Translations under genes and position numbers: made by a program | In this document: positions 1-64,000 of the stretch, piece after piece | Position numbering within the stretch: the first letter of the stretch is position 1 | How the letters are laid out: the number at the start of each line of letters is the position of its first letter | The notes under the pieces: model-generated | Database searches by the model: none | Seen by the model: the letters and a program-made list of their open reading frames with translations, nothing else | Told to the model about the DNA's origin: nothing | DNA from: Patescibacteria group bacterium | GTDB lineage: Bacteria > Patescibacteriota > Patescibacteriia > UBA9570 > JAHJKD01 | Length of the DNA: 64,000 bases | Assembly (NCBI GenBank): GCA_018822435.1 | Contig: JAHJKD010000050.1 | Location: 1,531 to 65,530 of the forward strand | Reading direction: 5' to 3'

Positions 1-681
1 ACCGGTCATGTCAATCACGACGGCATCTTCTTTAATCATGTTTTCTTTAACAGAATTCTGTTCATTCATTGTTGTGACCAAAATATCGGCTTGCCTGGTC
101 ACTTTAGGGTCCAACTTATATAACACTGTAACTCGACCGCCCATGCTAATAAATAACTGGCCTAAAGGACGGCTTAAAAACGGATTGTCGCCTAAAATTA
201 CCACTTCTTTATTTTTTACAGACACGCCCGTCATCTCCATCAGCCTTAAAGCCGCTTGTGAAGTTGAAGGAATAACGCGCGGCTCGCCCAAACTCATCCA
301 GCCTAAATTCTCCGGGTGAAAACCTTCCACGTCTTTCTCTGGATCAATAAAATCAATGATTCGATTTTGGTCCATGTCATCAGGCACAGGCAACTGTAAT
401 AAAATTCCATGCACACGCTTATCTTCATTTAATTTATCAATCAGCTTTAAAACTTCAGCTTGTTCGACATAGTCTTCAAGACCAAAAGTTTCCACTTTAA
501 TTCCAATTTCCTGAGCCTTATGAAAAAACTTCTGATAACCTTCTGATTCCAAATCCAAACCAACCATAATTACGGCCAAAAGCGGCTTAACCCGAAATTT
601 ATCAATTTTTTCCTTAAGCTCAGCAAAAAGCTCTTCGGCCAGGCCTTCACCTGTTAATATTTTAGTAACGTTCTCAGGCAT
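1..681 (-). CDS. folD: Bifunctional methylene-THF dehydrogenase/cyclohydrolase FolD (3' end beyond window start)
   Basis: Uninterrupted minus-strand frame from ATG at 681..679 to the window edge. It is absent from the ORF track because it is truncated. Translation MPENVTKILTGEG...KPLLAVIMVG...GILLQLPVPDD...DPEKDVEGFHPENLG...AVVIDMTG matches FolD blocks. It overlaps the glyA stop by 8 nt. Confidence 0.8.
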   Translation of the reverse strand, partial: MPENVTKILTGEGLAEELFAELKEKIDKFRVKPLLAVIMVGLDLESEGYQKFFHKAQEIGIKVETFGLEDYVEQAEVLKLIDKLNEDKRVHGILLQLPVPDDMDQNRIIDFIDPEKDVEGFHPENLGWMSLGEPRVIPSTSQAALRLMEMTGVSVKNKEVVILGDNPFLSRPLGQLFISMGGRVTVLYKLDPKVTRQADILVTTMNEQNSVKENMIKEDAVVIDMTG

Positions 682-1972
682 AGGTTATATCAGGATATAA
701 TTTAAATTCTTCTGTTAATTCTGATACTGTCTTCCTAGTATTTTCCTGGGCGTCAGTATTATCCAGATCTTTTAAGACAGCGGCAATGGCAACACCCACT
801 TTTTTCATTTCGCCTTCTTTCATTCCTCTTGAAGTCAGGGCTGGAGTGCCTAGTCTGATACCAGATGGATTAAACGGCGTACGCGTATCAAATGGGATCA
901 TGTTGAAGTTAGTGTAAATTCCCAGGTCTGCTAATTTATTAGCGCCTTCCTTGCCCGTGATATTCAGATCAGTACAATCGATCAACATCAAATGCGTGTC
1001 CGTGCCGCCAGAAACCAATCTCAAACCTTGATTCATAAGCTCATCTGCCAGGGCCTTGGCATTTTTCACGATCTGCCTCTGATATTCTTTATATTCGTCT
1101 GTCATGGCTTCCTTAAAGGCCACGGCTTTAGCGGCAATGACATGTTCTAATGGTCCGCCTTGCATGCCTGGGAATACAGAAAAGTCGATCATGCCCGCTA
1201 AATCTTTTTTAGAATCCGGATGATAAAGATCGTGATATCTGTCTTCTTTTTTGCACATTATAATTGCCGATCTCGGTCCGCGCAGAGTTTTAGTAGTCGT
1301 TGTCATGACGACATCATGGCTGGCCACCGGATTTTCATGGGCGCCCGCAATACATAAACCGGAAATATGAGAAATATCGGCAAAAGCATAAGCATCGATT
1401 TCTTTGGCAATGGCCGCAAACTTTTCAAATTCTACTTTTCGAGGATACGCTGTGGTTCCACAAAGCACGATCTTTGGCCGCTCCTTTAAAGCCAACTGCC
1501 TTACTTCTTCCATGTCCACTTTTTCATCCTTTTTAGAAACACCGTATGGGATGAATTCATATCTTTTTCCGGAAAAATTTACTGGTGAACCATGAGTAAG
1601 ATGACCGCCATGAGCCAGATTCATCCCTAATACCTTGTCTCCTGTATTAATTAAAGCGCCATAAACTTCCATGTTGGCAGAAGAACCAGAATGAGGCTGG
1701 ACATTAGCATGTTCGGCTCCAAAAAGCTCTTTCGCTCTTTCTATGGCCAAATTTTCAATCATATCTATATATTTTGCACCAGTATAGTATCTCTTGCCCG
1801 GATAACCTTCCGCGTATTTATTGGTACAAACCGTTCCCGTGGCTTCCATTACTGCCGGAGAAGCAAAATTTTCCGAAGGAATCATAACTAATCCTTCTCT
1901 TTGCCGGTTTAATTCTTTGTCTAACAGCTCCGCTATTTCTGGATCTTGCTTGCGAATGTTTTCAATGCTCAT
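674..1972 (-). CDS. glyA: Serine hydroxymethyltransferase
   Basis: 432-aa ORF. PLP-site motif HLTHGSPVNFSGK plus SHMT-wide similarity. Confidence 0.95.
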   Translation of the reverse strand: MSIENIRKQDPEIAELLDKELNRQREGLVMIPSENFASPAVMEATGTVCTNKYAEGYPGKRYYTGAKYIDMIENLAIERAKELFGAEHANVQPHSGSSANMEVYGALINTGDKVLGMNLAHGGHLTHGSPVNFSGKRYEFIPYGVSKKDEKVDMEEVRQLALKERPKIVLCGTTAYPRKVEFEKFAAIAKEIDAYAFADISHISGLCIAGAHENPVASHDVVMTTTTKTLRGPRSAIIMCKKEDRYHDLYHPDSKKDLAGMIDFSVFPGMQGGPLEHVIAAKAVAFKEAMTDEYKEYQRQIVKNAKALADELMNQGLRLVSGGTDTHLMLIDCTDLNITGKEGANKLADLGIYTNFNMIPFDTRTPFNPSGIRLGTPALTSRGMKEGEMKKVGVAIAAVLKDLDNTDAQENTRKTVSELTEEFKLYPDITYA

Positions 1973-2053
1973 TTATTTATGATAATTAATATTATTAGAT
2001 TTATATTTTACCATTCCGCTGATAATTTCTCAAGATATTATCAATGGGATGGG

Positions 2054-2086
2054 GGAGTTCGGAAAAGGAGGGGGAAACCGAACTCC
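2054..2086 (-). terminator. Hairpin terminator of the GC-rich aminotransferase gene
   Basis: Perfect 9-bp stem ggagttcgg/ccgaactcc with a 15-nt loop, immediately 3' of the minus-strand ORF that ends at 2117. Confidence 0.45.
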
Positions 2087-2116
2087 GGGTGGGAAAAGGA
2101 AGGAAGGCGCCGCACA

Positions 2117-3265
2117 TCAGATCTCCGACGGATCCGGGACATCCGTATGCCACTCCGCGGGAATCTCGAATCCAGGCAGGAGCCGTTCGACCGTAGGCAT
2201 GTCCCGCCGGACCATGGCCCAGTAGGACTCGGCTGCTTTCGCCAGGAGGGGATGGGGCTCGCCGCGCCGTGCGAACGGGGCATCGATGGGCTTGGGATTG
2301 AGGCTGCGTTCCAGCCATTCGAGGTAGGCGTCGCCCTCGCCGTCATGGAAGACTCCCAGAGGCGGGTTCTCGTTGGTGGCTCGCATCACGGCCTGTACGG
2401 GCACGAAGCCGGACCAGGATCCAGAGACCGAAAATCCCTCGGCCTCGACCAGTTCGTGGCGGCTGACAGGCTTCTCTGCCACCGTGACACCCATGTGCTC
2501 GAAGATCTTGATCATGGTGGCCCGCGTCAGCCCGGGCAGGCACCACGAGTGCAGGTCAGGCGTGACCACGGTGTTCTCGTCCTGGAAGACGAAGAACAGG
2601 TTGGATCCGGTCGTCTCAGCCAGATCGTCTCCTTCGTGCGTCATGCCCAGGACTTCGTTGCAGCCGTACCACTTGGCCACCACGCCCTTGAACTTGGCGC
2701 CCAGGGGGTAGTTGGCCGCCGACTTGATGTGCGGGTAGCCGTTGTAGGGGCTGGCCCGCCGGAACAAACGTCCCGGGAAAAGCAAGTTGATGCCGAATTC
2801 GCCCTCAGGCAGTTTGAGGTACTCAGTCAGATCACGCGTGATGATCTGCCAGTCGGCCGTGCCCGTGGCGTGCACCCCGAGCTCTTCGCCCCAGGCCCCG
2901 CCGAAGATGCGGAGGTACACGTCCTGGGCCTGAGTCAGCTCAGCTGCGTTCAAAGAGGCAATCTTGACCATGGCCGTCAGAACTTGCTCGGCCGTAGGAA
3001 TCGTCTCCCGCGGCAAGCCCAGGGCCATCATATTCCGAACCAGTCGCCGAGCGTGGTCCGGACCGCGGAAGATGCGCCGCTTGCCGTCCGCGCACATCCA
3101 GGCTCCGGCCCCGCCGAAGATGCGTGTGCCGTAGTGGCCGTCGTGCCGGTACGGGCTGTGCCCGATCCCGCCGGTCTCGCGAATCTCGCCCTGGACGATC
3201 ATGTGGGTGTGATGGTAGGAACCATCCGCACCCTCGAAACTGTAAACCAAAGGCTTGACGCCCAT
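2117..3265 (-). CDS. Class IV aminotransferase, branched-chain amino acid aminotransferase-like; GC-rich foreign-looking gene
   Basis: 382-aa ORF with blocks shared with actinobacterial IlvE (NLFFVF, VTPDLHSWCLPGLTR, KFKGVVAKW). Strongly GC-rich with G/C-ending codons. RBS ggaagga upstream. The overlapping plus-strand 447-aa ORF is an antisense artefact. Confidence 0.65.
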   Translation of the reverse strand: MGVKPLVYSFEGADGSYHHTHMIVQGEIRETGGIGHSPYRHDGHYGTRIFGGAGAWMCADGKRRIFRGPDHARRLVRNMMALGLPRETIPTAEQVLTAMVKIASLNAAELTQAQDVYLRIFGGAWGEELGVHATGTADWQIITRDLTEYLKLPEGEFGINLLFPGRLFRRASPYNGYPHIKSAANYPLGAKFKGVVAKWYGCNEVLGMTHEGDDLAETTGSNLFFVFQDENTVVTPDLHSWCLPGLTRATMIKIFEHMGVTVAEKPVSRHELVEAEGFSVSGSWSGFVPVQAVMRATNENPPLGVFHDGEGDAYLEWLERSLNPKPIDAPFARRGEPHPLLAKAAESYWAMVRRDMPTVERLLPGFEIPAEWHTDVPDPSEI

Positions 3266-3474
3266 TTTCTTTTCCTTCCGTTAATGTGAGTTGTCAATTA
3301 ACTTTCTTATAATAAAACAGACCCCTCCTTTTTAGAACTCCTTTTTGGTCTGTATTAGCTTGTTTAAATTACTGGAAATACTAAAAAAAATCAAGCTTAA
3401 GTGATTTGACATAAGCCAGGTAAAATAATAAGCTTTGGCCACCTTGACAACCTACCAAAAGGAGGGGGAAACCC

Positions 3475-4332
3475 ATGAAACTCACGACCGCACTGGTCAT
3501 CGCGTCCGCCATCACCTTCACTCCGTTTTGCTTCGCACAGATGGATGAAGGGCCCGAACCCGGGGCTGTCCGGTCACCGGGCGAGCCTGTCGACATGTGC
3601 CGCAGCCTTTATGGCTGGGTGCCCTGTTCCGAGGATATGGAGATCACTCATGTCTGTTTCGACCGGTCTTCCAGCTTCAACTGCCTTGACTGCACCATCA
3701 CCATGGCCCTGCTCGGCGTTCTCGATTCCGACCCGCAGAGCATGATCAACACGACCGCCGGCTGCCTCATGAACAACTTCACCCCGGAAGCCTGGGCCGA
3801 ACTCGAACACTGGGAGAAAGACTACACCAGCTCCCTGGGCCCGGCCTTGGCTGGCAAGGACATCGCCGACCTGCTCCAGAACAGTGTTTACATGGCCCGG
3901 TTTGCTTCCTACAATCTCATCTGCAAAGACAAGACCGAGGTGATCCCAGAATCCTTGACCGAGTACGTCACTTTCTGGCGAGAATCCTCCTGGGATGATC
4001 GCGCCCCCTTGCCGGTCATGATCGCCGAAGCTGCTTTTGAAGAGCATCTTGAAGCTCAAGCCTACCTCTTCTCCTTCAACTGCCTCGCCTTTTACCCGCG
4101 CACGCGTGGCAGCCCGCCCATCTACTTCACCCCGGAAGAAGACAGCGAAGCCGAACTTGGAGCCGCCTTGGTTGCTTTCCTTGCCCATCAAAAAATCACG
4201 GCCATCGCCGTGATCAAGGACTCGCCGGAGCAAGCTGCTCTAGAAGCCAAGGACTGGAAGGTCTGTCCTTCTGCCGCCACTGACAACTTCAACGTCGTCA
4301 TCCCCCCACCGATCGTCTACCACTTCCTCTGA
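3475..4332 (+). CDS. Secreted Cys-rich hypothetical protein (GC-rich island gene)
   Basis: 285-aa ORF. N-terminal signal peptide MKLTTALVIASAITFTPFCFA, many Cys. Strong SD aaaaggaggggga 5 nt before the ATG. GC-rich. Confidence 0.55.
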   Translation: MKLTTALVIASAITFTPFCFAQMDEGPEPGAVRSPGEPVDMCRSLYGWVPCSEDMEITHVCFDRSSSFNCLDCTITMALLGVLDSDPQSMINTTAGCLMNNFTPEAWAELEHWEKDYTSSLGPALAGKDIADLLQNSVYMARFASYNLICKDKTEVIPESLTEYVTFWRESSWDDRAPLPVMIAEAAFEEHLEAQAYLFSFNCLAFYPRTRGSPPIYFTPEEDSEAELGAALVAFLAHQKITAIAVIKDSPEQAALEAKDWKVCPSAATDNFNVVIPPPIVYHFL

Positions 4333-4353
4333 TGCCGTCAAGGCACCTCATCG

Positions 4354-4386
4354 CCTCGGCAGTCTGCTACCCGCATTCTGCCGAGG
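4354..4386 (+). terminator. Hairpin terminator of the secreted-protein gene
   Basis: Perfect 9-bp stem cctcggcag/ctgccgagg with a 15-nt loop. Same architecture as the hairpin at 2054-2086. Confidence 0.45.
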
Positions 4387-4398
4387 CCGCCCACTTCT

Positions 4399-4433
4399 TG
4401 ACTTTTAAACAAAAATATGATAAAATTATTATA
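4399..4433 (+). promoter_or_regulatory. Sigma70-like promoter (TTGACT-17-TAAAAT) upstream of ORF 4458
   Basis: ttgactt ttaaacaaaaatatga taaaat, read directly. Confidence 0.4.
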
Positions 4434-4457
4434 ATAAAAAATCATTAATATAATTTT

Positions 4458-4661
4458 ATGCCTTCAAGAGAACCAAGTTTTGATTCACAACCAAAAACAA
4501 CAATCGAACAAAAACTCGAACAAAGAACTGACATTCTTGATGATCAAGCATTAACAGAAAAATACAAAGGTGGAATCCAAGTAGATTCATATCCAGTAAA
4601 ATCATCAGCTGACGGCCAATGCATGGCCCAGGAAACCAATCTCCGACTCCCAACTGAATAA
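4458..4661 (+). CDS. Small hypothetical protein; possibly the 5' part of a frameshifted gene
   Basis: 67-aa ORF downstream of a good promoter. A +1-frame continuation (4663..5030) is open. Confidence 0.3.
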   Translation: MPSREPSFDSQPKTTIEQKLEQRTDILDDQALTEKYKGGIQVDSYPVKSSADGQCMAQETNLRLPTE

Positions 4662-4662
4662 A

Positions 4663-5030
4663 CTCGAAGCACTTCAAGCAGAGACACTGTCACGCTACCA
4701 TTAGAAAGTAAAAATTTTTATAAAAATGAAGCAGACCCTAATGCCTCAGATCAATTAGCGTATCACTTTAAGGATAAATACGCTGATGTAAATGGAAAGG
4801 TCGTCCGCGTTGCCCGGCTTATAGGAACTGATAAAGGAGAAAAGTTCTTAATGACATTAGACTATGACATGGAAGGCAATGAAACAACAAAAACAATCAT
4901 GGATGCAAACGGAAATATTCTTAGTACAATGGATCGCCGACAAATAGAAAAACCCGGTAAAAATCTGCCGAACATGGAATTAAAATTTGATATTAAAGAC
5001 GGCGAAGAACAGGTTACCCTAAACTGGTAA
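4663..5030 (+). pseudogene. Open +1-frame continuation (TRSTSS...VTLNW) lacking its own ATG/SD; candidate frameshifted gene with 4458..4661
   Basis: 122 codons without a stop, beginning 1 nt after the TAA of the upstream ORF. No start codon with RBS. Confidence 0.25.
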
Positions 5031-5603
5031 TTTTTTATAAGTCATCTTTTTAAGATCTTGCCACCAATCCGTGCTATTGGTGGTTTTTATTTTCTCAATC
5101 ATTTCTTTGGCAGAATCAGTCTCCACGGCTTCAGCTATTTTCACCACCCAGTCATTCATAGATTCATAGCCTTGCTCGGCAAATTCTTTCGCGGTCATGG
5201 CCATTTCCACCCAGTCGGCGTCCTTAGCAACTACTCCCTCTTTTTTGTCCCTGGAATTAAATTCTTTAAAATATTCCAATAATTTTTTCTCAATCTCTTT
5301 AGGCAAATTTTGTACTTGTTCTTCATAAGCTTTCTGCTCTGGTTCAGAATGATCCCAATATCTCGCCCCGACTTTATGCTGGTCGCCCACCCGGCACTCG
5401 CCAATATCATGAAATAAAACCATGCAAGCCGTTTTCTCCTCATCCGCCCCTTCCAGGCCGGCCATGACATAAGCGATGATCGCCGCCCGGCAGGTATGGT
5501 CGGCCAGTGAGTCAGGATCTTTCACGCCCGCCAAAATCGAGCCAGTATGCCTCTGCCTTTTCAATACGCCCATCTCATAAAAAAAATTAACGATTTTTTC
5601 CAT
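5019..5603 (-). CDS. HD-domain phosphohydrolase
   Basis: 194 aa. HD motif ...LFHDIGECRVGD... and conserved His/Asp pattern. 17-nt overlap with the upstream gene (operon). Confidence 0.75.
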   Translation of the reverse strand: MEKIVNFFYEMGVLKRQRHTGSILAGVKDPDSLADHTCRAAIIAYVMAGLEGADEEKTACMVLFHDIGECRVGDQHKVGARYWDHSEPEQKAYEEQVQNLPKEIEKKLLEYFKEFNSRDKKEGVVAKDADWVEMAMTAKEFAEQGYESMNDWVVKIAEAVETDSAKEMIEKIKTTNSTDWWQDLKKMTYKKLPV

Positions 5604-5973
5604 ATATCTCTCTTGGTTTATCTTGTTCTAAAAAATCTCCTAAATCTCGCTGCAAAACGTCAAAACTAAGAGTGTCTCGAAACATGAATTCTCCATTTTC
5701 TTTTTTTGCTTCCCATACCATTACCGCAAAATTCTTTAAATCTTCTTGCAATCCCTTGATAATTTTCTTGGAAGGATTCGGACCACAAGTCGAACGATCC
5801 AAAGCAAAACCATGATCAATCTGACCTCCGACATCCCATATTTCTCGACTTCCCTCGTAAGGTTCATCAGCATCAATATATTCATATAAAAAACGAAAGG
5901 CATCATTTAAGGCCTTCAAGTCATCTAAGTGGCTTATGAGGCTTAAAAATGTTGTAAACTCTTTTTCAGTCAT
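5587..5973 (-). CDS. Hypothetical protein (in elp3 operon)
   Basis: 128-aa ORF. ATGA start/stop overlap with elp3. No recognisable motif. Confidence 0.5.
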   Translation of the reverse strand: MTEKEFTTFLSLISHLDDLKALNDAFRFLYEYIDADEPYEGSREIWDVGGQIDHGFALDRSTCGPNPSKKIIKGLQEDLKNFAVMVWEAKKENGEFMFRDTLSFDVLQRDLGDFLEQDKPREIYGKNR

Positions 5974-7508
5974 ATATTTTTTACCATATAATTATCCTCT
6001 AAATTATAACCCAATTTTCGATAATAGTCCCTTACACCTACTCCGGAGATAACCCAAAGATTGTCATGGCCAGCTTTCTTAGTCAGAGCTTCTGCTTCAG
6101 CCAATAATTTCTTGCCGAAACCAAAATGCTGGACTGCCTTTTCGCCTTTTGCCAGCTCCAGCATCTGCCCATAAGTATGAAGCTCACGAATAAAAGCTTT
6201 TTCTCCCAATCTCAATCGACAAAAAGCAAATAAATATTTTTCATCAGAAGATTCATAAGTTAAAAATATTTCTTTACCGCCTGAAGCCACATAGCCTCTT
6301 TTTACTAACTTGGCCTCACTCAAATCTACTTTAGCCTCACGCGGCTCTCTACATCTGATGCATTTGCACTCAACTCCCCCATCTTGAAGTAATTGCCTCA
6401 AATTAGACACAGTGCTTCCCGCCACGATCGACTCCTGGGGAATATCGCGAATTAATCTCGCAATCCTGACATACTCAGGCATCTCTTTCTTTACCTTTTT
6501 AAGCAATCCTACCAATTCTTCAGTAGTATATGGCTTATACTTTCCCTCTTTATACCATTTATATAATTCCGATCCTTTCGTGACTACGCACGGATAAATT
6601 TTAATCTGGTCTGGCTTAAAATCCGGATTTGTAAATAACTCCCGGAACATCTTATGGTCCTTATCCAAATCAGAGCCCGGCAGATTCGGCATCATATGAT
6701 AAGTTATTTTAAATCCGGCATCTTTTAATAATTTAGTCGCTTGAATAGTTTGCTCTACTCTATGCCCTCTCTGGTTTAGGTCTAAAATATCATCATAGAC
6801 AGTTTGCACGCCCAGCTCGACCCGAGTCGCCCCAAAATCTAACATACGCTGCACTTCTTTTTCATCTACATAATCCGGCCTGGTCTCCAGAGTTAGCCCC
6901 ACCACTCTATGTTCTGCTGTCTCATTTAGTTTCTTAGCCTCTTCCAAATCTTTAGATTCTTTTTTATTATAACCATCATAACAACGCTTAATAAAATCCT
7001 CCTGATATTCCGGCGGCAAGCAAGACCATGTTCCGCCCATCACAATCAACTCACACTTATCTGTCGGATGACCATTGTCATACAAAGCCCGCAGTCTCAT
7101 TTCCACTTGCTTATAGGGATCAAACTCACATAAAACTGCCCGCATCACCGCTGGCTCATTAGAAAGATAAGATTTAGGCATGTCTTTTTCCGTAGGGCAA
7201 TAAACACATTTTCCCGGGCAAGGATGTTCGCGAGTTAAAACAGAAATCACTGCCACACCCGATAAAGTTCGGACATCTCTTTTTCGAAGCATTCTAAAAA
7301 GCTGTTCGTCTTCTTTTATCTCCCCTTTTTTTACTAGAGATCTATATGCCTTAAGAATTTCCGCATTTGTCGCCATGCCTGTGCCATCTTTCTTGGCAAT
7401 CTCTCCTTTTATACGTCGAAGCTGGATCACGTTCTTGGGCTTTTCTTTTATGGCTAATTTTACCAATTCTTCTAGGGCTTTTTTCATAGGGTTATTATAT
7501 ATGAACAT
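5970..7508 (-). CDS. elp3: Elongator Elp3-like radical-SAM/GNAT tRNA-modification enzyme
   Basis: 512 aa. Radical-SAM Cys cluster HPCPGKCVYCP after LSGVAVISVLT, as in archaeal Elp3. C-terminal GNAT block FGFGKKLLAEAE...VISGVGVRDYYRKLGY. Confidence 0.85.
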   Translation of the reverse strand: MFIYNNPMKKALEELVKLAIKEKPKNVIQLRRIKGEIAKKDGTGMATNAEILKAYRSLVKKGEIKEDEQLFRMLRKRDVRTLSGVAVISVLTREHPCPGKCVYCPTEKDMPKSYLSNEPAVMRAVLCEFDPYKQVEMRLRALYDNGHPTDKCELIVMGGTWSCLPPEYQEDFIKRCYDGYNKKESKDLEEAKKLNETAEHRVVGLTLETRPDYVDEKEVQRMLDFGATRVELGVQTVYDDILDLNQRGHRVEQTIQATKLLKDAGFKITYHMMPNLPGSDLDKDHKMFRELFTNPDFKPDQIKIYPCVVTKGSELYKWYKEGKYKPYTTEELVGLLKKVKKEMPEYVRIARLIRDIPQESIVAGSTVSNLRQLLQDGGVECKCIRCREPREAKVDLSEAKLVKRGYVASGGKEIFLTYESSDEKYLFAFCRLRLGEKAFIRELHTYGQMLELAKGEKAVQHFGFGKKLLAEAEALTKKAGHDNLWVISGVGVRDYYRKLGYNLEDNYMVKNI

Positions 7509-7517
7509 CGAATTTTA

Positions 7518-7535
7518 GACGAACTCGAATTAGTT
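7518..7535. repeat. Left arm of an 18-bp perfect inverted repeat flanking the GxxExxY gene
   Basis: gacgaactcgaattagtt. Exact reverse complement at 8356-8373. Confidence 0.8.
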
Positions 7536-8324
7536 CCTAATAAAATTCCAATTTAATCTTGTCCTATTGAAGTTTGCAATTAATCCTAGCTTAATATTAA
7601 AATATTTCAAGTTTTTCTTCATTTTTTCAATTTCAATTTCTGATATTTCTTTCACTGCTAAAACTCTAACTAATATTTTATTTTCAATAAAAAATAATTT
7701 TACATCGCTTTCCCCAAGGATTTCTCCCTTAAAAGACATGGATTTTTTCTTTTTATACAAAAAGGGAATGCCATTATTTCTTAATTCTATCCATAAGGCC
7801 CTTCTATATACATAATGAAAAAATCCTGGCCCTAAAATTGAATGAACTATTAATAAACAATCAAGAACATCTTTCGATAATCCTGGATAAAGCAAATCAG
7901 GTTTAATAGTTATTTCATTTTTTGGTTTAAAATTTTTATTTTTTAATTTTAAATTATTTATAACTCTCTCATACTGTGCCTTTTCTGATCCAAAATTCAT
8001 TAATATTCCTAAGGAGTAATCAGTAACTTTCAAATAAGAAATTAATTGGGCGATATTAATAGGATGAATTTCATCTCGCGCCTTCAATTCTAAAATTATT
8101 TTATCTTGCACAACAATATCAGGACGACAAAATCCTATTTTATGTCCTTTATAAAGCATGTCTAAAGGTTTCTCTAAAACAAAATTAATTTTCTTTTTGT
8201 TTAAACCAATCGCCATTGCTTTCTGATATATTTCCTCTTTATGTCCTGGGCCAATTTTATTATAAACATCATAATAGACACCTTGTACTAAATAAGATAA
8301 TTCCGGAAAAATAATTTCAGTCAT
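7530..8324 (-). CDS. Tandem two-domain GxxExxY protein (PD-(D/E)XK-like)
   Basis: 264 aa with two repeats of the GxxExxY-family pattern (LVQGVYYDVYNKIGPGHKEEIYQKAM...; ...GPGFFHYVYRRALWIELRN...). Confidence 0.6.
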   Translation of the reverse strand: MTEIIFPELSYLVQGVYYDVYNKIGPGHKEEIYQKAMAIGLNKKKINFVLEKPLDMLYKGHKIGFCRPDIVVQDKIILELKARDEIHPINIAQLISYLKVTDYSLGILMNFGSEKAQYERVINNLKLKNKNFKPKNEITIKPDLLYPGLSKDVLDCLLIVHSILGPGFFHYVYRRALWIELRNNGIPFLYKKKKSMSFKGEILGESDVKLFFIENKILVRVLAVKEISEIEIEKMKKNLKYFNIKLGLIANFNRTRLNWNFIRN

Positions 8325-8355
8325 AAAATATATGGATAATTAATAAATAATTAAA

Positions 8356-8373
8356 AACTAATTCGAGTTCGTC
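8356..8373. repeat. Right arm of the 18-bp perfect inverted repeat
   Basis: aactaattcgagttcgtc = reverse complement of 7518-7535. Confidence 0.8.
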
Positions 8374-8512
8374 CCAAATTCGGTGTTCATATTCCTCATA
8401 CCAATTCGCGCCCGCGTATGATTCGCGGTAGTCTTCGCGATTGCCAATAAAAAAACGCCCAATGTTTGCCATTTGGACGCCGTAGTTATATATTAAAGGA
8501 AAGAATAACATT

Positions 8513-9190
8513 ATGCAACCATCGCAAGCTCGTGAAATATTGGCCCAAGTTAAGGCTGATTACGATAAAATTGCCCCTCATTTTGCTCAAACCAGGGCAC
8601 AAGGCTGGTCAGAATATGAGGAATTTAAGCCCTATTTAAAAAAAGGCGACGAAGTCTTGGATTTAGGCTGCGGCAATGGCCGTCTTGTTGAATTCCTAAT
8701 TCCTCTTGGAATTAAATACACAGGCTGTGATAATTCTAATCAATTATTAAAATTTGCGTCGGAAAAATATACTGACACCAAATTTGTCGTCGGTGACTTC
8801 ATGCATCCCCCTTTTGAAAAAGAAGAGTTTGATGTGGTCATGGCCATTGCCAGCTTGCATCATGTTCCTTCAGGGGAATTACGCCTGAGAGCCTTAAAAG
8901 AAATTTATCGTATTTTAAAACCAGGTGGATATCTGCTTATGACCAATTGGTATCTTTATCAAAAAAAATATAAGAAGTATATTAAAAATAATAAGGGCAA
9001 AATGGACAAAGGTGACGCCATAATCCCCTGGAAAGACAAATACGGAAATACCCAAGCAGAAAGATATTACCATGCCTTCAAACAAAAAGAGCTCAGCAAG
9101 CTAGCTAGGCAAATCGGTTTTAAAGTTATTTCCCAAAATATGAACGAATCAAAACAAGAAAGAAATATTGTCAGCATTTGGAAAAAATGA
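8513..9190 (+). CDS. Class I SAM-dependent methyltransferase
   Basis: 225 aa. Motif I VLDLGCGNGR, motif post-I, LKPGGYLL. Confidence 0.8.
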   Translation: MQPSQAREILAQVKADYDKIAPHFAQTRAQGWSEYEEFKPYLKKGDEVLDLGCGNGRLVEFLIPLGIKYTGCDNSNQLLKFASEKYTDTKFVVGDFMHPPFEKEEFDVVMAIASLHHVPSGELRLRALKEIYRILKPGGYLLMTNWYLYQKKYKKYIKNNKGKMDKGDAIIPWKDKYGNTQAERYYHAFKQKELSKLARQIGFKVISQNMNESKQERNIVSIWKK

Positions 9191-9232
9191 TATAATATTT
9201 CTCAGAAATAATTAAATAAATAAATATAAACT

Positions 9233-10603
9233 ATGACTTTTCGGAGGATCAAATGGTTCAGTATAGGCACCCTTATCGGGTCCCTTTTAGTACTGGCCCT
9301 ATCCATTCCTGTTTTAGCACAGGATAACACCAACGAAGAACCCTTAATTTCGCCTGATACGGAAACAGTATCAACTGATGCTACTGCTACCACTACTGAT
9401 GGTTCAGATGCAGTCGAAGAAGTGCCCGAAATCGTACCTATTAGCGCCGAACTTGGAAACGAAACCGTAACTGACATTGATTCTGATGTAGAAGAAACTG
9501 AAGTGCTCGGGACAACTACCTTTAAAACTGGTGAGACGGTAAACGTAACTGGCACTTATGATAATGATGTCATTGTCGCCGGAAACAACATAACTATTGA
9601 TGCTGTTGTTGATGGTGATGTTCTTGCCATGGGCGGAACAGTCACGATTCGGGGCCGCGTTGAAGGCAATATTCGCGTGATGGGTGGAACTGTAAATATT
9701 GAGGGTGAAGTAGCCAAAAATGCAACTGTCTCTGGCGGTTGGATCAATGTGGCTAACACTGCCAAAATAGGAAAAGATGCCATGTTCTGGGGCGGAACTG
9801 TAAATATTGACGGTGAAATCACTGGCAGCTTATTTGGCGGAGCCGGAACAGTTACTTTAGACGGAATTATTGGAGGAAATGTTGATGTTGAAGTTGGTTC
9901 TTTGAATGTTGGCAGTAAAGCCAATGTCACCGGCGACTTAAAATATAACGCTGGCCAAGATGCTTCCATTAGTTCCTCTGCGACAATCAACGGTGAAACA
10001 ATAAAAGTGGATCCAGCCACTGCCACTGATGATGCTGATACTGTAAAAAAAGATGACTCTAATTTAAGCAAGCAAATCGGCTGGAAACTTGTCTGGTGGG
10101 TTAGCAATCTGCTTCTCGGCTTGCTTCTAATTTACGCTTTCCCGAAATGCGTCAAAGGCACAGGCAAAGCTATGTTTGCAAAGGCCGGTCATTCTTTCCT
10201 CTGGGGCTTGCTTGTCTTATTTGTCACTCCGATCGTCCTACTAATTCTAATGGTTACAGTTATTGGCATTCCAATTAGTATAATCGGCTTTATCGCTTAC
10301 GGCATCGGCATTTATCTGGCCTCTATTGTTTTAGGCATCGCTCTAGGTAACAAGATTTTGCCAAAAATGGAAAATCCAATCCTCCCTATGGTTATTGGTG
10401 TAACTATTATCTATATTCTTGGCTTAATACCCTTCCTAGGTGGATTAGTCGGCTTTGTGGCTGCTCTCTGGGTACTTGGCGCTTGGATGGTTTATATTAA
10501 ACAAAAAAAAGAAGCCCAGAAAGAAATGAAGATGGAAGAGAAAGAAGAAAAAAAGCCTGCCAAGAAAATTTCTAAAAAAACAGACGCTAAAAAGAAGAAA
10601 TAA
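9233..10603 (+). CDS. Membrane protein with bactofilin/DUF4097-like beta-helical repeat domain and C-terminal TM bundle (LiaF-like architecture)
   Basis: 456 aa. Signal/TM at the N-terminus, repeated GGTVxIxGxV units, about 4 C-terminal TM helices, Lys-rich tail. Confidence 0.5.
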   Translation: MTFRRIKWFSIGTLIGSLLVLALSIPVLAQDNTNEEPLISPDTETVSTDATATTTDGSDAVEEVPEIVPISAELGNETVTDIDSDVEETEVLGTTTFKTGETVNVTGTYDNDVIVAGNNITIDAVVDGDVLAMGGTVTIRGRVEGNIRVMGGTVNIEGEVAKNATVSGGWINVANTAKIGKDAMFWGGTVNIDGEITGSLFGGAGTVTLDGIIGGNVDVEVGSLNVGSKANVTGDLKYNAGQDASISSSATINGETIKVDPATATDDADTVKKDDSNLSKQIGWKLVWWVSNLLLGLLLIYAFPKCVKGTGKAMFAKAGHSFLWGLLVLFVTPIVLLILMVTVIGIPISIIGFIAYGIGIYLASIVLGIALGNKILPKMENPILPMVIGVTIIYILGLIPFLGGLVGFVAALWVLGAWMVYIKQKKEAQKEMKMEEKEEKKPAKKISKKTDAKKKK

Positions 10604-11949
10604 TGAAAGAAAAAGTGAACGAAGGAATTTTCAAAGCATACGATATAAGGGGGATTTACCCCGATGAAATAAACGAAAACACGGCCTATTTACTGGGCCG
10701 TGCTTTCGCTGTATTTGCTGATTCCGATACAATTCTGGTCGGTCGCGACATGCGCACGTCCGGTAAATCATTAGTTAACGAATTTGCCCGCGGCGTTGTT
10801 GACCAAGGCAAAACCATAATTAAACTCGGCTTGATTTCCACTGACGCTCTTTATTTTGCGGCGGGAAAATTAGATGCCCCTGGCGCTATGTTCACGGCTT
10901 CCCACAATCCGCCAGAATACAACGGCATTAAATTTTGCAAAGCCGGAGCTGAACCTGTTTCCGACGAAACCGGCCTTAACGATATCCGCGACATGGTTCT
11001 TAAAAATGATTTTCCAGAAGCAAAAAATAAAGGCAAACAAGAAGAGAAAGACATTCTCCCTGATTATGTAAAACATGTCTTATCTTTCGTGGAAGAAAAA
11101 AAACTTGGAAATCTTAAAATAGTGATTGACGCCGGCAATGGCATGGCCGGAAAATTAGCTCCCATGGTATTTGATAAAACTCCCTGTGAAATCATCCCTA
11201 TGTATTTCGAACTGGACGGCACTTTTCCCAATCATGAAGCTAATCCTATTAAACCTGAGAACGTTCAGGACCTTATTACCAAAGTAAAAGAAGAAGGCGC
11301 TGATCTTGGCCTGGCCTTTGACGGCGATGCTGACCGGGTTTTCTTTATTGACGACCAGGGCAACCGCGTTTCCAGTTCTTTGATCACGGCCATGGTGGCT
11401 GACCAGGTTTTGGAAAAAAATCCGGGCGCTTCTATTATTTATAATGTCCCGTCATCCAAGATCGTCCCGGAAATAATCGAAAAAAAAGGCGGCATCGCGA
11501 TTTTAGAAAGAGTCGGCCATTCTTTCATTAAAGAAACGATGAAAGAAAAGAATTCCATCTTTGGCGGCGAACATTCCGGCCATTTTTATTTTCGAGACAA
11601 TTACAGAGCTGACAGCGGGTTAATAGCCGCCTTAATAGTAATAGAAATCATCTCTCAAGCTAAAGCCAAATTTTCTGAACTTTTAGCTCCTTATGCGAAA
11701 TACAATGCGATAGAAGAAACCAATTTTGAAGTTTCAGACAAAGAAAAGGCTCTGGCGGCATTAAAAGAAAAATATAGCAATGCCAGAATAGAAGAAATCG
11801 ACGGCATCACTTTCCATTATGATGATTTTTGGTTCAATGTCCGGCCTTCTAACACTGAACCTGTCATCAGGCTAAACCTTGAAGCAAATACAGAGGAGTT
11901 AATGAATGAGAAGACCAAAGAAATTAGCGGCTTCTTAACCAGCGTATGA
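10603..11949 (+). CDS. glmM: Phosphoglucosamine mutase / phosphomannomutase family
   Basis: 448 aa. Active-site TASHNPPEYNGIK and Mg-binding DGDADR. Confidence 0.75.
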   Translation: MKEKVNEGIFKAYDIRGIYPDEINENTAYLLGRAFAVFADSDTILVGRDMRTSGKSLVNEFARGVVDQGKTIIKLGLISTDALYFAAGKLDAPGAMFTASHNPPEYNGIKFCKAGAEPVSDETGLNDIRDMVLKNDFPEAKNKGKQEEKDILPDYVKHVLSFVEEKKLGNLKIVIDAGNGMAGKLAPMVFDKTPCEIIPMYFELDGTFPNHEANPIKPENVQDLITKVKEEGADLGLAFDGDADRVFFIDDQGNRVSSSLITAMVADQVLEKNPGASIIYNVPSSKIVPEIIEKKGGIAILERVGHSFIKETMKEKNSIFGGEHSGHFYFRDNYRADSGLIAALIVIEIISQAKAKFSELLAPYAKYNAIEETNFEVSDKEKALAALKEKYSNARIEEIDGITFHYDDFWFNVRPSNTEPVIRLNLEANTEELMNEKTKEISGFLTSV

Positions 11950-13469
11950 AAATAAAGCGACCCATCGTGCTCACCATCATGGATGGCTGGGGTATTGGCA
12001 ATGATGATGCCCACAACCCCATCTTTTTGGCTGATACGCCTAATATTGACCATCTTCTGGCTACTTATTCCAATACCATTATTGGCGCGGCCGGAGAATT
12101 CATCGGCCTGACTCCGGGCCATCAGGGCTCATCAGAAATCGGTCATCTTATTATTGGCGCTGGTCGCAATGTTTTACTGCCTCAAACTCAGATCAAGCAA
12201 GCTACTCAAAATGGCGATATTAATAAAAATCCTGCTTATTTAGATTCACTAAAAAAGCGAGAAGAAAATAATAGCAATTTGCATATTTTTGGATTACTGT
12301 CAGATATGGGCGTGCACGCTTATGATGAAACCTGTCACGCCCTGCTAAAACTAGCTCGTGAAAAAGGCGTGCCTGACGAAAAAATATTTGTTCATGTCAT
12401 TGCGGACGGCCGCGACGTTATGCCCAAAACAGTTAATACTTTTTTGGACCGTTTAAATAAAGTCGGTATTGGCCGCATTGCTGATATTCAGGGCCGCTAC
12501 TTCTGCATGGACAGAGATCACCGTTGGGACCGGGTTGAAAAAGCTTATGATCTTTTCACGTCTGGCCAGGCCGAATTTAAAGCTGACGATGCTTACCAGG
12601 CAGTTGAAGCAGCTTATGAGCGTGGCGAAACTGATGAATTCATCAAACCCACTCTTATTATAGAAGGCGGACATTTTCAAGATAATGATGTTGTTTGGAA
12701 TTTTAATTATAGAGTAGATAGAGAAATTGAAATCACCGAAGCTTTAATTGAACCTGACTTCAAAAATTTCTTACGCCCTGTCTGGCCGCAAATTAATTAT
12801 GTTGCCATGACAGATTATTATCAAGGCATCACCTGCCCGGTCGCTTTTCAAAGAGAAGAACCAAAAAACACATTAGGCGAAATTTTAGCAGATAACAGCC
12901 TGACCAGTTTTCGTTGTACGGAAACGGAAAAATGGCCTTATCTCACAAAAATATTCAACGGCCTCCGTGAAGATCCCTTCCCAGGTGAAGTAAGAAAATT
13001 ATTTCCATCAGATAAAGTCGACACGTACGATGAATTGCCAGACATGCAAGCTATGAAAATTGCCAAAGCCGTCAGCCAGCACCTTCATGAAAAATCATTT
13101 GACGTTTATATGATCAACTTTGCCAACCCGGACATTCTCGGCCATACCGGCAACAAGGACGCCATCATGCAAGGCATTCACACAGTCGACAAGGCTCTCG
13201 GACTTATTTATGAAGAACTACTAAATATGGACGGTATCATGCTTGTCACCGCCGATCATGGCGATGCTGAAATTGTTTATGATAAAGAAAGCGGCCAACC
13301 CCATACTTCGCACACTGATTCTCATGTTCCCTTTATCTATATTGACGAAGAGAATAAAAATGCTACTCTAAGAGAAAATGGTGCCTTACAAGATGTTGCT
13401 CCCTCGATTCTTAAATTATTAGACATTAAAAAACCCAAAGAAATGACAGGTAAATCAATAATCATATGA
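11946..13469 (+). CDS. gpmI: 2,3-bisphosphoglycerate-independent phosphoglycerate mutase
   Basis: 507 aa. N-terminus ...PIVLTIMDGWG..., iPGM-wide similarity, 4-nt overlap with glmM. Confidence 0.9.
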   Translation: MKIKRPIVLTIMDGWGIGNDDAHNPIFLADTPNIDHLLATYSNTIIGAAGEFIGLTPGHQGSSEIGHLIIGAGRNVLLPQTQIKQATQNGDINKNPAYLDSLKKREENNSNLHIFGLLSDMGVHAYDETCHALLKLAREKGVPDEKIFVHVIADGRDVMPKTVNTFLDRLNKVGIGRIADIQGRYFCMDRDHRWDRVEKAYDLFTSGQAEFKADDAYQAVEAAYERGETDEFIKPTLIIEGGHFQDNDVVWNFNYRVDREIEITEALIEPDFKNFLRPVWPQINYVAMTDYYQGITCPVAFQREEPKNTLGEILADNSLTSFRCTETEKWPYLTKIFNGLREDPFPGEVRKLFPSDKVDTYDELPDMQAMKIAKAVSQHLHEKSFDVYMINFANPDILGHTGNKDAIMQGIHTVDKALGLIYEELLNMDGIMLVTADHGDAEIVYDKESGQPHTSHTDSHVPFIYIDEENKNATLRENGALQDVAPSILKLLDIKKPKEMTGKSIII

Positions 13470-14203
13470 TAGGAATCTTTGACTCCGGTTTAGGAGGATT
13501 AGGAATTTTCAAAAAAATCAAAGCCATGCTTCCGGATGAGGATATTTATTATTATGGCGATACCGCTAATATCCCTTATGGTGAAAAATCTCCAGACGAA
13601 TTAAAAGGCCTGATTACTGCTGGCTTAAAATATTTAGAAAAAAAAGGCGTGAATATTATTGTAATTGCCTGTAACACGGCTTCTGTTTTGGATACTACTT
13701 ATTTTCGCCGCCAAGTTAAAATTCCAGTTGTTGCGGTCGTACCGGTTATAAAAACTGCTTCCAATCAGTCAAGAAATAATAAGATCGCCTTGCTGTCCAC
13801 TAAAGCCACCGCCATAAGCCCTTACACGGATTACCTTATAGAAGAATTCGCCCCAGAAGCCGAGGTCAAAAAAATTGCCTGCTCTGGCTGGGTTGAAGCG
13901 ATTGAAAAAGGCAAGGTCTCTGACCACCGTTTAAATTCTTGCCTAAAAAAGGTCGATGAAGAAGACGTTGTCGTGCTCGGTTGCACCCACTACACTCTTA
14001 TCAAAGGCGATATCCAAAGATTGCTCGGTCCCAATAAAATCCTCCTTGATTCCAATGAAGCTGTCGCCCGCCAAGTTCTTCGTGTCATGAACAAAGAAAA
14101 ACTTTACCAACATATAAAAAAGCCGAGATATATTTTCGACGCTTCCGGACATAAGAAAAAATTCCAGAAAATGGTTGATAGGTATTTAGAGGAGATAGCA
14201 TAA
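13466..14203 (+). CDS. murI: Glutamate racemase
   Basis: 245 aa. IGIFDSGLGGL, VIACNTAS, GCTHY motifs. Confidence 0.9.
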   Translation: MIGIFDSGLGGLGIFKKIKAMLPDEDIYYYGDTANIPYGEKSPDELKGLITAGLKYLEKKGVNIIVIACNTASVLDTTYFRRQVKIPVVAVVPVIKTASNQSRNNKIALLSTKATAISPYTDYLIEEFAPEAEVKKIACSGWVEAIEKGKVSDHRLNSCLKKVDEEDVVVLGCTHYTLIKGDIQRLLGPNKILLDSNEAVARQVLRVMNKEKLYQHIKKPRYIFDASGHKKKFQKMVDRYLEEIA

Positions 14204-14210
14204 TTTCACG

Positions 14211-14284
14211 CCCCCAATAAATTGGTGGCCTGAAATTATATTATAGTATATTAGCCAAGCCCCGAATTTATTCGGGGTATTGGC
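14211..14284. repeat. About 75-bp double-hairpin intergenic repeat, copy A
   Basis: cccccaataaattggtgg...ccaagccccgaatttattcggggtattgg. Near-identical unit at 41066-41146. Sits between convergent murI and murD. Confidence 0.7.
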
Positions 14285-14289
14285 TAATT

Positions 14290-15576
14290 TTATTTTATCT
14301 TTTTGACTTCCTTCACAAACTGTTCCCCTCTCATAAATTCATTCATGACCGGCAACCAAGTCAAGCCAGGCGATAACAATATCACATCGCCCTCTTCGGA
14401 AAGCTCCCAGGCCTTTTTTACCGCGTCCTTCATGTCCACGGCTTCCAGGCCGGCGGGCAGGTCCTTATTGGCGTTGCCCGGCAGTAAAATCAAGATCTTG
14501 GCTTTCTTGGCGATCTCCTGGCTGAACTGCTTCAGATCTAATCCCTTGGAATTGCCTCCGGAAATCAGGATAATGTCATTTTCAAACGCACTCAAAGCCG
14601 CCACCCCCGCGTCCGGGCTGGTCGCGGTCGTGTCATTATAAAATTCCCGGCCCTGGTGTTCCCGCACCAGTTCCAGGCGGTTAGGCACGCCCCGGAAATT
14701 CTCCACTACCTGGCGCGCCGCCTTTTTCGACACCTTAAATATATCCGCCACTCTCATGGCCGCGTCGGCATTGGCCAGATTATGCCTGCCTTTGATGTGC
14801 TTGGGCGTGAAATCGATCTCTGTAAAATAATAGCCATAGGCCGGCGTATGATGGATCATCTTGTTTACGACCGGATCACGCCGGTTCAGCACGACATAAT
14901 CATCTTCGGTCTGATTTTTTAAAATATTTTCTTTGTCTTTCCTATACTCCGCCATAGATCTATAAAAATTCAGGTGATCAGGCAGTAAATTTGTCATCAC
15001 GGCCACATTAAATCTTTCTTTCTTCAGTTCATGCAACTGGAATGAAGAAACTTCTAAAACCACAATATCTCCTTTTTTTATATCATCCACAAAATTCAGG
15101 GGCGAATTGCCGACATTGCCTCCGATCCAGACTTTGTTCTTAAATTTCTTCCTTAATATCTCATAAATCAAAAAAGTCGTGGTCGTCTTACCCCGCGTGC
15201 CGGTCACGCCTACGACTTTTACGTCCTTGTCTTTTATTTCATTGAAAAAGAGAGAGAGGTCATTCACGATCGGGGTGCCTTCTTTTCCGGCCACGGCCAG
15301 ATATTCCGAATCCCAATGCACGCCCGGGTTCCGCACTACCAGATCCCGGCCTTTAAAATCTTCTTTCCTGTGTTTGCCTAAGACTAGCTGGATATTTTTA
15401 AATTTTTTCAGCTGATTTATTGTGCTGGGGTTTAATTGCGACTTTTTTTTATGATCTGTCACAATAACGCGCGCGCCTTTTCGCGCCAAAAACCGGGCCG
15501 CGGAAAAACCAGAGCCTTTTTCAATGACCCCGAGCCCCATGACCGTGATTTTTTTATCTTTATATGAATCAATCAT
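14290..15576 (-). CDS. murD: UDP-N-acetylmuramoylalanine--D-glutamate ligase
   Basis: 428 aa. N-terminal Rossmann GLGVIEKGSG, P-loop GVTGTRGKTTTT. Confidence 0.85.
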   Translation of the reverse strand: MIDSYKDKKITVMGLGVIEKGSGFSAARFLARKGARVIVTDHKKKSQLNPSTINQLKKFKNIQLVLGKHRKEDFKGRDLVVRNPGVHWDSEYLAVAGKEGTPIVNDLSLFFNEIKDKDVKVVGVTGTRGKTTTTFLIYEILRKKFKNKVWIGGNVGNSPLNFVDDIKKGDIVVLEVSSFQLHELKKERFNVAVMTNLLPDHLNFYRSMAEYRKDKENILKNQTEDDYVVLNRRDPVVNKMIHHTPAYGYYFTEIDFTPKHIKGRHNLANADAAMRVADIFKVSKKAARQVVENFRGVPNRLELVREHQGREFYNDTTATSPDAGVAALSAFENDIILISGGNSKGLDLKQFSQEIAKKAKILILLPGNANKDLPAGLEAVDMKDAVKKAWELSEEGDVILLSPGLTWLPVMNEFMRGEQFVKEVKKIK

Positions 15577-16573
15577 TTGCTACTCCCAGGCCCACGACTT
15601 TCCTCACATTCTCCATGGTCGGCTGTGCCAGCTTGGCCGCTTCTTTAGCCCCATTCGTTAAAATCTTTTCCAGCTTAGGCTGATCATCAATATATTCTTT
15701 ATATTTTTTCTGAATCGGTTCAATAAATTCCACCACGGCTTCGGCCAGGCCTTTCTTGAAATCGCCATAACCTTTGCCCGCATATTCCTTTTCCAAAGAT
15801 TTTATATTTTTTTCCGTCACCAGCGAATAAATAGTCAACAAATTAGAAATCGCCGGTTTTTTCTCCTCGTCAAATTTCACCTCTGACCCGGAATCTGTCA
15901 CTGCCTTCATGATCTTCTTCCTGATTTTGTCCGGTTCATCGGTCATGGCAATGTAATTATTTCCACTACTCGCTGATTTGCTCATTTTTGATGTCGGATC
16001 ATCTAATCCCATAATTCTGGCGCCCACTTCCGGCAACAGTGCTTCCGGCTCTTCAAACACCTGGCCATATTTATTGTTCACTCTATGGGCAATGTCCCGT
16101 GTCAGCTCGACATGTTGTCTCTGATCTTCGCCCACTGGAACTTTATTGGTCTGATATAAAAGAATATCCGCTGCCATCAAGGCCGGATAAGTGAATAAAC
16201 CAGCATTAATATTTTGCTTATGCCTTTGTGATTTATCTTTAAATTGCGTCATGCGCTCCAATTCACCCATTTGCGTATTGCAATTCAGCACCCATGCTAA
16301 TTCTGTATGTGCTGAAACATCTGACTGCACAAATATAATCGCCTTTTTCGGATCTAATCCTGACGCCAGATAAATCGCCGCTAGTTCTCTGATATTTTTC
16401 TGCAGTTCTTCCGGCTCCTGCTGTACCGTAATCGCATGCATATCCACAATGCAAAAAATGGAAAAATATTTATCCTGTAAATCAATCCATTGTTTGATCG
16501 CACCAAGATAATTTCCTAAGTGAATTACACCGCTAGGTTGTATGCCTGAAAATACTATTTTTTTATTTGTCAT
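15569..16573 (-). CDS. trpS: Tryptophan--tRNA ligase
   Basis: HIGH-like GNYLGA, KMSKS. Start placed at the internal ATG (MTNKKIVFSGIQPSG). The 110-aa N-terminal extension of the tracked ORF runs through the upstream promoter and GC-rich island and is spurious. A TATAAT sits 6 nt before the ATG (leaderless). Confidence 0.9.
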   Translation of the reverse strand: MTNKKIVFSGIQPSGVIHLGNYLGAIKQWIDLQDKYFSIFCIVDMHAITVQQEPEELQKNIRELAAIYLASGLDPKKAIIFVQSDVSAHTELAWVLNCNTQMGELERMTQFKDKSQRHKQNINAGLFTYPALMAADILLYQTNKVPVGEDQRQHVELTRDIAHRVNNKYGQVFEEPEALLPEVGARIMGLDDPTSKMSKSASSGNNYIAMTDEPDKIRKKIMKAVTDSGSEVKFDEEKKPAISNLLTIYSLVTEKNIKSLEKEYAGKGYGDFKKGLAEAVVEFIEPIQKKYKEYIDDQPKLEKILTNGAKEAAKLAQPTMENVRKVVGLGVAND

Positions 16574-16690
16574 AAAATAATTATACAATAAAAAATACCG
16601 TCTATCAAGCAGACTTTTTCCTTGACTATATCTCAATAAAAAGCTAAAAATACCCCACCACCCGTACCACCACCAAGGAGGAAAAAATCC

Positions 16691-16948
16691 ATGAAAGCGA
16701 GAATCATCGACCCTGGCACAAATTCTTTGGTCCTCTGGCTCATAGTCGAGGTGAATGAAGGCGAAATCGCCATCAAGCCCAGTAAAGGGGGGATCGAAGT
16801 AGCTGTGTTCGTCTCCGGCTGGTTTCCGGACACAATCATCGGGGAGACTGAGGTGCCGGAAGATTTGGTCGAGAAGGCAGTCGCCCATCTCCGGACCAAG
16901 CACGAGCTCGACCAGCTGGCCAACCAGCTCAAGGAGATCCTGCGCTGA
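16691..16948 (+). CDS. Hypothetical protein, GC-rich island gene
   Basis: 85-aa ORF. SD accaaggagg 7 nt upstream. TTGACT-17-TAAAAT promoter. Imperfect GC-rich hairpin follows the stop. Confidence 0.5.
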   Translation: MKARIIDPGTNSLVLWLIVEVNEGEIAIKPSKGGIEVAVFVSGWFPDTIIGETEVPEDLVEKAVAHLRTKHELDQLANQLKEILR

Positions 16949-17020
16949 GTGGAGGGGGCGGGCGGCGGCTCATCAAAAAGCTGCCGTCCTCCCTCCAATC
17001 TAGTAACAATCACTTCATAT

Positions 17021-17055
17021 AAAAACGGCCCGCCTATCAAGCGAATTTTTTTTAT
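17021..17055 (+). terminator. Degenerate copy of the recurrent terminator repeat
   Basis: aaaaacggcccgcctatcaagcgaatttttttt. ctatcaagc loop as in the six copies downstream. Confidence 0.4.
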
Positions 17056-17115
17056 TCTTGTAAAAAAAGGATTTTTGTAGTATAAAGGAACCACCTAAGT
17101 ATTTACTTCAAACAT

Positions 17116-17934
17116 ATGAAAAAAATATTCTTATTCCCTATTCTGGGCATTTTATTATTTACTATTAATTTCTTAGCGACTCCTTCAACCAAAGCATTTA
17201 GCACCGCCACTCATCCCATAGTTATAGATAATATATTAATGGGAGGATCGGGAAATGATGTTTGGATAGATGCTTCATATGGTAAGTATTGGGATTTAAA
17301 AGGAAAAAAATACAAGTTGTATAAAATGCGTTCTTATATTGGCAAAGGTACGGGCAGTGGAATATACCAAGGCCCTCCATCCATGACAGAAATTGTGAGA
17401 ATGAAAAATAATGGGACATATCTGAATAATTTTGTGGCCATCAGAAGCAATTGGAAATTTTTCCCTCAAAAGATAAGGAAGGGCAGTAAAAAATCTCCTA
17501 CTTATAAAAAAGTTATCAAAAAAATATTACGCAGGAATGATTTAGGCCATTTAAAGCCAAAGATCAAACAAATTTACAAAGTTGACCTGGATGGTAATGG
17601 CACCAAAGAAAAAATTATTCATGCTTCCAATATTGATTTTAATAATCCAAATTACTATCAGGAAAAAAATACTTATTCAGTCGTATTTGTAAGAAAGTTA
17701 GTAAATGGAAAAAAGAAAAATATTATTTTGAGGAAAAGCTTTTACACAGAAGACGGAGATTTTGAAGACGGCCCTACATATTCGCATCGCATCCGCGCTA
17801 TCGGCGATTTTAACGGGGATGGAAGAATGGAGGTCGTAGTTGAGACAAGATACTATGAAGGAACTGGATTTTCAATCTTTGAAGTAAAAAAGAAAAAAGC
17901 CGTGCCTGTACTCAGTAACGGCTCAGGAGCATAA
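17116..17934 (+). CDS. Secreted protein with FG-GAP/VCBS-like Ca-binding repeats
   Basis: 272 aa. Signal peptide. DLDGNGTKE and GDFNGDGRMEVVV motifs. Confidence 0.5.
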   Translation: MKKIFLFPILGILLFTINFLATPSTKAFSTATHPIVIDNILMGGSGNDVWIDASYGKYWDLKGKKYKLYKMRSYIGKGTGSGIYQGPPSMTEIVRMKNNGTYLNNFVAIRSNWKFFPQKIRKGSKKSPTYKKVIKKILRRNDLGHLKPKIKQIYKVDLDGNGTKEKIIHASNIDFNNPNYYQEKNTYSVVFVRKLVNGKKKNIILRKSFYTEDGDFEDGPTYSHRIRAIGDFNGDGRMEVVVETRYYEGTGFSIFEVKKKKAVPVLSNGSGA

Positions 17935-17942
17935 TATAAATA

Positions 17943-17972
17943 AAACGACCCGCCTTCCAAGCGGGTCTTTTC
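17943..17972 (+). terminator. Recurrent intrinsic-terminator repeat, copy 2
   Basis: aaaacgacccgccttccaagcgggtcttttctt. Confidence 0.7.
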
Positions 17973-18023
17973 TTATTTAAAAAAAATATGATATTATTAC
18001 ATTGAAAGGAATAAATTATATTT

Positions 18024-18761
18024 ATGGCAAATAATATGGAAGGGCGACGGCCAGCTCAAGAGCTGGAGTCAGCCAAAAATGTTACTAAAGAAGAGCTGGA
18101 AAAAATCGCCAAGAAAAAATTGAATTTTATGGTGAAAAAGGATGGATTAATTCTTGCTAGCTCGTTTGAAGATCTCAATTTGGGGGATGATGCCCAAGAC
18201 ACTGAAGGCAGTCCTTATGAATGGTTCCAAATCTTTGATGAAAAAGACCATCCCTACCGAATTGAAGGTAATGATGTCGTTCTTTATCGGAAGGAATGTC
18301 ATGGAAAAGGAAGAATTGAGAACGTTTATCATCGCGGCACCGATGTTTGGATAGTGAACCCAAAGAACGAACTCATGGTCCCTGTTAGAAGTGCAAAAAA
18401 AGACCTCTACTCCTCTATGGGAGACAACAGTGTAAGTGAACATAATAGCATAAGAGAGCCGTATTTAGGCACTGCCGTTAGGGGTTTCCAAGAAGAGCTT
18501 GGAATATCGGTCCCCCCTGAAGGACTATCCCTTGTGTGCAAATTTCCAGTGCATGATAAAAATCAATGGCAATGGTCTCAATATTACGTATTTCCCGATA
18601 AAGAAGGAAAATATAATCCGTCTGAAGAAGAAATAGGGGAAGTCCGCTGGATTCCCTTACAAAATTTATTTACAGAGGAAGGGATAAAAAAAATAAATTT
18701 TCGACTAGACCATTTACCCGCTCTAAAAGTATTTCTAGAAAAAATAAAAAATAAAAAATAA
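18024..18761 (+). CDS. NUDIX-like hydrolase (divergent Nudix box)
   Basis: 245 aa. GDNSVSE...RGFQEELGI resembles GX5EX7REUXEEXGU, with an insertion. Confidence 0.45.
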   Translation: MANNMEGRRPAQELESAKNVTKEELEKIAKKKLNFMVKKDGLILASSFEDLNLGDDAQDTEGSPYEWFQIFDEKDHPYRIEGNDVVLYRKECHGKGRIENVYHRGTDVWIVNPKNELMVPVRSAKKDLYSSMGDNSVSEHNSIREPYLGTAVRGFQEELGISVPPEGLSLVCKFPVHDKNQWQWSQYYVFPDKEGKYNPSEEEIGEVRWIPLQNLFTEEGIKKINFRLDHLPALKVFLEKIKNKK

Positions 18762-18770
18762 AAAAACGCC

Positions 18771-18802
18771 CGCCTATCAAGCGGGTCTTTTTTATCCCTT
18801 TA
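18771..18802 (+). terminator. Recurrent terminator repeat, copy 3
   Basis: aaaaacgcccgcctatcaagcgggtctttttt. Confidence 0.7.
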
Positions 18803-18832
18803 CATTCAGACTTTTTTTGATAAAATATCAAT

Positions 18833-19531
18833 ATGGGAGAAAAATACGAATACAATCAAAGTGGTGCAGAAGCCTACAAAGAATTAGGTATCGAGGGAAC
18901 TACATATGAAATGTCATTCTCTGAGATGAAAAGGATGCTTGGAAATATTCAAGGCATGAATTTTTTAGATTTCGGCTGCGGTTCAGGTCGTAGCGCACGA
19001 TTCCTAAAAACTCTCGGCGCTAAAAACGTCATTGGTGTTGATCATAATGAATCTATGATAAAACAGGCCAAGGCAACGGCAGTACAAGGGATTGATTTCA
19101 GGCTGATCAAAGAAAAAATTCCTCTAGACGATGATTCCGTTGACGGCGTAATTAGTTCAGCAGTTTTCTTAGAAATAAAAAATTTGGCTGATATGGAAAA
19201 AACGGCCAGGGAAATTGCCCGAGTTCTCAAGCCCGGTGGCGTATTCATACTAGTTACCGTAAATCCGGACGCCTTCGGGCATGATTTTGTAAGTTTTACC
19301 AGAACAGGAAACCCTGCAGAACTCGAAAGCGGCGATATGACTGAATGCCGGATGAAAGGAAAAAAACCATTTGTAATAGATGATATATTCTGGACCGAAG
19401 ACGATTATAGACAAGTGCTTGAATCAGCCGGTTTTACCATCGAAGATATTGTTTTCCCGAAAGCAGAATCAGGTAATTGGCTGGATGAAACAAATGTCGC
19501 ACCTGATATGGTCATAAAAGCAACAAAATAA
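18833..19531 (+). CDS. Class I SAM-dependent methyltransferase
   Basis: 232 aa. FLDFGCGSGRSARFL, VLKPGGVFIL. Confidence 0.75.
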   Translation: MGEKYEYNQSGAEAYKELGIEGTTYEMSFSEMKRMLGNIQGMNFLDFGCGSGRSARFLKTLGAKNVIGVDHNESMIKQAKATAVQGIDFRLIKEKIPLDDDSVDGVISSAVFLEIKNLADMEKTAREIARVLKPGGVFILVTVNPDAFGHDFVSFTRTGNPAELESGDMTECRMKGKKPFVIDDIFWTEDDYRQVLESAGFTIEDIVFPKAESGNWLDETNVAPDMVIKATK

Positions 19532-19563
19532 AACGACCCGCCTATCAAGCGGGTCTTTTTTAA
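19531..19563 (+). terminator. Recurrent terminator repeat, copy 4
   Basis: aaacgacccgcctatcaagcgggtctttttt. Confidence 0.7.
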
Positions 19564-19614
19564 TTTTTTAACCACTTCTTCTGAACACCAAAATTTGATA
19601 TACAAAAGAAGGGG

Positions 19615-19646
19615 CGGGGGCATGGTTCTTGCGAACGCAGCCCCCG
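19615..19646 (-). terminator. Hairpin terminator of the small membrane-protein gene
   Basis: 7-bp stem cgggggc/gcccccg with a 17-nt loop, followed on the minus strand by ttctttt. Confidence 0.45.
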
Positions 19647-19677
19647 TTTGATCCCGTAAACTACCGAAGCATCCACG

Positions 19678-19923
19678 TCACTCTTCATCCTCGTCCTTCG
19701 TATCCTCCTCTTCTTTTTCCTCATTTTTTTCCTGAACAAGACGTGCGATGCTTTCAGGAATCTGACTGACTAGTAAACCTAAGAAGAAAAGAGACAGTGC
19801 TATAGCCATACAAAGCACGACAATCGCAACCTCTGCGTTCCCATTGAAAACACATATGCAAGCCAAACCAGAAGAGAGGAAAAAAGTAGCCATCCATAAA
19901 GGGAATACGATACTTTTTGTCAT
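19678..19923 (-). CDS. Small two-TM membrane protein with acidic C-terminal tail
   Basis: 81 aa. SD taggaggt 6 nt upstream. Two hydrophobic helices, tail EEKEEEDTKDEDEE. Confidence 0.5.
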   Translation of the reverse strand: MTKSIVFPLWMATFFLSSGLACICVFNGNAEVAIVVLCMAIALSLFFLGLLVSQIPESIARLVQEKNEEKEEEDTKDEDEE

Positions 19924-20082
19924 GGTAACCTCCTAATAGGTGGATGAAGTTGTTAACGGTCGCCTGTTCCGGATTCGCCGGCAACTTATTTTGCCGACTA
20001 AATCACTAGATACAGGATAGGCGACCTTACCATTTCAGCGATCCCTTGTCAATAGTCGCTCTTGAATAATTATTATCAATAA

Positions 20083-20115
20083 AAACACCCGCCTATCAAG
20101 CGGGTCTTTTCTTTA
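20083..20115 (+). terminator. Recurrent terminator repeat, copy 5
   Basis: aaaaacacccgcctatcaagcgggtcttttcttt. Confidence 0.65.
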
Positions 20116-20168
20116 ATAAAAATAATATTTCTGATATATTTAATCATATCTAGATAAATAAACATTTT

Positions 20169-20639
20169 ATGCCACAAAATAATTCAAGACCAGCTAAAAA
20201 ACCTTTTACGGAAAACGAACAAGTTCTTCTAAGGAATAAAGCAATTGATAAAATCAAAGACCTTTTTCTGCCTAATGATAAAATTCTGAAAATAATTCTT
20301 ATTGGATCTTCTGTGAAGGGATCTTTTGGGGAATATGGACCGCCCGGTTTCAGAAACAGCCTATTTTCTGATTTTGATTTCATTTTCTTTGTAAAAGACG
20401 ATTATGAAATTCCTGATTGGTTAAAAAAAGAACCGTCGGGAAAACCTTTCACTGACGACAGTCTTAATCTTGCCTATCGCAACGCAAAAATGGTCGACGA
20501 TAAATATGATATCGAATTTTTCTTTATCAGGGAAGAGAATCTGGATGATAATAATTTTATCGAAGAAGGAGAAGGGGCAGGCATTCCTTTGAAAAAGAAT
20601 TCAAAAATTGAACATCTGACTATTTTTGAAAAAAAATAA
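20169..20639 (+). CDS. Minimal nucleotidyltransferase (Pol-beta superfamily) domain protein
   Basis: 156 aa. GSSVKGSFGEY...SDFDF matches the GS-x(n)-DxD NTase motif. Confidence 0.6.
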   Translation: MPQNNSRPAKKPFTENEQVLLRNKAIDKIKDLFLPNDKILKIILIGSSVKGSFGEYGPPGFRNSLFSDFDFIFFVKDDYEIPDWLKKEPSGKPFTDDSLNLAYRNAKMVDDKYDIEFFFIREENLDDNNFIEEGEGAGIPLKKNSKIEHLTIFEKK

Positions 20640-20640
20640 A

Positions 20641-20670
20641 AACGATCCGCCTATCAAGCGGGTCTTTTTT
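20641..20670 (+). terminator. Recurrent terminator repeat, copy 6
   Basis: aacgatccgcctatcaagcgggtctttttt. Confidence 0.7.
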
Positions 20671-20696
20671 ATTTAAAGTAATTTTAGAAAAATAGT

Positions 20697-20722
20697 GGGA
20701 CTGAATGTAAGGATTCAGTCCC
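20697..20722 (-). terminator. Hairpin 3' of the GC-rich Cys-rich gene
   Basis: Perfect 10-bp stem gggactgaat/attcagtccc with a 6-nt loop. T-rich on the minus strand after the stem. Confidence 0.45.
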
Positions 20723-20757
20723 GGGGGAAACAACCGCGCCTTACCGCGGGTGCGACG

Positions 20758-21156
20758 CTAGGCCACTTCGTCGAAGTAGTCCCAGCGCGCCTCATCGATC
20801 TCCTCCACGACCGCCTCGCACATCATGTAGATCATGACGTCGCGCAGCGTGATGTGAGCGGAATGGTCGACGTTGCACTCGAAACCGCAGTAGCACTCAC
20901 AGCAAGATTCCTCGCGGACACCGACGATGCCTCTAGCGGTCTGATCCAGATCCAGCCCATCCAGCATCATGTCCTCGGTGTAGCGGAACAGGACGGCGTC
21001 GGTCATATCCGACGCGCGACCGTAAGCCGCCCGCCAGGTCGAGTCCGTCTCCTTCCACCAGTGATCCGGGCCGAAATGGTCCATGATCCGGCGAGCGAGC
21101 CGCTCGATCAGGTAGGAGGAATCATGCCGGTTACCCTTTTGTTGTACGTTCATCAC
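20758..21156 (-). CDS. Cys-rich hypothetical protein (CCECYCGFEC), GC-rich island gene
   Basis: 132-aa ORF. Nearly every codon ends in G/C (checked by hand). SD aaaggag upstream. Divergent from the MerR-GHKL gene. Confidence 0.5.
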   Translation of the reverse strand: MMNVQQKGNRHDSSYLIERLARRIMDHFGPDHWWKETDSTWRAAYGRASDMTDAVLFRYTEDMMLDGLDLDQTARGIVGVREESCCECYCGFECNVDHSAHITLRDVMIYMMCEAVVEEIDEARWDYFDEVA

Positions 21157-21279
21157 GTATCTCCTTTCAGGAGTTTTACCGCACCTGCTCCATGCAGGAC
21201 GGCGATGGCAATGCCATCATTGAGGGTCAATCTGTATATCACATTTTTTCAATTTTGTCAATAGTAATCCATAAAAATA

Positions 21280-21309
21280 TTGACAAATTCTATAATATTT
21301 GCTAATATT
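21280..21309 (+). promoter_or_regulatory. Sigma70-like promoter TTGACA-(17/18)-TAATAT for the MerR-GHKL operon
   Basis: ttgaca aattctataatatttgc taatat. Confidence 0.45.
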
Positions 21310-21337
21310 TACATAGGTTTACATAGGTTTACATAGA
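21308..21337 (+). promoter_or_regulatory. Three tandem 10-bp direct repeats (tttacatagg x3), candidate operator
   Basis: tttacatagg tttacatagg tttacataga, between the -10 and the ATG at 21343. Confidence 0.5.
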
Positions 21338-21342
21338 TTATT

Positions 21343-22083
21343 ATGAAAGAAAAATTACATTCAATCGGAGAAACAGCTAACATTATTGGAGTTTCTATTG
21401 ATACTCTACGAAAATGGGATAAAAAAGGCATTTTGCCTTCTTTTCGACCTTCACCTACCAGTAAAAGATACTATCGCCAAGAAGATATTGATGCTTTTTT
21501 AGCAAAAGAAACCCAACTAGATCTGAAATCCATGGCTGAAAAATGGGCCATTGATCCATCTCCTTCTCCCCTGTCCCCGGAATTATATTGCCAGACAAGC
21601 GATGTTTTTCATGCTCGCCTGCAACATCTAGAGGTAGAAATAGCCCGCGTACCTAAATTAAAAGATATTTTTCCCTTAATCGTCGCTGTTATTGGTGAAA
21701 TCGGCAATAATTCTTTCAACCATAACATTGGCAATTGGCCGGATGAGCCAGGCATATTTTTTGGATACGACCTAAAAAACCGCCAAGCTGTTCTGGCTGA
21801 CCGAGGCCAAGGCATCTTAAAAACTCTGAAGCGTGTAGTGCCGGATTTGAAAAACGACCAAACTGCCCTAAAAGTTGCTTTCACCGAATATATTTCCGGC
21901 CGCGCCCCCGAAGACAGGGGCAATGGCCTGAAATTCGTCCGGGACGTAGTGACGGAAAATCCGATACAGCTAAAATTCTTTACCGGTGAGGCGCAACTGG
22001 AGTTAGAACAAAATACAGCTGATTTAGATATTAAAAAAAGCGATCTTTCCTTCCATGGCTGCATCGCCATAATAAATTTCTAA
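21343..22083 (+). CDS. MerR-family HTH fused to GHKL (RsbW-like HATPase_c) serine-kinase/ATPase domain
   Basis: 246 aa. N-terminus IGETANIIGVSIDTLRKWDKKGIL...YYRQEDID (MerR HTH). C-terminus N-box EIGNNSFNH, G1 DRGQGI, G2 GNGLKFV. Confidence 0.65.
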   Translation: MKEKLHSIGETANIIGVSIDTLRKWDKKGILPSFRPSPTSKRYYRQEDIDAFLAKETQLDLKSMAEKWAIDPSPSPLSPELYCQTSDVFHARLQHLEVEIARVPKLKDIFPLIVAVIGEIGNNSFNHNIGNWPDEPGIFFGYDLKNRQAVLADRGQGILKTLKRVVPDLKNDQTALKVAFTEYISGRAPEDRGNGLKFVRDVVTENPIQLKFFTGEAQLELEQNTADLDIKKSDLSFHGCIAIINF

Positions 22084-22100
22084 CATCCTAATCCTATACT

Positions 22101-22385
22101 ATGAATATTTATCTAAAAAAATTTGGTACTACTCTCGTTTCCCGGCCGGCCGGCAAAGAGGCTTGGCTCGCGCTCCAACCCAATCTTAAGGAATTAGAAG
22201 AAAACGAAAAAATAATTATTGATTTCAAAGGCGTGGCCGTGCTTACCCCTTCCTGGGCGGATGAAGTCGTCTCACCTTTAAAAGACAATTTTCAAAATCA
22301 GATCAGTCTGATAAATACGGAAAATCCGTCTGTCCAAGCCACATTAACTACACTAAAAAAAGCAAAGCAAGACCAAAAATCTTAG
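22101..22385 (+). CDS. STAS-like (DUF4325) anti-sigma-antagonist-type partner protein
   Basis: 94 aa. IIDFKGVAVLTPSWADEVV matches the DUF4325/STAS core. 17 nt downstream of the kinase gene. Confidence 0.55.
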   Translation: MNIYLKKFGTTLVSRPAGKEAWLALQPNLKELEENEKIIIDFKGVAVLTPSWADEVVSPLKDNFQNQISLINTENPSVQATLTTLKKAKQDQKS

Positions 22386-22465
22386 TAAAAATTAAAATTT
22401 TATTAATATTTGAATCCATCTATTGATACAATGTATACAAACTTTCTTAGATGTACATGAAAAAT

Positions 22466-22494
22466 AATTCCGCCGTTCAAGCGGGTCTTTTTTG
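22466..22494 (+). terminator. Recurrent terminator repeat, copy 7
   Basis: aattccgccgttcaagcgggtcttttttg. Confidence 0.6.
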
Positions 22495-22547
22495 ACTTAT
22501 CTATGCAAATTGCTATAAAATAGAATAGTAAACAAAAAAATAATTTC

Positions 22548-23021
22548 ATGAACAAGCAAGAAGCCCGAAGACCGACTCCTGAAAAACAAGAAATAAAAAA
22601 AGTTGAAATTGGCAATCTCGATGAGTTTGATATGGATTATTTCCACCAATTAGAGGGCGAAGACGGTTGGATCGCTATAGGACAAGATAATTGCCAAAAC
22701 CAAAAATATTTCACTCTAGGAGGAACAGAAGGAGACAAACTAGGAATAATCGGTGTTTTTGACACGGATGAAGATTCAAATATCACCCACACTGTAATTG
22801 ATCCAAAATTCCGTGGTCAAAGGCTGGCCAGCCGAGCCAAGCACGAATTGATGGACAAACTGAATCTGCCTTTTATTACTATGATAATAGATTTGGATAA
22901 TCTTCCCTCTATCAAAGCGACAGAAAAAATCCCTGGCGTTAAAAGAGTGAGCGATGATACTTATGAAGAAGAATTTCATAAGGTCAAACTTGTTTATGAA
23001 AAACCTCCAACAAATACCTAA
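22548..23021 (+). CDS. GNAT-family acetyltransferase-like protein
   Basis: 157 aa. VIDPKFRGQRLASRA resembles GNAT motif A. Confidence 0.4.
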   Translation: MNKQEARRPTPEKQEIKKVEIGNLDEFDMDYFHQLEGEDGWIAIGQDNCQNQKYFTLGGTEGDKLGIIGVFDTDEDSNITHTVIDPKFRGQRLASRAKHELMDKLNLPFITMIIDLDNLPSIKATEKIPGVKRVSDDTYEEEFHKVKLVYEKPPTNT

Positions 23022-23037
23022 AAATTAACTTAAAAAC

Positions 23038-23427
23038 ATGCTAGAATCATTTGAAGTTTCCGATATATTCCCGGTCAGCCCAGAAGAATTATATTCTGCC
23101 TGGTTAGATAGTAAAAAACATGGTGCCTTTACTGGCAGCAAAGCCAAAATCGATCCTAAAGTCGGGGGAAAATTTACGGCTTGGGACGGATACATTGAAG
23201 GTGAGACTGTAAAGCTCGAACCAAATAAAAAAATCTTGCAAAAATGGCGCACGACTGAATTCCCTGAAGATAGCAAGGATTCAAAACTTGAATTAATATT
23301 TGAGGAAGTTGATGAAGGCACTAAACTGACTATTAAACATTCTGATGTGCCTGAAGGCCAAGCGAAAAACTATAAACCAGGTTGGGATGAATCTTATTTC
23401 CAGCCCATGCAAGAATATTTTGAATAA
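23038..23427 (+). CDS. SRPBCC / AHSA1 (Aha1-like, Bet v1 fold) domain protein
   Basis: 129 aa. Typical AHSA1-family length and LYSAWLD...KFTAWDGYIEGE pattern. Confidence 0.55.
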   Translation: MLESFEVSDIFPVSPEELYSAWLDSKKHGAFTGSKAKIDPKVGGKFTAWDGYIEGETVKLEPNKKILQKWRTTEFPEDSKDSKLELIFEEVDEGTKLTIKHSDVPEGQAKNYKPGWDESYFQPMQEYFE

Positions 23428-23446
23428 TTAAAAATAAAATAATTTT

Positions 23447-24718
23447 ATGGAAGAAAAGATTTCTGAAAAAAAGGAAGTTGTCACAGAACCAAATCCAAAA
23501 CCAAAGAAAAAAAAGTCGACTCTAATTATAATTATTGTCATTGTTATTATAGCCCTACTATTGATCGGCAGTGTAATTGGCGTAGGAATTTATTTTTGGT
23601 CAAAATCAAACCAAGAAAAGCAAGATCAAGCCGCCCTCCAAATGCAATTAGAAGGCTTAGTCGCTGAAGCAGAAACATATATTGACGATTACGAATATGA
23701 ACCAGCCATTAAGGCGGCCACGCAAGCCATAAATTTAAGCCAAAATTATGTCCCGGCGTTAATAACCCGGTGTAAAGCCTACCGCAAAGACGAACAATAT
23801 GAAAAAGCTTATGCTGATTGCGACAAAGCCATTGAACTGAATCCGAATTCTGCCCGCGCTTATCATAACCGGGCCTACATTTATTTAAATGAGGAAAAAT
23901 ATGAAAAAGGCATTGCCGACGCCCAGAAAGCGATTGAATTAAATCCGCAAAACGCAAAAGGCTACACGGCATTATGTTGGGCCTACGGCGATCAAGGCAA
24001 ATATGAAGATGCCACCCTGCAATGCAACAAAGCCATTGAACTTGACCCCAACGATGACTTTCCGCACAGCCTGATTTGTTATGACTTGCGCGAACTAGGA
24101 AAAACAGAAAAGGCTCTCCAAGAATGCAATGAAGCGATTGAACTTGACCCGGAATATTCCTGGGCTTACCGCAACCGCGCCCTTGTCTATGAGGATAAGG
24201 AAAATTGGGACAAAGTCATTGCTGACACAACTAAGGCAATCAAATTAAGAGAAGACTTTGCCCATGCCTATGATATTCGCGGCTTCGCTTATTTTAAGCA
24301 AAAAAAATATAATAAAGCTAAGGAAGATTATAATAAAGCCATTAAGCTTGATCCGGAAAATGAATATTTTTTCTATGACCGTGCTTATTTAAACGAAAAA
24401 CAAGGCGACTGCGATAAAGCCATTGAAGATTACACCAAAGCGATTGAAATATACAAAGATTACCAGCAGGCTTATTCCAGCCGCGGTTATTGTTATACGG
24501 AATTAGAAAAATGGGACAAAGCGATTGATGATCTTAAAAAAGCCGTCAAACTGGACCCGAAAGATAAATACGCATTTAACAATCTTGGTTATGCCTATGA
24601 TAATCTTGAAGATTATGACAATGCTCTAAAATACTACGAAAAAGCGGTTGAACTTGATCCTGATTATGAAATCGCGATTGAAAATGTAAAAGGATTAAAA
24701 GAATTCCTTAATCAATAG
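23447..24718 (+). CDS. TPR-repeat protein with N-terminal TM helix
   Basis: 423 aa. At least 9 repeats of the type AxxxxxxAIELxPxxAxAYxNRGxxY. Confidence 0.8.
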   Translation: MEEKISEKKEVVTEPNPKPKKKKSTLIIIIVIVIIALLLIGSVIGVGIYFWSKSNQEKQDQAALQMQLEGLVAEAETYIDDYEYEPAIKAATQAINLSQNYVPALITRCKAYRKDEQYEKAYADCDKAIELNPNSARAYHNRAYIYLNEEKYEKGIADAQKAIELNPQNAKGYTALCWAYGDQGKYEDATLQCNKAIELDPNDDFPHSLICYDLRELGKTEKALQECNEAIELDPEYSWAYRNRALVYEDKENWDKVIADTTKAIKLREDFAHAYDIRGFAYFKQKKYNKAKEDYNKAIKLDPENEYFFYDRAYLNEKQGDCDKAIEDYTKAIEIYKDYQQAYSSRGYCYTELEKWDKAIDDLKKAVKLDPKDKYAFNNLGYAYDNLEDYDNALKYYEKAVELDPDYEIAIENVKGLKEFLNQ

Positions 24719-27700
24719 CTAAACTTTTTTCTTAAAAGTCAGTCCTCTTTTCCTGGTGTAGAAGAACATGAATATCGCGAAAGCCACTATCAGGCTCAGA
24801 TTGACTATGAACAGCCACATCGTTTTGGACAGGCCCTGGCCTTCTTCCGGTATGACGAATTTACCCAGCACGATCTCATCTGTTTCCACTCCGTACAATT
24901 CCGACTGGGCGTAAACGGTATGTTCGCCCTCGGGCAGCAATTCCATGGGCACGCGGATTTCCCAGCGGCCGTATTCATCCGCCTTAGTCACCCTAACCAC
25001 TTCTTCAGACCTTATTTTCACAGTCACGGTCGCATGAGGCAAAGTCAAGCCTTTAAGCACCAACTCCGGACCAGATACATTGATCAATGTCTGAATATTT
25101 CCCTCTTCATCAATATATTCTTCAATGCCCGGCACATCCCCGTAAGTCGCCTCAAAGAAATCCATGCCTTCCACATTGGTGTCATTCACCATTAAAAGTT
25201 TCAAGAAATTTTCCATGGTTTCTTTCAGTTCCTGCCGCTCTTCTTCGGTCTGGGGCGGCCTGATGTCGCGCGGAATTTTTATTTCCTCTTCATTTACAAT
25301 TACAATGATAAATTCTTCCTCTTCTTCCTCCTCAAATGCGAGCACGATAGTTTGCCCGGCTGATGAATGTCTGCTCACCGACGTATAAGCGGTCGCCGTA
25401 GCTGCGAAAGAGGAAGGCCCGAATACTTCCGCGTAATAAACGCCGGAACCAAGTCCGTAAAAAGTCAGTTCGCCATTTTCATTGGTTACTCCGGACGATA
25501 CTTTGTAGCCGTCTTTATAGATATAGACATAAGATCCGGGCAATGGATCCCCGATCGGATCTTGTACATAATAAGATAAAGTAGAAGTCTCGATCGGATT
25601 GCTGGTCATGTTAGAATTGGTCGCGGCCGATGCCTCATTAGATGAAAACGCTGCTTCACTGCCTACCACGGCTGAATTGAAATTCGGATTAATAACCCGA
25701 ACAACAAAGTAGACCGATTTTGTCTCTCCCGGCGCGATCGCTGTATCGCTGAAATCAAGCGTTGTACCGTTTACATTAAGATCTCCGCCATATGAGGAAA
25801 GATAGGTTCCTGATGGGATATAATCGCGAATATTTATAGATGTCGCATCGCCATCGCCCGTATTTCTATATGTCAGGGAATATTTCAGATAATTTCCCGG
25901 TTCAACTGGCACGCCGTTGTCGTCAGCTGCCTTAATGACCGGACTAAATATTGCAAACACGACCAAGGCGGCCGTAATTACGCCGGCGCCGACAGCGGCC
26001 CAGTGATTTGTTTTGGCATTGCCCCGGAACTGATCGTAAGACATTTGCCAAGTGCCCTTTTTATTGGCCGGGGCGATTTTCGAGAACGACCGGGCCGGAC
26101 TCCTGAATATGACCAGGTGCGGTTTTTTTAAGCCACCGGATAAAAAGAGGGTCACCAGAAATAGCGTCAGGAATATAAATAAAAATGACCAAAGAGGTAT
26201 CTGATAAGCCGAGTAATCAAGCTCGCGGAATTCTACATTTTCATTCCCTGTCGCGGCCATGGCCATTTTAATGAACTTATTAAGCCAGGTCAGCGGAGCC
26301 GTGCCTACTGTAACAATTTTTGTAAGGGATATTTCCGGATCAAGCGAAGTATTTACATAAAACTTCTTCGCACCAGACCATTCTCCTTTCAATCCTTCCG
26401 GATCAATCGCCCGCACAGTCCAGTAATAATCTGTTTCATCATTCAATTGATTAATCACGTTCACTTCCGGGCTGCCCGTGGCTGACGTATAGGAATATTC
26501 GTAATTATTGGCCGGATCAGAATTTTTCCCTATCCTTACCCGGTAATAAAGCTGGGACTTGCTGTGGTCCGGGTCGCTGGGCGCGTCCCATTTCAGGGTC
26601 GGCGTCTGGCTGGAAGTGGTGGAGTTATTTGGTGGTGAAAAACCTGAAGTTATCTTATTAGGCGGATCATTGACATTGTTGACGGTCAGGGTCACCTGAT
26701 TGGAATTCCTCGTATCTCCCTCGGTATCTATCGCCTTGAAAGTGACCGTAGCCGTGCCGTACCAGTTCGATTTCGGGGTAAAGGTCACTTTATTCTCGCT
26801 GCCGATGCTGACAGTAATATTGGCCGGGCTGTCCGAACCCAGCACTTCATAATGCATGGCCAGGCTCCTCAGGTCCTGGAAATAGTCATCCAGGTCAAAG
26901 GCCTTTGTCAAGGTCGTATCTTCATTCCATTGCTGGTTCGGGATCGTCCCGGTCTGTATTATATTTGAAGTAGAAGTCGTAAACACGGTGCAATTCGAAT
27001 AATTAGAGTAATTGCCATAAGAATTTTTATAGCGCACGTGCCACCAATAGGTCGCGCCCTTGGCCAGACTGCCGTACGGGACCGTGTAAGAGGTATTAGC
27101 GGCCGCGTCCCCCGTATTTAGAACGGCTCCGGAATCGGCCGCGCACTGGGAAGACGAATTATAAACTTTCCACTGTGAAGCGGCATGCGTCTCAGCCGCG
27201 TCCGCAAAAGCAGAAGCCGATAAAGCCACGTCTGTTTTTTGGTCAACTGATCCATTAGCCGGAGATGTATTGGCTGGCTGGTCCGGCACAGTGGAAACGA
27301 TCGCATCAGCGATCTGATACCGCCATACTCCGTCTGTATCATAATAAGAAGGCAGACCGCCTGGATTCGTATCATCGTCCTTGCCATTAAAAGTAAAAGT
27401 CGGATTCAAAGAATCATTTGCATAGTCGCCATAAACCTTGATAGTAAAAGGACCGTATTCAGTTTTTGAACCGTTTACGTCATATTCATAATCAGTAATA
27501 TAAAACCAGGTCGGTTCGTCATCGTATTCAAAGCTGGCCGGCCCCCACGCGCCCTGATCAGTATCACCAGCCGGATAGGGCGGATTCGTAAAAGTGCCAT
27601 TACTTAAAGTGGAGCCGCTGTAAGTGGCGCCTGACTGGGGAATCACAGAAACCGTATTGCTGCCGGATTTTATCGGATTCAGGTCCTTATATAAGATCTC

Positions 27701-29758
27701 AACTGCTCCCCACCAGGTCGAGCGAATGTCAAAATTATTATTATTATTACCGATATTATTATCGGTTAAAAGCGTTGTCTCATTAGCCGCTCTGGTATCA
27801 ACAAATAAAATACCGCCGTCCGTATTGCTGTTAATCGTATTTTCCACGCCGCTACCGCCAATATCAGGCTTTGAAACCAAATCATAAGAATGTCCGATCG
27901 GCGTCTGCTTATCATAATAAGGATCATAATGATTCGGTAAATCATCTTGATTCAGGGCATGGTCAAGAGTTCCGGCCGCATAAATACCATAATCTGCATT
28001 ACCGGTCAGAGTATTGCTTTCCAAAGTCATGGTTGATCCTTCAAGAAAAACACCTGAACCGCCATTACCTGATATTGTATTGTCTCTTACGATTGGTTCT
28101 TCACCCGGAGTCTGATCAAGATTATAGTCTTGGGCAAAAATTCCATGAGAAGAATTATTGGAAATATCATTATTTTGAATTATATATCCCGCGCCAGGAA
28201 ATCCAGATGAAGAATAAACCATGCGCATAACAACACCATAGGTATTATTTTTTATAGAATTTGTCCGATTGCCTGCCGCCCCAAAATAATCATTGCCTCC
28301 CGCTTCTCCCGCTATTATATTTATGCCCATATAATTTGGAATACTGGAATCATCTTTTCCAATACCAAAATAATTTCCATAAATCATGGAATCATCTCCC
28401 ACAATATGAGAAAATAACATACCGCTGCCATCATCAGCCGGATGTGAATCAGATATTCCTGTATTCCCAATAAAATAATTTCTTTGGTCGGCTAATAATC
28501 CCGCATTTGAGCACATGTTCACGGCCCAGCCTAAATCATCTGTATCATCGCAATAGCCGATGATATTACTATAATGATTATAAATAAATCTTACGCCCTG
28601 TTCTGTTTGTCCAGGTGCTGGAGTATAAATATCACTTGTTCCAGTCGGATCTCCTCCAATAATATTTCCTGATACACGATTATGATGAAAGCCCGGATTT
28701 GTGTCCTGATCAAATCCAAAAAAGGTACCATAATCATAACCCGCCCCAACATTGCCTTCTGAACTATCATCAACTCCGTCTCCATCTGTACCAATCGTAT
28801 TATATTTAGCATCAGTATATAAATATACTCCAAAAGCCAATTCTCCATAATGGACAATAGCAGAGCCATCAGGCCGAATATTAAAATAATTACCTGACAC
28901 TTTATTTTCCTGGCTGCTCCATCCTATAAAAAGTGAATCAGTATTTTGGTCATCGCCAGCTGCAAAAATATTCCGGGCTTGTGCCGCCGTACAAGAAAAA
29001 GCCGGATCATCATCAAAGCCGGTAATATTCTCATCCGAATTATAATAACGCAATGATGCGCCATTATTGCTATTCCAAGTCGTCCCGTTATCATCCAATG
29101 CAAACCAGTTGCCGGCCACATGATTTCTGTCCGCCACTAGCATGTAGATGCCGTTTCCTGAAGAAATTGCTCCCACAATATTATTGCCCACAATAACATT
29201 TCTTTGATGACTGTCAGGCGTACCAAAACAATCCAGTCCGATCTGGCTGTCTTCTGCCCTAAAAAATATTCCATTATCATCAAAGCCTTCCACTTTCAGT
29301 CCGCTAATGCGCGAATTATCAGCCGCATCATTAAAATACAATCCATTAAGGCAAGTTCCCGTTTTTGTTATACGAATTCCAGGTCTATCATTAATTGTAT
29401 CCCATTCATTTTCCGCTGTTAGAATTAAATCTTCATTTACGTTTGGCAACTGGCCCTGTCCGTCGCCGTCCACGGTAATGGTCACCTGGCTGCCAGCCAC
29501 AGCTACACCGGCAAAATCAACAGTATCTAATCCTGGATTTCCATTGGCCGCTGTTATGGCCTCGCGCAAAGAACAGTCGCCAGGATTGCAAGCACCCGGC
29601 GCCGGATCATCGTTCCTGGTGACGGAATAAGTGGCTGCGTATCCGGAAAAAGGCACACAAAGAAAAAGCCCTCCGATTAGGAGGGCCATAAAAAATCCAA
29701 AATATTTAGCATTTTGGCAGTTTTCACCGATGGATGCTATCTTTTTCCACAGTTTCAT
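24719..29758 (-). CDS. Giant cell-surface protein: right-handed beta-helix (pectate-lyase-like) repeats, Ig/FN3-like modules, C-terminal TM anchor
   Basis: 1679 aa. Signal peptide. NNxISGN beta-helix repeats. C-terminal hydrophobic segment then basic tail. poly-Glu stretch. Confidence 0.7.
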   Translation of the reverse strand: MKLWKKIASIGENCQNAKYFGFFMALLIGGLFLCVPFSGYAATYSVTRNDDPAPGACNPGDCSLREAITAANGNPGLDTVDFAGVAVAGSQVTITVDGDGQGQLPNVNEDLILTAENEWDTINDRPGIRITKTGTCLNGLYFNDAADNSRISGLKVEGFDDNGIFFRAEDSQIGLDCFGTPDSHQRNVIVGNNIVGAISSGNGIYMLVADRNHVAGNWFALDDNGTTWNSNNGASLRYYNSDENITGFDDDPAFSCTAAQARNIFAAGDDQNTDSLFIGWSSQENKVSGNYFNIRPDGSAIVHYGELAFGVYLYTDAKYNTIGTDGDGVDDSSEGNVGAGYDYGTFFGFDQDTNPGFHHNRVSGNIIGGDPTGTSDIYTPAPGQTEQGVRFIYNHYSNIIGYCDDTDDLGWAVNMCSNAGLLADQRNYFIGNTGISDSHPADDGSGMLFSHIVGDDSMIYGNYFGIGKDDSSIPNYMGINIIAGEAGGNDYFGAAGNRTNSIKNNTYGVVMRMVYSSSGFPGAGYIIQNNDISNNSSHGIFAQDYNLDQTPGEEPIVRDNTISGNGGSGVFLEGSTMTLESNTLTGNADYGIYAAGTLDHALNQDDLPNHYDPYYDKQTPIGHSYDLVSKPDIGGSGVENTINSNTDGGILFVDTRAANETTLLTDNNIGNNNNNFDIRSTWWGAVEILYKDLNPIKSGSNTVSVIPQSGATYSGSTLSNGTFTNPPYPAGDTDQGAWGPASFEYDDEPTWFYITDYEYDVNGSKTEYGPFTIKVYGDYANDSLNPTFTFNGKDDDTNPGGLPSYYDTDGVWRYQIADAIVSTVPDQPANTSPANGSVDQKTDVALSASAFADAAETHAASQWKVYNSSSQCAADSGAVLNTGDAAANTSYTVPYGSLAKGATYWWHVRYKNSYGNYSNYSNCTVFTTSTSNIIQTGTIPNQQWNEDTTLTKAFDLDDYFQDLRSLAMHYEVLGSDSPANITVSIGSENKVTFTPKSNWYGTATVTFKAIDTEGDTRNSNQVTLTVNNVNDPPNKITSGFSPPNNSTTSSQTPTLKWDAPSDPDHSKSQLYYRVRIGKNSDPANNYEYSYTSATGSPEVNVINQLNDETDYYWTVRAIDPEGLKGEWSGAKKFYVNTSLDPEISLTKIVTVGTAPLTWLNKFIKMAMAATGNENVEFRELDYSAYQIPLWSFLFIFLTLFLVTLFLSGGLKKPHLVIFRSPARSFSKIAPANKKGTWQMSYDQFRGNAKTNHWAAVGAGVITAALVVFAIFSPVIKAADDNGVPVEPGNYLKYSLTYRNTGDGDATSINIRDYIPSGTYLSSYGGDLNVNGTTLDFSDTAIAPGETKSVYFVVRVINPNFNSAVVGSEAAFSSNEASAATNSNMTSNPIETSTLSYYVQDPIGDPLPGSYVYIYKDGYKVSSGVTNENGELTFYGLGSGVYYAEVFGPSSFAATATAYTSVSRHSSAGQTIVLAFEEEEEEEFIIVIVNEEEIKIPRDIRPPQTEEERQELKETMENFLKLLMVNDTNVEGMDFFEATYGDVPGIEEYIDEEGNIQTLINVSGPELVLKGLTLPHATVTVKIRSEEVVRVTKADEYGRWEIRVPMELLPEGEHTVYAQSELYGVETDEIVLGKFVIPEEGQGLSKTMWLFIVNLSLIVAFAIFMFFYTRKRGLTFKKKV

Positions 29759-29783
29759 TAAATATAGTATAGCACATTTTCAA

Positions 29784-31583
29784 TTAAACTTCAATAACGA
29801 CCGGGAGTATCATGGGACGTCTTTCAGTTTTCTTGAATAAAAATTTTCCAATTTCATCCCGAAGCTTATTTTTCAAATACATCGGATTGGCTGCATCTTG
29901 GGGATTTTTATCCTTAGCGACTTCTCTTACTTTTTTTCGCGTATCCTCAATAAGATTTTTACTGCCTTTCATATATATAAAGCCGCGGGAAATAATATCA
30001 GGTGATCCGATCAATTCCCCGGTTTGTGCCGATACAGTCACGATCACGACAAACATGCCGTCATCGGCCATAACTTGCCTATCTCTTAAGACTACATTAG
30101 AAACGTCGCCCACGCCAAGACCGTCAACCATAACATAGTCAGTATCGACTTTATCTTTGGTCATCCTGCCTTCACCACCAGAAAATTCCATAACCTGGCC
30201 ATTTTTAGTAATAAAGACATGGTCTTTGTCCCAGCCCAGGCCTTCTGCCACCTTAGCCGCCGCATGCATCATGAATTGATTACCCATGATCGGAATAATA
30301 TATTTCGGCTTGATCAAAGTGTAAAGCAGTTTCAGGTCTTCTTCTTTAGCATGACCGCCGGCATGCACATCCATCATTTTATAATGGATAACATTGGCGC
30401 CTTCTTTTACTAAAGTGTCTTTTAGCCTTTGTACAGTTCTTTCATTTCCAGGAATGACTGAAGATGAAAACACGACTGTATCGCCCGGTTGGATCCGGAA
30501 ATATTTATGTTCCTTGCCGGCAATACGCATTAGAGCGGCATTGCCTTCGCCCTGGGCACCAGTACACATAATAATAACTTTATTATCAGGCAGCTTACTC
30601 GCTTCGGCTGAAGAAACGAATGTATTAGGTTTGGCTTTCAGATAGCCTAGCTCACGGCAGAGGGCCACGTTTGTTTTCATAGAATAGCCTTCCACCGTAA
30701 TCTTCCGTCCATACTTTTCCGCATCCCACACAATCTGCTGGACACGGGTAAGTAAAGATGCAAATGTACCGACAATTACCCGGCCTTCAGCATCTTTAAT
30801 AATATTTTCCAGAGTCTCCCCAATCGTCTTTTCTGATTCCTGATGGCCGGCTTGGTCAGCATTAGTCGAATCTGAAAACAGGGCCAGTACGCCTTCAGTG
30901 CCTAGGCGGGCAATTTTATCAAACTCCGCCACTTTATCCATGACTGGAGTATAATCAAATTTGAAATCACCGGTGTGAACCAATGTTCCTTCTGGCGTAT
31001 GCACAATTATGCCGACACAATCCGGGATATTATGGTTGACGCGAAAAAATTCTACGCGAAAAGCGCCTAGTTCCAATTCCGCATCTGGATTGATCTCTCT
31101 CGTATCAAGACTGCCTTTACCGGCAAAATCTTCCTGGCGCTTATCAATAATGCCCAGCGTCAATTTTGTGCCATAAATTGGGGGGTTCTTCAGACTAGGC
31201 GCGATATGCGGAATCCCGCCAATATGGTCGAGATGGCCATGCGTGATAATAATGCCTTTAACATTTTTTTCCTTGCCTTTTAAGTAGTTCATGTTCGGAA
31301 TGATGTAATCAATTCCGGGCTGATCCTCTTCAGGAAATTGCAAACCACAATCAATCATGATGATGTCATCACCGTACTCGATTAATGTCATGTTGCGGCC
31401 GACTTCTTCGGCTCCTCCCATGATCATGACTTTCAGCTTGGCACCACGCCGGCCTTTTGCCATTGTTGTCGGCCTTTTTTGTCCGCGCTGGAAAGTTCTA
31501 TTTGATTTTGTCCTGTTCTTGACCACTATGGTCTTACGCCTTTTTGGCGAATGACCTTTATAGGTCTTCTTCTTTGGTGTCAT
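29784..31583 (-). CDS. rnj: Ribonuclease J
   Basis: Metallo-beta-lactamase HGHLDHIGG and beta-CASP blocks. The tracked ORF has a roughly 40-aa basic N-terminal extension. True start may be the internal MAKGRRGAKLKVMIMGG. Confidence 0.85.
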   Translation of the reverse strand: MTPKKKTYKGHSPKRRKTIVVKNRTKSNRTFQRGQKRPTTMAKGRRGAKLKVMIMGGAEEVGRNMTLIEYGDDIIMIDCGLQFPEEDQPGIDYIIPNMNYLKGKEKNVKGIIITHGHLDHIGGIPHIAPSLKNPPIYGTKLTLGIIDKRQEDFAGKGSLDTREINPDAELELGAFRVEFFRVNHNIPDCVGIIVHTPEGTLVHTGDFKFDYTPVMDKVAEFDKIARLGTEGVLALFSDSTNADQAGHQESEKTIGETLENIIKDAEGRVIVGTFASLLTRVQQIVWDAEKYGRKITVEGYSMKTNVALCRELGYLKAKPNTFVSSAEASKLPDNKVIIMCTGAQGEGNAALMRIAGKEHKYFRIQPGDTVVFSSSVIPGNERTVQRLKDTLVKEGANVIHYKMMDVHAGGHAKEEDLKLLYTLIKPKYIIPIMGNQFMMHAAAKVAEGLGWDKDHVFITKNGQVMEFSGGEGRMTKDKVDTDYVMVDGLGVGDVSNVVLRDRQVMADDGMFVVIVTVSAQTGELIGSPDIISRGFIYMKGSKNLIEDTRKKVREVAKDKNPQDAANPMYLKNKLRDEIGKFLFKKTERRPMILPVVIEV

Positions 31584-31633
31584 AAATTTAAAAAAATTTA
31601 ATTGTTAAAATAATAAATAGAAGAAATTTATTG

Positions 31634-31717
31634 TGCCGGGAAGAGGATTTGAACCTCCACGGAGTTGCCCCCACACGGCTCTGAACCGTGCGTGTCTACC
31701 AATTTCACCATCCCGGC
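31634..31717 (-). tRNA. tRNA-Leu (anticodon CAG)
   Basis: Hand-folded: acceptor GCCGGGA/UCCCGGC, long variable arm, anticodon loop UUCAGAG, T-loop GGUUCAAAUCC. Confidence 0.75.
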
Positions 31718-31804
31718 CCTTCGATGCGCTATGCTTACTCAGGGTCTACTTATAATATTTAAATTTATCCTGAGTAGCCCGAAGGGCGTACCGAAGGATA
31801 AAAA

Positions 31805-33826
31805 TTACTCTTGTGTGTCTTCGGCTGTTTCTTCCTCTTCTTTTACAGCCTCTTCATCTGTAGCTGTTTCTTCCTCAGAAGCATCAGTCGCTGTCGCATC
31901 TGTAGCGACCGCATCTGTTGCTTCTGTGGAGTCCTGCGAAGCCTCTGGCGTAGCAGACTCCGGCGGTAATTCAACCACATCCGTTTCTTCTTCATCCTCT
32001 ATTTTGGATTTCCATATCCTGCTTGTCTTTACATACCAATTGGCAATACCAGCAAACCGGTCAGACGGTATCGTAATATATTGTGATTCAATTCCCTTAA
32101 CTTTCTTATGTACGGCATAAGTATAAAGTGGGTTATATAAGAAGATGGCAGGCAGTTCATCTGCTAAAATATTTTGAAAATGATAATATTTTTTAGCTCT
32201 TTCTTCATCGTCTGTGGCCACGCGTGCTTCTTCTAGTAACTGGTCAACATCTTTAAGCCTTTTATAAGGAATAGCCAGATTCAAACCAGGATGTTCATCC
32301 TGAGAAGAATGCCAGAAAGGATACGGATCCGGATCAGTTCCGACGATCTCGCCAAATAATAAAGCTTCATAATTTCTGTCTTTAATGACTTCTGTCTGGA
32401 TATCTTCCACACTATAGGTGTTGATATTAACTTTCATGCCCATGTCTTCCCAGTTCTGCTTCAAAACATCCAGGGTCTGGATAAATTCTGGCTGGTCAAC
32501 TGTCACGATCGTAAACTCTAAAACACGATCATTTCTAGTGCGATATTCTTCGTCATCATCTTTTGTCCAACCGCCTTCGTTTAATATTTCCCTGGCCTTT
32601 TTAATATCATATTCATATTTTCTGATTTCTTCATTATAGCCGACATAGCCAGGCAGAATTGATGCAAAAATCGGTTCGCCATTTCCACCCAAAACATCAT
32701 CAATAATCTTTTTTCTGGGAATGCCATGGGCCATGGCTTCACGCACAGCTTTATAAGCTAAGACATTATCTTCGCCTTCTTTTTGATTAAAGAAAATAGC
32801 CGTATATTGCGGTAATCTTAAATAATGATATTCGAGCTTTCTATTCCTTTTATGGAGGTCTTCCTGCATGTCAAACGGCACAAAAGCAACGCTTTCGACT
32901 TTTTTTGCTGCGGCTGCATCTACCGCCGCTGTAATATCTGGATAAAAAATAAAATTCAAATTATCCAAATAGGGTAAACGTTCAAAATAATTCTTATTCT
33001 TTTCCAGATGGAAAGATTTAATATTACCATCGCGGTCCTTCACCAATTCTTTGAATTGATAAGGGCCGGAACCGATCGGCTTAATATTATATTCAGTCAA
33101 TAAAACATTTTTCGTTGATACGGAATAAGCATCAAACCAGATATGTTTGGGCATGATGCCAAAAGTCAGGGTTGATAAGAAAGGAGCAAATGGTTCTTTC
33201 AAAAACATTTTAAAATTATATTCATCCACCTTTTCCACGCCAACACCGCGCAAACTGGGCAAGAGCGGGCTTTGAAAGTTTTCATCCTGGATAGCGCCTA
33301 TGGTAAAAACAATATCTTCAGCCGTCAGCGGTTCACCATCATGCCAAACCACGCCTTCTTTTATCTTAAATGAATATTCTTTCTGGTCTTCAGAAATCTC
33401 ATAAGACTCTACTAAGTCAGGCACTAATTCCTGATCTTCATTATATTTGAACAATCCTGAAAAAATAAGGCGGGAAAGATCCATGTCCACGTCATTTGTC
33501 TGGGCCAGAATCGGATTAATATGTTCCGGGTAACCCACTAGAGCTTCTGTGTATTCTCCGCCATTTTGCGGAATTGCTTCGGTATTACTGAAATATGCAT
33601 ACCCAATCAAGCCAACCACACCTGCTATTAATAGCATGCTGGCAACATAGGCAATTATTCTTTCCTTTTTCGGTAAAACTTTAAAAAAATATTTTGTCTG
33701 CTCCCAGGAAGGTTTCTTTTTATCGCTCACGCCATAAATAAGCTCCTCGCTTGGATCAGCTTTTTTTTCTTTATTTTCACCTTCCTTTTTCTTAGGAATA
33801 AATGATTTAAATGGATTGTTCTTCAT
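31805..33826 (-). CDS. ABC transporter substrate-binding protein, family 5 (oligopeptide/nickel type), with acidic C-terminal tail
   Basis: 673 aa. N-terminal TM anchor. SBP_bac_5-like blocks. Asp/Glu/Thr-rich low-complexity C-terminus. Confidence 0.7.
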   Translation of the reverse strand: MKNNPFKSFIPKKKEGENKEKKADPSEELIYGVSDKKKPSWEQTKYFFKVLPKKERIIAYVASMLLIAGVVGLIGYAYFSNTEAIPQNGGEYTEALVGYPEHINPILAQTNDVDMDLSRLIFSGLFKYNEDQELVPDLVESYEISEDQKEYSFKIKEGVVWHDGEPLTAEDIVFTIGAIQDENFQSPLLPSLRGVGVEKVDEYNFKMFLKEPFAPFLSTLTFGIMPKHIWFDAYSVSTKNVLLTEYNIKPIGSGPYQFKELVKDRDGNIKSFHLEKNKNYFERLPYLDNLNFIFYPDITAAVDAAAAKKVESVAFVPFDMQEDLHKRNRKLEYHYLRLPQYTAIFFNQKEGEDNVLAYKAVREAMAHGIPRKKIIDDVLGGNGEPIFASILPGYVGYNEEIRKYEYDIKKAREILNEGGWTKDDDEEYRTRNDRVLEFTIVTVDQPEFIQTLDVLKQNWEDMGMKVNINTYSVEDIQTEVIKDRNYEALLFGEIVGTDPDPYPFWHSSQDEHPGLNLAIPYKRLKDVDQLLEEARVATDDEERAKKYYHFQNILADELPAIFLYNPLYTYAVHKKVKGIESQYITIPSDRFAGIANWYVKTSRIWKSKIEDEEETDVVELPPESATPEASQDSTEATDAVATDATATDASEEETATDEEAVKEEEETAEDTQE

Positions 33827-33876
33827 GAAAAATTAGGGAAACAGTATTTGTGTTCCGCCTATAAATTTAGCGTTAA

Positions 33877-34098
33877 TTATCCTTGGATCAGAAATGAAAA
33901 CAAGGCCAGCCCGAGAAATAGAACAGAGAGTACAATAGAAGAGTAAAAAATAAACTTTTCTGCCCCGCGGCGCATGCCAAAAGACTCGCCTCCGCCGCCG
34001 AAAGCAGCGCCTAAACTTGATCCTCTTTGTTGCATCAGGATAGTGATTACAAGCAAAACAACTACCACTATCTGGGCAATACTTAAAGCTGTGTTCAT
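33877..34098 (-). CDS. secG: Preprotein translocase subunit SecG
   Basis: 73 aa. Two TM helices and Gly-rich loop LGAAFGGGGESFGMRR. Confidence 0.75.
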   Translation of the reverse strand: MNTALSIAQIVVVVLLVITILMQQRGSSLGAAFGGGGESFGMRRGAEKFIFYSSIVLSVLFLGLALFSFLIQG

Positions 34099-34181
34099 AT
34101 ATGTAAAAAGTCTTTAAATCGCATAATTACGTCAAAAAGTACTATATCATGAGTGCTTATATTTGTCAATGAGACCTGTTT

Positions 34182-35237
34182 TTAGGCCGCTTCTTTGTCT
34201 TCCCTGTTTCTCTCATTTTCTTTCGCCATTCTAATCATTTCTTCCATAAAATCCACTTCTTCCTCTGGACCTTCTTCATCCCAGTTCTCTTCTTCTGGTA
34301 AACCTTCAGTCGGCTTTCTGGCAATTTCCTCATATTCCTGCCAAGTTAATTCATCCTCCCGATCCTGCCGATAACCTCTCGCCTCTGCTTCTGCGTATGA
34401 TCCAGCTGTTTCCTGGCCCATTTGTTCTATGGCGTCGGCTTTTTCTTCTATTCTCGTTTTCCGGTCCCGTTGCCTTAATTCCTGCCTGCCTGTCTTTCTT
34501 GTCCGTAATTCCGCCATAATCGCCTCCTGCCAAATATCAAAATTGTCTTTTCCGGAAAATTGCTGTTCCAAGGATTCTTCCATTTCTTGCCTTGAAAATC
34601 TTTCCTTTCCAAACCTGGCAGCCTCCAGGTCCCGGGCCACAAAATTTAGTTTCGATAATACCTGGCTGTGCCTGGCCTCTTTTTCCCTGATAAGGCTCTT
34701 GTCCGCCTTATTCTTAATCAACGACCCGATCTCGTCTTCCAGAGCCCGGTTCTCATCTTTATAATATTTAATCAGATCGGAAAAATGAATAATATTCCCC
34801 CTAAATTTTTTATCAGCTTTATTGTCTGCTTTTTCCTTTTCCGCTTTGATCTGATCCAACATATACACAAGCTGCTCTTTTTTCATATTCCTGACCCGGC
34901 CGGCCACTCTTCTTTCAATCACATGAGAAGGCGCCTTGGTTTTTTCCCTGCCCAGGCCGATTTGTTTTCTTTGTATGTTTTCTTTTTCACCAACATCAAA
35001 TGCCTCTGGTTGATGACCTATTGCATGATCCTCATTAAAACGCATTTCCAATTCATGATCCAGAAGCTCAGCCTCAGTTGCCGGCTGCCCTCTTCTTTCA
35101 ATGATTTCTCTTGCGTTATCAGGCCAATCTTGGGACGCCTGCATCTTATTATAAATGCGTCCTCTTTTTTCTGCACCTGATCTGTATGTTGCTCCTCTCA
35201 TATAAGTAAAAATACCTAAAAATCGGCCCCTAGTCAA
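34182..35237 (-). CDS. Hypothetical highly charged coiled-coil protein
   Basis: 351-aa ORF rich in E/K/R. No catalytic motif. Confidence 0.5.
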   Translation of the reverse strand: MTRGRFLGIFTYMRGATYRSGAEKRGRIYNKMQASQDWPDNAREIIERRGQPATEAELLDHELEMRFNEDHAIGHQPEAFDVGEKENIQRKQIGLGREKTKAPSHVIERRVAGRVRNMKKEQLVYMLDQIKAEKEKADNKADKKFRGNIIHFSDLIKYYKDENRALEDEIGSLIKNKADKSLIREKEARHSQVLSKLNFVARDLEAARFGKERFSRQEMEESLEQQFSGKDNFDIWQEAIMAELRTRKTGRQELRQRDRKTRIEEKADAIEQMGQETAGSYAEAEARGYRQDREDELTWQEYEEIARKPTEGLPEEENWDEEGPEEEVDFMEEMIRMAKENERNREDKEAA

Positions 35238-35272
35238 ACCCCATTATTTCTGGTACACTAATCGGACTGAAT

Positions 35273-37366
35273 ATGGCAAATACGAAAAAAATCAATCCAA
35301 TTTTATATCCGCTGAATCCGAAACAGCAAGAAGCCGCTTCCGTGAATGAAGGGCCGGTTTTAATTTTGGCCGGCGCCGGTTCTGGCAAGACAAAAACACT
35401 GGTCCACCGCATTGCCAACCTCATCGCCGCTTACAAAGTTAAGCCTTGGAATATTCTGGCTGTCACTTTCACCAATAAAGCGGCTGGAGAAATAAAAGAA
35501 CGCGTGCAAAAGCTGATCGGCAAGAAATACAAGCATCTTCCTGCTATGGGTACTTTTCATTCCATCTGCGTCCGCATTTTAAGGCAGGAAATTGAGATAC
35601 TAGGCTACAAAAAGAACTATAATATTTTTGATTCTCATGACTCTCTGTCACTTATTAAGAAAGTCATGAAAGATCTGAACATCGATATTAAGCAAGTTAA
35701 TCCTCGGGCGATCGCGGCCATCATTTCTAATGCCAAAAACGAATTAATAGGGCCTGATGAGTATGCCGGACAAGCAAAAGGCTATATGGAACAAATGGTT
35801 GTAAAGGTCTATCCCGAATATCAGCGCCAGTTAAAAGACGCCAACTCGCTTGATTTTGACGACCTGATCATGAAAACCGTCCAGATTTTCCAGCAATATC
35901 CCGAAGTTTTAAAAAAATATCAGAATCTTTGGCATTATATATTAGTAGATGAGTATCAGGACACTAATCATGCCCAATACTTGTTCATTAAATTATTAGC
36001 CGAAGAAAAGAAAAACATTTGTGCCATAGGCGATGATTATCAGTCTATTTACGCCTTCCGCGGCGCAAATTACCAAAACATCCTGGATTTTGAAGATACA
36101 TTTGAAGATACAAAAACTGTTTATTTAGAGCAGAACTATCGTTCCACGCAAAATATTCTTGATACTGCTAACGAAATTATCAGTCATAATAAAAACCAAA
36201 AAGACAAAAAACTTTGGACAGAAAACCCCAAAGGCGACCGCGTCGTGGTTAAGGAGGTTCATGACGAAATCGACGAAGGCGAATATATTATTAAGTCTAT
36301 CTTTGGAATTGACGATGTAGGGGTCCGGAATTCTGAACCCGATCCCGACAGTGAAATAACTTATGAACCAGAAGAGCCCCAACACCAAACCATTCTAGAA
36401 AAAGTTATGGCTTCTAAAACTTTCCAAGAAAGACAAGAAGACAAAGATATATTAAATGCCGTGGAAAAATCTCTTAAAAAAACTGACTTATCCCAGTACG
36501 TAATTTTATACCGCACTAATGCCCAGTCCCGCGCCTTAGAAGAGTCTTTCTTAAAATATGGGATTCCCTATCGCATTATCGGCGGCATCAAGTTTTACGA
36601 AAGAAAAGAAATCAAAGACGTCCTCGCTTTCATGCGCGTCCTTTCCAATCCCTTGGACTGGGTCGCCCTGGAAAGATTGATCAATGTCCCTCCGCGCGGC
36701 GTTGGCCAAAAATCCTGGTTGAAAATTGAACGCGCCTGCCGCGATGCTGGGAAGACATATTTAGAAATAACTCCTAATGAAACTCCGGATGTGACTACTC
36801 GTTCCCGCCAAGGTTTTTTTATCTTTCAGGAAGCTATGAAAGAAATTGATGCCAAAAAAGAAAAATTAAATCCCACGGAAATATTAGACCTAATAGTAAA
36901 CAAGACTGGAATGAAGGCCTTTCTTAAAGATGGCAGTGAAGAGGGAGAAAGACGATGGGAAAATATCATGGAATTAAAAACTGTCACAAAAAAATACTTC
37001 GGCCAAAAAGGCCAGAAATCTTTAGAGGCATTTTTAGAGGAAGTCGCTCTAATATCTGATCAAGATAATATTGATGAAAAAGCCAAGGCCGTCAACATGA
37101 TGACGATTCATGCCGCCAAAGGCCTGGAATTTCCTAATGTATTTTTAGCGGGCATGGAAGAAGGCTTGTTCCCTCATTCCCGTTCTTTGTTTGAACCTAA
37201 AGAAATGGAAGAAGAACGCCGCCTCTGCTACGTCGCCCTCACCCGCGCCCGGGAAAAACTGAATTTAATTTATACATCACAACGGACTGTTTACGGCAAT
37301 ACGCAAATAAACGCTCCGTCAAGATTTATTGACGATCTTCCCAAAGAAAATATTGAAATGCGGTAA
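35273..37366 (+). CDS. pcrA: ATP-dependent DNA helicase, UvrD/PcrA family
   Basis: 697 aa. Walker A AGAGSGKT. Helicase motifs II DEYQDT through VI VALTRAR. Confidence 0.9.
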   Translation: MANTKKINPILYPLNPKQQEAASVNEGPVLILAGAGSGKTKTLVHRIANLIAAYKVKPWNILAVTFTNKAAGEIKERVQKLIGKKYKHLPAMGTFHSICVRILRQEIEILGYKKNYNIFDSHDSLSLIKKVMKDLNIDIKQVNPRAIAAIISNAKNELIGPDEYAGQAKGYMEQMVVKVYPEYQRQLKDANSLDFDDLIMKTVQIFQQYPEVLKKYQNLWHYILVDEYQDTNHAQYLFIKLLAEEKKNICAIGDDYQSIYAFRGANYQNILDFEDTFEDTKTVYLEQNYRSTQNILDTANEIISHNKNQKDKKLWTENPKGDRVVVKEVHDEIDEGEYIIKSIFGIDDVGVRNSEPDPDSEITYEPEEPQHQTILEKVMASKTFQERQEDKDILNAVEKSLKKTDLSQYVILYRTNAQSRALEESFLKYGIPYRIIGGIKFYERKEIKDVLAFMRVLSNPLDWVALERLINVPPRGVGQKSWLKIERACRDAGKTYLEITPNETPDVTTRSRQGFFIFQEAMKEIDAKKEKLNPTEILDLIVNKTGMKAFLKDGSEEGERRWENIMELKTVTKKYFGQKGQKSLEAFLEEVALISDQDNIDEKAKAVNMMTIHAAKGLEFPNVFLAGMEEGLFPHSRSLFEPKEMEEERRLCYVALTRAREKLNLIYTSQRTVYGNTQINAPSRFIDDLPKENIEMR

Positions 37367-37370
37367 AACT

Positions 37371-37404
37371 AAATATCCTACCCCTTAAGGGGCAGGATAT
37401 TTAG
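37371..37404. terminator. Near-perfect 16-bp palindrome between convergent pcrA and a small minus-strand ORF (bidirectional terminator candidate)
   Basis: aaatatcctacccctt/aaggggcaggatattt. Confidence 0.4.
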
Positions 37405-37413
37405 TTTTTATTT

Positions 37414-37554
37414 TTATTTTTCCTTCAATTTCTGCAAATCAAAAACGGCCTTGCCTGAGACTTTCATTTTAGGCTTTTTTGTTTTCTTCTGCTGCCGTCG
37501 TTTTGACTTGGCTTCAGCTTTCTTTTCTAACTCATGAGAGTGGTTGTTCTTCAT
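37414..37554 (-). CDS. Small basic protein (46 aa), hypothetical
   Basis: MKNNHSHELEKKAEAKSKRRQQKKTKKPKMKVSGKAVFDLQKLKEK. Below the ORF-track size cutoff. Confidence 0.3.
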   Translation of the reverse strand: MKNNHSHELEKKAEAKSKRRQQKKTKKPKMKVSGKAVFDLQKLKEK

Positions 37555-37668
37555 GAGTGTATTATATAAAACGAACTAGAATTTGAAAAGAAGGAGGGGG
37601 AGGATTTCGGGAGGGGGAGGAGGATCCGAGGGGTTATGCCGAAGCAAAACCACACGGACCTCCTTCCC

Positions 37669-37998
37669 CTATGGGAGAACAAATCGGAACAAACAAGTGT
37701 CCCCAGCCACGACCACCTTGCGGGGGTCATAACCGTCTGCCCATGAGATCCCCCGAAGGGTTTCCCACAAAAAAATATCGTCTCCCAACGTACATGCTTT
37801 CAGCATGATCATGTAGTAGGACTGTCCCACGTACACGATTTTGCCTTCTGCACGCACGCCCCCCACCAACGCTACTGTCTCCTCCGAAGGGACATCCTCC
37901 GAATACTCGAAGACCAGAACGAGCGTATCGTCCGTAGTCCTCATAGCGTCGACATTTTGGGGGGTGGAGCATTCTCCCGAAGGCTGCGTGGCCAACAT
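37669..37998 (-). CDS. Hypothetical protein, GC-rich island gene
   Basis: 109-aa ORF. SD aaaggagg 8 nt upstream of the ATG. GC-rich versus AT-rich flanks. Confidence 0.5.
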   Translation of the reverse strand: MLATQPSGECSTPQNVDAMRTTDDTLVLVFEYSEDVPSEETVALVGGVRAEGKIVYVGQSYYMIMLKACTLGDDIFLWETLRGISWADGYDPRKVVVAGDTCLFRFVLP

Positions 37999-38108
37999 CT
38001 CTCTGCCTCCTTTAAATACTCACCCCCTTGCAGGGGGCTATGCGGCTTGATTGCCGACGGTAAAACTTACAATTTTTCTTGAATTAAGTCAATATTGTTA
38101 TCTACATT

Positions 38109-38200
38109 GACAAATTAGCAAAAATATGATATTATATATATAATATAAGCCAAACCTTGACATTATAAGCAAATTGCGCTAATATAATTCGTTTTACTAT
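38109..38200 (+). promoter_or_regulatory. Two tandem sigma70-like promoters (TTGACA-17-TATTAT; TTGACA-17-TAATAT) upstream of 38215
   Basis: Read directly from the sequence. Confidence 0.45.
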
Positions 38201-38214
38201 TAGCTTAAAATTAT

Positions 38215-38511
38215 ATGTTTAAAGAAGGAACAAACACTTCAACCCAACCTAGGCCTGAACCAAAAAAACAGGATAAAAAAATCAATGGCACAAGATCAGA
38301 ACAGCCTACTTCTGAAGATTTAGCTGATCTGCAATCTGCTTTTCCAGAGAGAGACTTAACCAGCCATGCTGTTGGTGGAAAGCAAGCCCAGGAAGGACTG
38401 CAACAGACTCTCCAAGAAATCAGAGCCAGCGAGGAAAGCCGAAAAGCACGATACGCTTCCCTGAAAGAAAAAATGGACAAAGAAAGAGAAGACAGAGAAA
38501 AAAGAGCTTAA
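38215..38511 (+). CDS. Charged/disordered protein sharing an N-terminal module with the next gene
   Basis: 98 aa. KKQDKKINGTRSEQPTSEDLADLQSAFP versus AKQDRKIKGVRAEQPTQADADALQAAFP in the downstream paralogue. Confidence 0.5.
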   Translation: MFKEGTNTSTQPRPEPKKQDKKINGTRSEQPTSEDLADLQSAFPERDLTSHAVGGKQAQEGLQQTLQEIRASEESRKARYASLKEKMDKEREDREKRA

Positions 38512-38529
38512 TTATTATATCTATATACT

Positions 38530-39789
38530 ATGCCTAATTTAGAAACCAGAATGGGCTCAAAGCCCGCCACACAAGAAGGTGCTAAACAAGACAGAAAAAT
38601 AAAAGGTGTAAGAGCAGAACAGCCTACTCAGGCTGATGCTGATGCATTGCAGGCTGCTTTTCCTGATAAAAAAATCAAGCAAGCCATTGCCGCTCAAGAT
38701 GCTGACCAAATTGCGGCTGTAAAAAAGAAAATGGGTGTTGATCCTAGTGTTGCGCAAAAGCGCCCTGGCGAAACAACTGGTGAATACAAAACCAGACTAT
38801 CCCGATACAATCTGGAAGAAAATTATGGCGCCCCGAAAAAACCTGTTTCTGCCGCTGCTATGAAACCTGGCGAAGTAATGGTGGCCCGCAAAGATCCAGG
38901 CCAGCCTGTCCAGCCTGTTGAGGAAGTTAAATCCAAACTAGACGACTTAATGAGTGAATACGTAAACCTTCGCACCAAGATGAAAAAACTTGAAGGCAAA
39001 GGCTTTGCTTTCTTTAAAAAAGCTCGCCTTAACCGCCTCAAACAAATGGAAGGAAATCTAAATACCCAAGTTGCCGAACTGACTCCGATTGAAAATAGAA
39101 AAGATGCTCGTGCGCTTTATGACAGAATGGACATCAATTTAGGTGACCGCATGACTGCCAATGCCCGCGCGGAAGTAGAAAAACAAAATGCCTCTTATAT
39201 GGAAGCAATTGGTCCGGCTTTAGAAGCCCGGCGTGTAGCTGAAGCGGAAAAAAGCCTTGGCGAAGCAGCTGCAGCCAGAGAAGAGGAAATGGCGGCTTAT
39301 CGTCCCATTACTGACGTTGAGGAAAATATTACTGAAAAACAGCCAGATGTAACTGAACAATTAGAATTAATTGAAGAAAAACCTGATGTAAGTGAAGATC
39401 TTGAATTAGTTGATGAAACAAAACCGACAAGAAAAGATATGGAAGGAGCAATTCAAGCCAGAAAAATTTTAGTTGAAGATATGGGTGAAATTGAGGCTGG
39501 CGACGACGAACCAACTGATGAAGAAATTGCTGCTCAAATGGAAGAAATTAATCTACAATTAGCCGAAGAAGAAAAAGCTGCCAGAATGGCAAAATATCCT
39601 AAGGCTATTAAGCTAAAAGAGGGTACTCAGCCTGAACCATATGCGGGGGGCCCGACTCTAACGGAAAGCTCCGCTCCAAAATCTGCCACGCAAGTGCCAG
39701 AAAAGGATCTGCCTGAATTAAAACTTGATGATGAAGTTGAAGAAATCGAACTGGATGAAGATGATAAAGACCAGGCTGCGTCAGCTTAA
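38530..39789 (+). CDS. Charged coiled-coil/low-complexity protein with conserved N-terminal module (paralogue of 38215)
   Basis: 419 aa. Shared N-terminal roughly 40-aa motif. Acidic C-terminal half. Confidence 0.55.
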   Translation: MPNLETRMGSKPATQEGAKQDRKIKGVRAEQPTQADADALQAAFPDKKIKQAIAAQDADQIAAVKKKMGVDPSVAQKRPGETTGEYKTRLSRYNLEENYGAPKKPVSAAAMKPGEVMVARKDPGQPVQPVEEVKSKLDDLMSEYVNLRTKMKKLEGKGFAFFKKARLNRLKQMEGNLNTQVAELTPIENRKDARALYDRMDINLGDRMTANARAEVEKQNASYMEAIGPALEARRVAEAEKSLGEAAAAREEEMAAYRPITDVEENITEKQPDVTEQLELIEEKPDVSEDLELVDETKPTRKDMEGAIQARKILVEDMGEIEAGDDEPTDEEIAAQMEEINLQLAEEEKAARMAKYPKAIKLKEGTQPEPYAGGPTLTESSAPKSATQVPEKDLPELKLDDEVEEIELDEDDKDQAASA

Positions 39790-41024
39790 ATACCTTTTAA
39801 CCTAAGCTTGCGATGATAAGCTATGGCAAAACGATGCGCTTCATCGCGCATGCGCTGCATTAAATAATATCCTTCTGAATCCTCGGTCAACTTCCGGGGA
39901 TTCTTTATATTTGGCATATAAATTTCTTCTTCCCTCTTTGCTAAAGCCACAACTGGCACTTTATATTCTTCCCAAATATCTTTTACTGCATTTAATTGCC
40001 CCTTGCCGCCGTCCATGATCGCCAAATCCGGCTTGGGCCACTTATTTTTCACCCGCCGCATAATAACTTCTTTCATCATAGCGACGTCATTAATGCCGGA
40101 CACGGTTTTTATCTTAAATTTTCTGTATTCCTGCTTATCCGCCTGACCATTTGTAAACACGACCATAGAACCGACGGCAAACGTGCCCTGAATATTAGAA
40201 ATGTCGTAAATCTCTATCCGCTGGGGCAGCTTATTTAATTTTAATTTTAATTTAATCTGCACCAGCGCTTTGCGTATCTTCTCTTGCTCAGAACGTTTCT
40301 GAATTTGAAGCGAAGTAAGACGAATCTCTTTAAGTTTATTCATCGCCCGCATCTGGTCCCGATAATATGCCGCCTTTTCAAAATTCTTTTGTTCAGAAGC
40401 TTTTTTCATCTTTGCTTCCGCTGCAACAATAAATTTATCTTCATTGCCTTCAAAAAAATCAATTACTTCGTTTATTATCTTCTGATACTCCTCTTTTGGT
40501 ATACCATCCACGCATGGCGCCAGGCATCGGCCCATATGATATTCCAGGCACGGCTTTTTCGGCATAGCGGAACAGGAACGAAGCGGGAATATCTTGTGAA
40601 AATATCGATACACTTGCTTGACCGGCCGGCTCCAGGGAAACGGGCCGAAATATCTGGCCTTTTGCCGGAAATTCGGTCGGCGCACAAATTCCACTTTTGG
40701 AAAATCTTCTTCTTTTATTTTTAAATATAAATAATTCTTATCATCTTTCAACATTATGTTATAAGGTGGCTTGTATTTCTTAATCAACATTCTCTCCAAT
40801 ATTAAAGCCCTGGCTTCGTTCTTGGTATTTTGCACTTTCACGTCAGCTATTAAACGGACCATAACTTGCTTCATTACGGACAAATCAGAGCCTTTTTGAA
40901 AATATGACCTCACTCGGGAACGTAAATTCACGGCCTTACCAATATAAAGCACCCGGCCTTTTTTATCATAAAAAGTATAGGCCCCGGCCGTATTTGGTAG
41001 ATTTTGTAGCTTTTTATTTTCCAT
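39786..41024 (-). CDS. uvrC: Excinuclease ABC subunit C, short form lacking C-terminal (HhH)2 domain
   Basis: 412 aa. GIY-YIG (YTFYDKKGRVLYIGKA), UvrC Cys motif CLEYHMGRCLAPC, endonuclease block IMDGGKGQL...DEAHRFAIAYHRKLR. About 200 aa shorter than canonical UvrC. Confidence 0.8.
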   Translation of the reverse strand: MENKKLQNLPNTAGAYTFYDKKGRVLYIGKAVNLRSRVRSYFQKGSDLSVMKQVMVRLIADVKVQNTKNEARALILERMLIKKYKPPYNIMLKDDKNYLYLKIKEEDFPKVEFVRRPNFRQKARYFGPFPWSRPVKQVYRYFHKIFPLRSCSAMPKKPCLEYHMGRCLAPCVDGIPKEEYQKIINEVIDFFEGNEDKFIVAAEAKMKKASEQKNFEKAAYYRDQMRAMNKLKEIRLTSLQIQKRSEQEKIRKALVQIKLKLKLNKLPQRIEIYDISNIQGTFAVGSMVVFTNGQADKQEYRKFKIKTVSGINDVAMMKEVIMRRVKNKWPKPDLAIMDGGKGQLNAVKDIWEEYKVPVVALAKREEEIYMPNIKNPRKLTEDSEGYYLMQRMRDEAHRFAIAYHRKLRLKGI

Positions 41025-41065
41025 AATTTAATTATAGCAATATCTCTTTCCAAAACAAATTTCAA

Positions 41066-41146
41066 ACCCCCAATAAATTGGGAGCTTGAAATTAAATAAT
41101 CGTAAACTCCAAGCCCCGAATTTATTCGGGGTATTGGAGTTTATGT
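41066..41146. repeat. About 80-bp double-hairpin intergenic repeat, copy B
   Basis: cccccaataaattgggag...ccaagccccgaatttattcggggtattgg, in the divergent uvrC/uvrA spacer. Matches 14211-14284. Confidence 0.7.
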
Positions 41147-41212
41147 CCATATTCTTGACCAAAACGAAAATCTAGTATATAATACTTCAGTTGAATTTTT
41201 TTACAAGATTTC

Positions 41213-44047
41213 ATGGATATAAATAAAATTAGCGTCAAAGGCGCCCGTGTCCACAACCTAAAGAATATCAACGTCGATATTCCTCGGGACAAGTTAGTTG
41301 TTATTACCGGCATTTCCGGATCAGGCAAGTCATCGCTCGCTTTTGATACGATTTATGCGGAAGGACAAAGAAGATATGTCGAAAGCCTGTCTGCTTATGC
41401 CCGCCAGTTCTTAGGTTTAATGGACAAGCCTGATGTCGACCAAATTGAAGGCCTTTCTCCGGCCATTTCCATAGACCAGAAAACAGCTTCTCATAATCCG
41501 CGTTCTACTGTGGGCACAGTCACCGAAGTTTATGATTATTTACGTCTGCTATACGCCCGCATTGGCATTCCTCATTGTCCTAAATGCGGACAAGTTATAG
41601 TTAAGCAAACTCGAAAACAAATCTCCGATAAAATTTTAAAAATGGAAGAGGGCACCGAATTCATGATTATTTCCCCTATTATTCGTGATAAAAAAGGTGA
41701 ACATAAATCCGTTATTGAAGAAGCCCGAAAATCTGGCTATGTCCGCCTACGGATCGATAACAATCTATATTCTATCGAAGAAGCCGAAGACAAGGACCTG
41801 GATAAGAAGAAAAAACATAATATAGACGTTGTAATTGACCGGCTGACAATTGGAAAAGAATTAGAAAAAGAAAGATTGACAGAATCTTTAGAAACGGCCC
41901 TGGATCTTTCCAACGGCTTAGTCGTGGTTCATGATTCTAAAGCAGAAAAAGACAATATCTTTTCTGAACACTTTTCTTGTCCAAAATGTGACATTTCCCT
42001 GGAAGACATTGAACCTAGAAACTTTTCCTTTAACAGCCCGCATGGTGCTTGTCCTGAATGTACAGGCCTGGGCACGAAGCTGGAAGTTGATGAAAATTTA
42101 GTTATACCAAATAAAAAACTTTCTATTGCTGAGGGCGCTATCCGTCCCTGGTCCCGCACTTCTTCTAATCAGACCTGGCAAATGCGTATCCTGGAAGCTG
42201 TGGCTAAAACAAATGGTTTTTCTACCCGTACTCCGATTAAAAATCTATCGCCGCAAGACTTGAATGTCATTCTGTTTGGAACTGGCAGTAAATCTTATGA
42301 TGTAAATGCTCCGTATACTACTGGCAAAGTCAAAGAATTCTATACAAACTATGAAGGCGTTATTCCTAATTTGGAACGCCGGCACAGAGAAACCGAGTCT
42401 GATTACATGCGTACCGAGATTGAAAGATATATGCGTATTTACGCTTGTCCGCTATGTGTTGGCAAGCGCTTAAGAAAAGAAGCTCTTGGCGTCACCATTG
42501 CCGACCAGAACATATCCCAAGTCACTTCCCTGCCCATTGATAAGACCCTGGATTTTTTCCGCGGATTAAAACTTAATCAGCGGGATCAAAAAATTGCCAA
42601 GCAAATATTAAAAGAAATTGATTCGCGGTTGAAATTCCTGACTAATGTCGGCCTTTCCTATTTGACCCTGGACAGAACCGCGTCCACTTTGGCCGGCGGT
42701 GAGGCCCAGCGCATCCGTTTGGCTACCCAAATCGGCTCTGCCCTGACTGGCGTATTATATATTCTCGATGAACCTTCCATCGGCTTGCACCAAAGAGATA
42801 ATATGCGATTGATTGAAACTCTGCAAAATCTCAAAGCCTTAGGAAATACAGTTATAGTAGTAGAACATGATGAAGAAACCATTTTAGAAGCTGATTATGT
42901 CATTGACATCGGCCCTGGAGCTGGCGCCCAAGGAGGAGAAGTTGTCGCCCAAGGCACGCCGGCCGAATTAATGAAAAAAAAATGTCTGACTGGCGAATAT
43001 CTTTCCGGCAAAAAAGAAATTGCTGTTCCAAAAAAATTCCGCAAAGGCAATGGCCTGGACATTGAAGTTATTGGCGCGGCCGCCCATAACCTTAAAGAAA
43101 TAGATGTTAAGATTCCTTTAGGTAAGCTCGTTTCTATCACTGGTGTTTCCGGGTCTGGAAAATCAACCTTAATGACAGATATTCTTGCCCGTGCCCTGGC
43201 CCTGCAATTCCATAATGCAAAAAATCTTCCGGCCGAACATAAAGAAATTAAAGGTCTTAAAAACTTGGATAAAGTTATTCATATAGACCAATCTCCTATT
43301 GGCCGCACCCCGCGTTCCAACCCCGCCACCTACACCGGCGTTTTCACTTATATCCGAGACCTCTTTACCCAAGTCCCAGAATCTAAAATGCGCGGGTATA
43401 AAGCGGGACGCTTCTCTTTCAATGTAAAAGGTGGTCGTTGCGAAGCTTGCCAGGGCGATGGTGTCCAAAGGATTGAAATGCATTTCCTGCCTGATGTTTA
43501 TGTTAAATGCCCGGAATGCAAAGGCAAACGTTATAATCCTGAAGCTCTTGAAATCCATTATCGGGAAAAAAACATTTCCGACGTCTTAGAAATGAGCGTG
43601 GAAGAAGCTTATCATTTCTTTGGCAATATCCCGGCTGTTAAAGAAAAAATGCAGACTCTGCGCGATGTCGGCCTTGGTTATATCAAGCTTGGCCAGAATG
43701 CCACCACTCTTTCCGGCGGTGAAGCCCAGCGGGTTAAGTTAGCGACAGAATTATCCCGCCGCGCTACTGGAAAAACACTTTATATTTTAGATGAACCGAC
43801 CACCGGCCTGCACTTTGAAGATGTGAAAAAATTATTATCTGTATTAAACCGGCTTGTCGATAAAGGCAATAGTGTCTTAATTATCGAACACAATCTCGAC
43901 GTCATTAAATCATGCGATTGGATTATTGATCTTGGTCCGGAAGGCGGCGATCGCGGCGGCCTAGTGATTGCCCAGGGTACTCCACCTGAAGTGGCTAAAG
44001 AAAAAAAATCTTATACCGGTAAATATTTAAGGCGATATTTTAAATAA
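41213..44047 (+). CDS. uvrA: Excinuclease ABC subunit A
   Basis: 944 aa. Two ABC modules ([21 protein letters not shown]), zinc-finger Cys clusters, signature LSGGEAQR x2. Confidence 0.95.
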
Positions 44048-44054
44048 CACCTCT

Positions 44055-44096
44055 CTGTAGTGTAGGGACAACCCTAGGGTTGTCCCTACACTACAG
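44055..44096. repeat. 42-bp perfect palindrome P1 (ctgtagtgtagggacaacc-ctag-ggttgtccctacactacag)
   Basis: Every position pairs. Shares the arm tgtagtgtagggaca with the palindrome at 56244-56286. Confidence 0.85.
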
Positions 44097-44106
44097 GTAT
44101 TTCATA

Positions 44107-45006
44107 ATGGATAACCTAGAAAATTCCATCCTTAAAACCCTCACATACTTCGATCTTTTCGACTACCCTTTAACTTTGCTGGAAATTCAGAAATGGTTAT
44201 GGGAAACAAAAGAGGAAGATCTTAATAAAATCAAACAAGTCTTAAACAATAGCCCTCAAATAGAAAGCCGCGAGGGCTTTTATTATTTACAGGGACGGGG
44301 CGACATTGTGCGAAAAAGAAAAAACCGTTATGTCGTGGCCCAAAAAAAATTCAAGAAAAGACTTCCCTATATCCGCCTGCTTACCTGGCTGCCCCATGTC
44401 AAAGCTATTTTTGTGGTAAACAACCTGGCTATTGCCAATGCCGGCACAAACAGCGACATTGACCTCATGATCATCTCCCCGGACGATAAAATATGGACCA
44501 CGCGCATGTTTACGACCACGCTCATGAAAATCTTCGGCCTCCGTCCTACGCAAGAAAAAAACAAAGACCAACTTTGCTTAAGCATTTACCTCACGGAAAA
44601 AAATCTAAATCTGGAAGATTATAAAATTAATCCGGACGACATCCATTTCACTTACTGGGCAGATCAGATCTTCCCGGTTTATGACCCAGACAACCTGGAA
44701 AAAAAATATATTAAGGCTAATGCCTGGATTAAAAACAAGCTGCCCGCTTCAATTGGATATCAGGCTGCCTGGCCTCGCACTATTAATCGATCCGGCTTAA
44801 ATAGATTTATGCAGTCTTTCTTAAGTCTGGCTTCTTTTGAAAATGCTTATAAAAAATGGCAGCTGAAAAATCTGCCCCAAAACCTGAAAGACATGATGAA
44901 TAAAGATACCAGAGTAGTTGTCAACGACAAAATTTTAAAATTCCATGACAATGACCCCCGAGCAGAAATCCTCCAAAAGTGGGAGCAAAAAATCCAACAA
45001 ATTTGA
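44107..45006 (+). CDS. Nucleotidyltransferase-fold protein (hypothetical)
   Basis: GTNSDIDLMIISPDD NTase motif. Start moved to ATG 44107 (MDNLEN), because the tracked start at 44080 lies inside palindrome P1. Confidence 0.5.
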   Translation: MDNLENSILKTLTYFDLFDYPLTLLEIQKWLWETKEEDLNKIKQVLNNSPQIESREGFYYLQGRGDIVRKRKNRYVVAQKKFKKRLPYIRLLTWLPHVKAIFVVNNLAIANAGTNSDIDLMIISPDDKIWTTRMFTTTLMKIFGLRPTQEKNKDQLCLSIYLTEKNLNLEDYKINPDDIHFTYWADQIFPVYDPDNLEKKYIKANAWIKNKLPASIGYQAAWPRTINRSGLNRFMQSFLSLASFENAYKKWQLKNLPQNLKDMMNKDTRVVVNDKILKFHDNDPRAEILQKWEQKIQQI

Positions 45007-45835
45007 ACAGCGCGCCGACATCATAGACGCGATTCGCGCCTTCTTTAAAAATGAAGGTTTTTTGGAAGTTGATACGCCTTGCCTGGTTGATCTGCCTGGC
45101 ATGGAACCATATTTAGATCCATTAAAAACTGAAAAAATAAATGGCCGAGGAAACAAGAAAGATGCCTATTTAATTACATCTCCTGAATACGCCATGAAAA
45201 AATTATTAGTCGATGGCTTTAAAAGAATATACACGATCTGCTCTTGCTTTCGTAACGGCGAAACCCCTTCCTCTCTTCATAACACTGAATTTAAAATGCT
45301 CGAATGGTACCGGGCTGACGCCGATTACAAAGACATCATGAAAGACACGGAAAACCTAATCTATTTTGTAAATAAAAAAATTAATAATTCAGATTTTTTA
45401 GAATACCAAGGCAAAAAAATTGACCTCACTCCTCCCTGGTCGCGAAAAAACCATACTGGAGATGAAATAGACGAGCATCTTGGCTGGGAAAAACCAGAAT
45501 TTATAATTGACTATCCTGCAGCAGAAGCATCTCTTTCTAAAATTAATAAAGAAGACAAAGCCGAAAGATTCGAATTATTTATTGCCGGCATTGAACTAGG
45601 TAATGCTTTTTCTGAATTAACTGACTGGCAAGAACAAGAAAAAAGGCTCATAAGAGAGAGGGAAGAAAGAATAAAGATGGAAAAAATTATGTACCCCGTT
45701 GACAATACCTTTATAGAAGCGCTAAAATGTGGAATGCCCGAATCAGGCGGAATCGCCCTGGGCGTCGACCGACTAGTCATGTTATTGACCAATAGTCGGT
45801 CTTTAAAAGAAGTAATTTTATTTCCTGACGATTAA
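44945..45835 (+). CDS. epmA: EF-P lysine aminoacylase EpmA (PoxA/GenX, LysRS-like class II core)
   Basis: 296 aa. LEVDTP, class II motifs FRNGE, GGIALGVDRLVMLL. Directly upstream of efp. Start uncertain (62-nt overlap with the previous gene). Confidence 0.75.
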   Translation: MTMTPEQKSSKSGSKKSNKFEQRADIIDAIRAFFKNEGFLEVDTPCLVDLPGMEPYLDPLKTEKINGRGNKKDAYLITSPEYAMKKLLVDGFKRIYTICSCFRNGETPSSLHNTEFKMLEWYRADADYKDIMKDTENLIYFVNKKINNSDFLEYQGKKIDLTPPWSRKNHTGDEIDEHLGWEKPEFIIDYPAAEASLSKINKEDKAERFELFIAGIELGNAFSELTDWQEQEKRLIREREERIKMEKIMYPVDNTFIEALKCGMPESGGIALGVDRLVMLLTNSRSLKEVILFPDD

Positions 45836-45840
45836 TTTTT

Positions 45841-46401
45841 ATGATTGACGCCAACCAAATCCAAAAAGGCACTGCCTTTAAATGGAAAGGCGACCCGTAT
45901 GTGGTGACTGAATTTGAATTTTACAAGCCTGGCAAAGGCAATTCCCTGACCCGGACGAAAATGAGAAATCTGAAAACAGGCAATGTCGCTTCTAACAATT
46001 TCCAGTCTGGTGAGAAGCTGGAAAACATACAAGTCAGCTTCCTGCCTGTTTCTTTCCTATATAAGGACGATACTGACTTTTTTTTCATGGACAAGAATTT
46101 TGAACAATTCCAAATCCCAAAAAACATTATTGCCGAACGCGATAAATACCTGGTCGAAGAAGGCCAAGTCGACGGCATCTTCATTGAAGACGCCCTCTAT
46201 GACATCCGCCTGCCTAAAAAAATGCAGTTCAAAGTCGTGGAAGCCCCAGAAGGCGCCCGCGGTGATACAGCTAACGCCGCCACTAAGCCAGTCAAACTAG
46301 ATACCGGCGCGGAAGTCCAGGCCCCTCTATTTATTAAAGAAGGTGAAATTATTCAGATCAATACAGAGACGGATGAATATGTCGGGCGGGTGAATGAATA
46401 A
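45841..46401 (+). CDS. efp: Elongation factor P
   Basis: 186 aa. KPGKG loop (YKPGKGNSLTRTKMRNLKTG) bearing the modified Lys. Three OB-domain layout. Confidence 0.9.
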   Translation: MIDANQIQKGTAFKWKGDPYVVTEFEFYKPGKGNSLTRTKMRNLKTGNVASNNFQSGEKLENIQVSFLPVSFLYKDDTDFFFMDKNFEQFQIPKNIIAERDKYLVEEGQVDGIFIEDALYDIRLPKKMQFKVVEAPEGARGDTANAATKPVKLDTGAEVQAPLFIKEGEIIQINTETDEYVGRVNE

Positions 46402-46426
46402 GCTCCAACAATAAATATTCCAAAAG

Positions 46427-46457
46427 GCGGATGTAGCGACATCCGCTTTCATTTTTT
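46427..46457 (+). terminator. Intrinsic terminator after efp
   Basis: gcggatgt agcg acatccgc + tttcatttttt. Confidence 0.7.
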
Positions 46458-46465
46458 ATATATAT

Positions 46466-47281
46466 TTATGACAATTTCTTATTCTGAGGTTTTTTAAGAT
46501 AATTATTTTTAATTGAAATCTTTTTTCCCGTACGTTTCTCAATGTCCTTACGGGTAGATCCGGCTACTTCACCGCCTTCTTTAGCATCTTTTTTTAATGG
46601 TTTGAAAGATTTGGACTCTTTGTCTTGAGTTAATCTGGTTGTTGTCGCTTCACCCAGCATTGTCAGGATCAATTCCAAATCATCCATATGATCCCTTAGA
46701 TTCTCACGCTGTAAATTCTTAAACTTTTTATACTCCTCCGGCGACATGTCAAAAGTGGCCTTAGAAATTTCTGAAGTCAAAATGGCGTATTCCCTCGCTT
46801 GTTTTAGCCCTCTTTTACTCCACTCATCAGTCAGCTCTTCCCGCACAGCAATGCCCCTCATCCTCTTCTCAATCCAGGAGTCACTATATCCCTTGGCTTT
46901 ATATAGCGCCTTTGTCCTTTTTGTTGCCAATTCCGGATCTTCAATTTCTTTGATCCTTTCATAGCCAACTCTGGCTAGCCAACGCTTGAAAGGTTCGGCT
47001 TTAGGCGAAGGGATTGATTGGATAATACGAAATATCCCCTCTGTATTGGCGCAATTCATCTCTTGTTTGCCGCCTTTAGTGCCTATTTCAAGGGTGTGTA
47101 CAATTTGTACCCACCCCTTAGCTATTTCTGCGTCTCTCTGCTTCATCCGTTGTATATATTGTTTTGCGTCCCGAGAATCAATTAATGCTAAAACAACATC
47201 TTCAACAACAAACCACCATTCATTATCATGAATAGTCCTTCTCACTTTTTTCCCTTTAAAAATCGCAATTTTATTATTCAT
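46466..47281 (-). CDS. Bro-N domain protein (DinD / phage antirepressor-like)
   Basis: 271 aa. N-terminus IAIFKGKKVRRTIHDNEWWFVVEDVVLALIDS fits Bro-N. Basic C-terminus. Confidence 0.55.
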   Translation of the reverse strand: MNNKIAIFKGKKVRRTIHDNEWWFVVEDVVLALIDSRDAKQYIQRMKQRDAEIAKGWVQIVHTLEIGTKGGKQEMNCANTEGIFRIIQSIPSPKAEPFKRWLARVGYERIKEIEDPELATKRTKALYKAKGYSDSWIEKRMRGIAVREELTDEWSKRGLKQAREYAILTSEISKATFDMSPEEYKKFKNLQRENLRDHMDDLELILTMLGEATTTRLTQDKESKSFKPLKKDAKEGGEVAGSTRKDIEKRTGKKISIKNNYLKKPQNKKLS

Positions 47282-47637
47282 CTAATTTTATTTTAAATGA
47301 TTATATTAATTATAACAAAAATAAATAAAAACACCCGGATTTTTTTGGGTGTTCTGAATTTAACATATAAATTTTTATATCTCAAATTTAACACAAAATT
47401 TGAAATATGGCAAATCCTTATTTCAAGTAAAATTTAATTAACTATTATATAAAATAGACAAAATTTAAACTGCCACCGAGAACTTCCTTTGTGTATGACA
47501 GTCGCTGCTGTCGCTGAGGGAGGCGTGGACACCGTCATCAGGAAGATGATGTTCGGAAATGGGTTGTGGTGTCTCTGAGGGCAAGTACGGAGCAGACTTC
47601 TTCCTCCAGCTGGCGAAGAAGTAGAAAGGAGGAGGCC

Positions 47638-47736
47638 ATGTCTCATTCACGAGCCGGGCCAACAGACTCGCCAGCGGAGGCCTCAAGCCAAGAATCCCTG
47701 GTGAGTCTCCGTAAAATTATTACATTTTTAAAATAA
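47638..47736 (+). CDS. Candidate 32-aa peptide gene with strong SD at end of GC-rich segment
   Basis: aaaggaggaggcc ATG ... TAA followed by the terminator at 47743. Neither overlapping minus-strand ORF has an RBS. Confidence 0.2.
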   Translation: MSHSRAGPTDSPAEASSQESLVSLRKIITFLK

Positions 47737-47742
47737 TAAAAA

Positions 47743-47770
47743 CACCCGAATATCATCGGGTATTTTTATT
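47743..47770. terminator. Bidirectional hairpin terminator (acccga-atatcat-tcgggt) with T-runs on both strands
   Basis: On the minus strand it follows the displaced tRNA 3' fragment. On the plus strand it follows the peptide ORF. Confidence 0.6.
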
Positions 47771-47815
47771 GTTGGTTGCGGGGGGCGGATTCGAACCGCC
47801 GACCTGATGGTTATG
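47765..47815 (-). repeat. Partial tRNA-Met copy (anticodon loop to 3' end, with encoded CCA) = distal att direct repeat
   Basis: 42 nt (47765-47806) identical to 49829-49870 inside the intact tRNA-Met. The 5' half is absent. Confidence 0.75.
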
Positions 47816-47994
47816 AAGATTGGGACCCCTCATCAACCAATTTGGCTAACCTAAGTCATTTATAGCTGAGCTCAGCTAAAATTTACCCACCTATCATTTT
47901 CTCAAGCATTCCCAAACTTGATCAAATGTACTCAATCATCATCACTTCGTGGGCAACTGGTGGGCAACGCTTTTTAAGAAAGTAATTATTAATT

Positions 47995-48204
47995 ATGAAA
48001 ACCAATCACAATGAATCCAAGCCATTGGATGAATCTCTCTTAACCGTAAGCCAAGTTGCGAAGCTGTTGAATCTTTCCAAAACAACAATCTATCGTCTGG
48101 TTGAGACGCGACAAATTCCACACTACAGAATTTCCGGGTCTCTCCGCTTTTCACGGAAAGAGATAGAAGAATATTTAAGGCAAGAAAGCTACAGATCTCC
48201 CTAG
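47995..48204 (+). CDS. xis: Excisionase/AlpA-family HTH DNA-binding protein
   Basis: 69 aa. LTVSQVAKLLNLSKTTIYRLVETRQIPHYRISGSLRFSRKEIEEYL matches the excisionase-family DNA-binding domain. Confidence 0.7.
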   Translation: MKTNHNESKPLDESLLTVSQVAKLLNLSKTTIYRLVETRQIPHYRISGSLRFSRKEIEEYLRQESYRSP

Positions 48205-48296
48205 AACCCAATTTAGAAAATTTTTATATTTCCTGCCTACATTGACAAATAGCAAATCTTTCTTAAGATAAATGTACTTATTTTTAACACAATATT

Positions 48297-48839
48297 ATGA
48301 GTGTAAAATTTTTAAAGAGCTTTGATGATTATTGCGAAGAGCACACATCAAAGGAAGATGTAAACGAAGCAATTAAAAATCCAGATAAAGTGACCAGAGA
48401 AGATATGGGTAATCAGCAATCCCTGTTCTTTTTGAAACATTTCTCTGAAGGCGAAAATGAATATTACATTCTTGCCTGCGCTACCAAAAAGGAAGATGAA
48501 ACTAGTGTATATGCCGCTTTTTATCTGCCACCGGAATTTGATAGTCAACTATCTAAAATGGATGCAATAGATGTAATGGTGGCTGTGGCCGAGGCATTTG
48601 GTTTAGAGGCAACTAGCGGTTCAGCCAAATCTAAGTTTATTCATCATCAGACCTATTGGACTGACAACGATAATTCTATACCTTTTATAGAAGGATTTCA
48701 GCCAGGTGATAAAAAAATGATATGTCAAACGTGGTTTAAAAAAGAGCCCCACGGAAGCAAAGTTCGTATCGAAATTCATACTGCTTTTTGCATCAATATG
48801 GATATTTATTACGAATGGCTACATTCTATTAAAAGATAA
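48297..48839 (+). CDS. Hypothetical protein (element cargo)
   Basis: 180-aa ORF. No motif recognised. Confidence 0.45.
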   Translation: MSVKFLKSFDDYCEEHTSKEDVNEAIKNPDKVTREDMGNQQSLFFLKHFSEGENEYYILACATKKEDETSVYAAFYLPPEFDSQLSKMDAIDVMVAVAEAFGLEATSGSAKSKFIHHQTYWTDNDNSIPFIEGFQPGDKKMICQTWFKKEPHGSKVRIEIHTAFCINMDIYYEWLHSIKR

Positions 48840-48849
48840 GAATAAGAAC

Positions 48850-49701
48850 TCATGCTAAAATATATTTCTTTATATAAACATCTAACTCTATCCAATTAAC
48901 CAAGGGCCTATTAAATTTTTGTATAATTGGTTCGACTTCCTTCGCTATAATATTATTTTTAATCAAGAAATACATTTGTGAGAATTTTCCTCTGTTCTCA
49001 TTATCTTGTTCTTCCCAACTTATTATCACTCCAAGGATATTCTTGTTTGAAGATAAAAATAGCTGGACTGGTATAGACATCTCTGCCAAGCCTGGTTTTA
49101 GAATCCAGTGCTGAGGTACTCTAAGAAATATAATTCCTAAGTTTTCTTTTCGAATTTGTTCAGCTGCTTTCTCACAAGGTTTTACTATTGATTCTTCAGA
49201 ATAGGGGGTAGTTTCAGATTTATTTTTTACCTCACATCGTATTTCAGGAGTAGTCTTTAAAAGTATATCAAAATTTTTATCTTTATCCTTATCTTTATCA
49301 GCGATAACAAACTCAAATGGTAAATTTCTTCTGAAGAAATGAGCACCACCACCCAATTCAGCAAATCGCGAAGTTAGATTTCCTCTTTTTATATGCTTAA
49401 CAACAGAGTCTATCCCCTCAACATGCTGCATGTTGTAAACCATTTCAGCTAAATCAGTAACCCGATTTTGATGGACAAATCCCATTTTCTTTGTGAGTAG
49501 AAACACCCTAGCTTCTTCTGTTTGTTGTGGATGCCGGCTATGTTGCATAAAAAGCGTTTGATTGGCCCATTCGTTTCTTATCATTCTTCTTATCAATTCT
49601 ATTGAGACGGCGCTCCTATAGAAATCAAACTTTTCTTTTGGGAGCTTGTTTTTTATTGTTTGGCATAATTTTTTTATTTCTGCCTCACTGACTTTTTCCA
49701 T
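48850..49701 (-). CDS. Hypothetical protein (element cargo)
   Basis: 283-aa ORF. No motif recognised. Confidence 0.45.
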   Translation of the reverse strand: MEKVSEAEIKKLCQTIKNKLPKEKFDFYRSAVSIELIRRMIRNEWANQTLFMQHSRHPQQTEEARVFLLTKKMGFVHQNRVTDLAEMVYNMQHVEGIDSVVKHIKRGNLTSRFAELGGGAHFFRRNLPFEFVIADKDKDKDKNFDILLKTTPEIRCEVKNKSETTPYSEESIVKPCEKAAEQIRKENLGIIFLRVPQHWILKPGLAEMSIPVQLFLSSNKNILGVIISWEEQDNENRGKFSQMYFLIKNNIIAKEVEPIIQKFNRPLVNWIELDVYIKKYILA

Positions 49702-49828
49702 ATGTTTCTTATTAATAATTACCCACTACTTATTTTATCATGTTCAATTACAATAATAACAACATAATATAATTGTAGTTTTTAGGTGTGATTTGATTTA
49801 ATCAGTAAACACCGATGAGGGACTTCTT

Positions 49829-49870
49829 GTTGCGGGGGGCGGATTCGAACCGCCGACCTGATGGTTATGA
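49829..49870 (-). repeat. Proximal att direct repeat (inside tRNA-Met)
   Basis: gttgcggggggcggattcgaaccgccgacctgatggttatga identical to 47765-47806. Confidence 0.75.
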
Positions 49871-49901
49871 GCCACCCGAGCTGCCACTGCTCCACCCCGC
49901 G
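49830..49901 (-). tRNA. tRNA-Met (anticodon CAT), initiator-like (C1:A72 mismatch)
   Basis: CGCGGGGUGGAGCAG...GGCUCAUAACC...GGUUCGAAUCCGCCCCCCGCAA. Close to E. coli tRNA-fMet. CCA not encoded. Confidence 0.8.
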
Positions 49902-50013
49902 TCATTGACCCTGAGCTTGTCGAAGGGTCTCATTACTCTTATAGAGCAAGCTATATATTAACCCCAAAAATTAAATATGTCAAATCTTAGCCAAATTTGG
50001 TATAATTAACCTC

Positions 50014-50955
50014 ATGAAAAGAAGGGCCAAGGGAATCAAAAAACCACGCGGCGAGCGCATTAAAAAAGCGCTGGTTGTTTTTAATCCCGAGGCCGGGCTG
50101 GCCGTTCTGCGCATGGGCGATAAAAAAATAATTGAAAGATATCTCAAAAGAAAACTGATTCAATATACTTTTTACACCACCAAGGAAGACAAACCGATCG
50201 AATTGGAAAAATACAAAGAAGAAAAATTTGATATTATTATTGTCGCTGGCGGGGACGGAACAGTCAGGGAAGTTGCCCATTGGATGCTTAAAAATAACGA
50301 CAAGACCCCCTTGGCGATTATTCCTTCTGGTACCAGTAATTTTTACGCCATGGGCCTGGGCGTTCCCCTCACTTTAAGAAGAGCCTTGTCATTTGCCATC
50401 AAACATAAGGCCATGCCCCAGGATGTGGGTATAGTTAATAAAAAACAATATTTCCTTTTTGTGGCCGGCGCCGGGTATTCTGCAAAATTTGCCCAGGATA
50501 CTCCCCGCCGATTAAAAAAAGTAATTGGTTTCCCGTCTTACTTACTCATTGCTGTCGCTCATTCTTTTAATAAAGACTATATCGAAGGCACTCTGCAAAC
50601 AGATGGTGACACCAGGGAAATAAGAACCAGAGCTTTGGTCGCCTTTAATATGAGATCGGCCCTGAATGTTAATCCTTATGTCCCTTTAGATGCTCATCCT
50701 GGTGTATTAGATGTTTTAATTGCCGATGAAATTAAAGTCACCAATGTCATGCGCTTGGCAAAACGTTTCACCGATGAAAAAAGGACCCTTGATCAGAACC
50801 AGGTTAAATTAATTAAAACAAAAAAATTAATTTTTGAATCAAAGTCTGTGATACCCATGGAAATCGACGGGGAAACATGGACTGGAAAAAAATTAGAGAT
50901 CGAATTAATTCCTAACGCCTTAAATATCGTATGCGGCAAATCATCGCCAAAATAG
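50014..50955 (+). CDS. Diacylglycerol/lipid kinase catalytic-domain protein (YegS/DgkA-like)
   Basis: 313 aa. IIVAGGDGTVREVA and GTSNFYAMGLG motifs. Confidence 0.75.
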   Translation: MKRRAKGIKKPRGERIKKALVVFNPEAGLAVLRMGDKKIIERYLKRKLIQYTFYTTKEDKPIELEKYKEEKFDIIIVAGGDGTVREVAHWMLKNNDKTPLAIIPSGTSNFYAMGLGVPLTLRRALSFAIKHKAMPQDVGIVNKKQYFLFVAGAGYSAKFAQDTPRRLKKVIGFPSYLLIAVAHSFNKDYIEGTLQTDGDTREIRTRALVAFNMRSALNVNPYVPLDAHPGVLDVLIADEIKVTNVMRLAKRFTDEKRTLDQNQVKLIKTKKLIFESKSVIPMEIDGETWTGKKLEIELIPNALNIVCGKSSPK

Positions 50956-52214
50956 GTGAATGGCTCTTATATATTTTTGCCTTCTTGCTTCCCTGGCAAA
51001 CCCGGTGGATTTTTTTTGAAGGTGAAATAAATAATGGCTTCTGGGAATATGGCTCTTATAGTTTGTATGGTTTTGATATTATATTGTTTCTTCTGCTCAT
51101 CATTACAATCATAGTCGGAAAAAAGAAAAACTTTTTCATCAATCGATTTAGTCTGGCTGCTCTTGGCCTTCTCCTGGTTGCCTTTTTCTCTCTCTACTGG
51201 GCCCTGGACAAAGAAATCGCCCTATATGCTTTTACCCGCCTGCTGGCTGCCATGCTGCTTATTATTATTGTCTGGCAGATCAAATTCAAGCCTCTTTTTC
51301 TGGCTGGCGCCATTGCATTGGCCGGAGTATTTCAATCTATTCTCGCCACCTGGCAATTTTTCACACAAAAAGCTGTGGCCATAAAATTTTTAGGCATGGC
51401 TGAACACCTACCCTGGATCCTGGGGGATCAGGTTATTGAATTTACCGGCGGCCGAATGCTCCGGGCTTATGGCTCTTTTCCGCATCCCAATATTCTAGCC
51501 GCTTTTCTCGCTATCGCTGTCATTCTCTCTATTGGTATTTATTTAAAATCAACTAATAAATGGGGTAAGTATTTTGCTCTGGCTTCTCTGGTAATAAATT
51601 CTGCCGGATTATTCTTTACTTTCTCCCGCGCCGCCTGGATCGGCTTATTTATTACTTTGCTTTTTTATGGTTTGCTGATCTTCTGGATCTACCATCGCCG
51701 TGAGCTGACATATATAAAATTATTCACTGCTATTCTTCTGCCGTTTATTTTGCTGACTGCCATTTATCCTAATCTCGTTTTAACTAGATTCGGATTAGGA
51801 GAAGATTTTCAGAGATTAGAGATAAAATCTATTGAACAGCGGGCCGATTATACGGAACAATCATTGGAAATCATTAAAGCCAATTTCATGACTGGTGTTG
51901 GCATTGGCAATTATACCTGGACCTTGCATGAACAAGTTGATAAACATTTGGAATCTTATGATTATCAGCCTGTCCATAATGTTTATTTACTTGTCTTGGC
52001 TGAATTAGGAATATTTGGATTATTATTTTTTATATATTTAATCGCGGCTGTATTATTGAAAATTGATTTGAAATCTCGTCTTAATCTGGCTTTTGCCATG
52101 TGCTTCTTGTTTTTCGCCTTTATCGCTTTTTTCGACCACTTCCTCTGGACTATGGCGATTGGACTTTATCTTTTCTTTTTGATATTCGCCGTCAACAGTA
52201 AATATAGTAATTAG
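50931..52214 (+). CDS. O-antigen ligase/polymerase (Wzy_C) family membrane protein
   Basis: 427 aa, about 10 to 12 TM helices. Periplasmic-loop motif FSRAAWIG resembles the Wzy_C signature. Confidence 0.6.
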   Translation: MRQIIAKIGEWLLYIFAFLLPWQTRWIFFEGEINNGFWEYGSYSLYGFDIILFLLLIITIIVGKKKNFFINRFSLAALGLLLVAFFSLYWALDKEIALYAFTRLLAAMLLIIIVWQIKFKPLFLAGAIALAGVFQSILATWQFFTQKAVAIKFLGMAEHLPWILGDQVIEFTGGRMLRAYGSFPHPNILAAFLAIAVILSIGIYLKSTNKWGKYFALASLVINSAGLFFTFSRAAWIGLFITLLFYGLLIFWIYHRRELTYIKLFTAILLPFILLTAIYPNLVLTRFGLGEDFQRLEIKSIEQRADYTEQSLEIIKANFMTGVGIGNYTWTLHEQVDKHLESYDYQPVHNVYLLVLAELGIFGLLFFIYLIAAVLLKIDLKSRLNLAFAMCFLFFAFIAFFDHFLWTMAIGLYLFFLIFAVNSKYSN

Positions 52215-52422
52215 GATCACGAAAATTCGAAAAAACGAATTTCTCGAAGGTATTAACTTCATTTATATTGTAATGGCTGATGACTATTTTGTTGGGAATT
52301 TATATTACAGAAATCTTTTCGGCTTATTAAATAATTTCACTTTAAAATTAGTCCAAAGGCGCTTATTAATTTATAAGAGTAATTACCTTCGAGTTTTTCG
52401 TAACTTCATGCTTTCGTGATCC
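52211..52422. repeat. Inverted-repeat (MITE-like) intergenic element 1, rich in cacgaaa/tttcgtg words
   Basis: About 50-bp terminal IRs: ggatcacgaaaattcgaaaaaacgaatttctcgaaggta... and the reverse complement ...taccttcgagtttttcgtaacttcatgctttcgtgatcc. Confidence 0.6.
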
Positions 52423-52526
52423 AAATTTCCCCTAAACGAAATAGAGCCCGTGACATGCACAGAATAGCGTCATAAAATTCACGATAATTTCAGAATAAAT
52501 AATTTGCTTATTTTCTCTGAAACGAT

Positions 52527-52563
52527 GGGATGAAAGACGGACGCTGGGTCCGTCTTTCATCCC
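52527..52563 (-). terminator. 16-bp perfect-stem hairpin 3' of the GC-rich gene 52592..52888
   Basis: gggatgaaagacggac gctgg gtccgtctttcatccc. Confidence 0.4.
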
Positions 52564-52591
52564 AAACAGGAAACCGCTCTTCCGGCAAGCG

Positions 52592-52888
52592 TCAGAGCCT
52601 CTCGATGATCCCGCCGGGTCCATGGGGGCCGTAGCCGTGGCCGTCCAATGACCCGATCAAGGCCCGCAGCCTGTCCGCCTTCGCGACTTTGCTGCGGACA
52701 ATGCTCATGATCCCTTCCCAGACGGCCTGGCGCTCGTCGTCTTCCAGAGCCATGAAAACTTCATAACTGCGGGCAGTGAAGCTTTCATCCGCCATCAGGG
52801 AAACCGGATCATCAGAACTGGAATCAATTGACTCACACACCTGCTCGAAAAAACTCGCCAAAATCTCACGATTATCAGATTTAGCCAA
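52592..52888 (-). CDS. Hypothetical protein, GC-rich island gene (TTG start)
   Basis: 98-aa ORF. SD aaaggagg 9 nt before the TTG. GC-rich 3' two-thirds. Lies between IR element 1 and the groES promoter. Confidence 0.45.
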   Translation of the reverse strand: MAKSDNREILASFFEQVCESIDSSSDDPVSLMADESFTARSYEVFMALEDDERQAVWEGIMSIVRSKVAKADRLRALIGSLDGHGYGPHGPGGIIERL

Positions 52889-52984
52889 TTAGGTTGCCTC
52901 CTTTCTTCCTGTTGAAGACTTAGCTTACCAAGAAAGGCAAAAAAAAGTCAATAAATCCCTTAAAATAAGGGGAATTTTACCCTC

Positions 52985-53022
52985 TTGACGCAATTTTTAA
53001 ATTTGTTAAGATAATATCATTG
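52985..53022 (+). promoter_or_regulatory. groES promoter (TTGACG-17-AAGATA/TAATAT)
   Basis: Immediately upstream of CIRCE. Confidence 0.45.
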
Positions 53023-53023
53023 C

Positions 53024-53050
53024 TTAGCACTCTTATTTTAGGAGTGCTAA
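53024..53050 (+). promoter_or_regulatory. CIRCE operator (HrcA binding site)
   Basis: ttagcactc-ttattttag-gagtgctaa = TTAGCACTC-N9-GAGTGCTAA consensus, perfect. Confidence 0.85.
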
Positions 53051-53114
53051 TTAAACCCTAAAATATGGCTAAAATTAAACAAATTTAATTTAATAATAAT
53101 TAAGAAAAAATATT

Positions 53115-53390
53115 ATGGCATTACAACCACTCGGAGACAGAATCCTAGTAAAACCTCTCTCAGAAGAGGAGACAACCAAGTCCGGTATCGTCTTACCTGA
53201 CACAGTTGATAAAGAAAAAAAGGCCGAAGGCGAAATCTTAGGCATCGGTGACGGCGAAGACATTAAAAAACTTGGCCTTAAAGAAGGTGACAAGGTTCTT
53301 TTTGGTAAATATTCCGGCGAAGACGTCGAATATGAAGAAGACGAATTAAAGTTCTTAAAGTACGACGAAATTCTCGCCGTAGTTAAATAA
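53115..53390 (+). CDS. groES: Co-chaperonin GroES
   Basis: 91 aa. LQPLGDRILVK...mobile loop. Confidence 0.95.
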   Translation: MALQPLGDRILVKPLSEEETTKSGIVLPDTVDKEKKAEGEILGIGDGEDIKKLGLKEGDKVLFGKYSGEDVEYEEDELKFLKYDEILAVVK

Positions 53391-53410
53391 TTATTAATTA
53401 ATTTATGTAA

Positions 53411-55093
<1,683 letters not shown>

Positions 55094-55127
55094 AACACGA
55101 AATCACGAAATTTTCGAAAATCACGAA

Positions 55128-55160
55128 GGCGAGACTAAATATCTCGCCTTCATTTTATTT
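55128..55160 (+). terminator. groEL intrinsic terminator
   Basis: ggcgaga ctaaatat ctcgcc + ttcattttattt. Confidence 0.65.
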
Positions 55161-55165
55161 ATAGT

Positions 55166-55318
55166 AATTGGGATCACGAAAGTACGAAATTACGAATAAC
55201 TCGAAGGTAATGACTTTTAATATAAAATATTCGTTTTATTACTAATTTATTACGTATAAATATTGGTATCACGACTTTCTTCGTGTTCTTAACTCTTTCG
55301 AAATTTCGTGTTCCAAAT
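55166..55318. repeat. Inverted-repeat (MITE-like) intergenic element 2, related to element 1
   Basis: gggatcacgaaagtacgaaattacgaataactcgaaggtaatgac aligns with 52215-52260. Degenerate inverted copy at about 55266-55318. Confidence 0.5.
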
Positions 55319-55345
55319 CACTTTATTTTTTGCTATAATTACCCC

Positions 55346-55819
55346 ATGGAATACCCTAATACAACCCAGATAGAAATCCCCAAAAAAGATATATCCGCCG
55401 GAGTAGGTAAAGCGAAGGAGGGCGATACTCAGGCTTTAGCCGAAAAATATTTTAGGACTTTTTTCCTACCTGGAATAATTGCCACTATTTTTGCTGTATC
55501 AGCCCAATTTATTGATAATACTTTCTGGATATCTCTGATCGCATATGTGGCCTTATTAATGTATGTCTCTTGGAGATTATATGAAGAAAAGGCTTCTCCA
55601 AAAATTTCTTTCTGGGCCATGTTTGTCGCTATGTTAATGATAACTTTCCTGGTCGCCGTCGTAAAATTAGTTATAAATTTCAAATTCGTGTATTTTCTGA
55701 ATTTAATTACAGAACCTCTCATCTATGCTATAATTGGTGGAGCTTTAGGTTATCTGGTTATGCTTGCCCTCACGCGGGGCCAGAAAAACCCAAAACCAGA
55801 AACTAAACCTAAACAGTAA
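55346..55819 (+). CDS. Hypothetical multi-TM membrane protein
   Basis: Start moved to ATG 55346 (MEYPNT). A TATAAT sits 6 nt upstream, implying a leaderless mRNA. The tracked start at 55283 lies in the repeat element. Confidence 0.5.
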   Translation: MEYPNTTQIEIPKKDISAGVGKAKEGDTQALAEKYFRTFFLPGIIATIFAVSAQFIDNTFWISLIAYVALLMYVSWRLYEEKASPKISFWAMFVAMLMITFLVAVVKLVINFKFVYFLNLITEPLIYAIIGGALGYLVMLALTRGQKNPKPETKPKQ

Positions 55820-55856
55820 TTAATCAATAAAAATTAAAACTGAAGGGAGGTGGATT

Positions 55857-56186
55857 ATGGAAGAAGAAAAAAAACAACCGGAAGCAGATTTAAAGTTTGA
55901 TCCTAAAGACGTAGAAGAGAATAAAGCTATCGCATGTCTGAGCTACATCGGTATTCTATGCTTAATTCCTCTACTGGCTAAGAAGGATTCCAAATTTGCC
56001 CAAGCTAATGCTAAGCAGGGATTAGTCATGTTAATCGCCTGGGTATTAGTAGTCATCCCATTTATTGGCTGGCTATGGGGATTGATCTTATTAGTTGTGT
56101 CTTTGATCGCTCTTATTAATTGTCTATCTGGCAAATATTGGAAGATTCCTGGCGCAAATGACATCGCCAAGAAATTCAACTTCTAA
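55857..56186 (+). CDS. Small membrane protein (DUF4870-like)
   Basis: 109 aa. SD gggagg. Two TM helices. AIACLSYIGILCLIPLLAKKDSKFAQANAKQGLVMLI. Confidence 0.5.
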   Translation: MEEEKKQPEADLKFDPKDVEENKAIACLSYIGILCLIPLLAKKDSKFAQANAKQGLVMLIAWVLVVIPFIGWLWGLILLVVSLIALINCLSGKYWKIPGANDIAKKFNF

Positions 56187-56211
56187 TTTTATCTCTAGAG
56201 ATAACAATAAA

Positions 56212-56243
56212 GGCCCGCTATATCGCGGGCCTTTATTTATTTT
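56212..56243 (+). terminator. Intrinsic terminator
   Basis: ggcccgc tatatc gcgggcc + tttatttatttttt. Confidence 0.7.
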
Positions 56244-56286
56244 TTGTAGTGTAGGGACAGAACAATGTTCTGTCCCTACACTACAA
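56244..56286. repeat. 43-bp perfect palindrome P2 (20-bp arms, 1-nt centre)
   Basis: ttgtagtgtagggacagaaca a tgttctgtccctacactacaa. Arm shared with P1. Confidence 0.85.
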
Positions 56287-56291
56287 AGTTC

Positions 56292-57299
56292 TTATTTATC
56301 TTCTTCTTTAACAGCTTCCCAGACTTCTTTTTTGATATTATTCATAATCTTGGGATTTTCTTTCAAGTAAGCTTTGGCATTTTCCCGGCCGACACCGAGT
56401 TTTTCTTCCTTGAATTTGTAGCTATTGCCGGATTTATCAACTACGCCAAATTGTATGCCTGTATCTAAAATATCGCCAGATAATGATATGCCTTCGTTAT
56501 ACATGATATCAAATTCAGTTGTCCTGAATGGAGCGGCTACTTTATTTTTTACGATCTTACATTTTACGCGATTGCCGATCACCCGGTCAACTTGCTTGAT
56601 TTGGGCGGATCGTCTGACTTCAATACGAACAGATGAATAAAATTTCAACGCTGTGCCACCAGTCGTTGTTTCCGGGTTGCCAAACATCACACCAATCTTC
56701 ATGCGAGTTTGGTTGATGAAAATCACAGATGTTTTAGTTTTAGCTATAATACCAGCCAGTTTTCTTAAAGCCTGGCTCATAAGCCTGGCTTGCAGACCCA
56801 TATGCACATCTCCCATTTCACCTTCAATTTCTGCCTTTGGCGTCAAAGCGGCAACTGAATCAACCACAATTACGTCAACACCGTTTGAACGGACCAAAGT
56901 TTCTACGATTTCTAAGGCCTGTTCACCTGTATCTGGTTGGGAAATTAGCATCTCATCTACATTAACTCCTATCTTCTTGGCATATTCCGGGTCTAAAGCA
57001 TGCTCTGCGTCTACAAAAGCAGCTACACCGCCTTCTCTTTGTACACTAGCCACAATATGCTGGGCCAAAGTGGTTTTACCAGAAGCTTCCGGGCCATAGA
57101 TTTCAATAATCCGGCCGCGTGGCACGCCGCCTACGCCTAAGGCCAAATCCAGAGACAAACAAGAGGTAGATATAACATCTACTTCCATTTGTTTGGCATC
57201 TCCAAATTTCATAATAGAACCTTCTCCAAAGCGCTCCCTAATCTGGTCAATTGCCTCCTGGGTTGCTTTTGATTTATTTTCGTCTTGTTTTTTTGTCAT
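56292..57299 (-). CDS. recA: Recombinase RecA
   Basis: 335 aa. Walker [11 protein letters not shown]1/L2 loops. Confidence 0.95.
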
Positions 57300-57395
57300 T
57301 TTTTTTCATTAATTTTTTCTACGGGGTTTGTACAACTCATAATAACCGAAGAAAAACCGAAACACAAGTCCTCCCTGTGGATAACAGTAGACAGG

Positions 57396-58070
57396 CTATT
57401 TTTGCGTCTTTTTCTTGACTTTAATCTGTTTGACTATAACTAATTCCTTAGAATGTTTTTTCTTGGCTGAAATAGTCATCGTATTGATCCCCTCTTGCAG
57501 AGAAACTACTTCTTGAAAATTTCCACTTGGATCAACGCTTATCATTTGGCCATTTATAAAAACATTGGCCTCTGGATCTGTTTGGCCCACTATATTAACA
57601 GAATTATCTTCTGTAATCATGTTATCTGGCACATTGTAAACTTCCAAAGTCGGCGGCTCCACAATATTTGATATTTCAAATCCTAAATATGAAAAAATAA
57701 TTAAAACCACCATGGCAATCAGCAATCCATAAACTAATTTTGGTACATTTAAGGCCCTTTTAATATGCCGGGCTGACTTACCTGGTTTTTCCGGCTCTTT
57801 ATACATAATGCGTTCCTGATCATACATTTTTTTTACCCGCGGCCAGCTTAGTTGCAGGAAATTTGTGTATGTTTTTAAATAATTTTCTATAAATAAAAGC
57901 CCGGGTAATTTATTGTATTGCCCGGTTTCTAAATAATTAATATTTGATGGCTTGATCCTGGTCTGATCAGCGACCTGCTCTAAAGTATAGCCTTGTTCTT
58001 CTCTGGCATTTTTTAACTTTTCCCCCAAAGTTTCACTTCCAATAATTTCTTTCTTTTGAAACTCTGTCAT
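57396..58070 (-). CDS. RodZ-like cytoskeleton protein (XRE-HTH + TM + C-terminal domain)
   Basis: 224 aa. N-terminal HTH LGEKLKNAREEQGYTLEQVADQTRIKPSNINYLE. Single TM. 1-nt gap to ftsK. Confidence 0.5.
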   Translation of the reverse strand: MTEFQKKEIIGSETLGEKLKNAREEQGYTLEQVADQTRIKPSNINYLETGQYNKLPGLLFIENYLKTYTNFLQLSWPRVKKMYDQERIMYKEPEKPGKSARHIKRALNVPKLVYGLLIAMVVLIIFSYLGFEISNIVEPPTLEVYNVPDNMITEDNSVNIVGQTDPEANVFINGQMISVDPSGNFQEVVSLQEGINTMTISAKKKHSKELVIVKQIKVKKKTQK

Positions 58071-58071
58071 T

Positions 58072-60399
58072 TTATTCTTCTTTACTTTCTTCCTCAGATT
58101 CTTCTTCTGTCATTTCTTCCTCTTCTGAATTATTCTCTTCACTTATTTCTGGTTCGTCAATTTTTACTTCTTCTTCACTATCCTCAGTAACATTACCCGT
58201 CTGCTCTTCATCTCTTTCAAAAAACTTATCGCCCTTAACCAATATTTCCCTTGGTTTAGCGCCATCAGCCGGCCCAATAATGCCCTGTTCTTCCATGATA
58301 TCTAAAATTCGGGCAGCCCGGGCATATCCGATTCGGAGTCTTCGTTGTAAAAGTGAGGCAGAAGCTTTTTGGGCTCTGATTACCACTTCTTTTGCTTCAG
58401 GCAATAACTCATCTTCCGCTTCATCAAAGCTGCCATTAGCGCCGCCCCCGGCACTGCTTGTCTGGATCTCTGTTACATCTTCAGTATATTCCGGCTTAGC
58501 TTTGCCTTTTAGGAAATTAGCCACATTTTCAATTTCATGATCTGTCAGTAATGCGCCCTGCAAACGTTTGGGGCTGGAAAGGCTGGCTGAAATATAAAGC
58601 ATGTCTCCTTTTCCTAATAATTTCTCTGCCCCAGAATGGTCAAGAATAGTTCTTGAGTCTACTAAGGAAGCCACATTAAAGGCAATACGAGAAGTAATAT
58701 TAGCTTTGATCAAACCAGTGATAACATCAACTGAAGGCCTTTGAGTAGCCAATACTAAATGAATGCCCACGGCTCTGGCCATTTGTGCTAATCTGGTAAT
58801 GGCTGCTTCCACGTCTCGGGCGGCTGTCGCCATCAAATCAGCTAATTCATCCACTACTAATACTATGAAAGGCATTTTCGCATCTGGATTAGCCGAATTG
58901 TATGCGTTTATATCTCTTTTACCTGATTGTGATAATAATTCATAACGCCTGTCCATTTCTGCTACCACCCATTTCAAAGCGTTAATTGTCTTTTTAACAT
59001 CTGTAATAACCGGCGTCAATAAATGAGGGATGTCATTGTAGACTGTAAATTCTACTCTTTTTGGATCAACTAATATTAATTTCAAATCATCTGGTCCGTT
59101 CTGGAAAAGCAAGCTCATGATAATGGCATTAATACAAACAGATTTACCAGATCCAGTCGCGCCAGCAATCAGTAGATGAGGCATGGTGCCAAGGTCAACC
59201 ATGGACATTTTACCGGACACGTCCCGGCCCAGGCATATCGTCAGATCACTTTTTCTTTGTTTTTTGAATTCCGATGAAGCTAGCATCTCTTTCAGGCCCA
59301 CTATAGCCACGGCCTTGTTCGGCACCTCAATGCCAACCAAAGATTTTCCCGGGATCGGTGCTTCTATTCTGACCGGATGCGCGGCCAGAGCAAGAGCCAA
59401 ATCATTAGAAAGAGTTGTAATCTGAGATATTTTCACGCCTTCGGCCGGATGCATGGCATATTGGGTCACCGTCGGGCCGACAGAAACATCAGCCATGTCC
59501 ACTTCAATGCCAAAATTATCCAAAGCTTGTTTGATCTTTTCTTTATTGGCGTCTATGTCGCCGGCGGACGGCTTGCCTTTCTTTTCTTCCAACAATTCAA
59601 GCGGGATGGCGATTTGCCTTCTCTTTCTCTTTAAAGTTGGCATCAATTCCATTTGCTCGCCGTCACCTTTTCCGGCCACTTCTTTTGTTTTAAATTTAGC
59701 CTCTTCCCCGTCTTCTGGATTTTCTTCACCTTCGGCCATTTCTTCAGTCACAAAACTAGATTTTTCAATGCCATCGTCAATGGCTCCATCTTTTTTAAAC
59801 AAGGCAGTAGCTTTGTACCAGGTCCGCCTGAAAATATTTCCTGACGGAGCTTTTTCCATGATCCGGGAAAGCGACCAATTAAACATAAGCAACCAGGAAA
59901 TCGCAAACAAAGCAATCAAAACTACTAATGCTCCCCAGAAGCTTAAAGCCTTTTCTAAAGTATATCCAAAAACATAGCCCAGATATCCGCCACTATGGCT
60001 TTCATTGGATAAAAGATCAAACAATCCGAAAAAGCTTAAAACAAAAATTGCCAATCCAATATAATTGGTAACTTTTATTTCATATTTTTCCGGAAATATT
60101 AAAATGTATCCAAAAACGATCAAAACCAAAGGCGCCACATATTTGCCCCAACCGAGAGCCATGTCCATGCCCGTATCCAGCCATCCGCCGATCCGGCCCG
60201 CTCCCCCGAACATGGAAAGCAGCAATAATAAAGCCAGCGCAAATAAAGCCACGATCACAATGCCTTTTTGCGTGTCCTTAGAAAGCCCGGCTACAGAGCT
60301 AGGATCATCCTCTTGTTCTGTGTCTTTGCCTTTTCTTCTCTTCTCTTTCTTGTCTTTCTTTTCTTTGGCTTTTTTTAATTTTTTCCTCTTTCTTGCCAT
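58072..60399 (-). CDS. ftsK: DNA translocase FtsK/SpoIIIE
   Basis: 775 aa. N-terminal TM helices. Walker A AGATGSGKSV. Walker B LVVDELADLM. Confidence 0.9.
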   Translation of the reverse strand: MARKRKKLKKAKEKKDKKEKRRKGKDTEQEDDPSSVAGLSKDTQKGIVIVALFALALLLLLSMFGGAGRIGGWLDTGMDMALGWGKYVAPLVLIVFGYILIFPEKYEIKVTNYIGLAIFVLSFFGLFDLLSNESHSGGYLGYVFGYTLEKALSFWGALVVLIALFAISWLLMFNWSLSRIMEKAPSGNIFRRTWYKATALFKKDGAIDDGIEKSSFVTEEMAEGEENPEDGEEAKFKTKEVAGKGDGEQMELMPTLKRKRRQIAIPLELLEEKKGKPSAGDIDANKEKIKQALDNFGIEVDMADVSVGPTVTQYAMHPAEGVKISQITTLSNDLALALAAHPVRIEAPIPGKSLVGIEVPNKAVAIVGLKEMLASSEFKKQRKSDLTICLGRDVSGKMSMVDLGTMPHLLIAGATGSGKSVCINAIIMSLLFQNGPDDLKLILVDPKRVEFTVYNDIPHLLTPVITDVKKTINALKWVVAEMDRRYELLSQSGKRDINAYNSANPDAKMPFIVLVVDELADLMATAARDVEAAITRLAQMARAVGIHLVLATQRPSVDVITGLIKANITSRIAFNVASLVDSRTILDHSGAEKLLGKGDMLYISASLSSPKRLQGALLTDHEIENVANFLKGKAKPEYTEDVTEIQTSSAGGGANGSFDEAEDELLPEAKEVVIRAQKASASLLQRRLRIGYARAARILDIMEEQGIIGPADGAKPREILVKGDKFFERDEEQTGNVTEDSEEEVKIDEPEISEENNSEEEEMTEEESEEESKEE

Positions 60400-60670
60400 T
60401 TTTAAATAAAAAAAATAGGGTATATCTATCTTATTTTACCACTATTTCACCCCTTCGTCAAAGCTAAGCTTTGCCCCTAAGTTGTCTTTAAAAGCACATA
60501 CCATATTACATATAAAAAAACCAAAACCGCTGCCAGGCTGATATACTTCATTATCAGCGAAGCGTCTTTGGATAAGTGTTTTTTCTTAATCTTTTTCTCT
60601 TCCATAGTATTCTTATCCTATACTATATTATAAAAAATTCCAAGTAGAGTTATATGCTATAATAAAACAT

Positions 60671-60991
60671 ATGAAAATCATCTACGACCAAAATCCGCCC
60701 ATCAACATGCGCAACCTGCTCATGAAAATCGGTTATCACGAACATTATGACTATAAAATGAAAAGGTCTTCTTTTGTTTCTCCCCTTAGCTCTGGTTATT
60801 ACCCCCGCTTTCATATTTATACAAAGGATAAACACGACGGCTCCATAGAGCTTGATCTTCATCTTGATCAAAAAAAGGCCTCATACAAAGGTACGAAGGC
60901 CCATATGGGCGAGTCTGACTCTTCTAATGTTTTAGAAGAAGGCGCCCGCATCCAGCGCTGGCTGGATTACGCCCGCATCCAGCGCCGTTAA
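60671..60991 (+). CDS. Hypothetical protein
   Basis: 106-aa ORF. A TATAAT sits 10 nt before the ATG (leaderless-type). Confidence 0.4.
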   Translation: MKIIYDQNPPINMRNLLMKIGYHEHYDYKMKRSSFVSPLSSGYYPRFHIYTKDKHDGSIELDLHLDQKKASYKGTKAHMGESDSSNVLEEGARIQRWLDYARIQRR

Positions 60992-62800
60992 TTACTCCCA
61001 TTCAATCGTTCCTGGCGGTTTATTTGTAATATCGTAAAAGATATAATCTATGCCTTTTATTTTTTTCAAACGGTTTACCAGTAATTTCAGCAAGTGGTCG
61101 TCCATGCGGTAAAAATTTACAGTCATGGCTTCTTCAGATTCAATCGGCCTAAGAACGATAGATTCGCCTTTATTGCCAAACGGCACTAACACGACCGGGT
61201 TTTGCCAGATATCTTTATAAATCTCTTTTTCCCGCATAAATCTGGTCACTTCATCATCCACTTCCCGGAGTAAGTCTAATCTCTTTTTTGTCAGAGTCGC
61301 TTTTTTCATTTTTGCCTCGCTGGAAATCTTCTTCTTGTCCACTAAATAGATAACTCTGTTAATATCTTTGTCATTGGTAATATTAATGGAAAGAGTATTT
61401 AATAGTTCCCAGTCCGTCTCGCCGATAATTACGGCCGGGTGGCGATAGGTTCTTTCGTCTCCTTGCACACCCACGCTTTTAACAGGTAAAATCTCTACAT
61501 CTAGACCGTGCGGTTTAACATATTTTCCTAATTTATCTAAAATTCGCTTTTTCTCCTCTACTTTCTCTTTTCCATCTGAACAAAGACAGCGGATGGCCAG
61601 GCCCGGACCGGGAAAAGGATGCCGTGATAAAAGTTCCCTGTTTATTTTCAATTGCTTGCCTAACTCCCTAACTTCATCTTTATAAAAATCCGCAATCGGT
61701 TCAATTATCTTTCCCTCATCCATCATCTCCTGGATCAGGTCTACCCGGTTATGATGGGTTTTGATTTTATCCGCGTGTTGGGTGCTGCCGGATTCAATCG
61801 TGTCCGGATAAATCGTGCCCTGCCCGAGGAGCCAACCTTCTTTGTCTGGGTCAATGTCTAATTTTTCCATTTCTTCATTGGCGATATTCACGAACATCTC
61901 TCCGATGATCTGCCTCTTTTTTTCCGGATCAATCACGCCTTCTACCGCTTTTAAAAATCTGGCCGAAGCATCAACCATATGTAAATCCGGAAAACCGGCC
62001 TTTTTTAAGAATTCCATTACTTTCTTGCTTTCATCTTTTCTCATGAAACCGTTGTCCACGTGCAGACCGTATACATCATCCAAACCAAGCGCTTTTTCCA
62101 GTAAGGCAAAACTGACAGTTGAATCAACTCCGCCAGAAACCAGCAAAAATACATTTTTATTTTTTGCTTCGGTTTTTAAGGTATTCATTAATTCTATCGT
62201 CATGTCATCAACTTTCCAGTCCGGCTTCATTTTACAAATATCAAATACAAAATTAGATAATATATCCTGGCCGTGTTTGGTATGGTTCACTTCCGGATGG
62301 AATTGAAACCCGTAAACCTTTTTTGCTTTATTGCGCATAGCTGCCACTGGACAATCCGTAGTCGCCCCGATCAGTTCAAAGCCTTCTGGCATTTTCACGA
62401 CTTGATCGCCATGACTCATCCAAATTCGTTCTTTGTCCTTTAGACCCTTGAAAATATCATCTTTTTCTTCCACAAACAGATCGGCCTGGCCATATTCGCC
62501 CTGATCACCAGAAAGTAATGTTCCGCCTAAATATGTCGCTATTAATTGATGGCCATAGCACAAACCCAAAACAGGCACACCCATTTTGAATATACCGGGG
62601 TCAAATCTTAAAAAACCCTTATCTTTTACAATCGATCTAGGACCGCCAGATAAAATAATGCCGCCAATGTTCTTCACTTTAGAAAAATCCGTATCAGGTG
62701 CGTAAATTTTGGCTAAAACATCAAGCTGCCTGATTCTTCTGGAAATCAGGTGTGTATATTGGGATCCGAAGTCTAAAATTGCGATTTGTTTATGTTCCAT
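60992..62800 (-). CDS. guaA: GMP synthase (glutamine-hydrolysing)
   Basis: 602 aa. GATase LCYGHQL. PP-loop LLVSGGVDSTV. C-terminus ...PPGTIEWE. Confidence 0.9.
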   Translation of the reverse strand: MEHKQIAILDFGSQYTHLISRRIRQLDVLAKIYAPDTDFSKVKNIGGIILSGGPRSIVKDKGFLRFDPGIFKMGVPVLGLCYGHQLIATYLGGTLLSGDQGEYGQADLFVEEKDDIFKGLKDKERIWMSHGDQVVKMPEGFELIGATTDCPVAAMRNKAKKVYGFQFHPEVNHTKHGQDILSNFVFDICKMKPDWKVDDMTIELMNTLKTEAKNKNVFLLVSGGVDSTVSFALLEKALGLDDVYGLHVDNGFMRKDESKKVMEFLKKAGFPDLHMVDASARFLKAVEGVIDPEKKRQIIGEMFVNIANEEMEKLDIDPDKEGWLLGQGTIYPDTIESGSTQHADKIKTHHNRVDLIQEMMDEGKIIEPIADFYKDEVRELGKQLKINRELLSRHPFPGPGLAIRCLCSDGKEKVEEKKRILDKLGKYVKPHGLDVEILPVKSVGVQGDERTYRHPAVIIGETDWELLNTLSINITNDKDINRVIYLVDKKKISSEAKMKKATLTKKRLDLLREVDDEVTRFMREKEIYKDIWQNPVVLVPFGNKGESIVLRPIESEEAMTVNFYRMDDHLLKLLVNRLKKIKGIDYIFYDITNKPPGTIEWE

Positions 62801-62862
62801 ATAGGCTTATTTTAGCAAAAAATTTTTACTTTGGCCAGATACAATTTTATCTTAAAAACATT

Positions 62863-62896
62863 GACTTTTTCGCTAATTTCTGCTAAAATTACATAT
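62863..62896 (+). promoter_or_regulatory. Sigma70-like promoter TTGACT-17-TAAAAT
   Basis: ttgactttttcgctaatttctgctaaaat. Confidence 0.4.
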
Positions 62897-63307
62897 ATGC
62901 CTGAACCAAAACCAGAACGACAACCTGATCTGGCCCGCAAGATCCAAAGAGAATTTGGAATTATTTTGATCAAAGAGGGTGACGTTGACTTTGACAGTGA
63001 CATGTATAACGCAACCTTAGAAAATCTTTATAAAACATTAAAAGCACTGAAAAAAATTGATGAAAGAGAAGGCAATCAATTTATTCGCGGAACAAGTATT
63101 TTTATAAGCGATGAAGAACCAGAAAATGCTACGCCAGATGGGATTCGGGGGCATAGCGTCAAATGGGGGGATACACCAGCAGCAATGTTGAAAAAATTGC
63201 AAATAGTCAGGAAAAAGCGCGGCGAAATTTTCAACGATGAAAGGAAGACTCTCCCTTTAGACGCGGATGATGAAGACAATAAAGAAACCTTCAATACTGA
63301 CGAATAA
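62897..63307 (+). CDS. Hypothetical protein
   Basis: Start set at ATG 62897 (MPEPKPERQ), just downstream of the promoter. The tracked start at 62831 lies upstream of the promoter. Confidence 0.4.
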   Translation: MPEPKPERQPDLARKIQREFGIILIKEGDVDFDSDMYNATLENLYKTLKALKKIDEREGNQFIRGTSIFISDEEPENATPDGIRGHSVKWGDTPAAMLKKLQIVRKKRGEIFNDERKTLPLDADDEDNKETFNTDE

Positions 63308-63351
63308 TAAATATTAAGACCCGTAAATTAGCTCTGAGTGACCGGCAATAA

Positions 63352-64000
63352 TCAGTGTTTGAAAGCGCGTGAACCAGTAAACACCATCGGGATCTTGTGT
63401 TCATTGCAAGCGGCGATCACCTCGGCATCGCGCTTGGACCCGCCAGGCTGAATAATGGCCCGAATTTTTTTATCCGCAATTTCATCAATGGAGTCGCGGA
63501 AAGGGAAAAAGGCGTCAGATGCTAAAATGCATCCTTCTACATTACCTTCTGCTTTCATAAGAGCGACCTTAGTGGAATCAACCCGGCTCATCTGGCCCGC
63601 GCCCACTCCCACTGTGGTCATATCTCTAGTAAATAAAATTCCGTTTGATTTGATGTGCTTGATCACTTTCCAGGCAAAAAGCATTTCCTGGATATCTTCT
63701 TTTTTTGGCTTAATTTTTGTGGCCACTTCCAGATCCTTTTCCGTAACAATCAGCCTGTCCAGATCCTGAATCAACATGCCGCCCACAACTTTTCTCATGT
63801 CCCATAAATGCGGTTCCTTAGAAATCGGTCCGACTTCAATCAAACGCAAATTCTTTTTCTTGGCTAACACGTCATGGGCGTCATTATCAAAGCTCGGGGC
63901 AATTACAATTTCCACGAATACTTTGGCCAGCTCTTCCGCAATTTCTTTAGTACAGTCTCGGTTCAAAGCAATGACCCCGCCAAAAGCAGAGAGAGAATCT
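63352..64000 (-). CDS. purH: Bifunctional AICAR transformylase/IMP cyclohydrolase PurH (N-terminus beyond window end)
   Basis: C-terminal ...HKIPMVFTGSRAFKH and SAFGGVIA...EIVIAPSF blocks. The frame stays open to position 64000. The tracked TTG at 63966 is internal. Confidence 0.75.
   Translation of the reverse strand, partial: DSLSAFGGVIALNRDCTKEIAEELAKVFVEIVIAPSFDNDAHDVLAKKKNLRLIEVGPISKEPHLWDMRKVVGGMLIQDLDRLIVTEKDLEVATKIKPKKEDIQEMLFAWKVIKHIKSNGILFTRDMTTVGVGAGQMSRVDSTKVALMKAEGNVEGCILASDAFFPFRDSIDEIADKKIRAIIQPGGSKRDAEVIAACNEHKIPMVFTGSRAFKH

What the first reader, a model, noticed from the sequence alone, without database searches (positions are those of the whole stretch)
20697..22494. MerR-HTH::GHKL kinase plus STAS(DUF4325) partner pair with triple direct-repeat operator, divergent from a GC-rich Cys-rich gene
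ORF 21343-22083 fuses a MerR-type HTH to an RsbW/SpoIIAB-like GHKL ATPase: N-box EIGNNSFNH, G1 DRGQGI, G2 GNGLKF. The next gene, 22101-22385, is a STAS-like DUF4325 protein. Together they form a partner-switching module, kinase/anti-sigma plus antagonist. Here the kinase itself carries a DNA-binding domain and no sigma factor is encoded nearby. Three exact 10-bp tandem repeats (tttacatagg x3, 21308-21337) lie between the -10 and the ATG. MerR regulators normally bind a palindrome inside a 19-20-bp promoter spacer. This geometry points instead to a different operator logic, for example autoregulation by the HTH-kinase. The divergently transcribed neighbour (20758-21156) is a GC-rich, Cys-cluster protein (CCECYCGFEC) of foreign composition. 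The whole locus sits in a cassette-like accessory stretch. Together this looks like an uncharacterised signalling or defence-type module.
Basis: partly seen in the sequence, partly recalled or inferred. Interest (0 to 1): 0.7.

Follow-up and report, generated by a model that had tools for sequence, protein, structure and literature searches.

The report
DNA-binding kinase with STAS partner
This is an uncharacterised two-gene regulatory module found in hundreds of ultra-small (CPR/Patescibacteria) bacterial genomes: a DNA-binding domain is fused to an anti-sigma-type kinase domain, a small STAS-like partner gene follows it, and the protein very probably shuts off its own promoter by binding phased direct repeats.

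Summary

The fusion is real, not a frameshift: full-length relatives occur in at least 567 species genomes, almost all CPR. The DUF4325 gene follows directly in 77 of 77 loci that have room. No third gene is conserved nearby.

The repeats (9-nt core x3, period 10) are a conserved operator. T[GA][CT]ATAGRTTT is about 69-fold enriched upstream of the gene. It is spaced 10, 20-21 or 30 bp, and it flanks or overlaps the -35, the spacer and the transcription start. In 740 kb, phased clusters occur nowhere else. Recognition-helix residue 20 tracks the operator variant (D with C, Q/M with T, N with GGG).

The best reading is an autorepressed, sigma-independent partner-switch-like module with BldC-like direct-repeat binding.

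The GC-rich neighbour is unrelated, and the defence or accessory reading is not supported. This is a new variant of a known kind; interest 0.62.

The parts
21280..21308 (+). Sigma-70-type promoter of the operon: -35 TTGACA (21280-21285), 17-nt spacer, extended -10 TGcTAATAT (hexamer 21303-21308).
   Evidence: Consensus scan gives 10 of 12 matches with TG. The same TTGAC[AT]-17-TGcTAA[TG]AT arrangement is conserved in the closest relatives L001-L012.
21308..21337 (+). Operator: three phased direct repeats TTTACATAG(G/G/A) at period 10. In one search's register the motif starts at +7, +17 and +27 relative to the first base of the -10 hexamer. The array covers the expected transcription start and the leader.
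   Evidence: TRF score 58, 100% matches. The motif T[GA][CT]ATAGRTTT occurs at 13.5 per kb upstream against 0.195 per kb in background, with spacings of 10, 20-21 and 30. Phased clusters were found only upstream of this gene in 739,537 bases. Positions relative to the -10 are fixed. The motif co-varies with HTH residue 20.
21343..22083 (+). Gene for the 246-aa fusion protein. It has an N-terminal BldC/MerR-type winged HTH (residues about 5-54, with recognition helix 19-28 and specificity residue D20 at 21400-21402). A short disordered linker follows (residues 55-57). The rest is a SpoIIAB/RsbW-like GHKL domain (residues about 80-246): N box 21697-21726, G1 box 21799-21816, G2 box 21919-21936, and an ATP-lid of low pLDDT at residues 188-193.
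22101..22385 (+). Gene for the 94-aa DUF4325 (STAS-like) partner. The invariant motif is DF-G-V-x-x-[LF]-[TS]-P-S51-W-[AG]-D-E-F (S51 codon at 22251-22253).
22469..22493 (+). Intrinsic terminator hairpin that closes the two-gene operon. It is one of seven near-identical copies in this stretch.
   Evidence: Terminator scan and repeat search.

Best explanation
This is a self-contained, negatively autoregulated two-gene signalling module built like a SpoIIAB/SpoIIAA or RsbW/RsbV partner switch. Its output is direct DNA binding rather than sequestration of a sigma factor.

Proposed mechanism, step by step:

1. The N-terminal HTH is a minimal MerR-like winged helix of the BldC/Xis type and has no MerR coiled coil. 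Several copies bind in one orientation to phased direct repeats T[GA][CT]ATAGRTTT, with residue 20 of the recognition helix reading position 3 of the motif. This step is well supported by comparison but not shown biochemically.

2. The repeats sit on one face of the helix. They overlap or flank the -35, the spacer and the transcription start, so binding occludes RNA polymerase and represses the operon. This step is inferred from geometry.

3. The C-terminal GHKL domain binds ATP and binds the co-translated DUF4325 STAS-like protein. This step is inferred from fold, strict synteny and invariant surfaces.

4. The GHKL domain probably phosphorylates the partner on the invariant Ser51 at the N-terminus of helix 2. 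This step is inferred by analogy.

5. Whether the partner is bound or released then sets the oligomeric state or the availability of the HTH, and hence operator occupancy. As for RsbW and SpoIIAB, that would depend on its phosphorylation state and on the ATP/ADP ratio. This step is hypothesis.

The GHKL domain may also dimerise and so tether two HTHs. That would explain the mix of 10-bp and 20-21-bp spacings.
For: Domains and folds.

Sequence bridge to the RsbW-type family: the alignment of the family gives hhalign probability 95.5% (E=1.5e-8) to a Cytobacillus 'ATP-binding protein', with the N, G1 and G2 boxes aligned. That protein hits Pfam HATPase_c_2 at E=9.3e-6.

Obligate pairing: DUF4325 lies directly downstream in 77 of 77 loci, with gaps mostly of 8-15 nt. 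It also follows the HTH-less forms and the form with a different wHTH. No other neighbour is conserved.

Operator:
- About 69-fold enrichment with helical phasing.
- All copies lie on the coding strand, and clusters occur only upstream of this gene: 58 of 81 sources, none elsewhere in 740 kb.
- Motif positions are fixed at -32, -22/-23, -12/-13, +7, +17 and +27 relative to the start of the -10 hexamer. They overlap the -35 in 31 of 62 loci and lie within 30 nt downstream of the -10 in 43 of 62.

Direct readout: HTH position 20 has the highest mutual information with the operator variant of all 246 positions (1.21 bits). D goes with T[GA]C[AC]TAG (45 loci, 2 of them with no motif scored). Q (25 loci, 24 of them with TGTATAG) and M (4 loci) go with TGTATAG. 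N goes with TGGGTAG (2 loci). S goes with TGAGTAG in one of two S loci.

Controls: four HTH-less relatives lack the repeats, and an ArsR-like-wHTH relative has a palindrome instead.

Precedent: BldC, the best HTH structural match, binds direct repeats head-to-tail as cooperative multimers (PMC5859096).
Against: - There is no biochemical evidence.
- Kinase activity and Ser51 phosphorylation are inferred only.
- No PP2C phosphatase gene lies in the window or is conserved in the neighbourhoods, so reversibility is unexplained.
- If the only target is the module's own promoter, the physiological output is unknown. I could not scan whole genomes for further operators, and the metagenome scan was swamped by chance hits.
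- A model of the complex could not be computed.
- The D/Q split may reflect few independent evolutionary events.
Confidence: 0.55

Rival explanations
1. The protein is an anti-sigma factor with a tether. The GHKL domain sequesters a sigma factor encoded elsewhere, as SpoIIAB and RsbW do, and DUF4325 is the anti-anti-sigma. The HTH serves only to autoregulate the operon or to place the complex at promoters.
For: The best structural matches are anti-sigma kinases. The invariant F89-x-x-R92 in the first GHKL helix recalls SpoIIAB Arg20, which contacts both partners; this comparison is from memory and was not tested. Only an autoregulatory site was found in 740 kb, which leaves room for a protein-level output.
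Against: No sigma factor gene lies in the window or is conserved next to the pair in 80 genomes. In classical systems the sigma gene is usually in the same operon. Three different N-terminal solutions exist in the family (MerR HTH, ArsR-like wHTH, none), which suggests DNA binding is an add-on to a core GHKL-STAS function but does not identify that function.
Confidence: 0.2
2. The system involves no phosphorylation. The GHKL domain is an ATP-dependent dimerisation or clamp module, as in MutL, GyrB and MORC, or a pseudokinase. DUF4325 acts as a stoichiometric co-repressor or anti-repressor, and Ser51 is a structural helix cap.
Confidence: 0.18
3. The pair is a selfish or conflict module of toxin-antitoxin, abortive-infection or defence type, autoregulated as type II TA operons are.
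For: It is a compact, autoregulated two-gene operon found in variable genomic contexts. The HTH gives a PADLOC hit to the small HTH protein mad1 of MADS (E=9.3e-11). In this window it sits in a stretch of small accessory-looking genes.
Against: Identity is 50-74% across CPR classes, and all but two of the 80 loci come from different genomes (L017 and L018 share one MAG). There is 1 hit in 2.9 million viral contigs and no DUF4325 hit in 72,556 plasmids. No other MADS genes are nearby. PADLOC has no model for the GHKL or the DUF4325 part. The window is chromosomal, with housekeeping genes.
Confidence: 0.05
4. The HTH is an excisionase or recombination directionality factor, and the direct repeats are its binding sites in an attachment-site arm.
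Against: No integrase is adjacent in the window or in 80 loci. The repeats hold fixed positions relative to -35 and -10 promoter elements. The gene is chromosomal and conserved.
Confidence: 0.02

Closest known systems
SpoIIAB-SpoIIAA and RsbW-RsbV partner-switching pairs (anti-sigma Ser kinase plus STAS anti-anti-sigma)
   Different: The kinase carries its own DNA-binding domain. There is no sigma factor and no PP2C phosphatase in the operon or neighbourhood. The sequence is too diverged for the HATPase_c_2 or STAS HMMs: the partner is DUF4325, a shorter STAS of 94 aa with 3 helices. Gene order is kinase then STAS. Phosphorylation is untested.
BldC (Streptomyces), founder of the BldC family of MerR-like regulators (PMC5859096)
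   Different: BldC is a 68-residue single-domain protein with a large regulon. Here the HTH is fused to a GHKL domain. The NCBIfam BldC model scores 15.4 bits against a cut-off of 77. The repeat motif differs (T[GA][CT]ATAGRTTT against AATTxxxxC). Spacings of 20-21 bp are common, which adjacent head-to-tail contacts alone would not explain. Only an autoregulatory site was found.
Classical MerR-family regulators (MerR, CueR, SoxR, BmrR)
   Same: The N-terminal HTH matches Pfam MerR and MerR_1 above their cut-offs.
   Different: There is no long dimerisation helix after the HTH in the model and no effector-binding domain. The promoter spacer is the optimal 17 nt, not 19-20. The operator is a set of direct repeats outside or flanking the spacer, not a palindrome within it. 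The geometry suggests repression by occlusion rather than activation by DNA distortion.
Non-sigma partner-switching systems (for example SiaB-SiaC in Pseudomonas, SypE-SypA in Vibrio; reviewed in PMC8256260)
   Different: Their outputs are enzymes or biofilm regulators reached through protein-protein contacts. None that I know of fuses the kinase to a DNA-binding domain; this rests on my own knowledge plus literature searches that found nothing.

Membership tests
Classical MerR family | N-terminal MerR-type winged HTH | tested here: met
   Pfam MerR_1 36.2 bits (cut-off 21.6) and MerR 35.1 bits (cut-off 28.2), residues 7-52.
Classical MerR family | Long antiparallel coiled-coil dimerisation helix directly after the HTH, followed by an effector-binding region | tested here: not met
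   In the AF2 model (pLDDT 88.8) helix 46-54 is followed by a disordered linker at 55-57, a short helix at 61-70, and then the GHKL domain. There is no long helix.
Classical MerR family | Palindromic operator inside an overlong (19-20 bp) -35/-10 spacer | tested here: not met
   The spacer is 17 nt. The operator consists of direct repeats starting just after the -10. The same holds in relatives.
BldC family | Minimal MerR-like wHTH that lacks a coiled coil and resembles BldC/Xis structurally | tested here: met
BldC family | Membership by the curated sequence model (NCBIfam NF033787 HTH_BldC) | tested here: not met
   15.4 bits against a cut-off of 77.
BldC family | Head-to-tail cooperative binding to direct repeats | not testable with these tools
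   Operator anatomy is compatible: same-strand repeats at 10-bp phase. Binding itself needs EMSA, footprinting or a structure.
SpoIIAB/RsbW-type anti-sigma Ser kinases (Pfam HATPase_c_2) | Bergerat (GHKL) ATP-binding fold closest to SpoIIAB/RsbW | tested here: met
SpoIIAB/RsbW-type anti-sigma Ser kinases (Pfam HATPase_c_2) | N box (E-x3-N-x3-H), G1 box (D-x-G-x-G), G2 box (G-x-G-L/F) | tested here: met
   E119/N123/H127, D153/G155/G157 and G193/G195/L196 are invariant or nearly invariant in 47 homologues. They align to the same boxes of a HATPase_c_2-like protein.
SpoIIAB/RsbW-type anti-sigma Ser kinases (Pfam HATPase_c_2) | Match to the family HMM | tested here: not met
   No HATPase hit at E<=0.1 in Pfam or NCBIfam. 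There is only a transitive link through the Cytobacillus protein: hhalign 95.5%, and HATPase_c_2 at 26.1 bits against a cut-off of 27.4.
SpoIIAB/RsbW-type anti-sigma Ser kinases (Pfam HATPase_c_2) | Cognate sigma factor (usually co-operonic) and PP2C phosphatase | tested here: not met
   Neither was found among the ORFs scanned in the 64-kb window, and no third gene is conserved in 80 loci. Genes elsewhere in the genome could not be examined.
SpoIIAB/RsbW-type anti-sigma Ser kinases (Pfam HATPase_c_2) | Ser/Thr kinase activity on the STAS partner | not testable with these tools
   Only circumstantial: an invariant Ser51 at the N-terminus of helix 2.
STAS / DUF4325 (PF14213) | Match to the DUF4325 HMM above the gathering score | tested here: met
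   37.6 bits against a cut-off of 23, E=1.8e-9. Homologues carry PF14213 precomputed.
STAS / DUF4325 (PF14213) | STAS fold (beta-beta-alpha-beta-alpha-beta-alpha) | tested here: met
Type II toxin-antitoxin / defence islands (incl. MADS via mad1 hit) | Patchy, mobile, multi-copy distribution, association with phages, plasmids or other defence genes, and presence of the other system genes | tested here: not met
   1 hit in 2.9 million viral contigs. No DUF4325 hit in plasmids. No conserved neighbours. The PADLOC hit is limited to the 58-residue HTH.
Excisionase / RDF | Adjacent integrase or recombinase and att-site context | tested here: not met
   No recombinase gene flanks the cassette stretch or the pair in the window, and none is conserved in 80 loci.

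The most novel reading that the evidence does not exclude
The pair is a CPR-wide, sigma-independent partner switch. An RsbW-like kinase that senses the ATP/ADP ratio (or another cue) directly gates its own BldC-like, direct-repeat DNA-binding domain through a minimal STAS protein. That would make it one of the few conserved global stress or energy regulators of these reduced genomes. It would come with a simple, evolvable one-residue/one-base recognition code (D20-C, Q/M20-T, N20-GG) and with further operators elsewhere in the genome that I could not scan.
Probability: 0.3. Interest if true: 0.8.

Novelty: new variant of a known kind. Interest (0 to 1): 0.62.

Why it matters
CPR/Patescibacteria make up a large part of bacterial diversity. 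They have tiny genomes and few recognisable regulators, and most of their conserved proteins have no known function.

This pair is among the better conserved of them, at 50-74% identity across classes. Databases label it only 'MerR family transcriptional regulator' and 'STAS-like/DUF4325 protein'. The only three papers that mention DUF4325 do so once each, on unrelated topics.

If the model holds, it shows a new wiring of the classic partner switch: kinase and STAS acting on a fused DNA-binding domain, with no sigma factor. It also extends BldC-type direct-repeat recognition beyond small stand-alone proteins. And it offers an unusually clean, directly testable protein-DNA recognition code.

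It gives DUF4325 its first concrete functional hypothesis. It also provides a defined promoter-operator-repressor set that could be useful for genetics in Saccharibacteria and other cultivable CPR.

Tried and rejected
1. HMM and sequence searches for the GHKL domain found only the HTH: Pfam, NCBIfam, and PDB by phmmer and by profile.

The only local matches fell on the G1 box and on the loop before helix 2.

4. A metagenome scan with the two-repeat 20-mer, meant to look for other operator sites, returned 120 loci. Only 10 lay upstream of the gene, with 5 more carrying the gene elsewhere or beyond my distance filter. The rest were mostly TATATAG-type low-complexity or chance matches, so the scan says nothing about a regulon.

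5. The afdb50 fold library was unavailable. The viral fold library gave only separate HTH or GHKL matches and no fused architecture.

6. I considered that the GC-rich island might be a structured RNA rather than a gene, and rejected it. Rfam finds nothing there. Substitutions against its homologue fall mainly at third codon positions (52, against 33 and 27), with 21 synonymous-only codons and GC3 of 0.80.

7. I considered an integron-like origin for the cassette-like stretch and rejected it. The genes upstream are TyrS/TrpS-type and MurD-type, and there is no integrase.

8. The DUF4325 profile does not match the wHTH protein next to the Cytobacillus relative.
Full report
**What is in the window**

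On the + strand, between two copies of a hairpin terminator (20646-20670 and 22469-22493), there are five features:
- a good sigma-70 promoter: TTGACA at 21280, a 17-nt spacer, then TGcTAATAT ending at 21308;
- three phased repeats, TTTACATAGG / TTTACATAGG / TTTACATAGA, at 21308-21337;
- a 246-aa ORF at 21343-22083;
- a 17-nt gap;
- a 94-aa ORF at 22101-22385.

The third repeat differs in its last base, so the exact unit is 9 nt at period 10. TRF scores the array 58 with 100% matches.

A 132-aa ORF (20758-21156, - strand) is transcribed divergently. It lies in a 60% GC island within DNA of about 35% GC.

**Domains**

The 246-aa protein matches Pfam MerR_1, MerR and HTH_17 over residues 7-52. 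Nothing in Pfam, NCBIfam or PDB sequence space matches the remaining 190 residues.

Structure rescues the call:
- An AlphaFold model built on 47 homologues has pLDDT 88.8.
- The quoted motifs fit the GHKL boxes exactly and are invariant across the family: E119-x3-N123-x3-H127, D153-x-G155-x-G157, and G193-x-G195-L.
- A sequence bridge exists. The family profile aligns with 95.5% probability (E=1.5e-8), box for box, to a Cytobacillus plasmid 'ATP-binding protein'. That protein hits HATPase_c_2, the RsbW/SpoIIAB-type Pfam family, at E=9.3e-6.

**The fusion and the pairing are real and old**

- The protein search returned 4389 hits, and the 120 listed are all full-length relatives of about 245 aa (53-100% identity), named by their sources as Patescibacteria, Peregrinibacteria, Gracilibacteria and similar.
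They span Peregrinibacteria, Gracilibacteria, Saccharibacteria, Microgenomates and Parcubacteria lineages.
- In the 80 loci fetched, the DUF4325 gene follows the fusion gene directly in 77. Gaps are mostly 8-15 nt. The three exceptions are contigs that end at the fusion gene.
- Clustering all ORFs within 5 kb on either side found no third conserved gene. The best non-shadow family occurs in 6 of 80 loci.
- The 64-kb window is ordinary chromosome: SHMT, a TyrS/TrpS-type synthetase, MurD, UvrA/C/D, RecA, GroEL, FtsK, EF-P, GuaA. None of the ORFs scanned there is a sigma factor or a PP2C phosphatase.
- The pair is nearly absent from viral contigs (1 locus in 2.9 million) and from plasmids.

Together these points argue against a defence or accessory module. 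They favour a vertically inherited regulator.

**The core of the family is GHKL plus DUF4325**

An exhaustive phmmer search with the C-terminal domain alone found only 303 representative proteins among 1.84 billion. The domain is therefore a narrow, distinct branch.

Besides the forms of about 245 aa, the hits include forms of about 190 aa with no HTH, and one form with a different, ArsR-like winged helix. In all five such relatives looked up, including contigs of 52-66% GC that do not look like CPR, the next reading frame is DUF4325 or begins like it. All four read far enough keep the PS[WF]xDE motif.

**The repeats are a conserved operator read by the HTH**

Upstream of almost every homologue there are two to four same-strand copies of T[GA][CT]ATAGRTTT. 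Four lines of evidence support direct readout:

1. Enrichment and phasing. The core occurs at 13.5 per kb in the 130 nt upstream, against 0.195 per kb per strand in the rest of the loci. Copy-to-copy spacings pile up at 10, 20-21 and 30 bp.
2. Exclusivity. With a relaxed pattern, phased clusters occur in 58 of 81 sources. Each lies once, directly upstream of the gene and on its strand. None lies anywhere else in 739,537 bases, including the rest of this window.
3. Fixed promoter geometry. Relative to the first base of the best -10 hexamer, motif starts cluster at -32, -22/-23, -12/-13, +7 (the commonest, 22 loci), +11, +17, +21, +27 and +32. The array runs along one face of the helix. It overlaps the -35 in 31 of 62 loci and lies within 30 nt downstream of the -10 in 43 of 62. 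In the window the three copies start at +7, +17 and +27.
4. Co-variation. Of all 246 positions, residue 20 at the start of the recognition helix has the highest mutual information with the operator variant (1.21 bits; next best 0.96). The pairings are:
   - Asp with T[GA]C[AC]TAG (45 loci, including the window; 2 of them had no motif scored);
   - Gln with TGTATAG (25 loci, 24 of them with TGTATAG);
   - Met with TGTATAG (4 loci);
   - Asn with TGGGTAG (2 loci);
   - Ser with TGAGTAG (1 of 2 Ser loci);
   - Glu plus Asn22 with TTAGTAG/TTACTAG (2 loci).

As a small control, the four HTH-less relatives lack the motif, and the ArsR-like form has a palindrome (TTGACTTTGTAGTCAA) in its promoter instead. 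The D/Q split may be a single deep event, so the number of independent switches is modest. Even so, the location of the co-varying residue is what direct readout predicts.

**Why direct repeats**

BldC is the one MerR-like regulator known to bind variable numbers of direct repeats head-to-tail as cooperative multimers (PMC5859096).

The frequent 20-21-bp spacings suggest an additional element. A GHKL-mediated dimer with the flexible linker at residues 55-57 could tether two HTHs in the same orientation. This is inference.

**How it most likely works**

Shown by sequence, structure prediction and comparison:
- the architecture;
- the obligate pairing;
- the operator and its promoter geometry;
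- the co-variation with residue 20.

Inferred:
- autorepression by occlusion;
- binding of DUF4325 to the GHKL domain;
- phosphorylation of Ser51.

Ser51 is invariant in 76 of 76 sequences. It sits in the motif DF-G-V-x-x-[LF]-[TS]-P-S-W-[AG]-D-E-F and forms the first residue of helix 2, the place where SpoIIAA-type proteins are phosphorylated (the comparison is established knowledge).

Hypothesised: the partner's bound or released state, set by phosphorylation and the ATP/ADP ratio as in RsbW and SpoIIAB, controls operator occupancy.

Open problems:
- No phosphatase has been found.
- No target is known beyond the module's own promoter.
- No complex model could be computed.
- The Ser51 to Ser58 equivalence is not established at residue level.

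**Rivals**

1. The GHKL domain still sequesters a sigma factor encoded elsewhere, and the HTH only autoregulates (0.2).
2. There is no phosphotransfer, and DUF4325 is a stoichiometric co-regulator of an ATP-dependent clamp (0.18).
3. It is a toxin-antitoxin or defence module (0.05). Conservation and distribution contradict this.
4. It is an excisionase with att-arm repeats (0.02). The absence of a recombinase and the fixed promoter geometry contradict this.

**The GC-rich neighbour**

It is a genuine protein-coding gene. Substitutions against its homologue in L201 fall mainly at third codon positions, with 21 synonymous-only codons, GC3 of 0.80 and a Shine-Dalgarno sequence. It belongs to a family of only four sequences in 5.8 billion. 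None of the 80 related loci has it. It is an insertion next to the module and is not part of it.

**Comparison with known systems, and novelty**

The module works like a SpoIIAB/RsbW-type partner switch joined to a BldC-type DNA binder. It is not a member of the classical MerR family: the coiled coil, the effector domain and the palindrome in a long spacer were all tested and not met. It does not pass the BldC or HATPase_c_2 sequence models.

Literature searches found no characterisation. The only three papers that mention DUF4325 do so once each, on unrelated topics, and nothing turned up for STAS-like plus GHKL or for MerR regulators in Patescibacteria.

I rate it a new variant of a known kind, of good interest (0.62). 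It is widespread in a poorly understood part of the bacterial tree, mechanistically suggestive, and directly testable.

Noticed in passing
window 17030-22492 (+): 17030, 17950, 18770, 19538, 20089, 20647, 22470: There are seven near-identical copies, four of them exact, of a 23-nt terminator hairpin CCGCCTATCAAGCGGGTCTTTTT. All are on the + strand. Each closes a small gene or gene set: FG-GAP-like, NUDIX, methyltransferase, small membrane ORF, nucleotidyltransferase-like, and the module. Shuffles give 0 expected matches. The layout looks cassette-like, but there is no integrase, and the genes upstream are housekeeping (TyrS/TrpS-type, MurD).
   Followed up: partly
window 20758-21156 (-), leader 21157-21240 (-); L201 200-676: The GC-rich Cys-rich gene (CCECYCGFEC...VDHSA motif, GC3 0.80) has only 3 homologues in 5.8 billion proteins. 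In L201 its homologue is again a GC island in a low-GC contig. Both copies share a promoter and a leader of about 75 nt with two hairpins: GATGG...CCATC, and CCTGC...GCAGG against CCGC...GCGG, with one compensatory pair. Rfam has no match. It could be a small mobile gene with a regulatory leader.
   Followed up: partly
window 21589-21591 and 22060-22062 (Cys83 and Cys240 of the fusion protein): Two cysteines are at least 90% conserved across the family, in YC-x-T-x-D and in HGC near the C-terminus. Whether they lie close together in the fold, which would allow a redox switch, could not be checked because model coordinates are not exposed.
   Followed up: no
L205 3300-4548; L203 4800-5556; L202, L204, L207: Relatives of the GHKL domain exist without any HTH (about 190 aa) and with an ArsR-like wHTH (276 aa, with the promoter palindrome TTGACTTTGTAGTCAA). 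In all five loci the next reading frame is DUF4325 or begins like it. L203 (66% GC, next to Toprim-like and RHH-like genes) has a different direct repeat, GTAGCCCTCCTGGAAT x2, upstream.
   Followed up: partly
L209 2542-4056 (Cytobacillus plasmid NZ_CP097350.1): A distant relative of the GHKL domain (HATPase_c_2-like, 290 aa) is followed by a 192-aa protein with a C-terminal MarR/penicillinase-repressor-type wHTH. The N-terminal 130 residues of that protein match nothing, and the DUF4325 profile does not match it. This may be the same logic with the HTH placed on the partner.
   Followed up: partly
L002 6115-9916 and 3-4 other loci: In a few Peregrinibacteria-type genomes the pair lies directly upstream of what look like hrcA-grpE-dnaK. 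The identification is by eye from the N-terminal sequences. Only 4-5 of 80 loci show this, so it may be coincidence.
   Followed up: no
window 21343-22083: The exact 246-aa protein is on record only from Logan assemblies, whereas both neighbours (P0121, P0241) are also in NCBI protein sets from the same 68-kb contig. The deposited annotation may call this gene differently or as a pseudogene.
   Followed up: no
L017 and L018 (both from MAG CAZWLI01): One genome carries two copies of the pair. Both have Asp20 and TGCATAG operators, so the family is not strictly single-copy.
   Followed up: no
window 24719-29758 (-): A 1679-aa ORF is rich in repeats and ends in a predicted membrane anchor, suggesting a surface protein. 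It lies just downstream of the accessory stretch and was not analysed.
   Followed up: no

What the first reader, a model, noticed from the sequence alone, without database searches (positions are those of the whole stretch)
38109..39789. Adjacent paralogues sharing a conserved N-terminal roughly 40-aa module on otherwise disordered charged proteins
98-aa and 419-aa ORFs begin with near-identical KxQDxKIxGxRxEQPTxxDxxxLQxAFP segments, with nucleotide identity around gaacagcctact. They then diverge into low-complexity E/K/A-rich sequence. Each has strong promoters: two TTGACA-17-TAwTAT upstream of the first. A shared N-terminal module on variable tails resembles a targeting or secretion tag, or a polymorphic-protein arrangement. 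No known domain was recognised.
Basis: seen in the sequence. Interest (0 to 1): 0.5.

Follow-up and report, generated by a model that had tools for sequence, protein, structure and literature searches.

The report
Fast-evolving charged paralogue pair, function unknown
Two neighbouring genes of an uncultured Patescibacteria bacterium encode highly charged proteins of unknown function that share a real, conserved N-terminal segment; the pair occurs only in a handful of closely related organisms and shows no sign of being a secretion tag or a toxin system.

Summary
ORF-S (38215-38511, 98 aa) and ORF-L (38530-39789, 419 aa) share an N-terminal segment: 21/44 identical, E=1e-6, with reciprocal profile hits. 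Two consensus promoters lie upstream of ORF-S.

The same S+L pair, each with the module, sits in the same place (next to uvrC) in three to four related metagenomic lineages. A full HMMER scan of 1.84 billion proteins found only four L-family members. GTDB genomes, JGI metagenomes, IMG/VR and phage records gave nothing. So this is an old, clade-restricted partial duplication. S matches roughly the first 80-100 residues of L.

The genes are real, because codon periodicity is present. They evolve fast: about 50% identity where UvrC is 88%. They have no hydrophobic segment and no known domain. The AlphaFold model is low-confidence and mostly helical. In a more distant relative, three neighbouring proteins, one of them GGDEF-like, share a different N-terminal motif.

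My best guess, at low confidence, is a shared protein-protein docking or assembly region on co-expressed cytoplasmic proteins. The secretion-tag and polymorphic-toxin readings are not supported.

The more unusual feature is next door. A GC-rich gene for a 109-aa protein has an exceptionally structured mRNA (z -6.5 to -10.5), supported by covariation, and no Rfam match.

The parts
38107..38135 (+). Promoter P1: TTGACA, 17-nt spacer, TG-extended TATTAT (11 of 12 matches)
   Evidence: Conserved in the window, L001, L007 and L004.
38157..38185 (+). Promoter P2: TTGACA, 17-nt spacer, TAATAT (10 of 12 matches)
   Evidence: Conserved in four loci.
38215..38511 (+). ORF-S, 98 aa, 40% charged residues, no hydrophobic segment. 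It is the short paralogue and matches about the first 80-100 residues of ORF-L.
   Evidence: Orthologues in L001 (81 aa) and L006/L007/L008 (87 aa) with coding-type codon periodicity. The S profile aligns to L residues 21-98.
38263..38358 (+). Shared module in ORF-S (residues 17-48): a basic G-containing stretch, then T-x-x-D-x-x-x-L-x-x-x-F-P
38530..39789 (+). ORF-L, 419 aa. The N-terminal half is net basic and residues 241-419 carry a net charge of about -35. The AlphaFold model is low-confidence and mostly helical. The gene starts 18 nt after the S stop, so it is probably co-transcribed (inferred).
   Evidence: Family members are P0002, P0004, P0005 and the L007 462-aa protein.
38581..38676 (+). 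Shared module in ORF-L (residues 18-49). The AlphaFold model places a short helix at residues 34-43 and leaves residues 1-29 disordered.
38935..39084 (+). Most conserved core of the L family (residues 136-185): EYxxLRxKMxKLxGKGFAFFKKxRLxRLxQMExNLNxQV, a basic helix
   Evidence: 13 of 20 residues are identical among close orthologues, and 14/20 and 11/20 in the two 20-residue blocks match the distant P0005.
39436..39546 (+). Conserved acidic motif of L (residues 303-339): GAIQARKxLVEDMGEIEAGDDEPTDEEIAAQM
   Evidence: 17 of 20 identical among close orthologues.
39736..39786 (+). Conserved acidic C-terminal tail of L: VEEIELDEDDxDQAxSA
37669..37998 (-). Syntenic neighbour, transcribed divergently: a GC-rich gene for a 109-aa all-beta protein. 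It is part of the conserved cassette, but its link to S and L is only positional.
37540..38062 (-). Highly structured transcript that carries the 109-aa ORF. The Shine-Dalgarno region pairs with a CU-rich tract at the 3' end.
   Evidence: No Rfam family matched.

Best explanation
ORF-S and ORF-L are real genes specific to one lineage, and they arose by an old partial tandem duplication. S corresponds to the N-terminal 80-100 residues of L. They are probably co-transcribed from two tandem consensus promoters, so high expression is inferred. They encode cytoplasmic, non-enzymatic, very hydrophilic proteins that are largely helical or disordered.

The shared N-terminal region has three parts: a basic stretch, a short N-capped helix T-x-x-D-x-x-x-[LM]-x-x-x-F-P, and a following helix. 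It is kept by selection on the protein. I infer that it is a protein-protein interaction region. Through it S and L would either assemble with each other or bind one common partner, with S acting as a short 'N-terminus-only' partner or competitor of L. L's own conserved core (the basic helix at 136-185, the acidic motif at 303-339 and the acidic tail) would carry the family's main, still unknown, activity.

Shown: paralogy, conservation, synteny, coding status, composition, and the absence of known domains or signal peptides. Inferred: co-transcription, high expression, the docking or assembly role, and cytoplasmic location.
For: - Paralogy is significant: BLASTP E=1e-6, hhalign E=8e-5, reciprocal profile hits, and shuffle p<0.0005 in three genomes.
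- Both paralogues keep the module in the window, L001 and L006/L007/L008.
- The constraint acts on the protein, not the RNA. Codon positions 1 and 2 are more conserved than position 3 between the S and L modules. The nucleotide sequence of the module is not conserved across orthologues.
- S and L orthologues show coding periodicity.
- AlphaFold gives a disordered N-terminus, a short helix at exactly T33-A43, then long helices, with no compact fold (pTM 0.21).
- There is no hydrophobic segment.
- Locus L004 has three adjacent proteins with different bodies, including a GGDEF-like one, that carry one shared N-terminal motif. This suggests the N-terminal element can be moved between proteins and co-evolves within a genome.
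- The promoters are conserved in four loci.
Against: - No partner has been identified, and no interaction was or could be tested here.
- Within L the module is not the best conserved part: 5-7 of 20 residues are identical among close orthologues, against 13-17 of 20 in the core motifs.
- The helix has only a modest hydrophobic moment, 0.23-0.47.
- The L004 motif is not detectably homologous to the window-type module by HMM. The 'portable tag' argument therefore rests on analogy plus a partial alignment.
- The structure model has low confidence.
Confidence: 0.35

Rival explanations
1. The shared segment is just a relic of partial tandem duplication. It is conserved only because it is part of the general fold or function of both proteins, and it has no separate 'module' role.
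For: S aligns with L over about 75 residues, not only the 30-40 of the motif. The module is no better conserved than the rest of L. Carriers are restricted to this one cassette.
Against: Both copies have kept the same motif through divergence in which S and L orthologues fell to about 40-50% identity. A third, non-paralogous GGDEF-like protein carries the local motif in L004.
Confidence: 0.25
2. S and L are nucleic-acid-associated proteins of the nucleoid, of DNA repair or of RNA. The basic N-terminal region would bind DNA or RNA, and the long acidic C-terminal half of L would act as an autoinhibitory or DNA-mimicking tail.
For: L has a dipolar charge layout: the N-terminal half is net positive and residues 241-419 carry a net charge of about -35. 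It has a conserved basic helix, KGFAFFKKARLNRLK. The pair is fixed between uvrD and uvrC/uvrA and lies next to an unusually structured RNA.
Against: No nucleic-acid-binding domain was detected. In L004 the left neighbour is a GGDEF-like gene rather than uvrD, so the link to repair genes may be plain synteny.
Confidence: 0.15
3. The module is an N-terminal address tag for secretion, or for loading into a compartment or particle.
For: It is a short conserved N-terminal peptide on proteins with different bodies. Formally it resembles encapsulation peptides or capsid-targeting sequences (my own knowledge, not tested).
Against: There is no hydrophobic core. No secretion, pilus, shell or capsid genes were found in the Pfam-annotated stretches around the pair. 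Only two carriers exist in the 64 kb. No viral relatives were found.
Confidence: 0.08
4. S and L are stress-protective hydrophilins, like LEA proteins: abundant, charged, helix-prone disordered proteins. On this reading the N-terminal similarity has no specific role.
For: The composition is rich in E, K, A and Q, with 36-40% charged residues. The promoters are strong. Sequence evolution is fast: about 50% identity where UvrC is 88%. The only weak Pfam hit is to the disordered protein calpastatin, at E=0.004 and below the cut-off.
Against: No LEA or other hydrophilin family was hit in Pfam. There are no 11-mer repeats. L has sharply conserved non-repetitive motifs, which argues for specific interactions.
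Confidence: 0.1

Closest known systems
DivIVA / GpsB type paralogue pairs (shared N-terminal interaction domain, different C-terminal coiled-coil parts)
   Same: Two paralogues in one genome keep a homologous N-terminal region of about 50-80 residues while the rest differs in length. Both are helical, elongated cytoplasmic proteins.
   Different: There is no sequence relationship, and Pfam DivIVA was not hit. No membrane-binding loop is recognisable. The comparison comes from my own knowledge of that family, not from a test.
Short N-terminal targeting peptides (microcompartment encapsulation peptides, phage T4 capsid-targeting sequences, encapsulin cargo peptides)
   Same: A short, helix-forming peptide near the N-terminus is shared by proteins with different bodies.
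   Different: No shell, capsid or encapsulin genes lie nearby. No viral homologues were found. The peptide sits 15-20 residues in from the N-terminus, and only 2-3 proteins carry it.
Polymorphic toxin / effector cassettes
   Same: Adjacent genes share a conserved N-terminus and differ in their continuation.
   Different: The C-terminal part of L is conserved among orthologues rather than variable. No toxin, immunity or trafficking domains were found. No secretion system is present.
Bacterial disordered hub or scaffold proteins such as PopZ (short conserved N-terminal helix, acidic disordered linker, helical assembly region)
   Same: A short conserved N-terminal helix on an otherwise acidic, low-complexity, helix-rich protein.
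   Different: There is no sequence similarity and the organisms are different. Oligomerisation and hub function are untested. The analogy is from my own knowledge.

Membership tests
Sec/Tat/lipoprotein or type IV pilin-like signal peptides | Hydrophobic core of about 10-20 residues near the N-terminus | tested here: not met
   The maximum Kyte-Doolittle mean over 19 residues is -0.12 for S and 0.22 for L. The N-termini are charged and hydrophilic.
Polymorphic toxin systems | Variable C-terminal toxin domain among relatives that share the N-terminus | tested here: not met
   The C-terminal motifs of L are conserved across four orthologues. No toxin domain appears in Pfam or PADLOC.
Polymorphic toxin systems | Adjacent immunity gene and a cognate secretion system | tested here: not met
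   The neighbours are uvrD, uvrC, uvrA, SecG, RNase J and EF-P.
Encapsulation or capsid-targeting peptides | Shell, encapsulin or capsid genes in the same locus or genome | tested here: inconclusive
   None lie in the stretches of the window that carry Pfam annotation. The left 28 kb of the window and the rest of the genome were not checked.
Any curated protein family (Pfam-A, NCBIfam, PHROGs, PADLOC, PDB sequences) | Score above the curated cut-off or a significant E-value | tested here: not met
   The best result is Calpain_inhib at 18 bits against a cut-off of 22, which reflects composition.
Beta-clamp-binding motif proteins (QL[SD]LF type; considered because of the repair-gene context) | Conserved Q and hydrophobic positions of the pentapeptide | tested here: not met
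   LQSAF and LQAAF in the window become MKKDF and MKEKF in the L orthologues, so the Q is not conserved. The motif definition comes from my own knowledge.
Rfam RNA families (for the structured neighbour) | Covariance-model score at or above the gathering threshold | tested here: not met
   The window gives only two tRNAs. With the permissive search, 37350-38250 gives only sub-threshold hairpin hits.
Sm/Hfq-like proteins (for the 109-aa neighbour) | Sm fold and Sm1/Sm2 motifs | tested here: inconclusive

The most novel reading that the evidence does not exclude
The whole clade-specific cassette may be one system. Its parts are the divergently transcribed, extremely structured mRNA with an occluded Shine-Dalgarno sequence that encodes a small beta protein, and the strongly promoted S and L proteins. 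In a sister lineage a GGDEF-like enzyme joins them. In this reading the co-evolving N-terminal motif is a portable address that recruits different proteins to a common hub, possibly the small beta protein or its RNA.
Probability: 0.12. Interest if true: 0.6.

Novelty: new member of a known kind. Interest (0 to 1): 0.28.

Why it matters
On its own the pair is an orphan, fast-evolving gene family in an uncultured Patescibacteria clade. It shows how lineage-specific charged proteins arise by partial duplication and keep a short N-terminal interaction element. It does not open a known question.

It would matter more if the N-terminal motif proves to be a genuine portable docking tag, because that would give a handle on protein organisation in CPR (Candidate Phyla Radiation) cells, about which almost nothing is known.

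The neighbouring gene is of independent interest. Its mRNA is as structured as a ribozyme-class RNA and shows covariation, with GC3 of 65% in a genome where the neighbouring ORF-L has 30%. It could be a case of strong selection on mRNA structure or of a dual-function RNA.

Tried and rejected
- Wider family membership. The word-indexed searches returned only self plus one homologue for L, only self for S, and only the three S proteins for the module profile. The module-profile search scored just 600 candidates and missed the L proteins, so it is not exhaustive for the module alone.
- Exhaustive HMMER with the L alignment found four proteins in 1.84 billion.
- Scans of GTDB genomes, JGI metagenome contigs, IMG/VR and INPHARED phages found nothing.
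- Known domains: Pfam, NCBIfam, PHROGs, PADLOC and PDB all gave nothing.
- The idea that the GC-rich island left of the pair is a non-coding RNA was rejected as the sole explanation. The ORF shows coding periodicity (60/74/45 of 108 identical by codon position) and protein-level conservation in three lineages. The RNA structure is nevertheless also conserved.
- Recent gene conversion between the S and L modules is only weakly suggested. Ten of 17 identical residues use the same codon. The window L module is as close to S-type modules (12-14 of 27-28 positions) as to L-type ones (8-13 of 27). This is not conclusive.
- Stop-codon read-through fusing S and L: the two are in the same frame in the window but in different frames in L001 and L007, so I treat this as coincidence (coordinates).
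- The widespread 46-aa basic protein was tested as a marker of the cassette and rejected. About 70 metagenomic loci carry it, and none has S, L or relatives of the 109-aa protein.
- One literature search gave nothing relevant.

Full report
**What is there.** The window comes from a Patescibacteria metagenome-assembled genome (GCA_018814995.1, contig JAHIYR010000040.1). ORF-S (38215-38511, 98 aa) and ORF-L (38530-39789, 419 aa) lie head to tail on the + strand, 18 nt apart. To the left are uvrD/pcrA (35273-37366,+), a 46-aa ORF and a GC-rich 109-aa ORF, the last two on the minus strand. To the right are uvrC (39786-41024,-) and uvrA (41213-44047,+).

Two near-consensus sigma-70-type promoters precede ORF-S. 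They are TTGACA-17-TGnTATTAT at 38107-38135 and TTGACA-17-TAATAT at 38157-38185. ORF-L has no comparable promoter, so co-transcription is inferred.

**Check of the observation.**
- BLASTP aligns S 5-48 with L 9-49: 21/44 identical, E=1e-6.
- The core is 17/32 identical in protein and 63/96 in DNA.
- Identity by codon position is 23, 23 and 17 of 32. The constraint is therefore on the protein, not on an RNA element.
- In local-alignment shuffles, none of 2000 reached the observed score in the window, L001 or L007.
- hhalign of the S family against the L family gives E=8e-5 over 50 columns.
- In a set of 9,274 ORFs, the S profile finds L proteins (E 2.6e-5 to 4.5e-3, with S positions 5-81 aligned to L 21-98). 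The L profile finds S proteins (E 5e-4 to 2e-3).

S is thus a paralogue of roughly the first 80-100 residues of L. The similarity is not confined to a 40-residue tag.

**Distribution.** The word-indexed search of 5.8 billion proteins found one non-self homologue of L (P0002, 44% identity) and none of S. A full HMMER scan of 1.84 billion representatives with the L alignment found four proteins in all: self, P0002, the fragment P0004 and the distant P0005.

Their contigs (L001, L004/L005, L006/L007/L008) all show the same arrangement:
- a GC-rich minus-strand gene of 109-120 aa;
- two conserved TTGACA promoters;
- a small protein, then a large protein;
- uvrC, where the contig reaches that far (L004, L007).

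The S and L proteins of L001 and L006/L007 both carry the module, with HMM scores of 58-66 bits. No other ORF in the 64-kb window does.

Nothing related was found in one genome per GTDB species, JGI metagenome contigs, IMG/VR or phage records. The pair is therefore an old duplication confined to a narrow clade.

That clade is tight: UvrC is 88% identical between the window and L007, and 83% between the window and L004. Over the same distances L is only about 50% and 38% identical, and S is 48% identical between the window and L007. These genes evolve fast. Codon-position identity (position 3 lowest) shows that S and L are genuine coding genes.

**Anatomy of the proteins.**
- Both are very hydrophilic, with 40% and 36% charged residues, and have no hydrophobic segment. 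A classical signal peptide or membrane anchor is excluded.
- L is dipolar: its N-terminal half is net basic and residues 241-419 carry a net charge of about -35.
- AlphaFold with a four-sequence alignment gives a low-confidence, non-compact model (pLDDT 60, pTM 0.21). Residues 1-29 are disordered, a short helix lies at 34-43 (exactly the T-x-x-D...A-F part of the module), and long helices span 130-256.
- The invariant module positions across six sequences are G, T, D and F-P.
- Within L the module is not the best conserved part. The core at 141-180 (EY..LR.KM.KL.GKGFAFFKK.RL.RL.QME.NLN.QV), the motif EAGDDEPTDEEIAAQM and the acidic C-terminal tail are much better conserved.
- The window's L lacks a C-terminal segment of about 60 residues that looks globular and is present in P0002, L007 and P0005.

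**The distant locus L004.** The positional S (142 aa), the L orthologue (P0005) and a third protein on the other side share the motif L-x-I-x-[DN]-[LV]-R-W at residues 16-31. The third protein is 436 aa and GGDEF-like, with Pfam GGDEF at E=5e-4 (below cut-off), a PDB diguanylate cyclase at E=0.007, and the motif GGDEFSV.

P0005 also keeps the first half of the window-type module: AGNIRPESAP against AGITRPEATP. This hints that the N-terminal element can sit on different protein bodies and changes in step within a genome. The L004 motif is not detectably homologous to the window-type module by HMM, so the point is suggestive only.

**Interpretation.** The best-supported reading is a lineage-specific pair of cytoplasmic, probably abundant, helical or disordered proteins. 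Their shared N-terminal region would be a protein-protein interaction element, either for S-L assembly or for binding one common partner. S would be a short N-terminus-only paralogue. My confidence is about 0.35, and no interaction was testable here.

The rivals are a plain duplication relic, a nucleic-acid-associated dipolar protein, a hydrophilin-type protectant and an address tag. The secretion and polymorphic-toxin readings lack every defining feature that could be tested.

**Noticed next door.** The minus-strand transcript of the 109-aa gene (37540-38062) folds with z=-6.5. Its orthologues fold with z=-6.7 and -10.5, while the S/L mRNA gives z=+0.2.

A consensus structure of 147 pairs is 86% paired across three sequences, against 45-50% when the partners are slid. 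It has 54 pairs with changes on both sides, against 6-18 in the slid controls. The caveat is that the structure was derived from the same three sequences.

The Shine-Dalgarno region pairs with a conserved CU-rich 3' tract (helix 3). The ORF is nevertheless coding: codon-position identity is 60/74/45 of 108, protein identity is 41% and 27%, and GC3 is 0.65 against 0.30 in ORF-L. No Rfam family matches. The protein model is all-beta but of low confidence, and no fold match is usable.

The 46-aa basic ORF downstream (KPKMKVSGK motif) belongs to a widespread family of small proteins in metagenomes. That family is not otherwise linked to this cassette.

**Verdict.** The module idea is partly right, and the secretion and polymorphic readings are unsupported. 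The pair is a new orphan family of an ordinary kind and of modest interest. The structured mRNA beside it deserves its own follow-up.

Noticed in passing
window 37540-38062 (-), ORF 37669-37998 (-); orthologues L007 2310-2832 (-) and L004 1550-2060 (-): A GC-rich island (55% GC against about 40% around it) holds a conserved, truly coding 109-120-aa ORF. Its transcript is extraordinarily structured (z -6.5, -6.7 and -10.5) with many UUCG and GNRA loops. Covariation supports the structure: 86% of cells are paired against 45-50% in slid controls. The 5' UTR plus the first 13 codons are about 90% identical across lineages. No Rfam family matches. It may be a dual-function RNA or a translationally gated mRNA.
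   Followed up: partly
window about 37555-37610 (-) pairing with about 38003-38013 (-): A CU-rich tract (CCUCCUCCCCCUCCCGAAAUCCUCCCCCUCCUUCUUUUC) lies 3' of the 109-aa ORF. It resembles an anti-Shine-Dalgarno sequence and is predicted to pair with the AAAGGAGG ribosome-binding site of the same transcript in all three orthologues (helix 3).
   Followed up: partly
window 37414-37554 (-): A 46-aa very basic ORF (MKNNHSHELEKKAEAKSKRRQQKKTKKPKMKVSGKAVFDLQKLKEK) belongs to a widespread family of small proteins of about 45 aa. About 70 metagenomic loci share KPKMKVSGK(S/R)VF. It has no Pfam, NCBIfam or PHROG match and is not annotated in some assemblies.
   Followed up: partly
L004 74-1384 (-): A 436-aa protein with a divergent GGDEF-like domain (motif GGDEFSV; Pfam E=5e-4, below the cut-off) carries the same N-terminal L-x-I-x-D-L-R-W motif as the positional S and L proteins of that locus. 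No orthologue exists in the 64-kb window.
   Followed up: partly
window 39600-39735 (+), compared with P0002 residues about 350-430: The window's ORF-L lacks a segment of about 60 residues that looks globular (YQVTSP...WGTLGDEYGEL...VFVRDKKDL...). P0002, the L007 protein and P0005 all have it, so the window copy carries a lineage-specific deletion.
   Followed up: no
window 39786-39789: The stop codons of ORF-L (+) and uvrC (-) overlap by 4 nt. The genes converge with no terminator between them.
   Followed up: no
window 37362-37414: A strong hairpin lies between the convergent uvrD and the 46-aa gene. It gave only sub-threshold Rfam hairpin hits and is conserved as a hairpin in L007 at 2130-2160. 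It is probably a bidirectional terminator.
   Followed up: no
L007 16-2121 (+): The uvrD-like ORF of this contig begins with about 150 residues that look like a transposase N-terminus. From 'LIKKVMKDLNIDIKQVNPRA' onward it continues as UvrD. This may be an insertion-sequence junction or a chimeric assembly.
   Followed up: no
window 46466-49901: A Bro-N domain gene (46466-47281,-), an HTH_17 excisionase-like gene and several ORFs without any family lie next to tRNA-Met (49829-49901,-). This may be a remnant of an integrated element.
   Followed up: no
window 34182-35237 (-): Another highly charged protein of 339-351 aa with no family match lies divergent from uvrD. Its N-terminal stretch RRGQPATEAELLD loosely recalls the module (R.EQPT..D) but is not significant by HMM.
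   Followed up: partly

What the first reader, a model, noticed from the sequence alone, without database searches (positions are those of the whole stretch)
47765..49901. Remnant integrative element at tRNA-Met defined by a 42-bp direct repeat that is the tRNA 3' half
The intact tRNA-Met(CAT) lies at 49830-49901 on the minus strand. Its 3' 42 nt (49829-49870) is duplicated exactly at 47765-47806, in the same orientation and with no tRNA 5' half. This is the attL/attR signature of site-specific integration into a tRNA 3' end. The distal copy keeps an encoded CCA (…GCAACCA) and the original downstream terminator (47743-47770). The functional tRNA has a different trailer (…GCAACAAG). This fits the rule that the element donates the new 3' end. 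The roughly 2-kb interior has an AlpA/excisionase-family HTH gene (47995-48204), preceded by tgggcaac direct repeats and a 14-bp palindrome agctgagctcagct, plus two unknown ORFs. No integrase is present. This is consistent with a decayed element or a satellite that depends on a helper integrase. A Bro-N (antirepressor-like) gene and a GC-rich SD-peptide segment lie just outside the distal repeat, which may mean tandem or older insertions.
Basis: seen in the sequence. Interest (0 to 1): 0.6.

Follow-up and report, generated by a model that had tools for sequence, protein, structure and literature searches.

The report
Integrase-less mini-island at initiator tRNA-Met
A 2-kb piece of foreign DNA sits at the end of the initiator tRNA-Met gene of a Patescibacteria (CPR) genome. 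It is bounded by an exact 42-bp copy of the tRNA's 3' part and has no integrase gene, so it is an ordinary kind of mobile-element footprint, though a related element in another metagenome sits in a tandem array of similar integrase-less units.

Summary
It brackets 2012 bp with three intact genes:
- an excisionase-family HTH protein (HTH_17/TIGR01764, not AlpA);
- a 180-aa unknown protein;
- a 283-aa protein, here shown to belong to a roughly 660-cluster, un-named family with a PD-(D/E)xK nuclease motif and fold.

No recombinase is present. A related genome (L007) has the identical tRNA in the same neighbourhood, with no partial copy and no element. An unrelated metagenome contig (L012) carries a homologous HTH/179-aa/301-aa trio next to the same 42-bp core. 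The flanking arms there are 71-76% identical to the window's, and they sit in a tandem array with at least two more integrase-less units. Every partial core is 42/42 identical although the arms have diverged. The cargo proteins are only 34% identical, whereas the HTH is 75% identical.

The best reading is a site-specific integration product that depends on an integrase supplied in trans (CIME-like or satellite-like). It carries its own directionality factor and a nuclease-type cargo module. A dead remnant remains a serious rival, and no excised or empty form was found. This is a new member of a known kind, of moderate interest.

The parts
49829..49901 (-). Intact initiator-type tRNA-Met(CAT). 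Its 3' 42 nt (49829-49870) form the tRNA-proximal att core, at the junction with the element's right arm.
   Evidence: ARAGORN and Rfam at 59.2 bits. The sequence is identical over 73 nt to the tRNA of relative L007. A promoter-like site, TTGACA-17-TAATAT, lies at 49983-49955.
47775..47816 (-). Distal partial tRNA copy (U33 to C74) with no 5' half. This is the distal att core.
   Evidence: It is an exact 42/42 match to 49829-49870, with 0 matches in 100 shuffles.
47744..47761 (.). Bidirectional intrinsic terminator just outside the distal core. It is probably the tRNA's pre-insertion terminator, now displaced by 2 kb.
   Evidence: Terminator scan. L007 has a terminator at the same position, directly after its tRNA. 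L012 likewise has one directly after its core at 1399-1440.
47817..47994 (.). Left arm of the element (putative attP P arm), which also holds the HTH upstream region. It contains:
- GTGGGCAAC x2 at 47949-47957 and 47960-47968;
- an inverted copy-like motif at 47882-47890;
- the palindrome at 47864-47877;
- the inverted repeat 47828-47839 / 47808-47818, which spans the core edge.
   Evidence: The arm is 76% and 71% identical to the two L012 arms. Homology ends at the GTGGGCAAC motif. There is no covariation support for an RNA. The assignment of binding sites is inference.
47995..48204 (+). 69-aa excisionase-family DNA-binding protein, a putative recombination directionality factor or regulator.
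   Evidence: Pfam HTH_17 at 64.8 bits. TIGR01764 'excise' at 56.1 bits against a cutoff of 28.8. PHROG 66, excisionase. 75% identical over 48 aa to the L012 homolog.
48297..48839 (+). 180-aa protein of unknown function, convergent partner of the nuclease-like gene. It has its own promoter-like site at 48242-48269.
   Evidence: The word-index search found only itself. It is 34% identical (E 3e-43) to the 179-aa gene in the same position in L012. No match in Pfam, NCBIfam or PDB sequences.
48850..49701 (-). 283-aa protein with a helical N-terminal domain and a PD-(D/E)xK-type C-terminal domain. The motif residues E115, D145, E157-x-K159 are intact. It is the first gene after the tRNA and is co-oriented with it.
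49702..49828 (.). Right arm of the element (putative attP P' arm). It supplies the new tRNA trailer, contains no terminator, and holds a GTGGGTAAT motif at 49718-49726.
   Evidence: It is 71% identical to L012 4500-4634, which follows the core there. No terminator-like site lies on the minus strand here.

Best explanation
The segment 47775-49870 is the product of site-specific recombination between the initiator tRNA-Met gene (attB) and a small circular element.

**Proposed attP.** It consisted of the right arm, then a 42-bp tRNA-identical core, then the left arm. Integration rebuilt a full tRNA with an element-derived trailer. The displaced native 3' part and its terminator ended up 2 kb away.

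**What the element carries.** It has no recombinase. It carries three things:
- an excisionase-family HTH protein, likely a directionality factor or regulator acting on the conserved left arm, where two GTGGGCAAC repeats 11 bp apart look like arm-type sites;
- a PD-(D/E)xK nuclease-like protein;
- a 180-aa partner of that protein.

The last two most plausibly form a toxin/immunity or defence-type cargo pair. They may be read through from the tRNA promoter.

**How it moves.** Movement must rely on an integrase made elsewhere, presumably a tyrosine integrase. That makes the element CIME-like or satellite-like: an integrase-less, trans-mobilisable unit.

**Shown versus inferred.**
- Shown: the repeat, the gene content, the absence of a recombinase, the element-free relative, and the homologous element and tandem array elsewhere.
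- Inferred: the identity of the recombinase, the roles of the HTH protein and the arm motifs, the cargo function, and whether the element can still move.
For: **Repeat and tRNA.** The 42-bp direct repeat is exact and non-random, and only one intact tRNA is present.

**Element-free relative.** L007 has the same order, uvrA, EF-P, tRNA-fMet, DAGK, with an identical tRNA. It has no partial copy and none of the three genes.

**Homologous element elsewhere.** L012 carries homologs of all three genes in the same order and orientation. Its core at 4458-4499 is flanked by homologs of both window arms, and a second core plus left arm lies at 1242-1440.

**Repeated integration.** This arrangement is what repeated integration into the same att site produces. 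It shows that several different cargo units used the same arm and core. The arrayed L012 units have no recombinase hit.

**Constraint on the core.** The arms are 71-76% identical, yet all three partial cores are 42/42. At the arms' divergence this would happen with probability of about 1e-5 or less per pair. So the core is constrained or recently renewed.

**Mosaic conservation.** The HTH is 75% identical and the arms 71-76%, against 34% for both cargo proteins. Homology breakpoints fall at the GTGGGCAAC motif.

**Intact genes.** All three ORFs are intact, and the nuclease motif residues are present.

**HTH assignment.** The HTH passes the curated cutoffs of TIGR01764 and HTH_17.
Against: - No integrase was found in the element, or in the window ORFs that were scanned (precomputed Pfam). 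That scan was not exhaustive, and the rest of the genome could not be searched.
- No empty site, circular junction or second location was found among contigs encoding identical DAGK or EF-P proteins.
- The attP-like junction in L012 can be explained by tandem integration alone.
- The core and arm motifs are absent from the viral contig collection, and the core is absent from the JGI metagenome contigs.
- Only one other example of the element exists (L012), and its HTH end is cut by the contig end.
- L007 is a fairly distant relative: its DAGK protein is 69% identical and the DNA about 72-75%. It is not a precise empty site.
Confidence: 0.6

Rival explanations
1. The element is a dead remnant. 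A larger prophage, ICE or island integrated at tRNA-fMet and later lost its integrase and most genes by internal deletion. What remains is immobile and is kept only by drift or by its cargo.
For: - No recombinase is present.
- No excised or empty variant appears in three samples.
- In L012 the left arms abut different DNA at the GTGGGCAAC motif, so deletions or rearrangements at that point do occur.
- Reviews describe decay of integrated elements into att-flanked relics as common (PMC5704250; tycheposon remnants).
Against: - All three genes are intact.
- Both arms and the HTH are conserved across two elements whose cargo proteins are only 34% identical.
- Partial cores are 42/42 despite 24-29% arm divergence.
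- Three consecutive L012 units lack a recombinase yet keep well-conserved arms. That is more than random decay would be expected to leave.
Confidence: 0.3
2. The element encodes its own unconventional recombinase. The 283-aa PD-(D/E)xK protein, guided by the HTH protein, would cut and join at the tRNA core.
For: - The gene occupies the tRNA-adjacent position usually held by an integrase, in the window and in L012.
- Family members also sit directly downstream of tRNA genes in L011 (tRNA-Gln) and L035 (a tRNA-like 3' part at the contig start).
Against: - L012 units A and B integrated with the same core and arm but lack this gene.
- Most family members (L008-10, L014, L015, L036) have no tRNA or core nearby.
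- L011 shows no direct repeat of its tRNA.
- To my knowledge, no PD-(D/E)xK enzyme is known to carry out conservative site-specific recombination.
- The best structural neighbours are toxin tRNases and restriction enzymes.
Confidence: 0.04
3. The repeat is a partial tRNA gene duplication or an assembly chimera, unrelated to a mobile element.
For: Only the bare fact that the repeat is tRNA sequence.
Against: - The same structure is found in two MAGs and in Logan contigs from two runs.
- The interior is absent from relative L007.
- A homologous interior, arms and core occur in an unrelated assembly, L012.
Confidence: 0.02

Closest known systems
CIME (cis-mobilisable element) of Streptococcus and other Firmicutes. 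[quoted passage not shown]
   Same: - It is flanked by att repeats at the 3' end of a target gene.
- It has no integrase or transfer genes.
- It is found in tandem accretion with other units at the same site, as in L012.
   Different: - It is in Patescibacteria, at the initiator tRNA-Met.
- It keeps its own excisionase-family gene and conserved arms.
- Derivation from an ICE or IME is unproven.
- No helper is identified and no mobilisation has been shown.
Tycheposons and their remnants at tRNA genes in Prochlorococcus (bioRxiv 10.1101/2020.12.28.424599).
   Same: - The host genome is streamlined.
- Integration is into tRNA genes and leaves partial-tRNA repeats.
- Successive integrations push older units further away.
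- Partial tRNAs without integrases are scattered in the islands.
   Different: - Tycheposons are defined by their own tyrosine or serine recombinase, often with replication genes. This unit has neither.
- The phylum and the target tRNA are different.
Lambda-type attP organisation with Xis (established knowledge).
   Same: - The core is identical to attB.
- There is a roughly 150-bp arm with tandem direct repeats one helical turn apart.
- Inverted copies of a related motif lie in both arms.
- A small winged-helix or MerR-like excisionase gene sits next to the arm.
   Different: - Binding-site assignments here rest on sequence only.
- The integrase is missing.
- The crossover position within the 42 bp is unknown.
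PD-(D/E)xK toxin nucleases, such as the CdiA-CT tRNases with their CdiI immunity proteins (PDB 4g6v, 5j4a, 4zqu).
   Same: - The E...D...ExK motif is conserved.
- A small partner gene lies adjacent, and the pair is conserved in L012.
   Different: - The protein has an extra helical N-terminal domain.
- It is not part of a CDI system.
- The partner gene is convergent, not co-transcribed.
- Neither activity nor toxicity has been tested.

Membership tests
tRNA-integrated genomic island / integrative element | Direct repeats identical to the 3' part of a tRNA gene flank the element, with an intact tRNA at one end only. | tested here: met
tRNA-integrated genomic island / integrative element | The interior is accessory, meaning it is absent from the same site in relatives. 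| tested here: met
   L007 has the identical tRNA between EF-P and DAGK, with no partial copy and none of the three genes. Caveat: L007 is a distant relative, and it carries other DNA there (a RAYT-like gene).
tRNA-integrated genomic island / integrative element | It encodes its own integrase (tyrosine or serine recombinase) next to an att site. | tested here: not met
   None of the three ORFs gives a recombinase hit in Pfam, PHROGs, PADLOC or NCBIfam. The intergenic spaces (178, 92 and 127 bp) are too short for another gene.
tRNA-integrated genomic island / integrative element | It excises to a circular form and leaves an empty site. | not testable with these tools
   No reads are available. 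Contigs encoding identical flanking proteins show only the occupied state or break at the repeat.
CIME (cis-mobilisable element) | It retains attL and attR but lacks integration and transfer genes. | tested here: met
   The definition is from PMC5704250.
CIME (cis-mobilisable element) | It is mobilised through accretion with a functional element that integrates in its att site. | tested here: inconclusive
   L012 shows tandem accretion of at least 3 units sharing the core and left arm. No functional helper has been seen, and transfer has not been shown.
Excisionase-family DNA-binding proteins (TIGR01764 / Pfam HTH_17) | The score is above the curated cutoff of the family model. | tested here: met
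   TIGR01764 gives 56.1 bits against a cutoff of 28.8. PF12728 gives 64.8 bits against 27. A role as a directionality factor is not testable here.
AlpA family (Pfam PF05930) | The score is above the Pfam gathering cutoff. | tested here: not met
   13.3 bits against a cutoff of 21, E 0.08.
PD-(D/E)xK nuclease superfamily (283-aa protein) | A conserved acidic/lysine motif (E ... D ... E-x-K) lies on the core beta-strands. | tested here: met
   E115, D141/D145, E157 and K159 are at least 90% conserved in 65 sequences and are present in the window protein. They lie on strands E146-148 and E154-160 of the model.
PD-(D/E)xK nuclease superfamily (283-aa protein) | The restriction-endonuclease-like fold is recognised by structure comparison. 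| tested here: inconclusive
   [not shown]
Integron gene-cassette array | IntI integrase and attI lie at the head of the array, and cassettes end in folded attC sites. | tested here: not met
   No integrase lies next to the tRNA: DAGK is on the other side. The repeated unit is a tRNA 3' part plus a roughly 150-bp arm. Folding of three copies shows no covariation.

The most novel reading that the evidence does not exclude
Patescibacteria may harbour a system of dedicated integrase-less cassettes. Each would be 1-3 kb of variable cargo ending in a conserved recombination site of about 190 bp, made of an arm with GTGGGCAAC repeats plus the 3' part of tRNA-fMet. A single trans-acting integrase would stack and shuffle them at the initiator tRNA gene. 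Functionally this would be an integron-like gene-capture array anchored on a tRNA, and the window's element would be one such cassette carrying its own excisionase.
Probability: 0.25. Interest if true: 0.6.

Novelty: new member of a known kind. Interest (0 to 1): 0.38.

Why it matters
CPR/Patescibacteria have tiny genomes, and little is known about how they gain and lose genes. This locus shows that the initiator tRNA-Met gene is a recombination hotspot in at least two lineages. Small units without their own integrase, carrying nuclease-type (possibly defence or addiction) cargo, accumulate there.

The locus also gives concrete att sequences with which to search for the missing integrase. It puts a roughly 660-cluster, un-named PD-(D/E)xK-like protein family on the map, together with a high-confidence structural model.

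If the units prove to be mobilised in trans, they would be a simple route of gene flux in streamlined episymbionts. If not, this is a routine island remnant.

Tried and rejected
- **Word-index protein searches.** These returned only self hits for all three proteins. For the 283-aa protein that was misleading: the full HMMER scan found 664 clusters.
- **Single-sequence AF2 model.** It was useless, with pLDDT 37. The alignment-based model was used instead.
- **Collection scans for the core and arm.**
  - The exact 42-mer is absent from viral contigs and from JGI metagenome contigs.
  - The arm motif is absent from viral contigs.
  - The element has no match in GenBank phages in distant mode.
  - The 283-aa family is absent from viral contigs.
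  - DAGK relatives are absent from JGI metagenomes.
  - Only one relative was found in GTDB genomes.
- **HTH relatives in IMG/VR and phages.** They are only generic excisionases at 33-49% identity and are uninformative about a helper.
- **The conserved arm plus core as a structured RNA ending in a tRNA-like half.** Rejected for lack of support. The RNAalifold covariation term is unfavourable, with 2 compensatory pairs out of 55. The fold z-score is -2.1. There is no Rfam hit.
- **The L012 junction (right arm, core, left arm) as proof of a circular form.** Rejected, because tandem integration gives the same junction.
- **The 2072-bp Logan contig as a circle.** Rejected. It equals the 2012-bp interior plus 30 nt of each repeat, which is a k=31 graph break.
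- **Bro-N plus the GC-rich segment as an older unit.** No further core or arm copy was found.
- **afdb50 fold search.** The library was unavailable.
Full report
**1. The observation**

ARAGORN calls two tRNAs in the window, one of them tRNA-Met(CAT) at 49829-49901 on the minus strand. Rfam confirms it at 59.2 bits. The gene starts with C1 opposite A72, the bacterial initiator signature, as read from the alignment.

The 42-mer GTTGCGGGGGGCGGATTCGAACCGCCGACCTGATGGTTATGA occurs exactly twice in direct orientation, at 47775-47816 and 49829-49870. No further copy appears even with 3 mismatches allowed, and none of 100 shuffles gave a match.

In tRNA terms the repeat runs from U33 in the anticodon loop to one base past the discriminator. 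The distal copy has no 5' half. The window is contig JAHIYR010000040.1 of the Patescibacteria MAG GCA_018814995.1. A second MAG (GCA_018825215.1) has the same structure at 99.98% identity. Logan contigs from two runs end exactly 30 nt into each repeat, the expected behaviour of a k=31 graph at a 42-bp repeat. The feature is real and is not an assembly artefact.

**2. Contents of the element**

Between the repeats lie 2012 bp with three intact genes.

- **69-aa HTH protein (47995-48204, +).** It passes the curated cutoffs of Pfam HTH_17 and of TIGR01764 'excisionase family DNA-binding protein', but not that of AlpA.
- **180-aa protein (48297-48839, +).** It has no family, PDB or NCBIfam match.
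- **283-aa protein (48850-49701, -).**
  - It looked like an orphan in the word-indexed search.
  - A full HMMER scan of 1.84 billion representatives found 664 clusters at E<=1e-3.
  - The named members come from Wolfebacteria and Absconditicoccaceae.
  - An alignment of 65 members shows E115, D141/D145, C156-E157-x-K159-x-K161 and Q182 nearly invariant.
  - The alignment-based AlphaFold model has pLDDT 95.9.
  - Foldseek finds nothing significant, and no Pfam model hits any of the 65 members.
  - It is therefore a probable nuclease of an un-named family.

None of the three is a recombinase, and the intergenic spaces (178, 92 and 127 bp) leave no room for another gene. No recombinase appeared in the other window ORFs that I scanned, or in the precomputed annotations for 38.8-59.7 kb. 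That scan was not exhaustive.

**3. Comparison with a relative**

The only relative found in GTDB genomes is L007 (its DAGK protein is 69% identical, DNA about 72-75%). It has the same order: uvrA, a 300-aa gene, EF-P, tRNA-fMet, DAGK. Its tRNA is identical over all 73 nt. It has no partial copy and none of the three genes.

Its tRNA is followed directly by a terminator, as the distal copy is in the window. So the 2-kb block is accessory DNA inserted between the tRNA body and its terminator.

L007's tRNA trailer is CAT, and the window's tRNA-Leu trailer is CAA. These genomes therefore do not generally encode CCA, and the 'CCA' after the distal copy may be coincidence.

**4. A homologous element elsewhere**

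Contig L012 (ENA ERZ24794666, 6333 bp) encodes three homologs in the same order and orientation:

- a 301-aa homolog of the nuclease-like protein (34% identical);
- a convergent 179-aa homolog of the 180-aa protein (34%, E 3e-43);
- a truncated HTH gene, 75% identical over 48 aa.

Immediately upstream of the 301-aa gene lies the same 42-bp core (4458-4499). On one side it is followed by a homolog of the window's right arm (71% identical). On the other it is preceded by a homolog of the window's left arm (76%).

A second exact core (1399-1440) is preceded by another left arm (71%). It is followed by a trailer with a terminator and then by about 2.9 kb of unrelated, GC-richer cargo. A third, partial copy of the arm motif lies at 56-92, upstream of an asparaginase-like gene.

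None of these L012 units has a recombinase hit. Reading in tRNA orientation, L012 is a tandem array of at least three units. Each ends in [left arm + core], which is what successive integrations into one att site generate. The junction right arm, core, left arm is therefore not proof of a circle. It does show that several different cargos used the same recombination site.

**5. Signs of constraint**

Arms excluding the core are 71-76% identical between copies, yet all three partial cores are 42/42. At the arms' divergence this has a probability of about 1e-5 or less per pair. The HTH protein and the arms are far better conserved than the two cargo proteins (75% and 71-76% against 34%). Homology between copies stops at the GTGGGCAAC motif.

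The left arm carries several repeats:

- two GTGGGCAAC repeats 11 bp apart (47949-47957 and 47960-47968);
- two ACATTTGA-like repeats;
- a related inverted motif at 47882-47890, with another in the right arm at 49718-49726;
- an inverted repeat (47828-47839 / 47808-47818) spanning the core edge.

This layout resembles the arm-type, Xis and core sites of lambda-type attP. That is inference from sequence only. Folding the arm plus core as RNA gave no covariation support.

**6. Mechanism proposed**

A small circular element carrying right arm, core, left arm recombined with the initiator tRNA gene. The integrase, presumably a tyrosine integrase, was supplied in trans. The tRNA was rebuilt with an element-derived trailer that lacks a terminator. 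The nuclease-like gene, co-oriented and 127 bp downstream, may therefore be read through from the tRNA promoter.

The HTH protein probably acts as directionality factor or regulator on the conserved arm. The nuclease plus partner is most plausibly a toxin/immunity or defence-type module that benefits or stabilises the element.

I put about 0.9 on the integration origin. I put about 0.6 on the fuller statement that this is a still-competent, trans-dependent unit (CIME-like or satellite-like). A dead remnant gets about 0.3, because no empty site, circle or helper was found. A self-encoded unconventional recombinase gets about 0.04.

Four contexts place the nuclease family directly after a tRNA or a tRNA fragment: the window, L012, L011 and L035. 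However, L012 units A and B integrated without it, and most family members have no tRNA nearby.

**7. Relation to known systems**

The unit meets the published definition of a CIME: att sites retained, integration and transfer genes absent (PMC5704250). It also parallels the partial-tRNA remnants and tandem integrations described for tycheposons in Prochlorococcus. It fails the defining feature of a self-sufficient integrative element or tycheposon, which is its own integrase. It is not an integron.

It is a new member of a known kind in a phylum where such elements are little described. The more novel possibility is a dedicated tRNA-anchored cassette system. That rests on one extra contig and needs the read-mapping and genome-wide searches listed under next steps.

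**8. Limits**

The rest of the source genome could not be searched. L012 is cut inside the HTH gene, so the size of its homologous unit is unknown. L007 is not a close enough relative to give a base-precise empty site.

Noticed in passing
window 46466-47281 (-): The Bro-N domain gene just outside the element matches the PADLOC candidate defence family PDC-S13 (E 3e-107) and phrog_15286. It is absent from relative L007. No att core or arm flanks it.
   Followed up: partly
window 47462-47740 (+); L007 5218-5585 (+): A GC-rich segment in an AT-rich intergenic region lies between EF-P/Bro-N and the distal core. It has a strong Shine-Dalgarno sequence (GAAAGGAGGAGG) and a 32-aa ORF (47639-47737), and it ends at the bidirectional terminator. 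L007 has a GC-rich segment at the same relative position. That segment does not align with the window's, is preceded by a promoter, and folds far better than shuffles (z -5.9, against -2.5 in the window). There is no Rfam match. It could be an undescribed small RNA or a small-protein gene.
   Followed up: partly
L007 5535-6059 (-): An IS200-like Y1 transposase/RAYT-type gene (Pfam Y1_Tnp, E 2.4e-7) sits directly after the tRNA-fMet terminator in the relative. That is the position the element occupies in the window.
   Followed up: no
L011 7884-8846; L035 1-1085: Other members of the 283-aa nuclease-like family lie directly downstream of tRNA genes and are co-oriented with them. One follows tRNA-Gln(CTG) by 44 bp in a Wolfebacteria MAG. 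Another follows a tRNA-like 3' part (anticodon TTG) at the very start of an ENA contig. No direct repeat of the tRNA was found in L011.
   Followed up: partly
window 49877 (start of Logan contig L031, SRR27458548): One Logan contig starts inside the tRNA 5' half rather than at the repeat boundary. This hints at a variant junction or strain difference next to the anticodon stem in that sample.
   Followed up: no
window 44055-44096: A perfect 42-bp palindrome (21-nt arms, no spacer) lies just after the uvrA stop codon.
   Followed up: no
window 2001-4000: GC content is 0.55-0.61 in a genome of about 0.40 GC. The region covers a class IV aminotransferase gene (2117-3265, -) and an unannotated stretch at 3475-4332, so it may be horizontally acquired.
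   Followed up: no
window 52203-52259, 52374-52427, 55160-55219; and 14202-14283 vs 41058-41137: Short intergenic repeat families. Copies of about 54 bp (84-87% identical) occur in inverted and direct orientation around the 98-aa ORF, upstream of groES and downstream of groEL. A separate 82-bp direct repeat (85% identical) lies in two distant intergenic regions.
   Followed up: no
window 7530-8324 (-): A 264-aa protein with two PDDEXK_3 domains (E 1.2e-54). It is another nuclease-superfamily accessory-looking gene in the window.
   Followed up: no
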